Source of the DNA: an uncultured delta proteobacterium
Lineage (GTDB): Bacteria; Desulfobacterota; Zymogenia; Zymogenales; Zymogenaceae
Assembly: GCA_963735595.1 (NCBI GenBank)
Contig: CAVTLK010000001.1
Location: 704,001-768,000 of the forward strand
DNA length: 64,000 bases
Direction of reading: 5' to 3'
Positions 1 through 64,000 of the stretch are shown piece by piece. The number at the start of each line of letters is the position of its first letter. Position 1 is the stretch's first letter. The position numbers were made by a program, and so were the translations under genes. The notes under the pieces were generated by a model. The model saw only the letters and a program-made list of their open reading frames with translations, ran no database searches and was not told where the DNA came from.

Positions 1-93
1 AAACGCGCTCATCAACAGGCCGGCCGCACGTTCCGGCGCTTTCGTAACGCCGCCGGACATGGAGACATGGGCGCCCAGCAAAGGACCTTTCAC
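1..93 (-). CDS. nfo: Endonuclease IV (5' part, runs off window)
   Basis: Manual translation from GTG at 93 gives MKGPLLGAHVSMSGGVTKAPERAAGLLMSAF, the typical Nfo N-terminus (LGAHVSxxGG). Start codon uncertain. Confidence 0.8.
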   Translation of the reverse strand, partial: MKGPLLGAHVSMSGGVTKAPERAAGLLMSAF

Positions 94-176
94 GACAAGG
101 GCCCCATGCCGCGGTTCATTCCTGACGCTGATCTCACCGCATCCTCCGACCGGTTTGAATCGATAGGTCCGCCCTC

Positions 177-569
177 TTAGCTTTCAGACGTGGGCTCCGC
201 GGGTACCTCTTCCGAAGCTGCTTCCGAAGTTGCTTCCGGAGCTGCGTCCGGGGTTGCTTCCGGAGCGGGCTCCGGGGCCTGCGCCTGCTCCTGTGCCTGT
301 GCCTTCTGGGTTTCGGCGGCTATCCGGGCTTCCTCGGCCTTCTTGTGGATCTCCTCGGCCTTTTTGGTGGCCCGCTCATGCTTTTCGACGACCCGGGCGT
401 GCTTTGCCGCTACCGAGGCCGCGAGCGTATCGTCCTTTTTCTTCCTGCGCTGGGCCCGTTTGAGCTCTTTCTTCTTCTCGCGTAACCCCTTATCGTACTT
501 TTCGACGGTTCCCTGTAATTTCGTGATCTCGGACTTGAGGGTATTAATCCTATTCTCGGCTTCTTTCAT
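177..569 (-). CDS. Hypothetical coiled-coil protein with Pro/Ala/Glu-rich tail
   Basis: 130-aa ORF; GAGGAGG RBS upstream; Lys/Glu heptad region followed by low-complexity EATPDAAPEATSEAASE tail. Confidence 0.75.
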   Translation of the reverse strand: MKEAENRINTLKSEITKLQGTVEKYDKGLREKKKELKRAQRRKKKDDTLAASVAAKHARVVEKHERATKKAEEIHKKAEEARIAAETQKAQAQEQAQAPEPAPEATPDAAPEATSEAASEEVPAEPTSES

Positions 570-663
570 GGATGACTACTTATCCTCCTCTTTGGATACT
601 ATCTGTAAAACGTTCGCTCTTCTGCGTGACAGTACGGGACCATATACCGACGGGCTCTCCGCC

Positions 664-1530
664 CTATTCCTCTATCTCGGGGGTAACGGAGATATAAAAG
701 CCGCCGGTCGTGACCGATTTTGAAAAACCGGAGAGTATATCCCCGACAAGCCTTCCCGTGTCCGTCTCATTTTCGGCGATAACGACAGTCCGGCCGTCGG
801 GAATCGAGACGGTCGTCGCGGCCTCGTAGAAAACAATCGACCCTTCCTCCTCATCGGCGAAATATGAGAAGAACGGGGAAATATCAAGATGCACCTCTGT
901 ATCCAGGATCGTCGGGGCAAAAATGAATCCGGTCGAGACTTCACGAAAGATCACCCCTTCCCGAACGATGCCGTGATCCCTGAAGCGGATAAGGACATCA
1001 TCCGAGATCGGCACATCGGCCCCGGTTACAAACCGTCCCGATCCGCCGCTCATGACCAGCAGGTCCTGCGTCGTCACCGAGGTTTTGCCGGCCCCCACCG
1101 CCCCGCCAAACCCTCCCACGGTAAGCCCCTCCCCACCGCGTCCGTCTTCGAGGTTTCCGATCATAAACCCGCCGTCTCTGTAGCGCCACCGGACCGAGAG
1201 ATCAACCTCACGGCGATCCTGGGCCTCGTAAAAGGTGACACGCAGACGTACGTGGCGTGATGCAACGTCAAGGTGTGTAACCAACTCCCGGCACTTCTTA
1301 AGTACGGCAGGATTGTCCATTATAACGAGCGTGTTGTTTCTCTCGTCGGCAATCACCGTGCCCTCGGGAGAAAGGAGCGACCTGACCGCTTCCACCAACT
1401 CTACCGCCGGTCGGTGATTGACCTTGATTACGGCATAATCGGCCGCAAAAAGCGCCGCGCCCGACAGTACCGCTGTAAGCACCACCGCCGCGAAAACCCG
1501 GCCCGTCCTCGAATTCAAGAACACCCTCAC
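664..1530 (-). CDS. Short secretin-like protein (Secretin_N/NolW-like domain), exported
   Basis: Signal peptide, then VNHRPAVELVEAVRSLLSPEGTVIADERNNTLVIMD (N3-like domain) and a secretin-like beta region (STGFIFAPTI, ATTVSIPDG). Overlaps the sppA stop by 4 bp. Confidence 0.7.
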   Translation of the reverse strand: MRVFLNSRTGRVFAAVVLTAVLSGAALFAADYAVIKVNHRPAVELVEAVRSLLSPEGTVIADERNNTLVIMDNPAVLKKCRELVTHLDVASRHVRLRVTFYEAQDRREVDLSVRWRYRDGGFMIGNLEDGRGGEGLTVGGFGGAVGAGKTSVTTQDLLVMSGGSGRFVTGADVPISDDVLIRFRDHGIVREGVIFREVSTGFIFAPTILDTEVHLDISPFFSYFADEEEGSIVFYEAATTVSIPDGRTVVIAENETDTGRLVGDILSGFSKSVTTGGFYISVTPEIEE

Positions 1531-2402
1531 GGGATCATCCGGTATTCGGCCCGAAACGTGCGGTCTGCGATACGCCCGGAGATGCCGTCCTGTACCTCCG
1601 ACAGGAGGAAGCTCAACAGGGACGGCCTCTCTTTTTCAGGGTATATGACGTTTGGCTCGCCCTCTATTCCCGACAGCTCCGCTGCCTTATCTATTGCATC
1701 TTCCATATTACCGAGCCCGTCGATCAGCTTGAGTTTCAACGCCTGCTGCCCGGTGAGGATCCTGCCGTCGGCGATCTTGATTACCTCGCTCTCCGGCAGC
1801 TTCCTGCCTTCGGCTACGTCCTTGACGAACTGCTGAAAGATATTGTCGATATATTCCTGCAGGAATACCCGCTCCTCTTCGGTCATCGGACGCAGGGGAG
1901 AAAAGGTATCTTTGAACTTACCGCTCTTGATAACCACTCCCTTGATCCCGAGGTGATCGAGGGCCTCTTCAAGATTGAGCGTTTCGGCGATAACGCCGAT
2001 GCTCCCGGTGGTAGTGGCCGGATTTGCGTAGATGAAGTTCGCCGCCACCGCTATATAGTAGCCCCCGGACGCCGCAACGTCGCCCATGGAGACGACCAAT
2101 ACCTTTTCCTTGGCCAGTTTCTTGAGCTCTTCGTATATTTCCTGGGAGGAAGCGGCGCTGCCGCCGGGCGAATTGATCCTGAGCACCACTGCCGCGACAT
2201 TATCGTTATTCTTATATTCTTTGATCTTCTTGATAATCTCCTCGGAGTCGGCGATAACCCCCTTCACCTCGATTATTGCCACCGATTTTGAGAAGGGCGT
2301 AATCCCGGTCATTACGAAGGAGGCCATCGCCCAGATCCCCGCCACGATAATGACAAAGCATGCGAGGATCACCCCGATCACGATACCCTTATGCTTGACC
2401 AT
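1527..2402 (-). CDS. sppA: Signal peptide peptidase SppA (36K type)
   Basis: LRINSPGGS, SMGDVAASGGYYIA, TGSIGV and KSGKFKD motifs; N-terminal TM helix. Confidence 0.95.
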   Translation of the reverse strand: MVKHKGIVIGVILACFVIIVAGIWAMASFVMTGITPFSKSVAIIEVKGVIADSEEIIKKIKEYKNNDNVAAVVLRINSPGGSAASSQEIYEELKKLAKEKVLVVSMGDVAASGGYYIAVAANFIYANPATTTGSIGVIAETLNLEEALDHLGIKGVVIKSGKFKDTFSPLRPMTEEERVFLQEYIDNIFQQFVKDVAEGRKLPESEVIKIADGRILTGQQALKLKLIDGLGNMEDAIDKAAELSGIEGEPNVIYPEKERPSLLSFLLSEVQDGISGRIADRTFRAEYRMIP

Positions 2403-2509
2403 GCGACACCTCCCTGCTGTGCCCTATAAAACATACTGGTTCAGGCCGCGGCCTGAACCAGTAGTCATTCGATTATAGAGGATCATGGAATAAAAAAGGA
2501 TGTATGGGA

Positions 2510-4327
2510 TTACTCCTTGCTCTCCTCTTCTTCGTCCGCCGGTGCAGCTTCGGCCTCGGCATCCTCGAGCTTGGACCTGAGCACGTCCCCGAGATTGGGA
2601 GTGTGATTTTCCTGCTTCTTCAGGTATTCGGCGACACCGCCCTCATCCTGATCCTGATCGAGCGCCTTGATGGAAAGCCCGATCTTCTTTTCCGCCGGGT
2701 CGAGGTTTACCACAACCGCCTTGAGCTTATCCTTGACATTACAGAACTTGTGCGGATCGTCGACTCTCCCCTTTGCAAGCTCCGATACATGGATAAGGCC
2801 CTCGACATCGTCTTCCAGTTTCAGGAACACCCCAAAATTGGTAATGCTGACGACCTCGCCCTCAACCACCGTACCCGGCTGATACCGGGACGGTATTTCC
2901 TTTTTCCACGGATCCTCGGAAAGCTGTTTGATACCCAGTGAAAAGCGCTCGGCCTCGGGATCGACGTTGAGCACTACCGCCTCGACTTCCTGACCCCGTT
3001 TGTAGAGCTCGGCCGGATGTTTGACCTTGCGGATCCACGAAAGGTCGGATATATGCACAAGCCCATCCACCCCCTCTTCGGTCCCGATAAAAATACCGAA
3101 CTCCGTGACGTTCTTGACCGTTCCCTTGATGACGGTGCCGGGTTTGTATTTCTTGTCGATCATCTCCCAGGGGTTATCTTCGACCTGCTTGAGCCCGAGG
3201 GATATCCGCTTGTTGTCGGCGTCAACAGACAGCACCACCGCGTCCACCACGTCGCCGAGGGAGACCACCTGCGTTGGGCTCTTGATGTTTTTTGTCCAGG
3301 ACATCTCGGAGATATGGACAAGGCCTTCGATTCCCTCCTGGAGCTCCAGGAAGGCGCCGTAGTCGGTAAGGCTGACGACCTTGCCCTTGACGCGGTTTCC
3401 GGGGGCGTAGTTATTGGCCGCCGTATCCCACGGGTTGGGCTTAATCTGCTTCATGCCGAGAGATACGCGCTCTTTCTCCCGGTCGAACTTGAGCACCTTC
3501 ACCTGCACCTTATCGCCGATCCGCAACTGCTCGCTGGGATGGTTGACGCGGCCCCATGAGATGTCGGTTATGTGCAACAGTCCGTCGATCCCCCCCAGGT
3601 CGATAAAGGCGCCGTAGTCGGTGATGTTCTTGACCACGCCTTCCAGAACCATCCCCTCCTCGAGGACCTTGAGGGTCTCTACTTTCTGCTCCTCCCGCTC
3701 CTGCTCCAGGAGCGTCCGGCGTGAGAGCACGATATTTCCGCGTTTCCGGTTGAATTTCACGATCTTGAAACGGAATTTCTTGCCGAGAAGGGCATCGAGA
3801 TCCCTGACCGGATGGAGATCGATCTGCGAGCCGGGCAGAAACGCCTTCACTCCGATATCCACCACGAGGCCGCCCTTGATCTTGGCGACGATCTTTCCTT
3901 CAACGATCTCATTATCCTCACAGGCCTTTCTGATCTCCTCCCAGAGCATAAACTGTTCGGCCTTTTCTTTCGACAGGACGACCAATCCATTATCATTCTC
4001 GCTTTTTTCGATATACACGTCGACCTTGTCGCCCACGCGGACATCGTACTTGCCATCGATATCGGCAAACTCCTCGATGGGGATCTGCCCCTCGGACTTA
4101 TACCCCACATCGACGAGGACGTGATCCTTCGTCACCTGAACGACGGTTCCCTTGACGATCTCGTCTTCCTTGAGCCGTTCAAGGCTCTTGGCGTAGAGCG
4201 CCTCCATGTCGTTTTCGTCGTCGCTCGTCGCGGCGCCGAGATTCAGGCCGTCTTCCTCCGACCTGCCCTCGTCGGGCATCGGGAGGGCCGTCGGTTCAAA
4301 GGAATTCGTCTCCTCGTTCTTCATCAT
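2510..4327 (-). CDS. rpsA: 30S ribosomal protein S1
   Basis: Six S1 repeats (DVGYKSEG, AFLPGSQID, DGLLHITDISW, EGLVHISEMSW). Confidence 0.98.
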   Translation of the reverse strand: MMKNEETNSFEPTALPMPDEGRSEEDGLNLGAATSDDENDMEALYAKSLERLKEDEIVKGTVVQVTKDHVLVDVGYKSEGQIPIEEFADIDGKYDVRVGDKVDVYIEKSENDNGLVVLSKEKAEQFMLWEEIRKACEDNEIVEGKIVAKIKGGLVVDIGVKAFLPGSQIDLHPVRDLDALLGKKFRFKIVKFNRKRGNIVLSRRTLLEQEREEQKVETLKVLEEGMVLEGVVKNITDYGAFIDLGGIDGLLHITDISWGRVNHPSEQLRIGDKVQVKVLKFDREKERVSLGMKQIKPNPWDTAANNYAPGNRVKGKVVSLTDYGAFLELQEGIEGLVHISEMSWTKNIKSPTQVVSLGDVVDAVVLSVDADNKRISLGLKQVEDNPWEMIDKKYKPGTVIKGTVKNVTEFGIFIGTEEGVDGLVHISDLSWIRKVKHPAELYKRGQEVEAVVLNVDPEAERFSLGIKQLSEDPWKKEIPSRYQPGTVVEGEVVSITNFGVFLKLEDDVEGLIHVSELAKGRVDDPHKFCNVKDKLKAVVVNLDPAEKKIGLSIKALDQDQDEGGVAEYLKKQENHTPNLGDVLRSKLEDAEAEAAPADEEEESKE

Positions 4328-4436
4328 TCGCTAGTACCCCCTGGTTTTTTATTCTCGCGCCGCCGTTTAAGGCGGCCGTTGCTCACTAAAAACTCAAAAT
4401 TAGAACAATTTGTCGCTTTAGTCAAGATAAAAAAAC

Positions 4437-5093
4437 TCATATATTACGTATTTTTTTACGTATCTCTTCGACGACTTGCGGTATCGACAAGCGCGTAGTA
4501 TCGATAATAACGGCATCCTCGGCAGGTTTGAGCGGTGAGAGCTCCCGTTCGGAATCGTTTTTGTCCCGTTTTTCGATCTCCGCTACAACCGCGGTAAGGT
4601 TTGCCGATTCCCCCTTGTCAACCCGTTCGCGGTAGCGGCGCTCTCCGCGCACCTTCGGATCGGCCGTCAGAAAAAACTTCGCGTCCGCGTTCGGCAGGAC
4701 GACCGTACCGATATCGCGGCCCTCCATGACGACACCTCCCCCCTGCGCGGCCCCTCGCTGAAGGTCGATCATCGCTTTTCTCACTGAGGGACGGGCCGAT
4801 ACCGCCGAGGAGAGCCTGTCTATAAGCGGCGTGCGGATTGCTTCGGAAACGTCGCGGCCGTCCATGAAGAGCCGCTCCCCCTTGAACCGGAGCTCGATGG
4901 CATCGCAGATCTCGGCCAGGCCACGGTCGTCGGCAGGGTTTATGGAGCGCTCATGGGCGGCCAGGGCAACCGCCCGGTACATAGCCCCCGTATCGACGTA
5001 CGAAAGCCCGAGCTGATGGGCCAGCAGCCTGCTGATCGTGCTCTTGCCGGAGCCGGCCGGCCCGTCGATGACGATAGTGAGATCCTTCTTCAT
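4437..5093 (-). CDS. cmk: Cytidylate kinase
   Basis: IDGPAGSGKST, DTGAMYR and EGRDIGTVV motifs. Start placed at ATG 5093 (MKKDLTIV); the longer ORF only reads through a repeat. Confidence 0.95.
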   Translation of the reverse strand: MKKDLTIVIDGPAGSGKSTISRLLAHQLGLSYVDTGAMYRAVALAAHERSINPADDRGLAEICDAIELRFKGERLFMDGRDVSEAIRTPLIDRLSSAVSARPSVRKAMIDLQRGAAQGGGVVMEGRDIGTVVLPNADAKFFLTADPKVRGERRYRERVDKGESANLTAVVAEIEKRDKNDSERELSPLKPAEDAVIIDTTRLSIPQVVEEIRKKIRNI

Positions 5094-5148
5094 GGATATG
5101 CCATACCATCTTGATATTTTACTTTCAGCGTAGCGTAAAAAGAAGACC

Positions 5149-5270
5149 TCACCACAAAGGCACAAAGGCACAAAGAAGAGGGCTTCTTTATATATGCTCA
5201 CTGACTACGTTCATTTAATGGAGCGGAGCTCTTCTATTGCTTGCTTTGTGTCTTCGTGTCTTTGTGGTGA
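5149..5270. repeat. Inverted pair of 27-bp repeats (empty element 1)
   Basis: tcaccacaaaggcacaaaggcacaaag (5149-5175) and ctttgtgtcttcgtgtctttgtggtga (5244-5270). Confidence 0.9.
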
Positions 5271-5330
5271 ATCCCTCTCTTCTCCTATTCCTGTTCCGCC
5301 GGAAGTAATATTCTCGAATGAACACGACTT

Positions 5331-6620
5331 CTATTTCGTTACCGAATCCAGCAAATCAAAGAATGATGGAAACGATGTCCCCACGCATTCGAGGTCGGTC
5401 ACCGTTACCCCCTCTTGGGACGCCAGGCCCGCCACCGCCGCGGACATCGCCGCCCGGTGATCGCCGAACGAGGCGACATTGCCCCCGGTGAGTCCCCCGG
5501 TACCCTCGATGACCATCCCGTCCGGCCGATCCTCCGCCTTTCCCCCGAGCGCCCGGAGGTTATCGCAGGTCGTCTTGATTCGGTTGGATTCCTTTACCGC
5601 CAACTCCCCCGCGTCGCGCACGGTTGTCGTCCCCGTCGCGGCGGCCGCCGCGACGCAGAAGACCGGGATCTCGTCGATCATCCGCGGGATGATCGGCCCG
5701 CCGATCTCGATTCCCGACAGCTCCGACGAACACACCACGAGGTCGGCCACCGGCTCCCCGGAGACCTCCCGCTCGTTTTCGGCGGATATGTCTCCGCCCA
5801 TTTTGACGAGCGCTTCTATGATCCCGGTGCGGCCGGGGTTCATCCCGACGTTTCGTATCGTCAGTTCGGAATCATGCGTGATGAGCGCCGCGACAATAAA
5901 AAAGGCCGCCGACGAGATATCACCGCTCACCTCGATATCCCGGGCCCGGTACGCCTCAAACGGCTCTAACACGAGGTAGTTCCCTTCGCGGGAAAGAGGA
6001 ACTCCCAAATATCGCATCATCCGCTCGGTATGGTCGCGGGATGCTTCCGGCTCCGAGACGCGTGTCTGGCCCCGGGCACACATCCCGGCCAGGAGAATCG
6101 CCGACTTCACCTGTGCCGAGCTGATCGGCAGGTCGTAGGTGATGCCCGCAAGATTACCCCCGGAAATTGCCAGCGGCGGATACTCTCCCCCGCGGCGCCC
6201 GAGGATGGAGGCCCCCATCTCGCGAAGCGGCGCCGTCACCCGGCGCATCGGCCGTTTCGTGAGGGACGCGTCTCCGGAGAGCACCGAAAAGAAGGGCCGG
6301 GCCGAAAGGAGGCCGGCCAGAAGGCGCATAGACGTGCCGGAGTTGCCGCAATCGAGGATCTCCTCCGGCTCGGTAAACCCGCGCATCCCCCTGCCCGTAA
6401 CAACTAGGGTCTTTCCGTCATCCGTGATTTCTGCGCCGAGGGCACGCATGATGTTGGCCGTCGCAAGGGTGTCGGCGGCCCGGAGGAAGTTGGTGATCCG
6501 CGTAGTGCCGTCGGCCTGAGCAGCAAAGATGACCGACCGATGGGAGATTGATTTATCGCCGGGGATGACGATCTCGCCGCGAAGGCCCGCGGCGGGCTGG
6601 ATGAATCGTTTGTTTTTCAC
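5331..6620 (-). CDS. aroA: 3-phosphoshikimate 1-carboxyvinyltransferase (EPSP synthase)
   Basis: PGDKSISHR, DCGNSGTSMRL, SAQVKSA, RDHTERM, KESNRI and GDHR motifs. Confidence 0.97.
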   Translation of the reverse strand: MKNKRFIQPAAGLRGEIVIPGDKSISHRSVIFAAQADGTTRITNFLRAADTLATANIMRALGAEITDDGKTLVVTGRGMRGFTEPEEILDCGNSGTSMRLLAGLLSARPFFSVLSGDASLTKRPMRRVTAPLREMGASILGRRGGEYPPLAISGGNLAGITYDLPISSAQVKSAILLAGMCARGQTRVSEPEASRDHTERMMRYLGVPLSREGNYLVLEPFEAYRARDIEVSGDISSAAFFIVAALITHDSELTIRNVGMNPGRTGIIEALVKMGGDISAENEREVSGEPVADLVVCSSELSGIEIGGPIIPRMIDEIPVFCVAAAAATGTTTVRDAGELAVKESNRIKTTCDNLRALGGKAEDRPDGMVIEGTGGLTGGNVASFGDHRAAMSAAVAGLASQEGVTVTDLECVGTSFPSFFDLLDSVTK

Positions 6621-6716
6621 TTATTCTTATATTAAACTATATAATGCATAAAAGTCTCGTTGGTATAAACGATATAAGGCTATTTATCTGCTTCTACTAT
6701 ATCCCAAAAGAGAATT

Positions 6717-7228
6717 CCACCACTAAGACACAAAGCCACAAAGGAGAAACCTTCTTATGAATAGTTAACTAGAGCACAATTCTTTTGATGCCGTCTTTTA
6801 TTTTCGGAACGTTGAAATTAATCAGAAGCCCGAGGCGCATGCCGGTTAGTTTTAGATACGTCAATAGCTGTGCTTCGTGCACGGGAATCATCTTATCAAC
6901 CGCCTTTATCTCCACATTCAGGAAATCATTTACGATAACATCGCACCTTAGTCCGGCGTCTAATTTTAGGCCATCATAAATTACGGGCAATGCTATCTGA
7001 TTCTTGAAGGAAATATTGCGCTTAGTTAACTCATGACAAAGACATACTTCGTAAACACCCTCAAGTAGGCCGGGACCAAGCCCGGAATGAACCTTATACG
7101 CAGCGTCTACGACCTCTCTGGCTGCTACCTCAGTTTCATACGTAATGGGCTCGTATATTTCCTTTCTCATCCGATTACCAGCTGAAACCTATTTTTCTCC
7201 TCTTTGTGTCTTTGTGCCTTTGTGGTGA
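6717..7228. mobile_element. Putative small element: GxxExxY gene bounded by 27-bp inverted repeats
   Basis: ccaccactaagacacaaagccacaaag (6717-6743) and ctttgtgtctttgtgcctttgtggtga (7202-7228) enclose an AT-rich gene. Mobility is inferred. Confidence 0.6.
6769..7170 (-). CDS. GxxExxY family protein (PD-(D/E)XK nuclease superfamily)
   Basis: VHSGLGPGLLEGVYEVCL, RCDVIV, VEIKAV and AQLLTYLKLTGMRLGLLINF signatures. Confidence 0.93.
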   Translation of the reverse strand: MRKEIYEPITYETEVAAREVVDAAYKVHSGLGPGLLEGVYEVCLCHELTKRNISFKNQIALPVIYDGLKLDAGLRCDVIVNDFLNVEIKAVDKMIPVHEAQLLTYLKLTGMRLGLLINFNVPKIKDGIKRIVL

Positions 7229-7265
7229 ACCTCTCCCGTGCTTCGTTTACAATCCTAAAGATATT

Positions 7266-7399
7266 TCACCACTAAGACACAAAGGCACTAAGAGCTGCAA
7301 GACAAATTAATATAATCCTTGTTTGTGCCTTCTTATAGCTTGCCTATTTTCTAAGTTCTTTTAGCTTTTCCTCTTTGTGTCTTTGTGCCTTAGTGGTGA
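7266..7399. repeat. Inverted pair of 27-bp repeats (empty element 2)
   Basis: tcaccactaagacacaaaggcactaag (7266-7292) and ctttgtgtctttgtgccttagtggtga (7373-7399). Confidence 0.9.
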
Positions 7400-7421
7400 G
7401 TATCCCCCGCGCTTCTTTGTC

Positions 7422-8435
7422 TTACGCCGTCCTTCCCACCGCCTCGGCCACCTTTCTTACCCGCTCCATCATGTCGGCAAACTTCTTTGGTTTCAGCGAC
7501 TGGTTGCCGTCGCTGACTGCCTTCTCCGGGTCGGTGTGAACTTCTACAAGAATTCCGTCGGCCCCCGCCGCGATCCCCGCCAGCGCCGTCGGCGTAACGA
7601 GGTCCCACCTGCCGGTGGCGTGGCTCGGATCGACGACGATAGGGAGATGCGTGAGGCCCTTGAGGACCGGAACCGCGTTTATGTCCAGGGTGTTTCTGGT
7701 CTCCGTCTCGAACGTGCGGATACCCCGCTCGCAGAGGATAATATTAATGTTCCCTTCGGAGGCAATGTATTCGGCCGACATCAGGAGCTCAAGTATCGTC
7801 GCGCTCATCCCGCGTTTGAGGATGATTGGTTTTTTTAGCTTGCCGACTTCCTTGAGGAGGTCGAAGTTCTGCATGTTGCGCGCCCCGATCTGTACGGCAT
7901 CGGCGTATTTGTCCACGAGTTCGGTATGCCGGATATTCATCAGCTCGGTGACCACCGGGAGTCCCGTCTCGTCACGTACCGCGGCAAGGTATTTGAGCCC
8001 CTCTTCTCCGAGCCCCTGGAACGAATAGGGGGACGTGCGCGGCTTGAACGCCCCGCCGCGAAGCACGGTGGCCCCCATCGCCTTTACCTCGCCGGCGATC
8101 TTCCGGAGGATATCGATCCCCTCAACCGCGCAGGGACCGGCGATCACCTGGATTTGCCGCCCCCCGATGGGGACTTTCCCGATGGTGACGACCGAGTCCT
8201 CCTTTTTGAAGTCGCGGCTGACAACCTTATACGGTTTGAGGATCGGGACGACCTTTTCGATACCGGGCAGCGTCTCAACCGGCAGCCCGCTGAGCTTCCG
8301 TTCGTCACCGATCGCGCCGACGATGGTGCGCTCCTCACCCCTAGAGACGTGAGGTTTGAGTCCCACCTCCGTAATACGATCGATGAGATGTTGAAGGTCC
8401 TGTTCACTGTGACCGGGTTTAAGGACAAATATCAT
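7422..8435 (-). CDS. aroF: 3-deoxy-7-phosphoheptulonate (DAHP) synthase, type I-beta
   Basis: [42 protein letters not shown] and DPSH motifs; N-terminal regulatory domain. Confidence 0.96.
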
Positions 8436-8441
8436 GGCAGG

Positions 8442-9539
8442 CTATCCTTTGTTGAGCACTTTCTTGAGTGCCCTGGCTAATCGTTCGTTTTCCGCCATCG
8501 TTCCCACGGTGATTCGCTCGTGCGTCATCAAGCCGTAGGAGGCCATAGAGCGTACAATCACGCCCTCGCGGAGCATCGCCTGGTATACCTCATTGGCGGG
8601 TTTACCTACGTCCACAAGCACGAAGTTCGTCTGGGAAGGCACGTACGAGAGCCCCATCTCTTCGAACTGACCGTACAGGAAGGAAAGCCCCTCCCGCGTC
8701 ACCGAGAGTGTATTCTGGAGGAACTCCTCGTCGTCGAGGGCGGCGGTTGCCGCCGCCTGCGCCAGCGAATTGGTGTTGAAGGGCTGGCGCACCCGTTCCA
8801 GCAATGAGATGATCTCGGGGACGGCGATCCCGTAGCCCATCCGTATGCCCGAGAGGCCGTACGCCTTTGAGAACGTCCTCGCGGATAGGACCGGGTAGCC
8901 CTTCCTCATGAACGAGAAGAAATCGACCGCTTGACCGTCTGTGACAAATTCCCGGTAGGCCTCGTCCAGGACCACCAGCAGGTGATCGGGAAGCCCATTC
9001 ATGAACCGGGCGAAGGCGGCCTGGCTCACGACGGTCCCAACGGGGTTGTTGGGGCTGTCGATGAAGACGAGCCGCGTCCGCTTGGAGATCGCAGCCTTCA
9101 TCGCGTCCAGGTCGAAGTTCCAGTCCTTCAGGGGGATAATGACGTTTTTCCCGCCCACTGCCTGGTTGATGAGACGGTATACGATAAACGAGGGGTCTCC
9201 CATCACGACTTCGTCGCCCTCGCGCACCAGGAGGCGGATGAGGAACTCGATGATCTCGTTGCTCCCGTTTCCCACGATGAGGTGATCCGGCCCGACGCCG
9301 AGATGACTGGAGAGCCGTTCCTTCAGGTAGTAGCTGCTCCCGTCGGGGTAGCGGTGGAGGTCCTTGGCCCTCTTCTCGATAGCCGCCAGGGCCTTCGGGG
9401 AAGGTCCGAGGGGATTTTCGTTGGAGGCCAGCTTGATGGACCCCGTAATCCCAAGCTCCCGCTCGAGCTCCTCGATAGGTTTGCCGGGGGGATAGGGCGT
9501 GAGCGTCTTGATGTAGTCGGGAACGTACTTCGTAACCAT
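8442..9539 (-). CDS. hisC: Histidinol-phosphate/aromatic aminotransferase
   Basis: KLASNENPLG, GNGSNE, PNNPVG, DEAY and RTFSKAYGL motifs. Confidence 0.95.
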   Translation of the reverse strand: MVTKYVPDYIKTLTPYPPGKPIEELERELGITGSIKLASNENPLGPSPKALAAIEKRAKDLHRYPDGSSYYLKERLSSHLGVGPDHLIVGNGSNEIIEFLIRLLVREGDEVVMGDPSFIVYRLINQAVGGKNVIIPLKDWNFDLDAMKAAISKRTRLVFIDSPNNPVGTVVSQAAFARFMNGLPDHLLVVLDEAYREFVTDGQAVDFFSFMRKGYPVLSARTFSKAYGLSGIRMGYGIAVPEIISLLERVRQPFNTNSLAQAAATAALDDEEFLQNTLSVTREGLSFLYGQFEEMGLSYVPSQTNFVLVDVGKPANEVYQAMLREGVIVRSMASYGLMTHERITVGTMAENERLARALKKVLNKG

Positions 9540-10624
9540 TATCCTCTCCTTGTCTCGCCGCGCGGATATGAGCCCAGCAGTCTGATGGAAGTGGTATATT
9601 TCTCTATTTTTTTAACCGCGGCTTTTACCTTTGGGTCTTCGATGTGTCCGACAAGATCAAGGAAGAAGACGTAATCCCAGAGCTCCCGCCGGGACGGCCG
9701 GGACTCGATCTTGGTCAGCGAGATGCCTTTGGCGGCAAGGGGCCCAAGTACCTTATTAAGGATGCCGGGACGATCCTTCACCGAGAAAAGGAGCGACGTC
9801 TTGTCGTTACCCGTGGGACCGGGGTGCCGGTCGGCGATAATCAGGAACCGGGTATAATTGTTGGTCATATCGCCTATGTCGTGCCGGACGGCGCACAGCT
9901 CGTAGAACTTCCCCGCCTCCTCCCCGGCCACGGCGGCCACCGTTGGGTCTTTTGAGGCTATCAGCGCCGCCTCCGAGTTGCTGCTGGTCTCGACCCGCTC
10001 TACCTTGGGCAGGTTATGCGCAAGCCAGCGCCGGGTCTGGGCCAAACCCTGCGGGTGAGAAAGGACCTTCTTGATGTCCTCCATCTTACCGCTCTGGTTC
10101 ATCAGGTCAAACGTTATCCGGAGTAATACCTCCCCCGTTATCCTGAGGGGCGTCTCGATGAACCGGTCAAGTGTGAGGCTCACGATGCCCTCGGTGGAGT
10201 TTTCTACGGGGACAACGCCGAAATCCGCCTCACGCCGTGCCACCGCCTCAAACACGTCATCGATGCCGGCCGACGCCAGGAACGATCCGTGGCGCGAGAA
10301 CTTGACCAGCGCGGCCTCGTAGGTGAAGCTGGCCGGGGGGCCCAGGTAGGCCACCCGTACGGGGGCCTGAACCGCGCGCGAGACGCCGATGACCTCCCGA
10401 TAGATCGAGCGCAGGTAATCGGGCGGCAGGTCTCCCCAGCGGGCCGTCAATCGCGCGTAGACCTCCTCTTCACGCGCGGCGTCCAGAATCGCCGTGCCGG
10501 TACGCCGTTTCTCATCTCCGATGCGTTTGGAGATATCGACACGCTCCCTCAGCAGCTCGACGATCTTTTCGTCCAGCGCGTCGATGGATGCGCGAAGCTT
10601 GCTAATATCGTTGTCTTTTGTCAC
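9539..10624 (-). CDS. pheA: Chorismate mutase/prephenate dehydratase
   Basis: LRASIDALD (CM domain), YLGP, PVENSTEG, SHPQ, NYTRF and KIESRPS. Start is probably a GTG at 10624 or 10630. Confidence 0.93.
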   Translation of the reverse strand: MTKDNDISKLRASIDALDEKIVELLRERVDISKRIGDEKRRTGTAILDAAREEEVYARLTARWGDLPPDYLRSIYREVIGVSRAVQAPVRVAYLGPPASFTYEAALVKFSRHGSFLASAGIDDVFEAVARREADFGVVPVENSTEGIVSLTLDRFIETPLRITGEVLLRITFDLMNQSGKMEDIKKVLSHPQGLAQTRRWLAHNLPKVERVETSSNSEAALIASKDPTVAAVAGEEAGKFYELCAVRHDIGDMTNNYTRFLIIADRHPGPTGNDKTSLLFSVKDRPGILNKVLGPLAAKGISLTKIESRPSRRELWDYVFFLDLVGHIEDPKVKAAVKKIEKYTTSIRLLGSYPRGETRRG

Positions 10625-10801
10625 TGACACACCGTTACGAATATCTGGAAATAATATCGGGAATTTGTATAAAATACAATTGATTTCTATGCCTTTGACA
10701 AAAAAACGCCGCGGCGCGGACGAGTGTCGTCTTGTCCGCGCCACGGCTTGTCTTCCATTACGGATCAGGCAAAACGCCGTTTTACGCCGCTGATGCCGAT
10801 G

Positions 10802-11575
10802 CTATTTTTTCGTCCACCGGTAGCCGCTCAACGCCCACAGCACCACGTTCGTCCCGTAAAATACCCATACGAGGCGGAACATGATCTCGGAGATGTTCCC
10901 CATGCCCAGGTTGTAGATCTCCCCGGCGATCTCGGTGGCAAACCAGCACGTCGCCGCGATGCCGACCATAACGGCGTTTACCCTGGGATAAAGACGGCAG
11001 CGCACCGTCTCCCACGCAAACCACATGGTGGTGCAAAAGAATGCCGTATAGATCGGGGCGATGGCGGCATGCCCCACCCTGACGATATCCGGCCATAGGA
11101 CAATAATGATAACGGTGGCACTGCCGAATATGAGAAGCGGCAGCCACAGGCTGGACGGCTTGAAGTTCTTCAGGTACGGGACTCCGTGGGCCAGCCGGAT
11201 GATCAGGAAGATATGGGCCGCTATGGAAAGCACCCCGCCGACCATAAAGACCCAGGACCCTACCGACAGCGACGAACTGACGACCACAACGCTCATCAGG
11301 ATATCCGTCGGCAGCATGCAGAGGAAAGCGGCAAGGAGGAGCCGCCGGTCTTTTGTTCCGAGGCGGTTCTTGCCGATCATCAGGACGAGCATCAATCCAA
11401 CCAGGGTGATGACGGGTTTGCCGATCGCGGGATAGAGGCTCCGGGTTCCATTGAAATAATCCATCCAATCCACACCGAAGATCGAACCTGCCAGGAGGAG
11501 AACCGCACCGACCAGCCCGAGCACCCACACTATCTTAGGGGGCGCGAGGACCTGATTGTCTTTCATTTTATTCAC
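10802..11575 (-). CDS. Multi-pass membrane protein, YhhN/TMEM86 (lysoplasmalogenase)-like
   Basis: About 8 TM helices. LPTDILM, FMVGGVLSIAAHI, IYTAFFCTTMW and VWVFYG resemble YhhN motifs; family call tentative. Confidence 0.6.
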   Translation of the reverse strand: MNKMKDNQVLAPPKIVWVLGLVGAVLLLAGSIFGVDWMDYFNGTRSLYPAIGKPVITLVGLMLVLMIGKNRLGTKDRRLLLAAFLCMLPTDILMSVVVVSSSLSVGSWVFMVGGVLSIAAHIFLIIRLAHGVPYLKNFKPSSLWLPLLIFGSATVIIIVLWPDIVRVGHAAIAPIYTAFFCTTMWFAWETVRCRLYPRVNAVMVGIAATCWFATEIAGEIYNLGMGNISEIMFRLVWVFYGTNVVLWALSGYRWTKK

Positions 11576-11656
11576 TCCTTATTCTACGGGTAGAACCCAT
11601 GGCTATGCTCAGTACACCGGATCGCCGCGATGATTACGATACTGCGCCGATGCACC

Positions 11657-12724
11657 TCATTCAGCCATAAATTTCCGGCTGGAATAACCCTCGGCGGGGT
11701 TGTTTATTTTATTCGCGGCCTTTTTCATCTCGGCCGTTTTCAGCGCCACGGCGTCGTTGAATCTCCTGCCCGTCCACCCGACGGCAAGCCTGCACCCCAG
11801 GTACACGGAGAGCAATACTGTAAGGAATTTACCCGCCAGCGCGGCGGAGAAAGGCGCCCCGTCGATACCGAGAACCGCGGTGACCCCCCAGAAGACAATG
11901 CCCAGCGCGGCCCCCATAAGGAGCATGAGGATAAAATAGAGAAATCCATTAATACCTCTGGCTTTACCCGTATAGCCGAACTTTCCTACGTACATATCGG
12001 AAAGCGTATAGGTAGATACCGCCAGGAAGACAAAATTACAGATGAACATGAATGTAACCGCGTAATCCAGCGCCATCGCCGCGGTCGGCACCAGGGACGC
12101 CGCATCCTTGGCCGCCTCCAAAGAAAATCCCCTGTTTGCCAGCGGCATATTGATGATGAGCTGCATGACAAACGTGGGCAGGATATAGTTCATCCAGATG
12201 TATCTCCCCTTGGAGTCTACCGGCTTTTCGGAGAATGGCCCTGCGGTCGCCAGTCCCGAGATATCGTCGTATATGAAGCGTTTCACGATGAAGGCAAAGG
12301 GCACCACGAACAGGAGCGATACCGCCACGGTTGCGGCGGGCGACGGAGTCCATCCCAGGCCGTAAACGATTGCGGCAAAGACGGCCGTAAGCGCTGCGGC
12401 CGCGGCGGTCCCGAGCGGTGCCGTTTTGAGCAGAGGATTGGCGATCGGGGATCCGGCCGAAGTCTTCTCGTTATTTTTTACGCCGGCCTTTTCACGGATC
12501 AACTCGGCCCGGGCGGCAAAGAGCGTCCCGTTGGGCTGGAAGATAATAAAGGCGAAAAAGGCGGTAGCGACAAAGCCCAGCACGGTGAATCGGGTGTAGT
12601 CCTCACTCATAAACTTAAATACGAGGATTCCGCCCAGGACAATGAGGACGGCAATGACAACAAAACTGAGGATGACCTGAATAATAAATAGTTTCCTGAT
12701 CCCTATTTTCTCATGGCTTGCCAT
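11657..12724 (-). CDS. Hypothetical multi-pass membrane protein
   Basis: 355-aa hydrophobic ORF with GGAGG RBS; about 8 TM segments. Confidence 0.8.
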   Translation of the reverse strand: MASHEKIGIRKLFIIQVILSFVVIAVLIVLGGILVFKFMSEDYTRFTVLGFVATAFFAFIIFQPNGTLFAARAELIREKAGVKNNEKTSAGSPIANPLLKTAPLGTAAAAALTAVFAAIVYGLGWTPSPAATVAVSLLFVVPFAFIVKRFIYDDISGLATAGPFSEKPVDSKGRYIWMNYILPTFVMQLIINMPLANRGFSLEAAKDAASLVPTAAMALDYAVTFMFICNFVFLAVSTYTLSDMYVGKFGYTGKARGINGFLYFILMLLMGAALGIVFWGVTAVLGIDGAPFSAALAGKFLTVLLSVYLGCRLAVGWTGRRFNDAVALKTAEMKKAANKINNPAEGYSSRKFMAE

Positions 12725-13036
12725 AAAAACCTCCCTTTTTACGGATACAGAGGGCCAAGGAATTCACTCTCAGAGACCATTATTGGTGGGCTACGGGGAA
12801 AGACGTACCGCTTACGTCTTACTATATGAGACTGTAGCGTGTATACTATGCCATTGATCGATCGTTTTCAAGTAATTAGTGGCTCACGCCGAGGTGTTTC
12901 TCCCCCTTCCTCAGATGGAATATCGTTATATTGCCCGAGCAACAACTTTTTTTCTTTATAGTGAATCCTCCGGTCCGTTGGCTCATCTATACTATCAAAC
13001 TAATAGGGATTAACCCAAAAAAGGGAGGAACATACC

Positions 13037-13603
13037 ATGAACACGAAAACATTACTGATCGGTTTGACATTTGCCTTGGCCGCGATGTTTATCGCCCCTT
13101 CGATTGCGTATATGAGTCACGAGCCCGGCACCGTTATCGACGTCAAGGATTTTGTTGGTAACAGCTTCGAGTCCGCCATGCTAAGCGATGAGCCGGGCAC
13201 TATCATCGACATCAAGAGCTTCACCCTCGACACCTTCAAGAGCGCGATGGTTAGTGACGAGCCGGGTACTATTATCGACATCAAGAGCTTTACCGTCGAT
13301 ACCTTAAAGAGCGCTATGGTTAGTGACGAGCCGGGTACTATTATCGACATCAAGAGCTTCGTCGTTGATACTCTCAAAACAGCCCTCTTGAGCGACGAGC
13401 CTGGCACCGTTATCGACGTCAAGGATTTCGTCGGTAACAGCTTCGAGACGGCCATGCTAAGCGACGAGCCGGGTACTATTATTGATATCAAGAGCTTCGT
13501 CGTTGATACTCTCAAGACGGCCCTCTTGAGCGACGAGCCCGGCACGATTATCGACATCAAGAGCTTCGTCGTTGACACGACTCCCATGGAATCCATCAGT
13601 TAG
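13037..13603 (+). CDS. Secreted protein with 7 x 23-aa tandem repeats
   Basis: GGGAGG RBS; signal peptide (..APSIA); repeats SDEPGT(I/V)ID(I/V)K(S/D)F..; terminator downstream. Confidence 0.9.
   Translation: MNTKTLLIGLTFALAAMFIAPSIAYMSHEPGTVIDVKDFVGNSFESAMLSDEPGTIIDIKSFTLDTFKSAMVSDEPGTIIDIKSFTVDTLKSAMVSDEPGTIIDIKSFVVDTLKTALLSDEPGTVIDVKDFVGNSFETAMLSDEPGTIIDIKSFVVDTLKTALLSDEPGTIIDIKSFVVDTTPMESIS
13115..13597 (+). repeat. 69-bp coding tandem repeat, 7 units
   Basis: Units start at 13115, 13184, 13253, 13322, 13391, 13460 and 13529. Confidence 0.95.
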
Positions 13604-13684
13604 GATGCGACCGTGGCCATGCCCACAAGTGGCGTTTCCGGCCGGCAAAATATAACGGGGTGATGATTTGTTACTAAGCCACTG

Positions 13685-13710
13685 AAGCCCTCTCCGCAGG
13701 AGAGGGCTTT
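13685..13710 (+). terminator. Intrinsic terminator
   Basis: aagccctctcc-gca-ggagagggctt followed by tattttat. Confidence 0.8.
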
Positions 13711-14199
13711 ATTTTATCCGAGTTTTGTTGTCACACGATATGTCTTGTACGGCCACGTGAGAAACGGCGAAAGGCGCCAACGATGTCGTCAACCCGGCTT
13801 TCTTCACTGAATCTCCACTTCTCTTAATATTACGACGTATCCATTTAGAGTTTTGACTCGATGCGAAGGCCCATCCACGGCCGGATAGACCCTTGTTCCG
13901 CAACCAAGCCACGTCTGTAATGATTAAGTGCAAATTATCTGTCAACTGACAAGAATATTTTGCACCTTGTTTACTCATCTCGTTAGCCTGCTCAAAGGAT
14001 ACTGAATATCAGGAGCATTACTATAACAATATAGTACAAAATGCGCATTATTACGACAAGGCGGTTCTGCTCTATAGACCCTAAAGCTGGCATACTACTT
14101 GCTTTTTAATATTAGCCATCACGGAATCACCCACGTGTTGGAGTATACCTGGAGTCTCTTTCGATTATTTTTTTACATACTTAGAAAAGGGGAAACGCC

Positions 14200-14709
14200 A
14201 TGGATGAAAGACACGATAAGTTGATACAGACCGCCCTCACGAGGATGGAATACATTACCGATAAACCGCTCGAAGAATACAAGCACGCCATCACCGTCCA
14301 GCTGTCAATCATGACCGGTTCAACGCTATCCTATTTTGCAACCATGAATTCAGCGGAAAACGTGCTGACGATGATTGGCTGGTCGAAGTCGGCGATGGGC
14401 AACTGCAGCATGATCGATAAGCCGATTGTCTACAAAATCGAAGAGACGGGACTGTGGGGAGACGCCGTAAGGGAAAGGAAGCCGGTTATCACTAACGATT
14501 ACAAGAATCTCGTGAAGCCCACCAAAAAGGGATATCCCGAGGGGCACGTTAATGTAGTAAGACATATGAATGTACCGATCTTTGACGCAAATAGGATCGT
14601 AATGGTTGTCGGCGTGGGCAACAAGGCGACGGACTATAACCAGGAGGATGCCAGGAACATGATCGCATTTATGACCGAGGTATGGAAGGTCCTTAAAATG
14701 AAGCTGTAA
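14200..14709 (+). CDS. Stand-alone GAF domain protein
   Basis: TGLWGDAVRERKPVITNDY, KKGYPEGHV, RHMNVPI and GVGNK..DY are typical of GAF domains in anaerobe sensor kinases. Confidence 0.88.
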   Translation: MDERHDKLIQTALTRMEYITDKPLEEYKHAITVQLSIMTGSTLSYFATMNSAENVLTMIGWSKSAMGNCSMIDKPIVYKIEETGLWGDAVRERKPVITNDYKNLVKPTKKGYPEGHVNVVRHMNVPIFDANRIVMVVGVGNKATDYNQEDARNMIAFMTEVWKVLKMKL

Positions 14710-14935
14710 TTGGACCGAGATAACCATATGGGATTGAGGGGAGAATCATACTCACGTCGTGTTAGACCTTGATTTTTGCCGGTCATATATGCAGTGAGCC
14801 GCTCGATTCAAGAGATGATATGGCCCCGATTCGTCTTACTCAGGTATATATTCTCTTTCTTCCATTATCTGCATGCGATGGAGTATTAGACTACCCCACG
14901 CGTTGATGAACAGTACGATGAAACGAGAAACAAAA

Positions 14936-15088
14936 ATGACAGAACAGGAAACTAAAATAATTCACAAGGGAAATTGCCTCGAGTGTTCCTATTACAAGTG
15001 CTGCCCGCGTATGCAGGGTATCAACCAGTGTAAGAATATCATCGAGACGCTTACTCCCCAGAAAGATATTGGCAAGCTCTCGGGGTAG
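14936..15088 (+). CDS. Possible small Cys-rich protein (50 aa)
   Basis: MTEQETKIIHKGNCLECSYYKCCPRMQGINQC..; weak RBS and uncertain start. Confidence 0.35.
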   Translation: MTEQETKIIHKGNCLECSYYKCCPRMQGINQCKNIIETLTPQKDIGKLSG

Positions 15089-15200
15089 CTGGATTTGCGG
15101 CATAGGGTAAGGCTGGTTTAAAAACATATCAAAACGTATAAACCTTCCGAAAACCATGTGACGCCTCGCCTGTCTGTCGTCGCTATTCGTCTCTTCAAGC

Positions 15201-15229
15201 AAAAAAAGGCCCGGTCTCCCGGGCCTTTC
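15201..15229 (-). terminator. Intrinsic terminator of the thiolase/DUF35 operon
   Basis: A7 run followed by the ggcccgg-tctc-ccgggcc hairpin. Confidence 0.75.
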
Positions 15230-15251
15230 CGTTACGTATCTTCGTTATGTC

Positions 15252-15722
15252 TCAATCGATCACGACGAAGTGCTTGACGTCGGTGATTTTGCCGGCCCGC
15301 TTCTCCTCGAAGACGGCCTTTACCCGCGCACCGATCTTGACCTTCTTTTCGTCCTTGATCTCCACGTAGTGCTGGAGGTCCGTGTCCGCCCCGTCCAGAC
15401 GGATATACGCGTACCCGTAGGGGACCGGTTTCTCCTTTCCCGTCTCGGGGTCAAGGAACGCGAAGCGCAGGATCGTGTAGGTGTGGAGGTATCCCTCGTC
15501 CTTCACGGGAACCCACTCGGTCATCTCTGCAAAGCACGTGCCGCAGACCTTGCGCGGCGGTACGTAGACTTTTCCACACTTCGGACATTTGATGCCCATG
15601 AACCGCTTGTTGTCCCTGATTTCGGCCAGGAATTTCGATCCCTCCGCGCCGACGGTGTAGCTGAACGGCTGCTCGGCGTCTCCGGAGTTTATCGTCAAGA
15701 GGTCAACTCCCTGGTTCGTCAT
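15252..15722 (-). CDS. DUF35 family Zn-ribbon/OB-fold protein
   Basis: CPKCGKVYVPPRKVCGTC plus OB fold (LDGADT, IGARVKAVF); GAGGAGG RBS. Confidence 0.92.
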   Translation of the reverse strand: MTNQGVDLLTINSGDAEQPFSYTVGAEGSKFLAEIRDNKRFMGIKCPKCGKVYVPPRKVCGTCFAEMTEWVPVKDEGYLHTYTILRFAFLDPETGKEKPVPYGYAYIRLDGADTDLQHYVEIKDEKKVKIGARVKAVFEEKRAGKITDVKHFVVID

Positions 15723-15735
15723 ACCGACCTCCTCT

Positions 15736-16899
15736 TCATTTAGGTTTGGTGCTCTTGAGAATCGTTGCATCGCTCCAGAAACATCCCCCGAAGCCGCTGG
15801 CCAGCGCCGTCTTTACATCGGGCACCTGCCTCTTGCCGCCCCTGCCCATAATTTGGACCGCCGCCTCGGCGGTCCTGAGAAGCGCCGTTGCCCCGATGCA
15901 GTTGGTCGCGATAACGCCGCCCGACGGGTTAATCGGCAGCTCTCCTCCCATATCGGTCACGCCGTCCCATAAGAGCTTGGGCGCCTGCCCCGGAGCACAA
16001 AGGCCCAGTGACTCTATCCAGGAGAGCCCCGCGCACGAATACGGAAGATAGAGTTCCATCACGTCTATTTCTTTGAGCGGCTCCTTGATGCCGACCTTCG
16101 CGTAAAGCTCTTTCGAGGCCATCTCCATCGACACCAGCCGGCCGTCCCAATTGCAGTCGCCCAAATAGTTATAGGGATGTTTGACCGAGGCCCCGTGGAA
16201 CCATGCCGGCCTGTCGCAGATCTTTTCCGCGTATTTTTCCGACGCGAAGACCACCGCGCACGCGCCGTCCGTCCGAGGACAGACATCCAGCAGCTTGATG
16301 GGGTCCGAGAGCATGGGCGAATTCATCACGTCTTCGATCGTTATCTCCTTTCGGAGCTGTGCGTACGGATTATTCGTGGCATGCTTCCGGTCGCGCACCG
16401 CCACTCGTGCCGCGTCCTTCTCGGTGACGCCGTACTTGGTCATATAGGCCATGGCCTCTGCCGCAAGCCCCGATATCGCCCCCGCAAAGACCAACCGGTC
16501 CCAGATAGGGTCGAACGCCGTGGTGATGGCCGCGGTCGTGTCGGACTCGGAGTTTTTCTCCCATCCGATCGCCAGCACCTTATCGAACATGCCGGAGGCC
16601 ACGAGATGATACCCGCAGTGGCCGACGGTGGATCCGGTTGTCCCGCCGGTGGTGACCTTGATGACCGGTTTCATGAAGCCGCCCGTGCCGTCAATGCTCC
16701 AGGTATCGACGTAGTTTATTCCTTCAAAGTGATCCATATTCCCGATGACGACGGCATCTATATCGTCTATCGTCAGCTCACCATCCTCAAGGCACCGGCT
16801 TACCGCTTCGTGAATCAGCTCGAGCCCGTTGACGTCCAGACGGCTGGAGCGGTGGTGTGTCTGGCCGGTGGCGACGATTGCCGTTTTTTCTTTTGCCAT
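15736..16899 (-). CDS. Thiolase-fold (SCP-x type) protein, Ltp3-like
   Basis: TGQT, DIDAVVIG, GWEKNSES, DGACAVV, ELYLPYS and INPSGGVIATNCIGA; no nucleophilic Cys motif. Confidence 0.85.
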   Translation of the reverse strand: MAKEKTAIVATGQTHHRSSRLDVNGLELIHEAVSRCLEDGELTIDDIDAVVIGNMDHFEGINYVDTWSIDGTGGFMKPVIKVTTGGTTGSTVGHCGYHLVASGMFDKVLAIGWEKNSESDTTAAITTAFDPIWDRLVFAGAISGLAAEAMAYMTKYGVTEKDAARVAVRDRKHATNNPYAQLRKEITIEDVMNSPMLSDPIKLLDVCPRTDGACAVVFASEKYAEKICDRPAWFHGASVKHPYNYLGDCNWDGRLVSMEMASKELYAKVGIKEPLKEIDVMELYLPYSCAGLSWIESLGLCAPGQAPKLLWDGVTDMGGELPINPSGGVIATNCIGATALLRTAEAAVQIMGRGGKRQVPDVKTALASGFGGCFWSDATILKSTKPK

Positions 16900-16901
16900 T
16901 G

Positions 16902-18050
16902 CTACCTCCCTACGATCCAAACACAGTGTGACTGGCCGCACGCGCCGTTTACGCCGTGGGCCAGCGCCGTCTTAACCCCCTTGACCTGGTGGTCGCCGGC
17001 ATCTCCCCGAACCTGCAAACACGCCTCGATGAGTCTGATCATACCGCCCGTGATAACCGGGTGGCCGGAAAGGAGCCCCCCCGACGGATTTACCGGGAGT
17101 TTCCCGCCCATCTCGGTAACGCCGCGGTCGATCAATTTCCCTCCGCCTCCCGGCGCGCAGAAGCCCAGACCTTCGTACCACATCAGTTCCATGAAGGAAA
17201 ATGCGTCGTATATCTCGGCCACGTCGATTTCGGAAATCGGATCGGAAATGTTGGCCGCCTCATAGGCCCTGGAGGCCGCCATATCCAGCGCGTTGGCATC
17301 GGCCAGGTCGCGGTCGCCGAGGAAATAGGCGTCCGCGCAGTATCCGACACCCCTGACCTTCACGGCATTCTTATGTTTTTTCGCCGATTCCTCACCCGAG
17401 ATAATCATGGCCGCCGCCCCATCGGAAATCGGCGAGCAGTCCAGCAGCTTCAGCGGGTCGGCGATGACCCTGGATTCCATGACCTCGTCGAGCGTGACGG
17501 CTTTCTTGATCTGGGCGTACGGGTTCTTGAGGGCATTGGCGTGGTTCTTTACGGAGACCTTGGCGCACTGCTCCTCGGTAATGCCGTACTTTGCCATATA
17601 GCGCCGCATCTGGAGGCCCGCGGTATTGAGGGAGTCAAGCCCTATCGGCCGCATATATAGTGGGTCAAAAATGCCGTTGGTGATATGGACGTTATCGGAG
17701 ATGGACCCTTTGACATGCGTGACGACGAGGCTGTTCTTATATGAGCCCGAAAGGATCCGGCACATCCCGTAGAAGGCCGAGAACGTTCCGTCGCCCTCGA
17801 CGGTGGTAATATTCTTGCCCAGTCCCGCTCCCACGGCGTCGTTGACCGCCATGGACGAGATCGTGCGGCCGTCCCAAAAATCGTTGGAGGTGGTCACGAT
17901 ATTATCGATATCATCGATAGTCATGCCGGCGTCTTTAAGCGCCTTGGTGACGACCTCGTAGGCCATATCGGCGAAGGTATCGGCCGGCTTTTGCCGCTCT
18001 ATGGCCGTTTGTCCCACCCCGATAATGGTGATGTCCTCAACTCCGTTCAT
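16902..18050 (-). CDS. Thiolase-fold (SCP-x type) protein, Ltp4-like
   Basis: SNDFWDGRTISS, TVEGDG, SPISDGAAA, EIYDAF and VNPSGGLLSGHP. Confidence 0.85.
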   Translation of the reverse strand: MNGVEDITIIGVGQTAIERQKPADTFADMAYEVVTKALKDAGMTIDDIDNIVTTSNDFWDGRTISSMAVNDAVGAGLGKNITTVEGDGTFSAFYGMCRILSGSYKNSLVVTHVKGSISDNVHITNGIFDPLYMRPIGLDSLNTAGLQMRRYMAKYGITEEQCAKVSVKNHANALKNPYAQIKKAVTLDEVMESRVIADPLKLLDCSPISDGAAAMIISGEESAKKHKNAVKVRGVGYCADAYFLGDRDLADANALDMAASRAYEAANISDPISEIDVAEIYDAFSFMELMWYEGLGFCAPGGGGKLIDRGVTEMGGKLPVNPSGGLLSGHPVITGGMIRLIEACLQVRGDAGDHQVKGVKTALAHGVNGACGQSHCVWIVGR

Positions 18051-18062
18051 GCTCTTCCTCTT

Positions 18063-18521
18063 CTATACCGGTTTAAAATGCTTGATATCAAGTATATGTC
18101 CCTTACGGTTGTCCTCAAAGACGGCCTTAACGCGCATACCGACCTTCACCCTGTCCGGAGGCACATCTCCAATCAGGTGGACAAGCCCCGTGTCGGCGCC
18201 GTCCAACAGGACGATCCCGATGATGTGAGGGGTCTTCCCGGGCACAAGCGGGGTCTCGTACCGGACGACCGTAAATGTCTGGAGCACTCCCTCGTCTTTC
18301 ACTTCGACCCACTCGTGGATATCGGAGAAGCAGTACGTGCACGCCTTTTTCGGGGGGACGAAGACCATGTCGCACGAGGGGCACCTGGTCGCCCAGATCT
18401 TCTTGTTATCCTTTAACTCCATGAGGAAGCGGCTTCCCACCTCCCCCACAGACCAGGTATAGGGAACCTTTATCCTGCTGCTATACTGCAACAGTCCCTG
18501 GTCTTGCTGCTTTTGGGCCAT
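18063..18521 (-). CDS. DUF35 family Zn-ribbon/OB-fold protein
   Basis: CPSCDMVFVPPKKACTYC plus LDGADT and VGMRVKAVF; AAGGAGG RBS. Confidence 0.92.
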   Translation of the reverse strand: MAQKQQDQGLLQYSSRIKVPYTWSVGEVGSRFLMELKDNKKIWATRCPSCDMVFVPPKKACTYCFSDIHEWVEVKDEGVLQTFTVVRYETPLVPGKTPHIIGIVLLDGADTGLVHLIGDVPPDRVKVGMRVKAVFEDNRKGHILDIKHFKPV

Positions 18522-18792
18522 TGGTCACCTCCTTGATCATTGCATGAGTTTATTCCGTCGAACTATCTGTCATGTACGGGATACGACAATCGATCCAGAC
18601 CGCCGGTCGCGGGCGTGACGTTCTTGGCAGACGATGACCCAACACGATTTACGAATCGGAAATACATCGCACCAGTCGCTTGGCCCGGCCGCCGCATCAA
18701 GCATCGTATTGCCGTCTTCTTGCCTATCGTGTAAAGGTGTTTTGGAAGACCTGCATGAGGCGTCTCCGACAATCTCTTAGTAAGGAATACTA

Positions 18793-18821
18793 ACCGTATC
18801 AAAGTCCGGATTAGTTGTCAA
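18793..18821 (-). promoter_or_regulatory. Putative sigma70 promoter for the DUF35/thiolase operon
   Basis: Minus strand TTGACA-17 bp-TACGGT. Confidence 0.5.
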
Positions 18822-19114
18822 GGCAATTGATTGACAAATCAATCTTTTTGCCGCCGGCCGGCGGAAGGCTCACCCGGTATACCGTGAAACCGTTAGAAAT
18901 GAATGTATTTGATATATATCTTATATATAATTTTAGAGATTTTATAAATAATTTATGTTCTTTTAAATATTTATCTTGACATTATCGGAAATCTATTATA
19001 TATAGTTATTTGTCGGAAGTGTTTATATTGAACGATGCGTATCTATACCCCCACCGGGAGAGTTGACAGGTATAGAAATACCGGCAGGCGCTTACCTACG
19101 GTCGGAGTGACCTT

Positions 19115-20626
19115 GTGGAACGGCCCGAGATAATCAAAATACTCGTTGAGTCTCTTCACTGCCCCGATCATGATGAGCGGCGCGTTGCGCGCGAGTTTCT
19201 TCGCGAAATCCTCACCCGGCGCGGCGAGCCGCTCACCAACCGATCACGCGCCGCTCTGCACCTCGCGCTCCATCAAACCAGGCAGTTCGGGATTCGCGCC
19301 GCCGGATTGATATCACAAGATGCCTCCTCCGTCGCCCCGTTGTTCCAAAAGATCCGGCTCACCGCACGCCCCGCCCGTGACCGTATTCGCGAAGGATTCC
19401 AGTCGGTCGGCGGTATTGTTCCACTTACATTGATCGCCGCGGCAACGGGGTATTTCAGCGCGCGTGACGCCTTTGCCTTCCGGGTTACCGGGGCAATGAA
19501 CGGGATCAGCGCCGCCCGAACCTTCGTTGTCGATATCGTCGCGGGGCTCCTGGCCTTCGGTATTACCGGGACGGTGAACGTGGCCGCCGGTGCCGTCAGC
19601 TTCGTTGTCGATACCGTTGCGGGCGCCCTGGCGGTAGTCTATGCAGTCCGCGCCGGAATCGTTGACACTGCTATCGCCGCCTTCACCGTCCTCATCGAAG
19701 CCGTCCAATCCGCGCATACCGGCGCCGTCGGCGCCGTTACCGCGGTCATCGCGGCAACCCGAAACAGTATCGAAACGGCCTGCTCCGCCGCATCCGGATT
19801 CGTTGTGCGCTCAGTCACCCGCTCCCGAGACACCGTCCGCATGTGGAAAAGGCACACCGCCGACCGCATCGCGCGAGCGCGGGCCGCCGTCACGTACCGA
19901 TATATCGCTACGCGCAACGCCGTCCTTACAATTGTTGCCCGAATTGTTGACCGCGTCGTTGTTTCGTACCGCCGCATCCGCCACATATACGCCGAAATAA
20001 GAAGACACGCCGTTCGCCAGGTGCTTCCCCAGCCCGCCACTCCGTTTATCGTTGCGGGTCTTGTGTGTCTTGTCCTCTTCGTCTTCGGGATTAACTCATA
20101 CTTCGTTATCAGCGACGTGAACCGGAAGGGGATATTTATGGATTTGAGCCGATACGAGTGGGGGGATGAAGCCCTCGCTTCGATACTGATCGGCGAAGGA
20201 TACGATATCTACCTCAACGAGAAGATCACCGAAAAGAGGATCAAGGAGCTCCTGGAATCGGGTCACTATTACGAGCGGGTCATCCGGGTCACCGGCTATT
20301 ACTCTCCGCTGCCGGACCAGGCGAAATTCGCTACCGGCAGTTACCGCGGAGACATCATCCTGAACGGCCGCGGTATTATGGGCAGCGATACGACACCCGT
20401 CTATATCGGCATGGCGGCCGGCCCCCCCCACATGGAATTCGGCACGAACGTTATTATCGAAGACCTCGGCAAGTTCAACCTCCCGAAGATCTACACGATT
20501 CACGACCGGGGCGGGGCTATCAAGGGAAACCGACTCGATATCTGGGTCGGCAAGGGCGAACAGGCCATGAAGAAGGCCTACGAGATCACCGGGTATTATA
20601 AGGTGATCGTGGTGGGCGATAAGTAA
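19115..20626 (+). CDS. Membrane-anchored 3D (MltA-like) domain protein with long Ala/Val-rich N-terminal region
   Basis: C-terminal VTGYYSP, MAAGP..FGT and IHDRGGAIKGNRLDIWVG; TM helix before the domain; terminator at 20651-20678. Confidence 0.8.
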   Translation: MERPEIIKILVESLHCPDHDERRVAREFLREILTRRGEPLTNRSRAALHLALHQTRQFGIRAAGLISQDASSVAPLFQKIRLTARPARDRIREGFQSVGGIVPLTLIAAATGYFSARDAFAFRVTGAMNGISAARTFVVDIVAGLLAFGITGTVNVAAGAVSFVVDTVAGALAVVYAVRAGIVDTAIAAFTVLIEAVQSAHTGAVGAVTAVIAATRNSIETACSAASGFVVRSVTRSRDTVRMWKRHTADRIARARAAVTYRYIATRNAVLTIVARIVDRVVVSYRRIRHIYAEIRRHAVRQVLPQPATPFIVAGLVCLVLFVFGINSYFVISDVNRKGIFMDLSRYEWGDEALASILIGEGYDIYLNEKITEKRIKELLESGHYYERVIRVTGYYSPLPDQAKFATGSYRGDIILNGRGIMGSDTTPVYIGMAAGPPHMEFGTNVIIEDLGKFNLPKIYTIHDRGGAIKGNRLDIWVGKGEQAMKKAYEITGYYKVIVVGDK

Positions 20627-20692
20627 AATCCGCAGAGATCTGATCGAACGAAAACGGGCGCCCCAGAGGCGCCCGTTTCATATCATATACTG

Positions 20693-21025
20693 TTACCTTC
20701 CCGACCCGATAAGACCGAGCCCCAGTACCAGAAACACCACCGCGAGGATGATAAAGATAAGCACCGTGGTAAATATCGGCAGCCCCGCGGTAATCGCCGT
20801 AGTCCAGAGCACGATTTTAAGCACCCGCTTCGTTGCCGCCTCGGAAAGCGGCACTTTTGTCGTGCCGGCTTCCACCAAAGCCCCGCCGGGTTGCGTATTA
20901 AGAACCAGGACGGTGCTCCTGCAATGCTCACAGAAGGCCTTGTCGGCCCCCTCGGGCACCCGCAGCGCCCCTCCGCAGTTCGGGCACTTGAGCGCGATAA
21001 TACGTACGTCTTTATCTTCGGCCAT
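20693..21025 (-). CDS. Zn-ribbon membrane protein
   Basis: CPNCG..CEHC plus C-terminal TM hairpin. Confidence 0.75.
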   Translation of the reverse strand: MAEDKDVRIIALKCPNCGGALRVPEGADKAFCEHCRSTVLVLNTQPGGALVEAGTTKVPLSEAATKRVLKIVLWTTAITAGLPIFTTVLIFIILAVVFLVLGLGLIGSGR

Positions 21026-21080
21026 CGTCTGCTCGCGGTATCGGTCGTTGCGGTATTCCGGAGGGGTCCCTCCCGGTGTT

Positions 21081-21305
21081 TTACAGGCCCAGTATGGCCA
21101 GTAAGATTAACGAACCATGCACCAACGCGAAGGTAATCGTGACATATGCCATGCGGATGTGCCATTTCATGGAGAGGAACCTTATCCTGCGCTTGTTGAG
21201 AGTTGAGATGGTGGCGGTAAACAGCAGGCAGAGCAATGCAATGATTCCCAGATAGAGCGCGAGTGGCAGCCCGAAGATCGGAAAGCCTGCGATTGCTGAA
21301 AACAT
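21081..21305 (-). CDS. Small 2-TM protein with conserved-looking His residues
   Basis: AAGGAG RBS; KWHIRMAY..LVHG. Confidence 0.7.
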   Translation of the reverse strand: MFSAIAGFPIFGLPLALYLGIIALLCLLFTATISTLNKRRIRFLSMKWHIRMAYVTITFALVHGSLILLAILGL

Positions 21306-21469
21306 GGCGGCTCCTTATAATAAGTATAAATATGTAAAAAGGATACTACGGATCAGCGGCCCTGTCAATCCGTATATGCCCCCTCGATTCCACAAAAAAA
21401 GGGGGAGCAGTTTGCTCCCCCTGGGTACCCCTTTCAAATGCGGGGCGAGTTACTATTGACTCGTTTTGC

Positions 21470-22670
21470 TTACAGCCCTACGATGGATACCGAGCAAACG
21501 CTCATTGCCGGGAAACCACCGAGGTTATGCGTAAGCCCGAACTTCGGGTTCTTGATCTGGCGTTCGCCCGCCCTGCCGAGCAGCTGATTGTACATCTCGT
21601 AGAGCATGCGGATGCCGGAGGCGCCGATCGGGTGGCCGAAGCACTTGAGCCCGCCGTCCGGCTGACACGGGAGAGGCCCCTTGAGATCGTAGAATCCCGC
21701 GCTGATATCCTCGATGGACTTGCCGCGCGGCGATATCTGAAGATCCTCGTAGGTAGCCAGCTCCGTGATGGAGAAGCAGTCGTGCACCTCCATCATGCTG
21801 ATCTCATCGCGGGGTTTCTTGATTCCCGCCTCCGCGTAGGCCTTCTGCCCCGCGCGGAAGGTTGTCTCGACGTGTGCGCCGTCCCAGCTGTCGTACCACA
21901 TTTCCTCGCCTGAGGTCACCGCGATCTGCAGCGCCTTGACGAAAACGGGGTTTGTCTTGCCGAGCTTTTTGGCGATCTCGGGGGTGGCAACGATAGCGGC
22001 GGCCGATCCGTCCGAAACGCCGCAGCAGTCAAACAGGCCCAGCGGCCATGCAATGATCGGGGCGGCCATGATCTGATCCACGGTGACGGCCTTGCGCAGG
22101 TGGGCCTTCGGGTTGAGGGCGCCGTTTGCATGGCTCTTCGCGGAGATCTTGGCAAGGCCCATCTTCAGCTCTTCCGGCTTGACGCCGTACTTGGACATAT
22201 AGCCGGTAGCCATGAGGGCAAACGATCCCGGAGCCGTGGCGTTGGGCATGAAGAGCCGGTTGAAGGTGCCCATCGCGGTCCCGAAGTCCGGCAGGCCGCC
22301 GTACCCGGTGTCCTTTAGTTTCTCGGCGCCCTGCGCCAGCGCGATATCGCACGCGCCGGAGGCAACGGCGTAGACGGCGCCGCGGAAGGCCTCGGTGCCG
22401 CTGGCGCAGAAGTTCTCGACGCGGGTCGCGCCGATATAGGGGAGCTTAAGGGTCATCGGCAGCGCCAGGGCGCTCTTGCCGACGTTGACTTCGTCAAAGC
22501 AGGAGCCGAACCACGAGGCGTCGATTTCTTTCTTATCGATCCCCGCATCGGCCAACGCCTCGACTAAAGGCCTCAACCATCAGGTCCTCGGCGGACATGT
22601 CCCAGCGCTCGCCGAACCTGGTGCAGCCCATACCGATGATAGCGACTTTATCTCTGATCCCACTTGGCAT
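21470..22670 (-). CDS. Acetyl-CoA acetyltransferase (SCP2-type thiolase), one frameshift near 22566
   Basis: The N-terminus MPSGIRDKVAIIGMGCTRFGERWD read from ATG 22670 joins the ORF carrying VENFCASG, EVHDCFS and KCFGHPIGASG. Confidence 0.9.
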
Positions 22671-22703
22671 CGTTTTTCTCCTTATAGTGAGGGTTCTCTG
22701 TTA

Positions 22704-24154
22704 TTACTTGACGGGTATGACTTTCCAGAAGTAGCCGTGAATGCCCCGCTTGTCATCATAATATTTTCTCCGGAAGGTGAGCTTCGCCTTCTGTCCCACG
22801 GAGATATCCTCCAGCTTGCAGTCGGTGAAGTCGGTCCAGAGCCGTCCCCCTCCCTTGAACCTGACTATACCGTAGACCTGGGGCGGATCGTAACAGAAAG
22901 AGAGCATGTCGCCGGTGTAGGAGAAAATCGTCGCCTCCTTATCGGAGAACCGATAGTCCACCATCTGGTCAATGGCGCCGCAGTCGGGATTTACGCACAC
23001 CCGCTGGGGCGGGAACTGGGGCGTCTTGCACTTGGTGCACTCGGTTCCGACCAACGAGAGCACGGCTTTACGCTTGCGCCACAGGGTCGAAAAGGCGGTA
23101 AACGCGCTGTCCTCGCCGCGGATACCCAGTTCCATGGGGATAATGTTGCGGAAGACCGCGTACTTCTCGTAGGGCGCCAGCTCCGCCTTGTTGGCGAGCG
23201 ACGCCTTGATGCCGCCGATGCCCGAAAGCTTCGTGATCTTGTCGGTCACTTCGAACAGGAGCGCGTCGCACCCCGTCCCGAAGCTTGCCATGACGATCTT
23301 GTCGCCGGGCTTGGCGTTCTGCAGGGCCGAAACCATCATAACGAGCGGATGGGCGGCGCCGGTGTCTCCGACGGTGGCGTGCATGTTGTCGTGAATCGCC
23401 TCGGGCTTGAAGCCGAGCTTCGTCCCGATGGTCTTGTGATCCCTTCCAAAGTAGCAGGGATAGACCACGTGGGCCACGTCCTCGGCCTTGACGCCGGTCT
23501 TCTTGAGGAGCCCGCCGATCGCCTCGGGGATGAACTTGGTGTACCCCTCGTCGCGGATCCAGCGCTCTTCCCACGTCCGGTCAAACGGCTTGCCGTCGCC
23601 CCGAAAGTGGTCAACGAAGTCGTACGAAACCGAGAACGATCCCTTGAACTCCGCAACGACGTTGTCTTTGCCGAGAACCAGGCATCCGGCCCCGTCACCG
23701 TAGAACTGCTCGACCATGCTGCCCATCTTGCCGATACGGAAATCAGCAGCCGTCACCATGATGTTTCCCGACCTCGCCGGCCTTGACCGCGTCAACGGCC
23801 GCTAGTCACCGCGGTTGTCCCGCTTTTGACCGATTCGGCGAAGTCCGCGACGCGTATGTCCGTCCTGAGATCCATGGCGGCGGCCGCAATCGCCGCGCAG
23901 GAGCTCTCTTTATACGGAAGCGTCGTAGAGGCGAGGTACACGCCGTCGACCTTTGAGCGATCGATGGCCGACAGCGCGTCGAGGCCCGCGGCCACCGCCA
24001 TCGTGAGGCTGTCCTCGTCGTAGTTGGCTACTGCTTTTTCACCCTGAGCGACGGCTATGGTCACCGGATTGAACCATCCCATCGCACCGAATATGTTAAA
24101 GCGATTGAGCCGGTACCGCGGGATGTACCCCCCAAATGATGTAATGCCTACCAT
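22704..24154 (-). CDS. HMG-CoA-synthase-like protein fused to DUF35 Zn-ribbon/OB fold, frameshifts near 23770-23805
   Basis: GITSFGGYIPRYRL, DEDSLTMAV, GDGAG, VGDTGAA, then CTKC..C..C and OB fold. Confidence 0.85.
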
Positions 24155-24462
24155 TTTAGCAATCTCCTCTTAATAAGTTGAACGCATATGTCAGGATCTT
24201 GAGTCGTACTTCTTCGACTGTGTCTGCCTTCAAGGGCCAAGATCGAGTTATTCCACGTAGATCTCCGTTACGATTCAAACCGACCCTTACTCACCGTCGA
24301 CTTCGCCCTGTTGAGCCATCCTCGGCAACATCATGCGGTGCATTTCGCACCGGCGCCCGAAGTTGTACAAAATACTGAATGACTCTCGACATTTTTTTAT
24401 TATAAAAAGGTTTTTTTGTCAAGCATTTTTACGAATTTAGTTTTGCCAATGATATTTATCAC

Positions 24463-24492
24463 TTGACAAACGGACAAACGACTCACTATAAT
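24463..24492 (+). promoter_or_regulatory. Sigma70 promoter of the TetR/MaoC/SDR operon
   Basis: TTGACA-18 bp-TATAAT. Confidence 0.65.
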
Positions 24493-24541
24493 TGAGCCGT
24501 GCTCGGCAAGGAGACTTAGATTTTCTTATCAAGGCGTAATA

Positions 24542-25257
24542 ATGCCCGATAATACAAAGAAAATGAATGATGTTCAGAAGAACCTCTCACGCGTCGCCAA
24601 GGGGCTGAGGGCCAATCGGGACCCCGCCGACAAGCGGGAGCGGATTATCGCCGCCGCCGAGCGTATCTTCGCCCAAAAAGGATACTTCGAGACCACCGTC
24701 GCCGAGATCGCCCGTGACGCCCAGGTCGCCGAGGGAACCATCTACGAGTATTTCGCCAACAAGAAAGGACCTGTCTGTACGCCGTCCCGGAAAACTACCT
24801 GGCGGACTACGCCACCTTCGTGCTGGACCATCTGCAGGGCATCAAGGGGGCCCTCAATAAGCTCAGAAAGATTATCTGGTGTCACCTCTCATACTTTCGC
24901 AACCACAAGGATTTCACCAAGATTATGACCCTGGAGATCCGTATCGATCCGGATTACTACCGCAGCAAAACCTACGAAAACCTCAAGCTCTATTCCGACC
25001 TTATCATACAGATAATCACGGAAGGTATCAGGGACGGGGAGATCGGCCCCCAGGTTAATCCTCATATCATCAGGGACATGATCCTGGGCACGATCGAGCA
25101 CGTCTCGATCCCCTGGCTCGTTTTCGACCGCGAAATACCCATCGATAACGTCGTTGAGGACGTCTCCGCAGCTATCTTCATGGGGCTGGCGCCCAGGGAG
25201 AAGGTACTCAAGGTAAACCTCAACGGGTTACTCTCGGGCATCGACGGTAAGGAATAA
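24542..25257 (+). CDS. TetR family regulator (frameshifted near 24770)
   Basis: HTH (FAQKGYFETTVAEIARDAQVAEGTIYEYFANK) continues in another frame as KDLLYAVPENYL.. Confidence 0.88.
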
Positions 25258-25295
25258 TAGAGGGTATATACCGACTTTTTTAACAGGAGGCCCTT

Positions 25296-25771
25296 ATGGC
25301 AGACAAATCGAAACTGGGGACGGAGTTTCCCCGCCTTCACCTATGAGGTGGAGAAGGGAAAGATCGCCGAGTTTGTCATGGCGATCTCGCAGAAGGAGAG
25401 CAAGGATCAGATCGACCAGATCTACGCAAGCAAAGATGTGGCCACGAAGGAAGGGTATGACGACATCGTCATATCTCCCACCTTCCAGACCTGCTTCGCA
25501 CTCTGGGGCGGCGGCGGTCTGATGCCGATGATCACCGGCCTGGGTATCAACCTCGGCAGGCTGTTGCACGGCGAGGAGGAGTACGAATACCTCAAGCCCA
25601 TCCATCCCGGCGATGTCATCACCTGCAAGACCAAGGTGGTTGACATGTACGAAAAGGAAAAGAAGAATAAGCCAGGCAGCTTCATGGAATTCACGGTTCT
25701 TGAGACGGAAATGAAAAACCAGAAGGGCGAGGTGGTTATCAAAGGCCGCTCGACCCTGGTCGGAACGGTAG
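25296..25771 (+). CDS. MaoC-like dehydratase, N-terminal-type subunit (frameshifts near 25331 and 25763)
   Basis: AGGAGG RBS, MADKSKLGTEF, EVEKGKIAEF, PTF and LLHGEEEYEYLKPIHPGD. Confidence 0.82.
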
Positions 25772-25780
25772 GAGGAAATC

Positions 25781-26236
25781 ATGACAAAGGAAGTCTACTA
25801 CAAAGACGTTAACGTCGGCACCGAAATGCCCTCCTTCACCTCTGATCCCATCACCAGGACCCACCTGGTTCGGTACGCCGGCGCTTCGGGTGATTTCAAC
25901 CCGCTGCACCACGATAATACCTTCACGGCCCTCTTCGGCCTTCCCAACGTTATCGCCCACGGAATGCTGATCATGGGGATCACCGGCCGGGCAATCACCG
26001 ACTGGATTCCGCAGAAGCATCTGAAGAAATACAAGGTACGCTTCTCCGGCATGACCGACCCGATGGACCTCAACGACGCGGCCAACACCACCAAGCGCGC
26101 CACCATCACCGTAAAGGGCAAGGTCGTCAAGAAGTGGGAGGAAGGCAAAGACAAGCTCATCGAATGCGAGATCGAATCGGCCGACGGCAACGGCACCGTC
26201 AAGCTGACCGGCTCGTTCGTGGCCGCCCTCCCGTAA
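25781..26236 (+). CDS. MaoC family (R)-hydratase subunit
   Basis: YAGASGDFNPLHHD and IAHGML motifs. Confidence 0.92.
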   Translation: MTKEVYYKDVNVGTEMPSFTSDPITRTHLVRYAGASGDFNPLHHDNTFTALFGLPNVIAHGMLIMGITGRAITDWIPQKHLKKYKVRFSGMTDPMDLNDAANTTKRATITVKGKVVKKWEEGKDKLIECEIESADGNGTVKLTGSFVAALP

Positions 26237-26316
26237 GGGAGAAAGAGCGCTGATCCCGCGTTCGCATCGTATTTCGCTATCATCGAAACCGTATATCTTA
26301 TTAAAAGGAGCTGAAC

Positions 26317-27228
26317 ATGGCTGATATCAATTTCAAAGGCAGGGTGGCCATCGTGACGGGCGCCGGCGCCGGCCTCGGCAAGACGTATGCCCTGGAGCTG
26401 GCCAAGCGCGGCTGTAAGGTCGTGGTCAACGACCTGGGCGGCGCCCGGGACGGCTCGGGCGCGAGCCAGGGCCCGGCGCAGGACGTCGTCGACGAGATCA
26501 AGAAGGCGGGCGGAGAAGCGGCCCCCAATTACGACAACGTCGCCACCATCGAGGGCGGCCAGGGCATCGTTAAGACGGCCGTCGACGCGTTCGGCAAGGT
26601 CGACATCGTCATCAACAACGCGGGCATCCTGCGCGACAAGAGCTTCCTCAAGATGGAGCCCGAGATCTGGGATCTGGTTATTGCCGTTCACCTGCGCGGC
26701 GCCTACTGCGTCACGCAGCCGGCGTTTGCCATTATGAAAGAGCAGAACTACGGCCGCGTGGTGCTGACCACCTCCGGCGCAGGGCTCTACGGCAACTTCG
26801 GCCAGACCAACTACGCCGCCGCCAAGATGGGCCTCATCGGCCTGATGAACGCCCTTAAGATCGAGGGCGCCAAGTACAACGTCAAGATCAATACGATCGC
26901 CCCGGTCGCGGCTTCCCGCCTCACCGAGGACGTTATGCCCCCCGAGTTCTTCGCCAAACTGAAACCCGAATTCATCACCCCGCTGGTTGCCTACCTCGCC
27001 TCCGAGGAGAACCAGGATTCCGGTTATATCTTCAACTGCGGGATGGGCTGGTACAGCCGGTCGGCAATCGTCATGGGCAACGGCGCCCTTATCGGCGACG
27101 GTAACCGCGACATCAATGCCGAAGAGATCAGGGACGCCTGGAAAAAGATCACGGATCTTTCCGGCGCCAAAGAGGTTGGAAGCGTTCAGGAGACGTTCGG
27201 AGCAATGCTTCCGCTCATCCAGAAATAA
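26317..27228 (+). CDS. SDR oxidoreductase, MFE-2-type (R)-3-hydroxyacyl-CoA dehydrogenase-like
   Basis: TGAGAGLG, VVNDLGG, NNAGILRD and GNFGQTNYAAAK. Confidence 0.93.
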   Translation: MADINFKGRVAIVTGAGAGLGKTYALELAKRGCKVVVNDLGGARDGSGASQGPAQDVVDEIKKAGGEAAPNYDNVATIEGGQGIVKTAVDAFGKVDIVINNAGILRDKSFLKMEPEIWDLVIAVHLRGAYCVTQPAFAIMKEQNYGRVVLTTSGAGLYGNFGQTNYAAAKMGLIGLMNALKIEGAKYNVKINTIAPVAASRLTEDVMPPEFFAKLKPEFITPLVAYLASEENQDSGYIFNCGMGWYSRSAIVMGNGALIGDGNRDINAEEIRDAWKKITDLSGAKEVGSVQETFGAMLPLIQK

Positions 27229-27289
27229 CGTACGTTCTCTTATATGGGGCGGGGCAATGCCCCGCCCCTCTTTTCTATACTACTCTGCT

Positions 27290-27931
27290 ATGATAATCGG
27301 AATTATCGCCGACATTCACGGAAATCTTCCGGCTCTCACCGCGACCCTCGCGGAGATGCCCGAAACCGACTCCATCCTCCTGGCCGGTGATATCGCCGGC
27401 CGCGCCCATGAGCTCGTGGAGATCCTGTCCATTATCGACGAGCGGCGCATCATCTTCGTCCAGGGCAACCATGAGGAGGCGGCCGTCAACTATTTTTCGC
27501 TGTTCGGCGGGGACCATGCCCTTTCCGCGGCAATCTCCCGGATCAGACAGACACCCCACCGGCTCGAGCTGATTCTCGACGGCAAGAAGGTCCTGCTGGC
27601 ACACGGCAGCCCGGATAACCCGAAGAATGAATACATCTATCCCGAGTACACCGGCTTTTCCGCCTTTGCCGGCCTCGGCTTTGACTACATTATACTCGGC
27701 CACACCCACGTGCCGATGGTCGTTAAATCCGGTCACGTCATGATCATCAATCCCGGCTCAATCGGTGAGCCCGAGGCGCATAATCCCCGCCCAAGTTACT
27801 GCCTGTTGGATACCCGGACGGGCCGGGCCGAAATACGATATATCACGACGTACGTCGAGAAGAAGCGGCTGAAGCATATCACCCCCTTCCGCTGGAGCCG
27901 CTACACCCTCGGGGCAGCACGTCAGGCATAA
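27290..27931 (+). CDS. Metallophosphoesterase (YfcE/MJ0936 family)
   Basis: ADIHGN, AGDI, GNHE, AHGSP, GHTH and INPGSIG. Confidence 0.9.
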   Translation: MIIGIIADIHGNLPALTATLAEMPETDSILLAGDIAGRAHELVEILSIIDERRIIFVQGNHEEAAVNYFSLFGGDHALSAAISRIRQTPHRLELILDGKKVLLAHGSPDNPKNEYIYPEYTGFSAFAGLGFDYIILGHTHVPMVVKSGHVMIINPGSIGEPEAHNPRPSYCLLDTRTGRAEIRYITTYVEKKRLKHITPFRWSRYTLGAARQA

Positions 27932-27995
27932 TATGTAAATTATAAGGGAAGCAAATTCAACTACCCATGGCATACACGAGACAGGAGGAGCTATC

Positions 27996-29148
27996 ATGTC
28001 ACTTTTGGAACAAATCTACACCGAAGACCATCGCATTTTCAGGGATGCGCTCAGAAAGTACCTCGAGGCCAATGTCACCCCCCATGCCGACGAGTGGGAG
28101 AAAGCTGGCATCACGCCCAAGCAGGCCTGGAAGGATTTCGGCGCCCAGGGGTTCCTCTGTCCCTGGCTCCCGGAAGAATACGGGGGATCGGGGGTCGGCT
28201 TTGAATACGCCGTAATCATCCTCGAGGAGATTTCGAAGACCAAGCAGTCCGGCCTGGCGGTCTCGCTGCATAGCGACGTCGTCGTCCCCTACATCGCTTC
28301 GTTCGGCAACGCCGAACAGAAGTCGCGCTGGCTGCCCGGCTGCGCCAGCGGCGACATCATCTCGGCGGTCGCCATGACCGAGCCCAACGCGGGGTCGGAC
28401 CTGGCCGCCCTGAGGACGACCGCCGTCAAGGACGGCAACGACTACATCCTCAACGGCCAGAAGACCTTTATCAGCAACGGCATCAACTGCGACATCTGCG
28501 TCACCGCCGTCAAGACCGATCCCAAGGCCAACCCGCCGTACGCCGGGATCTCGCTGATCGTCGTCGAGGACGGCACGCAAGGGCTTCATCAAGGGCCAGA
28601 GGTTCGACAAGATCGGCATGAAGAGCCAGGACACCTCGGAGCTCTTCTTTGACGACTGCCGCGTGCCGAAAGAAAACCTCCTCGGAGATGAGGGCGCCGG
28701 CTTCAAGTTCCTCATGCAGAAGCTACAGCAGGAGCGGCTCGTAGCATCGTGGGGCTCCCAGGTGCTGGCCGAGATCGCGCTTGACGTGACCATCGAGTTC
28801 TGCAAGAGCCGCGAGGCCTTTGGCAGGCCGATCTCCCGCTTCCAGTACAACTCGTTCAAGCTGGCCGAGATGGCCACCGAGATCGAGCTGGGCCGGACCT
28901 TCCTCGAGGCCTTGACGCTTGACCACATCGCGGGCAAGGACGTCGTCAAAAAGACCTCGATGGCGAAGTACTGGGTCTGCGAGATGGCAAACCGGGTCGC
29001 CCAGCAGTGCCTCCAGATGCACGGGGGCTACGGCTACATGGAGGAGTACCTCATCGCCCGGCTGTTCAGGGACGTGAGGATTCACACGATTTTCGCCGGC
29101 ACCTCCGAGATCATGAAGCTCATCGTCTCCCGGATGATGGGCCTGTAG
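27996..29148 (+). CDS. Acyl-CoA dehydrogenase (frameshift near 28580)
   Basis: AMTEPNAGSD, LNGQKTFISNG, QMHGGYGYMEEY and IFAGTSEIM. Confidence 0.93.
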
Positions 29149-29185
29149 GAGACGCCGGAACGACGATCCCGATTAGAACGAACTC

Positions 29186-29212
29186 AAAGGGGGCTTTTTT
29201 GCCCCCTTTTTA
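29186..29212 (+). terminator. Intrinsic terminator
   Basis: aaagggggc-ttttt-gcccccttt followed by a T run. Confidence 0.75.
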
Positions 29213-29290
29213 TTTATCCGTATCGTTGACGGCCTTCGAGGACCGCTCGGTAACCGTTGTTCAGTGCGAACCAGACAGGTATCGTGTTCC

Positions 29291-29493
29291 TCATGCCCCC
29301 TACGTCACTTCGCGGTCATCGCGAGGGGCCGATAGGCCCCGTGGCCGATACCCCGGGGCGACGATATTGCCATTGCGAGGCTGCGACGCGGCAACCTGAC
29401 TGTCACCGGGACCTCCGGGTGAACAGCGAAGTGCCGCGCTCGATGACAGTGAGGGGATTGCCGCGTCGGGCTACGCCCTTCTCGCAATGACGG
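29291..29493. repeat. Cluster of REP-like palindromic repeats (GTCATTGCGAG family plus one GCCCCTAC end)
   Basis: Copies at about 29314, 29369 and inverted 29453-29493; the same family recurs at 50585 and 50661. Confidence 0.75.
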
Positions 29494-29578
29494 TTAAGTG
29501 GCGTATAAGAAGAACGCACGTTCCCCACACTGGCGGCCGACGAAAAGCGAACGGGGCGGCTCACGAGCCGCCCCTGCA

Positions 29579-29662
29579 GAATTAAGGGGACACCATACTT
29601 AATTCATTCTACTCCTCGATTGAACAAAGAAACCGGAATTAAGTATGGTGTCCCCTTAATTC
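29579..29662. repeat. Perfect 27-bp inverted repeat with 30-bp spacer
   Basis: gaattaaggggacaccatacttaattc ... gaattaagtatggtgtccccttaattc. Confidence 0.92.
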
Positions 29663-29678
29663 CCGTAGAACTGCCATT

Positions 29679-44592: not shown

Positions 44593-45841
44593 ATGAAACG
44601 AAACCGGGTCGTCATCACTGGAATGGGTACCGTAAACGCCATTGCGGGTAATACCGACCAATACGCGGCCGCCCTGCAGGACGGAATATGCGGGATCGGC
44701 CCAATCACCCTATTTGATACATCGGCCCAACGGACGAAAACCGGGGGTGAGGTCAGAGATTTTCCATCCGGAAAAGCTGATTCCGTCGAGCTTCTCGCGC
44801 AAGCGTGCGTCCCGTTCCGACCTCCTGGCCATGGCGGCCGCGGTCCAGGCGCTCGAACAGGCGGGGCTCCTTCCATTTCCCCAATCCCTGGCCGATACGA
44901 CCGGGATATCCATCGGCGGAGGCGCCGGGGGAATGCTCGAGGGCGAAGAGTTCTATGAGGCATACCTGAAAAAGGGAAAGGACAGGGCCCGCTTTTCACG
45001 GCTTGCATCGCTCTTTTGCGCGTCGTCTGCCGACCATATCGCGTCAAGCCTCGGCCTCTTCGGGCCGAAGACGACCTTTATGACGGCCTGCTCCTCGGGC
45101 GCTACCGCCATCGGGTTTGCCGCCGACCAGATCAGGTATGGGAGGGCCGAAACCATGATCGCCGGGGGGGCCGAGCCCCTCTCACGGATCATTTACGCCG
45201 CCTTCAACTCGCTGCGTTCGGTCGATCCCGAATACTGCAAGCCTTTCGACAAGAACCGGCAGGGCCTCTCGCTCGGCGAGGGCGCGGGGATATTTATCCT
45301 CGAATCCCTCGACCATGCATCGGCCCGGGGGACAAAGATACTCGGTGAGGTCCTCGGATACGGGGTGACCTGTGATTCGCACCACATGACCGCCCCCGAT
45401 CCCGAGGCCTCCGGGTCGATACGGGCCATGCAGGCGGCGCTTGCCGACGCCGGGGCCGTCAAGGAGCAGATAGAGTATATAAATGCCCACGGCACCGCCA
45501 CCCCGGCCAACGACGTGGCCGAGACCCAGGGCATCAAGGAACTCTTCCAAAAGCGGGCCTATGACGTACCGGTGTCGTCGACCAAGTCGATGATCGCCCA
45601 CACCCTGGGGGCCGCCGGGGCGCTGGAAGGGATGGCCTGCATGCTCGCGATACTAAACGGCTTTATCCCGCCGACCGTTCACCTCTCCGAGCCGGACCCG
45701 GATTGCGATCTCGACTATGTCCCCGGCCGGTCGAGAAAGAAGGAGCTGTCCATCGTCCTTTCCAACTCGTTTGCCTTCGGCGGCAACAACACCTCCGTCA
45801 TCTACGGAAGATACACCCAGAAGGGGATCGTTCATGAGTAA
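44593..45841 (+). CDS. Beta-ketoacyl-ACP synthase (FabF-like KS), frameshift near 44765
   Basis: RVVITGMG, TACSS, GEGAG, INAHGTAT, KSMIAH and SNSFAFGG. Confidence 0.9.
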
Positions 45842-47104
45842 GCGCGTGGTTATTACCGGGGCGGGGGTAGTCTCGTGTCTCGGCGTGGGGATACGGCCAG
45901 TTCACGGACCGACTGTTCGCGGGAGAATCGGGCGCGCGGGAGATCACCTCGTTCGATACGTCGGGCCTCCCGTCGCACCTGGGCGCGCTGGTTGCCGATT
46001 TCAACCCGAAGGATATCATCGATCCAAAGAACCTCCGCAAGATGGATATTCTCTCCCGCACCGCTGTCGCCGCCACGAGGCTCGCCGCCGATGACGCCCG
46101 ACTCGTTATCGACCAGGCCAACCGGGACCGGATCGGCATCATCATGGGTACGGCTTTCGGCTCTACCGATATCTCCATCATGTTCGCCCGCACCCTCTAC
46201 ACGGAAGGACCGACGCTGTTCAATCCGCTCCATGTCCCCAATACCGTCATGAACGCGCCGGCCGGCCACTCCTCCATCGAGCTCGGCTTCCGCGGGTTCA
46301 ACTCAACCATCAACCACAAGGAATCCTCCGCCGAAACGGCGATCGGCTACGCGTTCGATCAAATCACGAAAGGAACGGCAGACGCGATCTTTTCGGGCGG
46401 CGCCGATGTGATATCTCCCCTCCTCTTCGAGGTGCTGACGCGGTTCGGGACCCTCTCCCGGGCCGACGAGCGGCCGGAAGGGGCGCGGCCCTTTGACGTG
46501 AGCCGAAACGGCGCCGTGGCCGGGGAAGGGGCCGGGGTTATCTGCCTCGAATCGCTCGAGCATGCCGAACGGCGCGGGGCCGAAATCTACGCCGAGGTAT
46601 CCGGCTTCGGCATGAGTTCGTCGCCTGCCCCGCCGACCGACTACCCGACCGATCCGAAGGGATACGTCCTGGCAATAACGCGCGCCCTGGATTCGGCCGG
46701 GCTTTCCCCCGCCGATATCGACTATATCTCCGGCGCGGCCAACGGGGGACCGCGGCTCGATCTGCTGGAGGCCGATGCAATCGCCTCCGTATTCGGAACC
46801 GGAAAAGACGGCCCGGCCGTTTCCTCCATAAAGGGGGCGGTCGGTGAGCTATTCGGCGCGGGCGGGATACGGGCCGCCGCGCTGGCCGTCTCGGTCAAGA
46901 ACGGGGTCATCCCCCCGACCGTCGGACTCAACAGCCCCATCTCCCCCCTGAACTTCGTGACCCGGAAGAAAGAGTCCCGTACTGCGCAACGCCCTGTTGT
47001 GCGGCGTCTCGTCCGGGGGCACATTCGTGGCGCTCGTCTTCAGGAGCCCCAAGGTCCGCAATCCCCGGCGCGCACGCACGCCGCCCCACCCGATCGAGTC
47101 GTGA
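45834..47104 (+). CDS. Catalytically degenerate KS-fold protein (chain-length-factor-like), frameshifts near 45890 and 46980
   Basis: RVVITGAG, PNTVMNAPAG and GEGAG are present. NHKESS replaces TACSS, GAANG replaces AHGT, and GEL replaces GH. Confidence 0.82.
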
Positions 47105-47261
47105 CGGGGATTGACGCGGCCGCCCGGAACCGTTATACTGTTATATTTACCCGAACCAGACAGGGACGGTCGATCCTTCGTATGCACCGGCGGGCGTTCG
47201 CACCCCCGCACCACGTATGATATCGACCGCGACCCCATATTAGGAAAGGAAACCCGAGACC

Positions 47262-48794
47262 ATGAACGTTGGAGAATGGGTCTTTAAGCGCGCCCTGACC
47301 GATCCGGACGATCCGTTTCTGAAGGAGTCCGACCGCGTCGACCGGCAGTACAACAACCGGGAGTTCAACAGACGGGTCAACCGGACGGCCCATGCGCTCG
47401 TGTCTCTCGGTGTGGCAGCCGGGGGATCGCGTCTCGGTGGTCATGCTCAACTCCTCGGAGTTCCTCGAGATATACTTCGCCTGCGCCAAGATCGGCGCGA
47501 TCATGGTGCCGGTCAATTTCCGGCTGGCCGTGCCAGAGCTTGTCTATATCTTTACCGATTGCGCGCCGAAGGTGCTCGTTTATTCCTCCGATTTCGCCGA
47601 AAAGATCGCCGAGGTCAAGAAGACGCGGCCGTCATCCCCTATATCTTCGGCTGGGGGGAAACGAACCCGGACGAGGACCACTCGTTTACGGATTTCGTTG
47701 CCGTCAACCCGGACGCGGAACCCGCGCCCCAAGCGGGAGATCAGCGGCGACGATCCCCTCGTCATCATGTATACCTCCGGGACCACGGGCAATCCCAAGG
47801 GGGTCATGATCACCCATACCAACATCACCTTTCACGCCATCCACAATCTCCTCGGTTACGGGGTCAACAGGACCTTTACGTCCCTGGTCACGGCCCCCCT
47901 CTTTCACATCGGGGCACTGTCTGCCGCGGCAAACCCGGTCATCTACGCGGGGGGGTCGCTTGTCCTGAAACGGTTTTTCAACGCCTCGGAGATCATCAAG
48001 CTGATCATGGCCGAGGGGATCAATTATATGTTCGCGGTGCCGGTCATGTACCAGATGATGGCCGAGGCCGCCGAGTGGGACGCCGCCGACTTCTCTCACG
48101 TGCGCTACTTTATCGCCGGCGGCGCGCCCATACCGGTGCCGCTCATCCGGAAGTACCAGGACGAAAAGGGAATCAAGTTCGCCCAGGGGTACGGCCTGAC
48201 CGAGACCGGACGGCTCAGCTCGCTTCCCATCGACGATTCGATCAGAAAGGCCGGCTCCGTCGGCAAGGAGGAGTTCCACGTCATCATGCGCATCGTCGAC
48301 GACGAGGACAACGACGTGACGCCCGGTCAGATTGGCGAGATCATCGTCAAGGGGCCCAACGTTTTTCTCGGCTACTGGAACAAACACGAGGAAACGACGA
48401 AGGCCGTCCGGGACGGCTGGTTTCACACCGGCGACATGGGCAGGAAGGACGAGGAAGGTTTCTCTATATCGCGGGCAGAAAGGTGGAGCTGATCATCAGC
48501 TCCGGCGAGAATATCTATCCCGCGGAGGTCGAGAACGGGCGATCCAGTCGGTACCGCAGGTCAAGGAGGCGGCGGCCGTGGGGATGCCCGATCCCCGTCG
48601 GGGCCAGGTGGTGGCCGCGTTCGTCTCCCTCAAGGAGGGGGCCTCGCTTGTCCGAACAGGAGCTTATCGACAAGATTTCGGATAAGATCGCCGCGTTCAA
48701 ATTCCCCAAGAAGGTCTTTTTCGTGGAGGATTTCCCGAGAAACGTATCGGGCAAGATAGTAAAGACGCAGCTCAAAAAACGGTTTGACACGTAA
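47262..48794 (+). CDS. Acyl-CoA synthetase/AMP-binding ligase 1 (multiple frameshifts)
   Basis: MYTSGTTGNPKG, PLFH, QGYGLTE, WFHTGD, ENIYPAEVE and PRNVSGKI spread across frames. Confidence 0.88.
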   Translation: MNVGEWVFKRALTDPDDPFLKESDRVDRQYNNREFNRRVNRTAHALVSLGVAAGGSRLGGHAQLLGVPRDILRLRQDRRDHGAGQFPAGRARACLYLYRLRAEGARLFLRFRRKDRRGQEDAAVIPYIFGWGETNPDEDHSFTDFVAVNPDAEPAPQAGDQRRRSPRHHVYLRDHGQSQGGHDHPYQHHLSRHPQSPRLRGQQDLYVPGHGPPLSHRGTVCRGKPGHLRGGVACPETVFQRLGDHQADHGRGDQLYVRGAGHVPDDGRGRRVGRRRLLSRALLYRRRRAHTGAAHPEVPGRKGNQVRPGVRPDRDRTAQLASHRRFDQKGRLRRQGGVPRHHAHRRRRGQRRDARSDWRDHRQGAQRFSRLLEQTRGNDEGRPGRLVSHRRHGQEGRGRFLYIAGRKVELIISSGENIYPAEVENGRSSRYRRSRRRRPWGCPIPVGARWWPRSSPSRRGPRLSEQELIDKISDKIAAFKFPKKVFFVEDFPRNVSGKIVKTQLKKRFDT

Positions 48795-48807
48795 AGGATA
48801 CCGGAAG

Positions 48808-50346
48808 ATGAACGTCGGACAGTGGATTTCACAGCGGGCCGCACCGATCCCAACCTGCCTTTTTTGAAAGACGTGGACGGCGGCATGAGGTCATTTGACA
48901 ATCGGCAATTCAACCGGCGGACCAACCGCATGGCCCACGCGCTTATCTCTGACGGCGTAAAAAAGGGAGACCGGGTTTCGGTCGCTCATGCTCAATTCCT
49001 CGGAGTTTCTCGAGATATTCTTTGCCTGCGCCAAGATCGGGGCTATCCTCGTGCCCATCAACTACCGGCTGGCCGCCCCCGAGATCGCCTATATGGTCAG
49101 CGACGCGCGGCCTACGGTGCTCGTCTATTCGGCCGACTTCGCCGATAAGGTCGCCGAGCTCAAGGCCCAGACCGATACGGTCTCGGCATGGTTTCGCCAC
49201 AGCGGGGACGCACTTTCCGAGGATCGGGACATCACGCCCTTTGTCGAGACCTTTCCCGACCGACGAGCCGATCCCGGACCACCGACGTGACCGCGGACGA
49301 TCCGCTGTTGATCATGTATACCTCCGGCACCACCGGCGACCCCAAGGGCGCCGTCCTCACGCACGACAACGTCATCTTCGACTCGGTGCATAACCTGATT
49401 AATTTCTCGCTGGACAAGGATTTCCGGTCGCTGGTAACGGCGCCGCTCTACCACGTCGGTCCCCTCGGCGCCTCGACGACCCCCGTGGTCTACGCGGGCG
49501 GATCGCTCGGTCCTCAAGCGGTTCTTCAACGCGTCTGAGATCATCAAGATCATCATGCGGGAGCGGATCAACTACATGTTCACCGTCCCGGTGATGTACC
49601 AGATGATGGCCGACGCCGCCGAGTGGGACGCGGCTGATTTCTCGCACGTCCACTATTTCTTTTCGGGTGCCGCCCCCATGCCGGTCCCGGTGATCAAGCG
49701 CTACCAGGAGGAAAAGGGCGTCCGCTTTGCGCAGGGATACGGCATGACCGAGGCGCTGCAGATCTCGGCGCTCTCGTCTAGACGATTCGATCACCAAGGC
49801 CGGCTCCGTGGGAAAGGAGAACTTCCACGTGATGCTCAGGGTCGTCGACGACGAGGACAGCGACGCGAGAGACGGTAAGACCGGCGAGATCGTCATCAAG
49901 GGGCCGACGATCTTTTCGAGGCTACTGGGAAAAGCCCGCCGAGACCGAGGCGGCCATGCGCGGCGGCTGGTTTCACACCGGGGACATGGCCCGGCGAGAC
50001 GCCGACGGCTTCCTGTTCCTCGAGGGCAGAAAGAAAGAGCTGATCATCATGCAACGGGATCAACATCTACCCGGCGGAGGTGGAAAAGGCGATCCAGTCG
50101 ATTATCGAGGTCAAGGAGTCGGCGGCCGTGGGGCTGCCCGATGCCCGCCGGGGCGAGGTGGTGGCCGCGTTCGTCTCCCTCAAGCAGCCCAACACGCTCA
50201 CCGAGCAGCAGCTCATCGAGCGGCTCACGGGCAAGATCGCCGATTTCAAGCTGCCGCGGAAGGTCTTTTTCGTCGACGATTTCCCCCGCAACACCCAGGG
50301 GAAGATATTGAAGAAAGAACTCAAGCGCCAGATCGAGGCGTTGTAG
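48808..50346 (+). CDS. Acyl-CoA synthetase/AMP-binding ligase 2 (multiple frameshifts)
   Basis: MYTSGTTGDPKG, PLYH, QGYGMTE, WFHTGD and PRNTQGKI spread across frames. Confidence 0.88.
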
Positions 50347-50353
50347 GATAAAA

Positions 50354-50703
50354 TGGGCATGACATGTCATGCCCCTACGGGTTCTTCATCGCAGGCGGTG
50401 AAAGCCCTTTTTTTTTCCACGTCCGAACTTCTTTCTCCACGTAGGGGCACCACATGTGGTGCCCGTCTTTTTAGTCATATCCGCCAACTGCGTAGGGTGC
50501 CACTGACAAGCATCAGCTTGTCAGTGCGAGGGTGGGATACCCCCCTACGGACAACGGCGTCAGGCGACCTACCCAACACACAGTCCGTCATTGCGAGGAG
50601 GCGTTAGCCGACGCGGCAATCTCAACTGCCCCACGCAGTGGCCGTTTCCTTCCTTGAATGCCGTCATTGCGAGCGTAGCGAAGCAATCCCCCGACTGTCA
50701 CCG
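50354..50703. repeat. Cluster of REP-like palindromes (GTAGGG family and GTCATTGCGAG family)
   Basis: gggcatgacatgtcatgcccctac, gtaggggcaccacatgtggtgccc, gtagggtgccactgacaag..cttgtcagtg, and ccgtcattgcgag..gcaatc twice. Confidence 0.8.
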
Positions 50704-50909
50704 CAGAATCCCACTTAAAACCCTACCACCCCTATCAACAATCACGATGTAACCGGTAAACGGTTTTCGTTGCAATCTCGACAACGTATCGTATAATAAT
50801 CGCACTCTGGCTGCCGGCCCTCCCATACCCTCGTATCCCTCTTCCAGAAGGCGCGCCGGCCTTCGATCTAAACGAAAATGCGACCCTATCGGTATCAGGG
50901 GGTTATATT

Positions 50910-51359
50910 ATGCGCATCGAATGCCCGAAATGCAAATACGCCGGCAATATAGCCGATCAGCTAGTTCCCGAAGAAGGCCGTAGTGTCACTTGTCCAAAAT
51001 GTAAAGAAAAGTTCACGGTCCAGCCCGCCAAATCGGCACCGGAGATCCAAGAAGTTAGTATCCCACCCAACACGACATTCAAAGAACAGCTAATGGAAGG
51101 CTATCCTAAACAGGATAAGGTGTCTGAAGAAAGCTCCGTACCCTCATTGAGTACTGCTCCAAGGTATAAATATAAGGTCGAGTATATATACGAAGGACTA
51201 ATTTTCAAAACACTTAACATAAACAAGATTCAAAATAACCTGAATGCGGAAGCGAAAGATGGCTGGGTCCTTGATAGGCTTGCCATAGTACCACAACGTC
51301 GGTTTCTCCTTTTCATACGAAACGCCATGATCTTTATTTTTCGACAGCAAATATGCTGA
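50910..51359 (+). CDS. MJ0042-type zinc-ribbon protein with C-terminal DUF4177-like domain
   Basis: MRIECPKC..VTCPKC..F; YKYKV..LN.EAKDGW.L..FIFRQ. Confidence 0.78.
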   Translation: MRIECPKCKYAGNIADQLVPEEGRSVTCPKCKEKFTVQPAKSAPEIQEVSIPPNTTFKEQLMEGYPKQDKVSEESSVPSLSTAPRYKYKVEYIYEGLIFKTLNINKIQNNLNAEAKDGWVLDRLAIVPQRRFLLFIRNAMIFIFRQQIC

Positions 51360-51399
51360 AGTAGATAATTGCAGTAAAAACGGAAATAGAGAAAATTAA

Positions 51400-52179
51400 A
51401 TGAAGTATTCGACAGTCACTTCGAAAGGCAGGCTAAGGAAATCTCTTCTTCCCGCTGTATATCTAGACGCATCAGTAATAATTGACTACTGGATTGCAGA
51501 TGGTATTGAACACCCTGAAAGCGATTCCGAGTACCAGAACGCCATGCTTCAGAATGAGGTCCATAGGTTAGTCAGGGAAATAGTTGATTCAGAGAAACGT
51601 ATTAGAAAGGTAGCCCATATAAGAAGTAATTACTTAGACGACAGATCTAAAATATCCTTTGTTACAAGCGAATTAGCAGTCTGGGAATTGCAGGATTGGC
51701 TAGCGGAGTCGGGTTTTAGAAGAATAGCTACTGAAGCGTGCGGCTCATCTGTTACAAAGAAAATGGGTAAAAAAGAAATCGGTAAGTCTCTTAGGAAAGC
51801 TCTTGACCTTTATGAAAAGGAAGAAGAACACCATAATCCCGAAGAAGGTGTAACTGCATTAACAATGCTAATGATGGATATGTGGACGAACCTTAGCTAT
51901 GCTCAGGCTCACGGGTTAAGGGGTATAACTGTTGTGGACATAGTTAATTTCAATCTCCCCCCCAAGCGGTCAATAGAGATAAAGCTGTTTCCCAATCCGC
52001 TTACACTTTCATATCTTCAAATAGGAGCCGCGGATATCTTTCACCTTATGTTTGCACATCACCTCGGGTGTTCCTATTTTGCTACTTTTGATAAGGGTTT
52101 AGAAGTTGCCAAGGGACAATTAGAAGAAGCAGGAATAACACTCCTAACAACTCCTGAACAGATAAATAAGGTTATGTAA
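51400..52179 (+). CDS. PIN-domain-like protein (AT-rich)
   Basis: YLDASVII, TSELAVWE, ADIFHL..A and FATFDKG. Confidence 0.75.
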   Translation: MKYSTVTSKGRLRKSLLPAVYLDASVIIDYWIADGIEHPESDSEYQNAMLQNEVHRLVREIVDSEKRIRKVAHIRSNYLDDRSKISFVTSELAVWELQDWLAESGFRRIATEACGSSVTKKMGKKEIGKSLRKALDLYEKEEEHHNPEEGVTALTMLMMDMWTNLSYAQAHGLRGITVVDIVNFNLPPKRSIEIKLFPNPLTLSYLQIGAADIFHLMFAHHLGCSYFATFDKGLEVAKGQLEEAGITLLTTPEQINKVM

Positions 52180-52267
52180 TCCAGGTTTGTTAATGTTCTA
52201 GGTATTCGAGGAAATCAAGACCCAACAGAAACCATAACCGAGGTGGAGTTAGATAGTTTCTCCCCCC

Positions 52268-53158
52268 TTACCCCATCCCTCCCTTTATCATCCGCACCTG
52301 CGCCTTCAGGTTGAGGAGATAGGCCTCCTCCGGCTGCTTACCCTGCCGGGCCGTGAGATATTCCTCTTTCTTTACCCGCTCGATCACCCGCCCCTCGTCC
52401 ATCCCCTCTTCCGCGAGGTAGCGCTCGATCTTATCTTTGAGCTCCGCCGCGTCCCTGAGGGCCGCCGCGATGAGCCGCTCTACCTCGTCCCCGTAGGCCT
52501 GCGCGTGGTGGCCGGTCAGCACGCGCCGCGGCCGCGCCGCAGCGACCTTGTTTATGGACGCAACGTAGTCCTCGTAGCTCGTCAGGAACTCCGGCCCCAC
52601 GTAGAGCTCGTCGCCGGGGACGATGCCGATAGCCTCTCCGGTCAGCACGATCTCGTCCGGACCCACGAGGTAGCTCATGCTGTCCTGCGTGTGGCCGGGG
52701 GTGGCCATCGCCGTGACCGTCACGCCTCCGCCGAGGTCGATCACCTCGCCGTCCGTCAGTATCACGTCGCCCGTGATCACCGAGTAGTCAAAATCCGCAT
52801 TAACCAGACGCTCCCGTATCAGCTCCGGGTCGGTCATCCGCCGGTTGAGCCCCTCCATCACGCGCCGCGCCCCCGGCCGCCCCATGACGTAAAAGACGTA
52901 TTCGTGGCCCCCGAATTTCAGCGCCGGCATGTGCCGCTTCAGGTAGGGCGCGCCGCCGATATGGTCGAAATGTGAATGGGTAAAGACGACCAGCTCCGGC
53001 AGGCGAGAGCCCAGCGCCGCGGGCATCTCTTCCATAAAGGCCGGCGCCATGGAGACCGGCCCCGCGTCCACCATGACGACGCGGTCCTTCCCGATGACCA
53101 GGTACGCGGGCAGGTTCCAGTTTCCGATGAGGGTGAGGTTGTCCGTAATCCGTTCCAT
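52268..53158 (-). CDS. Metallo-beta-lactamase fold hydrolase
   Basis: THSHFDHIGG, TPGHT and TGH. Confidence 0.9.
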   Translation of the reverse strand: MERITDNLTLIGNWNLPAYLVIGKDRVVMVDAGPVSMAPAFMEEMPAALGSRLPELVVFTHSHFDHIGGAPYLKRHMPALKFGGHEYVFYVMGRPGARRVMEGLNRRMTDPELIRERLVNADFDYSVITGDVILTDGEVIDLGGGVTVTAMATPGHTQDSMSYLVGPDEIVLTGEAIGIVPGDELYVGPEFLTSYEDYVASINKVAAARPRRVLTGHHAQAYGDEVERLIAAALRDAAELKDKIERYLAEEGMDEGRVIERVKKEEYLTARQGKQPEEAYLLNLKAQVRMIKGGMG

Positions 53159-53298
53159 TGCTTATTCCGTTTATTCCGTATGGGTATTGGGGCGATGATA
53201 CCATACGCCGGCCCGCGCACAAATAGATAAATCATACGCGGCGCGCTTTTTGCCCGGGTCTGCCGGCACAGGAACAGTCGACACGATCCCCCGTCTCA

Positions 53299-53337
53299 CA
53301 AAAAAACGGGGGACGAAAACAGTTTTCGTCCCCCGTT
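53299..53337 (-). terminator. tRNA-Leu terminator
   Basis: A run followed by the cgggggacgaaaac-a-gttttcgtcccccg hairpin. Confidence 0.8.
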
Positions 53338-53349
53338 GCTCTATACAGG

Positions 53350-53436
53350 TGGTGCCGAAGGCGGGAGTCGAACCCGCACAGGCCAACGCCCACTAGACCC
53401 TGAACCTAGCGCGTCTACCAGTTCCGCCACTTCGGC
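53350..53436 (-). tRNA. tRNA-Leu(CAG)
   Basis: GCCGAAGTGGCGGAA..TTCAGGG loop, long variable arm, TTCGA and CCA. Confidence 0.96.
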
Positions 53437-53591
53437 ACGATTCGGTTCTTATGTATCGAAGGCTGCCCTTACGCCCCCCTCAGATATGAGATTCACCGCG
53501 CCCGCGCATCGTGCGCGTCCCGGCCTTTTTTACTTGAAACCGGACAGGTTTTAAATTATATTGTTCCCTTTACAATGTCAAGACAAAATTG

Positions 53592-54527
53592 ATGAAAATC
53601 GTTTCGTGGGAGCCCGGGTACCGCTCCCCCTATCTCAAGACGGTGCTGACCATCGGCAACTTCGACGGCGTCCACCTCGGGCACCGGGCGATTTTCAATT
53701 CCGTCATCGCCGAGGCCCTCGAACTCTCGGCAATACCGGCCGTCCTCACCTTCAACCCCCATCCCCAGCAGTTCTTCCGAAGCTCGGAGCCGCCGCTCAT
53801 CACGACGTTCGATAAAAAGATGGAGCTGATGGATTCCTGCGGGATCGAGGTGGTCTTCGTGGCGGGCGCCAACCGCGAGTTTTACGAGCTTACCGCCGAG
53901 GCCTTCGTACACGAGGTGCTGCTGGAAAGCCTCAACATGGTATCGGTCTTCGTGGGCCACGACTTCACCTTTGGAAAGGGAAAGGCGGGGACCATCGAGA
54001 TGCTCACGATGCTGGGCGAGCAGTACGGCTTTGGAGTCAATGAAAAGGGCGCCGTGGTTGTTGAGGGCATGCTGGTCTCCAGCACCATGGTCAGGAACCT
54101 CATCCAGATGGGGCGCGTGCGGCAGGCGTCAACGCTGCTCGGCCGCGACTTCAGCGTCTCCGGCCGGGTCATCCGGGGCGCCGGGAGGGGCAGAAAGCTC
54201 GGGTACCCCACCGCAAATATCGACTACACCGGAAGGCTCATGCCGCTGGGAGGGATCTACGTAACCTGGGTGGTGATAGACGGCAGGCGATACTACGGCG
54301 TGGCAAATCTCGGCAATAATCCCACCTTCGGAACGCACAGTTTCTCGTTTGAGGTCCATATCCTTCGTTTCGACGAAGACATCTACGACAAGGTGATTGA
54401 GGTCGGTTTTATCGATCGAATTCGTCACGAGATCAAGTTTTCGGGCCCCGATGAGCTCATCAGGCAGATCCAGGACGATATAACGGTCGCCGAAAGGATT
54501 ATCAAAAGCTATGAGGCTCGACTATAA
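53592..54527 (+). CDS. ribF: Bifunctional riboflavin kinase/FAD synthetase
   Basis: IGNFDGVHLGH, VGHDFTFG, VSST and GRKLGYPTAN. Confidence 0.96.
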   Translation: MKIVSWEPGYRSPYLKTVLTIGNFDGVHLGHRAIFNSVIAEALELSAIPAVLTFNPHPQQFFRSSEPPLITTFDKKMELMDSCGIEVVFVAGANREFYELTAEAFVHEVLLESLNMVSVFVGHDFTFGKGKAGTIEMLTMLGEQYGFGVNEKGAVVVEGMLVSSTMVRNLIQMGRVRQASTLLGRDFSVSGRVIRGAGRGRKLGYPTANIDYTGRLMPLGGIYVTWVVIDGRRYYGVANLGNNPTFGTHSFSFEVHILRFDEDIYDKVIEVGFIDRIRHEIKFSGPDELIRQIQDDITVAERIIKSYEARL

Positions 54528-55521
54528 GTTCTACCTCGGTCTCCTGGTCGGGGCGGTGTTCCTCTTCCTCGCTCTTCACAAGGTCAACTTCGCCGAGATG
54601 GCGCTGGTCTTTTCCGACATCAGGTGGCCGTTAATCGCCGTTGCGCTCGTCCTCCATTTCCTGATCTACGCAATCAGGATGTTCCGATGGAAGCTCCTTC
54701 TGGCGCCCATCAAGGATACGAAGTACCGGAATCTCTTCTCGGCCATTGCTATCGGGTTCGGGGCCAACAACATGTTTCCGGTCCGCCTCGGCGAGCTGGT
54801 ACGGGCCTACGCCCTCGGCAAGATGGAAAGGATCAGCTCGAGCGCGGCCCTGGCGACCATTGTCATCGAGCGGGTCTTTGACATCCTGGCCGTGCTCGGG
54901 ATGCTCGTTGCCGTCTTCTTCTTCGTGACGTTTCCCGAAGGGTACGGGAAGTTCATGGTGGGCTTGCGCGCGGCCGGGATATCCGCCATAGTGGCGCTGA
55001 CCCTCTTCATCGCCTTCCTGGTGCTCCTGGAGAGAAACCGGGACCGGGCGATGCTCATCGTCCGGTTCTTCTCGCGCCCGCTGTCCGAGCGTTTCCGGAC
55101 GCACCTTGAATCAATGATGATCTCGTTTGCCGACGGGCTCAACGTCCTCTATCACGGCAAGAAGCTCGTTGGGGTCGTGATTTTTTCGATACTGACCTGG
55201 CTCGCGATCGCCGCCTTTTATTGGGTGATCATTCTTTCCCTCGATATTTCCCTGCCTTTTATGGCGGCGATCTTCGTCACGGTGCTCATCGCGTTTGCGG
55301 TGTCCCTGCCGGCCCCGCCCGGGTACATCGGGACGTTTCACGCCGCCGCCCGCTACGCCCTGGTCTTCTATGGGCTCCCGGCAAGCCGCGCCGCCGGCGT
55401 GGGTATTGTCCTGCACGCGATGAGCTTCATCCCGGCGATAGCAGGCGGGCTCGTGTTTATCTGGCTTGATAAGATGAGCTTTGCCGAGATGACGCACGTG
55501 AAGGGCGAAGGCGTCAAGTAA
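54511..55521 (+). CDS. Lysylphosphatidylglycerol synthase TM (UPF0104) flippase-like protein
   Basis: RWKLLL, NNMFPVRLGELVR, ERVFD and PAPPGYIGTFH. Confidence 0.9.
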   Translation: MRLDYKFYLGLLVGAVFLFLALHKVNFAEMALVFSDIRWPLIAVALVLHFLIYAIRMFRWKLLLAPIKDTKYRNLFSAIAIGFGANNMFPVRLGELVRAYALGKMERISSSAALATIVIERVFDILAVLGMLVAVFFFVTFPEGYGKFMVGLRAAGISAIVALTLFIAFLVLLERNRDRAMLIVRFFSRPLSERFRTHLESMMISFADGLNVLYHGKKLVGVVIFSILTWLAIAAFYWVIILSLDISLPFMAAIFVTVLIAFAVSLPAPPGYIGTFHAAARYALVFYGLPASRAAGVGIVLHAMSFIPAIAGGLVFIWLDKMSFAEMTHVKGEGVK

Positions 55522-56383
55522 TCGGGCCTGCCCTGCCCCCGGAAGACCCGGTGTGCTGTTCGATGAGCCGTATCCCGTTATCGTAAAAGACCTTCCGATA
55601 AAACTCGTCCGAAAGCCCGAGCGACGCGAGATATTCGATTTCATCCTCACGGGGAAAGATAACGTTGGGAAAGTCCGACCCGTAGACGATCCGGTCGCGG
55701 TAGCGCTCCAGCTCGTCCGCCGGCACGTCGCAGACGTGCCCCAGCTTCGTCAGATACGCAAACGCGGTGTCAAACATCAGGTTCGGGTAATCGGGTAAGA
55801 GATCAAAGAACTCCTTAAACTCCATCCCCCCCATGTGGGCGACGTTGACCGGAAGGTCGGGGTAGCGCCGCATCAGTTTGACGAAGTTATCGACCCCCAC
55901 AAACGGGTTTCCCACCGGGCCGTTGCCGACGTGCAGCAGCATGCGCTTGCCCTGTTCCATCACCAGGTCGTACAGCCCGAAGAGCCGCTCGTCGTGGGGG
56001 TAAAAGCGCTGCACCAGCAGCTGCAGCTTGAACCCGAGCACCCGCGGGTGGGAGAGAATCTCCCGGGCCATATCCAGGCCGTCCTCGTCACCGGGGTGGT
56101 AGGCGGCAAAGCAGTAGAGGTCGGGGTCCTCATCAAGTATCTCGAGATTCCAGCGGTTGAGCGTCCCGGCTACCCCGGGCTTGTGGGCGTAGTTGGAAAA
56201 GACGATCGGGGAAACGCCGCGCTCCCTCAGGTAGGCCACTGCCTGGCCCCAGTAGAGCTGATGGAGAACGTCCCACCCGTAGTCCTTGGAAAAGTGCCTC
56301 CAGATCGCCTCAAAGAGCCGGTCGGGGAAGAGATGGACGTGAAAATCGATGATCGCGGGAGGAACCCGGTCATTTATCGTCAT
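55514..56383 (-). CDS. Amidohydrolase family protein
   Basis: IIDFHVH, LHVG, AHMGG, FDTA and YGSDFP. Confidence 0.9.
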   Translation of the reverse strand: MTINDRVPPAIIDFHVHLFPDRLFEAIWRHFSKDYGWDVLHQLYWGQAVAYLRERGVSPIVFSNYAHKPGVAGTLNRWNLEILDEDPDLYCFAAYHPGDEDGLDMAREILSHPRVLGFKLQLLVQRFYPHDERLFGLYDLVMEQGKRMLLHVGNGPVGNPFVGVDNFVKLMRRYPDLPVNVAHMGGMEFKEFFDLLPDYPNLMFDTAFAYLTKLGHVCDVPADELERYRDRIVYGSDFPNVIFPREDEIEYLASLGLSDEFYRKVFYDNGIRLIEQHTGSSGGRAGPIT

Positions 56384-56906
56384 ATTGTGTGATACCCGTA
56401 ACAATAGGGGACTTCTTTCTATTATATGCTTCATGCATAGTTCATTTCAAGAAATGAATGACGGCAGGACCACTGATTATAAAAAAACTGTCGCGTGATC
56501 CCGGCCTGTGCCCGTCTGACCGCGCTAATCGTCGTGCCCGTAATTGTGCGGCTCGACGGAGTATCGGGAATTGGGGCGGGTGGGCTTGCATTGAGTCGAA
56601 TACGGTGATATGCTTAATTCAATATAGTGCATTCTTTATTATTTAATAAAGGAACTGAATAATTTGTCGAATCAACATCTCGTGCCTCTCGTCGCCGTCG
56701 ATCGAATCCCCTCTCCCCCTCTCATATACCGACGAGAAATTCTCCCGATAGTAATGACGGCAGACGATATCTCAGAATCCCGAGCCGGGACGCGGAAGTT
56801 CCGGGGCCTGCGTATATATCGCGATCCTTCCGGAAGCAACCGGGCCCAACGTGGTTGTCCGGAAGCGAGTTTATCAAAGTATTCTATACCATTTTTGGAG
56901 GTATCT

Positions 56907-57707
56907 ATGAAAAACTCACCAGGACGTTTCTCGAGGTCTTTTGTTATCATCATCTCATGCATCACGGTTCTCGCCTTTGCCGTACCGGCCTTTGCCGCCT
57001 ACGACTTTTCCGTCGCGCGGGACAAGAGCTCCTACGTGACGGGATCCGCCGTTACCATCCAGCTCACCAACACCGGCACCAAGACGCTTACGCTCACGTC
57101 GATGCGCTGGATGGTGCAAGTCAAGAACGGGGACTCGTGGCGCGAGGTCTTCACCGAGGCGGCAAAGCCCTCCACGGTCTCCAATAGCCTGCCTGTGGGT
57201 GATATTGCCACGTGGACGTGGAACGGCAAGGATAACGAGGGGGCGACCCAGCCCGCCGGCGAATACCGGGTCAAGGTATGGGTCATCATGCCCATAGCCG
57301 GTTATCAGGACGATAAGGTAACCAGCACGTTCACCCTTACGTCCGGTTGGAGCGCGAAGAAGGAGATCAAGATCACCTCGAATATGTCCACCTACCACAA
57401 GGGCGGCACCGTGAACTTCACCATCAAGAACATGAGCAGCGAAGCCATTGCGCTTGACACCAGCGGCTTTTCCTGGATCATCTACCGCCACGCCACCTCC
57501 GGTCCGGTCGGCAAGTCCACCCACAACTCCAGGCCGGGGGGCGTCCCCAACCCGCTTCCGCCGGGAGGTTCAGCTTCCTGGTCGTGGGATATGCGTAACG
57601 ACGCCGGCAACTTCGTCGACCCCGGCGACTTCGAACTGGAGGTGAAGCTCCCCAACGTCTCCGGCGGGGCAATCGAGGGTAACTGCTTCTTCAAGGTCAT
57701 TGAGTAG
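56907..57707 (+). CDS. Secreted protein with two Ig-like (FlgD-Ig/BsuPI-like) domains
   Basis: GGAGG RBS; signal peptide ..AFA; two units of the form Y..G..V....N...W.W...D..G....G.(Y/F). Confidence 0.8.
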   Translation: MKNSPGRFSRSFVIIISCITVLAFAVPAFAAYDFSVARDKSSYVTGSAVTIQLTNTGTKTLTLTSMRWMVQVKNGDSWREVFTEAAKPSTVSNSLPVGDIATWTWNGKDNEGATQPAGEYRVKVWVIMPIAGYQDDKVTSTFTLTSGWSAKKEIKITSNMSTYHKGGTVNFTIKNMSSEAIALDTSGFSWIIYRHATSGPVGKSTHNSRPGGVPNPLPPGGSASWSWDMRNDAGNFVDPGDFELEVKLPNVSGGAIEGNCFFKVIE

Positions 57708-57810
57708 CGAATCGACCACAAGGGCGGGGGTAAAAACCCCCGCCCCCTTTTTGCGTCTCCCGGCCGGGGAGACCCACCCCCGTTCGTATATCGACTATAA
57801 GGAGGATGAT

Positions 57811-58239
57811 ATGAAGCAGTATCGTAAAGGCGGACTCATTATCCTGACCTGTATTCTGGTTGTTTCTCTCGCCCTTTGTCTCCCCTCGTGCCGTAAGATG
57901 AAAGAGGCGGGTAAGGAGCGCCGGATGGAAAAGCTCCAGGCCGAAAAGACCGAGGGGTGCGTCAATTTCACCGGCGTGTGGGATACCAACAACGGGGAGC
58001 TGACGGTGCTCCAGGAGGGCTGTGCCGGCGAGGGGACGCTTGAGGGAATCGGCGGCGGTTTCTACAAGCTGACCGGAAACGTCACCAACGACACCTGGGA
58101 TTTCGAGTGGAACGGCCCTGCGGGCGCCGGCCGGGGCTATTTCACGATGGACCCCGCGGGCGGTAAATTTATCGGCGAGAACGGGGACGGCGAAAACAAC
58201 ACGGGCAGGGGCGCGTGGGACGGGAAAATGGTCAAGTAG
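57811..58239 (+). CDS. Lipoprotein with Gly/Trp-rich beta-barrel-like domain (paralog 1)
   Basis: AAGGAGG RBS; lipobox LPSC; FTGVWDTNNGELTV. Confidence 0.8.
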   Translation: MKQYRKGGLIILTCILVVSLALCLPSCRKMKEAGKERRMEKLQAEKTEGCVNFTGVWDTNNGELTVLQEGCAGEGTLEGIGGGFYKLTGNVTNDTWDFEWNGPAGAGRGYFTMDPAGGKFIGENGDGENNTGRGAWDGKMVK

Positions 58240-58260
58240 CAGTTTCGGTTGGAGGATATA

Positions 58261-58686
58261 ATGAAACGCTTTAATCTTATCGGCGTCTTTTTTCTCGTCG
58301 CGCTCTTTGCAGTAGCCGTTACCCTCGGGATTGCCGGGTGCCGGAGAGCGGCAGAAACACCGGCGGAGCCGGAGGCGGTTACGCCCATCGCGGCCCCGGC
58401 CGAGGAGTGCGCCTCCTTTGTTGGCACATGGGACGTCAACCTCGGCGAGCTGACGGTCGTCCAGGAGGGCTGTGAGGCCGAAGGGAAGCTCAAGGGGACC
58501 GGCGGGGGCTACTACGCACTCGAGGGACACATCACGGGAGACACCTGGGATTTCTCGTGGAAGGGACCCGAAGGCAGGGGCCACGGCTACCTCACGATGG
58601 ACCCGGCCGGCGGGAAGTTCATCGGTGAGCACGGCGACGGCGACAGCACCACCGGCAAGGGCAGATGGGACGGGATCATCAGGTAA
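58261..58686 (+). CDS. Lipoprotein with Gly/Trp-rich beta-barrel-like domain (paralog 2)
   Basis: GGAGG RBS; lipobox IAGC; FVGTWDVNLGELTV; bidirectional terminator at 58709-58738. Confidence 0.8.
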   Translation: MKRFNLIGVFFLVALFAVAVTLGIAGCRRAAETPAEPEAVTPIAAPAEECASFVGTWDVNLGELTVVQEGCEAEGKLKGTGGGYYALEGHITGDTWDFSWKGPEGRGHGYLTMDPAGGKFIGEHGDGDSTTGKGRWDGIIR

Positions 58687-58767
58687 CCGATCCCCCAAAC
58701 AAAACCGGAAACGGGCGGAGGAAATCTCCGCCCGTTTTGTATCGGCCCAATTCGCGCGGCTGCAACC

Positions 58768-59397
58768 CTATTTCAAGAGATAGCGCTTGAACATGGTTAC
58801 AAGCTGATACAGGACATCCTTCTCATCAGCGCCGACTTTGTTACTATACAGATAATGGAATACCGCGTGGGTTGCCCTGCCCATGACGATCATCGCGGTA
58901 TCCAGGTTTTCCAGAGCAATGCGGTCCGGATTCTCCCGAAACCATTTTACAATCACCTTTTCTTCTTCCTTTTCCCAATGGTCGTGTATCTCGGCGGCCT
59001 TCTCATTCATTGTGACGAATCTATTAATTTCGTAGTTCAATTTCCCGTATTTCGTATGGAATGCATAGATAGTGGAAAATAGGTGATCGATTCCCGCCTC
59101 AAATCCCATATTCCGTGATCGTATCTGTTCGACACACTCCCGTGTGATACTGTAAACATTTCTGGACCGTTCCTCCAATACCACGAGGAATATCTCTTCC
59201 TTATTCTTGAAGTGCGCATATACTCCGCCAATGGATAGCCCGGACCTTTCAGCTATATGGTGCGTTGTCGTAGCCTCGAATCCCAGCTCAGAGAACACAT
59301 GTCTGGCTGCTTCGAGGATATTCCGCCTGGTCCTCCTTGACCGTTCCTGGAGCGGTTCCTTAAACGCGATTACCGATTGTGGGTTTTCCAGAGTCAT
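58768..59397 (-). CDS. TetR family regulator
   Basis: QERSRRTR..ILEAA..FSELGFEATT..IAERSGLSIGGVYAHFKNKEEI. Confidence 0.93.
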   Translation of the reverse strand: MTLENPQSVIAFKEPLQERSRRTRRNILEAARHVFSELGFEATTTHHIAERSGLSIGGVYAHFKNKEEIFLVVLEERSRNVYSITRECVEQIRSRNMGFEAGIDHLFSTIYAFHTKYGKLNYEINRFVTMNEKAAEIHDHWEKEEEKVIVKWFRENPDRIALENLDTAMIVMGRATHAVFHYLYSNKVGADEKDVLYQLVTMFKRYLLK

Positions 59398-59521
59398 GTA
59401 GCTATCGGCCCTCCATGATACGTCGGTAGAAGACTTAAATAGTGCGGTATTTCTATCGGTTCAATAGTACCAGACAATAGCAGCAAAGACAAATAAAATG
59501 TGACGTCGAATTCGTTTTTTA

Positions 59522-59550
59522 TTGACATGCCCCAAGAATGGGTATAGGAT
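59522..59550 (+). promoter_or_regulatory. Sigma70 promoter of the flavoprotein operon
   Basis: TTGACA-17 bp-TAGGAT, flanked by two GACGTC-centred imperfect palindromes. Confidence 0.7.
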
Positions 59551-59796
59551 TATTCCAATTTCCGAATAAGACGTCGGTTTCTATTTGTTTTAAAGGCGGC
59601 CGCGACTATGCTCCCCCCGGCATTCCGCTCGGCGGCCGACTTTGATAATCCGACGTATCGAAAGCCCGCCACGTTAAGGCGGAAGGTATCCCTACCGGAG
59701 AAGTCCATACATATCGATTCACGGAACTATAGCCGAGGGAATCTCGCAGGCGCCCTATTTCATTGTCACACATAACGGTTTTATGAGGAGTGACCC

Positions 59797-60417
59797 ATGG
59801 ACGAAGAACGAAAAAAGCAACTGGACGCCACGGTCCAAAGCATCTGGAAGGTGATGGAGAACTTCGGAACCCAGAAAGAAGAGCATATTCCGGCCGGTGA
59901 GGCCGCCGAAGAACGGCGTGCCCTGGCGCGCCGTATCGGAAGGCTCTATCTTTCTTTCGCGCGTGTGCTGATAGACCGCCTGGGCGAAGAAGAGGCGACG
60001 AAGGCAATTCTCGAAGCCATCAGAGACTATTCCTTCCAGTGCGCCGAAGCGCGCCGCGCCGGAATAATGGACCTGCCACAGCGAGGAATCCATGAGAAAA
60101 ACGAGATGGTCGAGGATAAGGGAGAAAAGCGCCTGAGAAGCCGGGGATGCGGGATCGCACAGGAATTTCGCCGCCAGGGCGAGGAAAAACTCGGCGCTCT
60201 CTACTGTTATATCGATCCATGCTCCTTCATGCTGACGATGCCCAACGTCAAGCTCTATCACAAAAAAATGGAGCCGCTCGGAGACGACTGCTGCGAGTTC
60301 GATATCGCCGTCGTATCGGACGAAGAGATGGCAGATGTCACACAACCGGGTAAGGATTACCGGTATATCGATCCCATCATTAACGAGGGGACAAAGGGAT
60401 CGCTCAGGAAGAAATAG
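59797..60417 (+). CDS. L-2-amino-thiazoline-4-carboxylic acid hydrolase (ATC_hydrolase)-like protein
   Basis: LGEEEA..AI..AI..Y, C.IA..F..G..KLG.LYCYID and GDDCCEF pattern. Confidence 0.72.
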   Translation: MDEERKKQLDATVQSIWKVMENFGTQKEEHIPAGEAAEERRALARRIGRLYLSFARVLIDRLGEEEATKAILEAIRDYSFQCAEARRAGIMDLPQRGIHEKNEMVEDKGEKRLRSRGCGIAQEFRRQGEEKLGALYCYIDPCSFMLTMPNVKLYHKKMEPLGDDCCEFDIAVVSDEEMADVTQPGKDYRYIDPIINEGTKGSLRKK

Positions 60418-60469
60418 CAACCTCGCCTTTGCGAGTTGCATGACTACGCTCTCACAAGGAGTACCTGTA

Positions 60470-62245
60470 ATGGAATTAAGAACAATCAAGACCGACGTCC
60501 TGGTCGTCGGCGGCGGGGGCGCGGGGTTCCGTGCCGCAATCGGCGCCCGGGAGAAAGGGACCTCGGTCCTGCTCCTCAGTAAAGGTCCGCTGGCCCGGTG
60601 CGGGGCGAGCCCTATGGCCGGGGCCGATTTTACGCTGGACGGCAACAGCATGAGCAAATTGGGCCGCGAGGGAGACCCGAACGACAGCATGGAAAAGGTC
60701 TTCAACGACATCGTCACGCAGGGCTGGTATCTCAATAACCAGAAGCTGGTCGGGCAGTACGTGAAAACAGCACCCGAGCTTTTTCGAAATCTCGTCGATT
60801 GGGGCCTGGAGATAAAAATGTCCGATCAGCGGATGATCTTTGCTTCCGGCACCGGTATTATGGACGTGCTCCTCAAAAAGGCGCGTTCCGTCGGGGTCGG
60901 GCTCATGGAGGACGTCGCCCTGTTTGAGCTGACCGTTACCGACGGCGTTGTTACCGGGGGGCTGGGCCTGGATATCAGGAGCGGCGAGTTCATCCTCTTC
61001 GAGGCCAAGTCCGTTGTCATGGCCACGGGAGGGTGGCATAAGGCATTCTGGCCGAATACCGGCATGCGCGACCTTTCCGGAGAGGGGATCAGTATGGCCC
61101 ATCGGGCGGGCGCGGATATCGGCAACATGGAGTTTGTCACGTTTTGCTGTAACGTCTTTCTAGCACCGCCGATGTGGCGCGGCAGCATCGCCCCCTATAT
61201 GATCTCGCTCATCTGCGGAGGCAGGCTCACCGACAATCGAAACGAGGACCTTCTTTCCGGATACGATCCCGATCTGGTGAAATACGGCACCGCCACCGAG
61301 TGGAACAAGAGCTTTATTTCCCACGTGTCGGCACTGGCCGTCAGGGAAGGCCGCGGGTTTGAAAACGGCGGCGTCCATTATTCCCGCGGTGACGCCTCGT
61401 GGGATTATATGAAGATGGTTGGCGGCTTCGTCTTCCCCGGCTGGAAGTACAAGGCGATCGACCTTTCCCCGTGGGCGGTTATGCTCGAAAAGGATGAGCC
61501 GGTCGAGGTAGGACCGGCGGTGGAGTATTTCGACGGGGGGATTATCGTAAACGAGCGCTTTGAGACGACCCTGCCGGGACTCTTTGCCGCCGGCGAATGC
61601 TGCCTGGGCGCCTTCGGGGCCAACCGCGTCTTCTCGGCAATCACCGAGATGCTCGTCCAGGGAAAGGACGCGGGCGAAAACGCGGCAAACTATGCAAAAA
61701 GCGCATCTGTCCCAAGGCCCGATATGGAGATCATAAGAGATTCCCGTGAATCGGCCGAGCGGCCCATCGCCAGGAGAAGCGGCGCACATCCCGCCGCGTT
61801 TCGCAGGCACATCCAGGAGGCCGCCCACAAATATCTCGGCCCAATACGAACGGCCGACGAGCTAAAGGATTTCATCGCCCTGCTGGAAAACGTAAAGAAG
61901 GATGCGTTATCCGATCTTGCCGTGACCTCCCCGAGCCGATCATATAATAAGGAGTGGATCGACGCGCTGGAGTTACCGCATATCGTTCATCTCCTCGAGG
62001 CATCAGCCAGGAGCGCCCTGGCGCGCCAAGAGAGCCGCGGTGTCCATTTTCGCAAGGATTTTCCCCGGACGGACAACGACCGCTGGCTTGTCGAGAGCGT
62101 CGTGAAGTACAAAAAAGGCGCTCTGGATGTGACCAATCGGCCGACTACCGTGACGGCGATGACTCCACCGGGGGGAACCCTTCCCTACCTTGATATGATG
62201 AAACGATTCATGCTGGCCCACTCGGACACGGGGGGCAAACACTAA
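60470..62245 (+). CDS. SdhA/FrdA/NadB-family flavoprotein, divergent active site
   Basis: DVLVVGGGGAG, VMATGG, GLFAAGE, GANR and RQESRGVHFRKDFP. Confidence 0.9.
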   Translation: MELRTIKTDVLVVGGGGAGFRAAIGAREKGTSVLLLSKGPLARCGASPMAGADFTLDGNSMSKLGREGDPNDSMEKVFNDIVTQGWYLNNQKLVGQYVKTAPELFRNLVDWGLEIKMSDQRMIFASGTGIMDVLLKKARSVGVGLMEDVALFELTVTDGVVTGGLGLDIRSGEFILFEAKSVVMATGGWHKAFWPNTGMRDLSGEGISMAHRAGADIGNMEFVTFCCNVFLAPPMWRGSIAPYMISLICGGRLTDNRNEDLLSGYDPDLVKYGTATEWNKSFISHVSALAVREGRGFENGGVHYSRGDASWDYMKMVGGFVFPGWKYKAIDLSPWAVMLEKDEPVEVGPAVEYFDGGIIVNERFETTLPGLFAAGECCLGAFGANRVFSAITEMLVQGKDAGENAANYAKSASVPRPDMEIIRDSRESAERPIARRSGAHPAAFRRHIQEAAHKYLGPIRTADELKDFIALLENVKKDALSDLAVTSPSRSYNKEWIDALELPHIVHLLEASARSALARQESRGVHFRKDFPRTDNDRWLVESVVKYKKGALDVTNRPTTVTAMTPPGGTLPYLDMMKRFMLAHSDTGGKH

Positions 62246-62284
62246 AGCCGGCGCTATATCGACACTATCCGAGAGGAAAAAGAG

Positions 62285-62626
62285 ATGTCGCAAAAAAAGA
62301 TTATTATAAAGCTATTCAGATACGACCCCTCGACCGACGAAAAACCTTCCTACAAAGGGTACGAGGTTCCCTTTACCGAGGGGATGAGCGCGCTCAACGC
62401 CCTCGATTACATTTATCAGAACCTGGACCCGACGATCGCCTATTACGATCACGCGGGCTGCGCGCTCGGCATCTGCGCCCGCTGCACGGGCAGGATCAAT
62501 GGAAAGGCGGGGCTCCTGTGCCAGACACCCCTGCCGGAGGACGCCGAGGTGATCATCGAGCCGACGAGCCCACATCGAGTGTTGAGGGATTTGGTCATGC
62601 GAAAACAAAAGACCAAAGAGGGCTAA
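62285..62626 (+). CDS. 2Fe-2S protein (SdhB N-terminal domain only)
   Basis: FRYDP, ALDYI, CALGICARC..ING..LC and RDLV. Confidence 0.9.
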   Translation: MSQKKIIIKLFRYDPSTDEKPSYKGYEVPFTEGMSALNALDYIYQNLDPTIAYYDHAGCALGICARCTGRINGKAGLLCQTPLPEDAEVIIEPTSPHRVLRDLVMRKQKTKEG

Positions 62627-62666
62627 GACATTACTTTCATGGACTCATTGTCACAGGAGATGTAAC

Positions 62667-63953
62667 ATGGACAACGCAACAGAGAAAAACTTAGTAGTAA
62701 CCAGGAGACACGCCTACTATGTGTTCGTCCTCCTCTTCCTCCTCTATGTCTTTAACTACATAGACCGCATCATCATTTCCTCCCTGATCCCCTACCTGAA
62801 GGCGGAATGGACCCTGACCGACTATCAGCTCGGCTGGCTTGCATCCATCGTCACCCTGATGATGACGGTCTTCGTCTTCCCGATCTCTTTTCTCGTCGAT
62901 CGGTGGAGCAGAAAGAAGGCGATCGGCATTATGGCGATCATCTGGGGGCTGGCCTCAGCGGCCTGCGCGCTGGCGAGGAATTTCACGGAGCTTTCCATCC
63001 TTCGCTCATTCGTCGGCATCGCCGAGGCGGCATACACCGCCGGCGGCTTTGCCATGATTGCGGCCTTCTTCCCCGAAAACAAGCGGTCCACCATAAGTGG
63101 CTTGTTCAGTATGGCCATACCTTTGGGGGCGGCCCTCGGCATGGCGCTGGGCGGAATAATCGCCGAATCCCTCGGCTGGCGGTATTCTTTCGGGATCATG
63201 GCGGTACCCGGCCTGATCGTGGCCGTTCTTTTCTTCTTCGTTAAGGACTACAAGACCGTCGAGATCCGCAAAGAAGTCAAACGGGGCGCGCAGGTGATCT
63301 CGAAGAAAATGGGCCTATGGGACATTGTCCAGACTATTCTGAAAACCCCGTCCCTGCTCTACACCTACGTGGGATATATGACCACTGCCTTCGTGACGAC
63401 GGGCCTGATGGTGTGGCTCCCCACGTTCTACAACAGGGTCGAGGGGCTGCCGATGGACAAGGCGTCGATGAAGGGGGCGGTGATTATGCTGCTGGTTATT
63501 GTCGGCGCGCCGTTGGGGGGAATCATCACCGATTGGGGATGGAAATACCGCCCTGCCGCACGGATGAGCATTCCCGCCCTGACGTCTCTTATCTCCGCGG
63601 TCCTGCTTACCGCCGCGCTATTGTGTGACCATCGATACCAGTACAGCCTCTTTCTCCTTTTTGGGCTTTTCTCGCCGATGTATATCGCCGGGGGGGCGGC
63701 CGTTACCCAGGATGTCGTACACCCGGGGCTGAGGGCGATTTCGTACGGGACAAACCAGTTTTTCATGATGCTTATCGGCTATTCCCTCAGCCCGATCATT
63801 ATTGGGGCGATATCAGACCGCTATGACCTCATCACGGCCTTCAAGATACTGCCCATATTCTGTTTTCTTGCCGCAGTGGCCTTCTTCATCGGCCACTTCT
63901 ACTACGAGAGAGATCTCAAGAAGGTCGAACGCGTCACGCTCAAGGAGGAATAA
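62667..63953 (+). CDS. MFS transporter (spinster-like)
   Basis: NYIDR, DRWSRKK, RSFVGIAEA and GWR; 12 TM helices. Confidence 0.93.
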   Translation: MDNATEKNLVVTRRHAYYVFVLLFLLYVFNYIDRIIISSLIPYLKAEWTLTDYQLGWLASIVTLMMTVFVFPISFLVDRWSRKKAIGIMAIIWGLASAACALARNFTELSILRSFVGIAEAAYTAGGFAMIAAFFPENKRSTISGLFSMAIPLGAALGMALGGIIAESLGWRYSFGIMAVPGLIVAVLFFFVKDYKTVEIRKEVKRGAQVISKKMGLWDIVQTILKTPSLLYTYVGYMTTAFVTTGLMVWLPTFYNRVEGLPMDKASMKGAVIMLLVIVGAPLGGIITDWGWKYRPAARMSIPALTSLISAVLLTAALLCDHRYQYSLFLLFGLFSPMYIAGGAAVTQDVVHPGLRAISYGTNQFFMMLIGYSLSPIIIGAISDRYDLITAFKILPIFCFLAAVAFFIGHFYYERDLKKVERVTLKEE

Positions 63954-64000
63954 GGCGTCTTGCCGGTGATTTTGTGTAATAAAGGAGATAACCATGAAAA

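Follow-up and report, generated by a model that had tools for sequence, protein, structure and literature searches.

A GxxExxY gene predicted to encode a PD-(D/E)XK nuclease and its association with dispersed word-array repeats in bacterial intergenic DNA

The window analysed in this study is a 64,000-nt stretch of the source genome (G000), and the relatives used for comparison are designated G001, G002, G003 and G005. An operon with the gene order hisC-aroF-[GxxExxY]-aroA-cmk is located on the minus strand of the window, and six copies of a 27-bp repeat unit, hereafter called arms, lie between its genes. The features of the locus are as follows:

4437-5093, minus strand: cmk, host gene (context)
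5069-5343: aroA-cmk intergenic block, candidate recombination tract with a phylogeny discordant with the flanking genes
5149-5175, plus strand: arm of the aroA-cmk doublet (motif search of the window)
5176-5243: 68-bp filler of the aroA-cmk doublet, unrelated to the G001 and G003 fillers at the same site
5244-5270, minus strand: second arm of the aroA-cmk doublet (motif search of the window)
5331-6620, minus strand: aroA, host gene (context)
6717-6743, plus strand: arm 3' of the GxxExxY gene, inverted to 7202-7228
6769-7170, minus strand: GxxExxY gene, 133 aa, TIGR04256/PF13366, predicted minimal PD-(D/E)XK nuclease
7202-7228, minus strand: arm 5' of the GxxExxY gene, a TCAC head and three CACNAAG words at an 8-bp period
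7229-7265: 37-bp head-to-head spacer between arms 7202-7228 and 7266-7292
7266-7292, plus strand: arm of the gene-less aroF-GxxExxY doublet (motif search of the window)
7293-7372: 80-bp filler of the aroF-side doublet, with a close copy of the same orientation in G001, on the opposite flank of the GxxExxY gene there
7373-7399, minus strand: second arm of the aroF-side doublet (motif search of the window)
7422-8435, minus strand: aroF-type DAHP synthase, host gene (context)

Generally, an arm has a TCAC head, after which the CACNAAG word occurs three times with an 8-bp period. Single arms form no self-hairpin (-0.7 and -0.3 kcal/mol), and pairs of arms do fold. The core 15-mer of the arm matches the window 12 times against 0.06 expected, and a count of 12 was reached in 0 of 100 shuffles. 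The preliminary description of this DNA had claimed six arms in inverted orientation with fillers of 68 and 80 bp, all of them intergenic in the operon, and an AT-rich GxxExxY gene enclosed by two of them; coordinates and strands, the intergenic position of all six arms and the enclosure of a gene with a GC content of 0.44 (0.59-0.64 for the neighbour genes) were confirmed. Its reading of the arms as three pairs holds in part: inverted pairs do exist, but the pairing is ambiguous, since arm 7202-7228 is the inverted partner of 6717-6743 and also forms an alternative head-to-head pair with 7266-7292, 37 bp apart. Elsewhere in the window, a 188-aa ORF (13037-13603) with a signal-like N-terminus contains about six near-identical 21-aa repeats (EPGT.ID.K.F...), and an antisense ORF overlaps it.

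The GxxExxY gene is the sole family member detected in the G000 genome. Its product matches TIGR04256 with 143.6 bits (cut-off 35) and PF13366/PDDEXK_3 with 137.3 bits (cut-off 22), and a GIY-YIG match was absent from the profile search. The predicted catalytic set comprises E37, D77, E87-x-K89 and Q101-xxx-Y105, and QxxxY is a motif of RecB/Cas4-like nucleases. Among 198 homologous proteins, E37 is conserved in 198 of 198, D77, E87 and K89 in 197 and Q101 in 194, and N118 is also conserved within this range (194-198 of 198). The structure model of the protein has a pLDDT of 95. Its top fold match is Cas4 SSO0001 (4ic1; Z 7.5, rmsd 4.2, 100 aligned), with restriction-endonuclease and Hjc folds next in rank; these fold scores are middling, with all Z < 8 and no Foldseek E <= 0.001, and the fold searches with the model returned no close solved relative. 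With the core fold and the D...(D/E)xK motif present, the protein is predicted to be a nuclease of the PD-(D/E)XK superfamily. The genes of G000 and G001, which occupy one and the same site, differ by 32 synonymous vs 11 non-synonymous codons, indicating purifying selection. The family as a whole comprises 19,149 clusters at 50% identity, tandem two-domain fusions included, and the search of viral contigs yielded one locus only. In a superfamily survey (PMC3424549), PF13366 is entered as a frequently transferred family whose function is unknown. Proteins P0001-P0004, P0006, P0008, P0010 and P0013, each about 265-295 aa long, are natural fusions that contain the GxxExxY domain twice, a hint of dimer action or two-word recognition.

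The two 'empty' doublets had been described as a feature of the operon, which did not hold, as the repeat is genome-wide. The G000 genome (3.6 Mb) carries 57 arms, mostly paired between genes, with 24 further sites outside the window, and the two doublets are therefore ordinary members of a dispersed family. Over the 57 arms the word letters are near-invariant, and the variable positions are N and the purine that separates the words. Adjacent inverted arms no more than 200 bp apart form 25 pairs, 13 of them tail-to-tail with spacers of 11-99 nt and 12 head-to-head with spacers in the narrow range of 31-46 nt. With a crude gene caller, 26 of the 28 arm site groups fall inside gaps between predicted genes, and 21 of 26 arm sites lie in co-directional gaps, which is not striking against about 68% of gaps overall. 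The genes adjoining arms outside the window number 48, of which 32 could be assigned by Pfam to families with metabolic and other cellular roles. As regards the possibility, raised beforehand, that the arms are ends of a known IS family, these 48 genes yielded no match to a transposase or integrase family (E <= 1e-12), and 16 of them have no Pfam match at all. G000 holds the word of its own paralog only: eight tandem words characteristic of GxxExxY proteins in other clades occur there in 0-5 copies. Two weak Rfam matches to miRNA hairpins, far below the gathering score, were rejected as generic hairpins, and contig joints at arms in assemblies of four sequencing runs, which spanned pieces of the sequence, were discarded as most likely arms of other organisms.

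The two arms of a close pair are not exact copies of each other. At each of two positions, the spacer purine of one arm differs from that of its partner in 21 of the 25 G000 pairs, a higher share than among shuffled partners; the same difference was found in 56 doublets from other genomes (p 0.003) and is absent from 33 gene-enclosing arm pairs. Close arms avoid perfect pairing, an anti-correlation opposite to what selection for pairing would produce. The spacer mismatches would fit fixed protein-binding words combined with the stability of a near-palindrome in DNA, or they might reflect descent from an ancestral pair made up of two arm types.

Homologous loci were drawn from named genomes, metagenomes and the phylum of the source organism. 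The first set contained 144 loci, and a complete gene with enough flank was available in 125, duplicates included. An inverted match with a score of at least 12 between upstream and downstream flanks is present in 95 of these 125 GxxExxY loci, from many phyla; the controls gave 0 of 109 for shifted windows and 2 of 300 for short G000 genes, so the proposed enrichment of arms around GxxExxY genes was observed. In the full set (207 loci, 198 complete and distinct), the arms are built from related words, among them CACNAAG, CACAGAG, CGCAGAG, CGCNAAG, CGCAGAT, CACGAAT, ACAGGAT and TCAGGAA. Word labels, assigned to 132 of the 198 loci, change 32 times on the protein tree, while 500 shuffles averaged 68 changes and never gave fewer than 60. 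The distribution of words matches the protein tree and not the hosts, which bears out the co-phylogeny of repeat and protein that the preliminary description had put forward as a check, and gene and word therefore travel together across hosts. Co-inheritance through linkage alone suffices to make the word follow the tree. Outside the genus, the nearest GxxExxY homologs belong to Verrucomicrobia, Bacteroidota and Methylomirabilota. Some genomes carry up to 9 paralogs with different words, and the eight paralogs examined in G067 have about seven different words. A stretch of 3.2 kb in another genome (G083:C32:27330-30526) holds three paralogs with at least two word types. At loci L006, L012 and L009, the upstream arm starts directly after the ATG and may be translated as an N-terminal repeat peptide.

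The protein columns most informative about the fifth base of the word are residues 17 and 18 in helix 1. Lysine or arginine at residue 18 occurs in 57 of 80 NAAG loci vs 1 of 41 NGAG loci, and a residue other than threonine or serine at position 17 occurs in 71 of 80 vs 1 of 41; moreover, several loci switch both these residues and the word within the other clade. A kinship-corrected test of independent pairs, covering residues 17, 18 and 133 against the word, found 4 supported pairs, and its sign test was not significant. With only 4 independent pairs on supported branches, the link between residues 17/18 and the word is a lead, not a result.

Comparison with relatives points to turnover of whole intergenic blocks. 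In the congener G001, the aroF-aroA junction also carries the GxxExxY gene, accompanied by two doublets on its upstream side, one on its downstream side and an additional gene. This 194-aa gene (L079 2106-2690) lies between the GxxExxY cassette and aroA, is absent at the junction in G000 and G003, and may be cargo of a block exchange. G003 has the aroA-cmk doublet and neither gene nor arms at aroF-aroA, while G002 and G005 have neither the gene nor doublets at the operon junctions; the gene was not found in two of three congeners. The 80-bp filler lies upstream of the gene in G000 and downstream of it in G001, and the G001 aroA-cmk filler resembles that genome's own two upstream fillers, so that units appear to have been shuffled within the locus. 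In coding DNA of the locus, G000 and G003 group together (identity 0.79-0.99 per 100 columns). In block 5069-5343, G001 groups with G003 instead, with an identity of 0.90-0.91 beside the arms and 23-24 informative sites per window vs at most 8 in coding windows. This discordant grouping suggests that the aroA-cmk block was exchanged as a unit, with its ends near the gene ends.

Five further regions, picked for holding arms, were also aligned with G003, and all 11 of their 11 arm sites coincide with breaks in the alignment. Breaks without arms amount to 1 of 8 in three of these regions, and the other two contain several more. Seven sites could be compared with G003, and at six of them arms are lacking there and unrelated intergenic DNA is present instead. 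The aroF-aroA and aroA-cmk junctions, which had been proposed for comparison in relatives, likewise revealed replaced blocks. No target-site duplication or clean insertion was found in nine pairwise site alignments and the two operon junctions, in relatives of about 94% identity, perhaps too distant for a short duplication. The earlier MITE-like picture thus fails, since intergenic blocks are replaced whole, without target duplication. Other repeat families were also found at alignment breaks (L089, L090), and the hot-spot behaviour is therefore not unique to GxxExxY-linked arms.

The distribution of gene and arms was also surveyed in 121 phylum genomes, with the pattern CCACNAAG-N1-2-CACNAAG and at least 4 matches counted. 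A GxxExxY family match is present in 36 of the 121. At least 4 arm matches occur in 13 of these 36 vs 2 of the 85 genomes without a family match (Fisher p 1.6e-6, kin not being independent), and the suspicion that the repeat might be equally common without the gene was not borne out. Arms do occur without a detectable gene, as in G031 with 26 matches and G003 with 14 under a stricter pattern. Of the 13 genomes that combine the gene with 4 or more CACNAAG arms, 8 have no CACNAAG paralog among those fetched, paralog sampling being partial; G067 with 69 arms and G027 with 18 exemplify arms without a paralog of matching word among those examined. In G072, a CACNAAG-type paralog is present with 0 matches to the strict pattern. 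Arms that are abundant without the gene or a matching paralog suggest that they outlast the gene or arrive without it. Genomes G031 (26 arms) and G067 (69 CACNAAG arms) are also candidates for another protein family using arms.

We consider it somewhat better than even, with a probability of about 0.55, that the GxxExxY protein binds the word array and cuts DNA near the arms, after which host recombination swaps arm-bearing intergenic blocks. The three-word CACNAAG arms would be bound by the protein, with residues 17/18 of helix 1 as the likely specificity patch, and the target would be DNA that is nicked or cut near the arms. Cut arm-bearing blocks, with or without the gene, might then become hot spots swapped by host recombination, so that cutting would drive block turnover and block replacement would spread arms, and sometimes the gene, among operon junctions. 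At such a junction, a promoterless cassette would be transcribed, and gene-less arms could persist after loss of the gene. This mode of action would most resemble Ssn/NTS and RAYT/REP, with a different nuclease fold and with an array of words replacing the hairpin.

The arms might instead act at the RNA level, like the intervening sequences of 23S rRNA, by pairing in the operon mRNA as a stem cut by RNase III or GxxExxY that would render the insert harmless to the operon; according to PMC4990558, RNase III excises such ORF-bearing intervening sequences. The arms indeed pair around the gene in the coding-strand fold (z -5.2), doublets fold at z -4 to -7, and by a crude longest-ORF call most loci have the gene in the same direction as the upstream neighbour (123 of 162) and the downstream one (137 of 166). 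However, the two strands fold about equally well. The ratio of G-U wobbles to A-C mismatches on the transcribed strand is 27:27 in G000; in homologous loci the coding strand gave 57:41, 37:25 and 16:9, none of them significant alone, and the pooled excess of 110:75 would be a weak hint towards RNA. Moreover, the words are fixed, variation is found at the spacers only, and partners tend to differ there, the opposite of pairing selection, while clade-specific words and block replacement in DNA would be left unexplained. A role of the arms in RNA is weakened by the purine and wobble data, and we regard this explanation as improbable.

Two further explanations keep DNA as the target and assign the protein a different part. 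The nuclease might be a domesticated gate on incoming DNA, cutting arm-bearing ssDNA that enters the cell and so limiting or steering recombination at operon junctions for the host. Purifying selection on the gene at its one site in G000 and G001 and the dispersal of arms among housekeeping genes would agree with this, as would SsnA, for which PMC11893778 gives a gate role and the same repeat-gene-repeat layout. Patchy distribution in the phylum and among congeners, nearest homologs from other phyla and several paralogs with different words in one genome argue against it, and together they fit selfish turnover better than a domesticated gate, which we judge unlikely. Equally doubtful to us is a passive role in which the arms are binding sites only, for example autoregulatory operators, or cargo copied by host recombination or by a Y1 transposase or GIY-YIG nuclease, their spread not being driven by GxxExxY. 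Arms in genomes that lack the gene, or lack a paralog of matching word, speak for this, as do another REP-like repeat within 400 bp at 8 of 26 arm sites and the four Y1_Tnp and four GIY-YIG matches encoded by G000. Nevertheless, none of these eight genes is positioned at an arm site, a single arm lacks the hairpin needed by Y1 and Ssn enzymes, and the near-invariant catalytic residues would be unneeded by a pure regulator. Other REP-like families of G000 comprise 151 matches to GTCATTGCGAG on both strands and 29 of the GTAG type, in intergenic clusters shared with arms (for instance C5:280400-280800 and C3:41900-42350), and three short GIY-YIG genes and the four Y1_Tnp matches are candidate enzymes for them.

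The association of GxxExxY genes with arms is real, widespread and apparently undescribed; no description of repeats linked to GxxExxY, PDDEXK_3 or PF13366 was found in the literature searched, subscription journals and supplements lying outside the search. Our best reading of the comparison is that cutting near arms and block exchange would make the GxxExxY-arm set a third kind of 'nuclease plus cognate repeat' system acting on DNA, beside RAYT/REP and Ssn/NTS. A more far-reaching and more tentative proposal, which we hold to be less probable than not, is that the whole family consists of sequence-specific PD-(D/E)XK nucleases of about 130 aa, each recognising three tandem copies of its own 7-bp word by a patch of two helix-1 residues and spreading arms and gene into operon junctions by homing-like intergenic replacement, as a third independent system with a readable code. 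For a huge orphan family present in many phyla, the arms offer a concrete candidate for the substrate, and residues 17/18 one for the specificity patch. If the proposal is true, a third enzyme fold would join the few systems that explain dispersed bacterial intergenic repeats, the rapid and phylogenetically discordant intergenic turnover inside housekeeping operons would be accounted for, and tiny nucleases with many natural word specificities might become tools, like the Ssn enzymes.

IS elements with MITEs combine a gene between terminal inverted repeats with gene-less copies. The GxxExxY gene likewise lies between inverted arms, with gene-less arm pairs elsewhere; unlike in IS/MITE systems, no target-site duplication was found, and the fillers between arms resemble, for the most part, neither one another nor the gene. 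A transposase family was also not seen among the 32 arm-adjoining genes with Pfam matches. The RAYT/REPIN and IS/MITE parallels drawn in the preliminary description therefore survive in part, as gene-less intergenic doublets do resemble REPINs, while MITE-like insertion is contradicted by block replacement. Like the intervening sequences of 23S rRNA, the locus has a small ORF between inverted ends able to pair in a transcript, but GxxExxY stands in protein-coding operons, has a predicted nuclease fold and is accompanied by many gene-less doublets.

REP, REPIN and BIME repeats with their RAYT (TnpA-REP) enzymes (PMC3733652) share more with the arms: one enzyme gene per repeat family, clusters, heterodimer arms and an intergenic location, and, as in REPINs and BIMEs, gene-less inverted doublets in both orientations with one narrow and one variable spacer (57 arms, 25 pairs). 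In contrast to RAYT, an HUH/Y1 domain is absent, the arm-flanked gene belonging to PF13366 and the Y1_Tnp matches of G000 lying away from arms; in contrast to REP, the arm logo has no GTAG or CGTC foot and the unit contains no palindrome, and block replacement, not clean insertion, is observed. Ssn nucleases of the GIY-YIG type with their NTS/SRM repeats form many enzyme-repeat pairs across phyla, with a link to recombination (PMC11893778). Their GIY-YIG fold differs from the predicted PD-(D/E)XK fold of GxxExxY, and the GIY-YIG genes of G000 lie elsewhere; unlike NTS, the GxxExxY arm repeats a 7-bp word in tandem and has no hairpin of its own. As in Ssn/NTS, a small gene, here for a predicted single-domain nuclease, has copies of a repeat on either side, and this repeat also occurs scattered between other genes; and, as in Ssn/SRM, the gene is flanked by its cognate repeat across phyla (95 of 125 GxxExxY loci), with the word tracking the protein tree.
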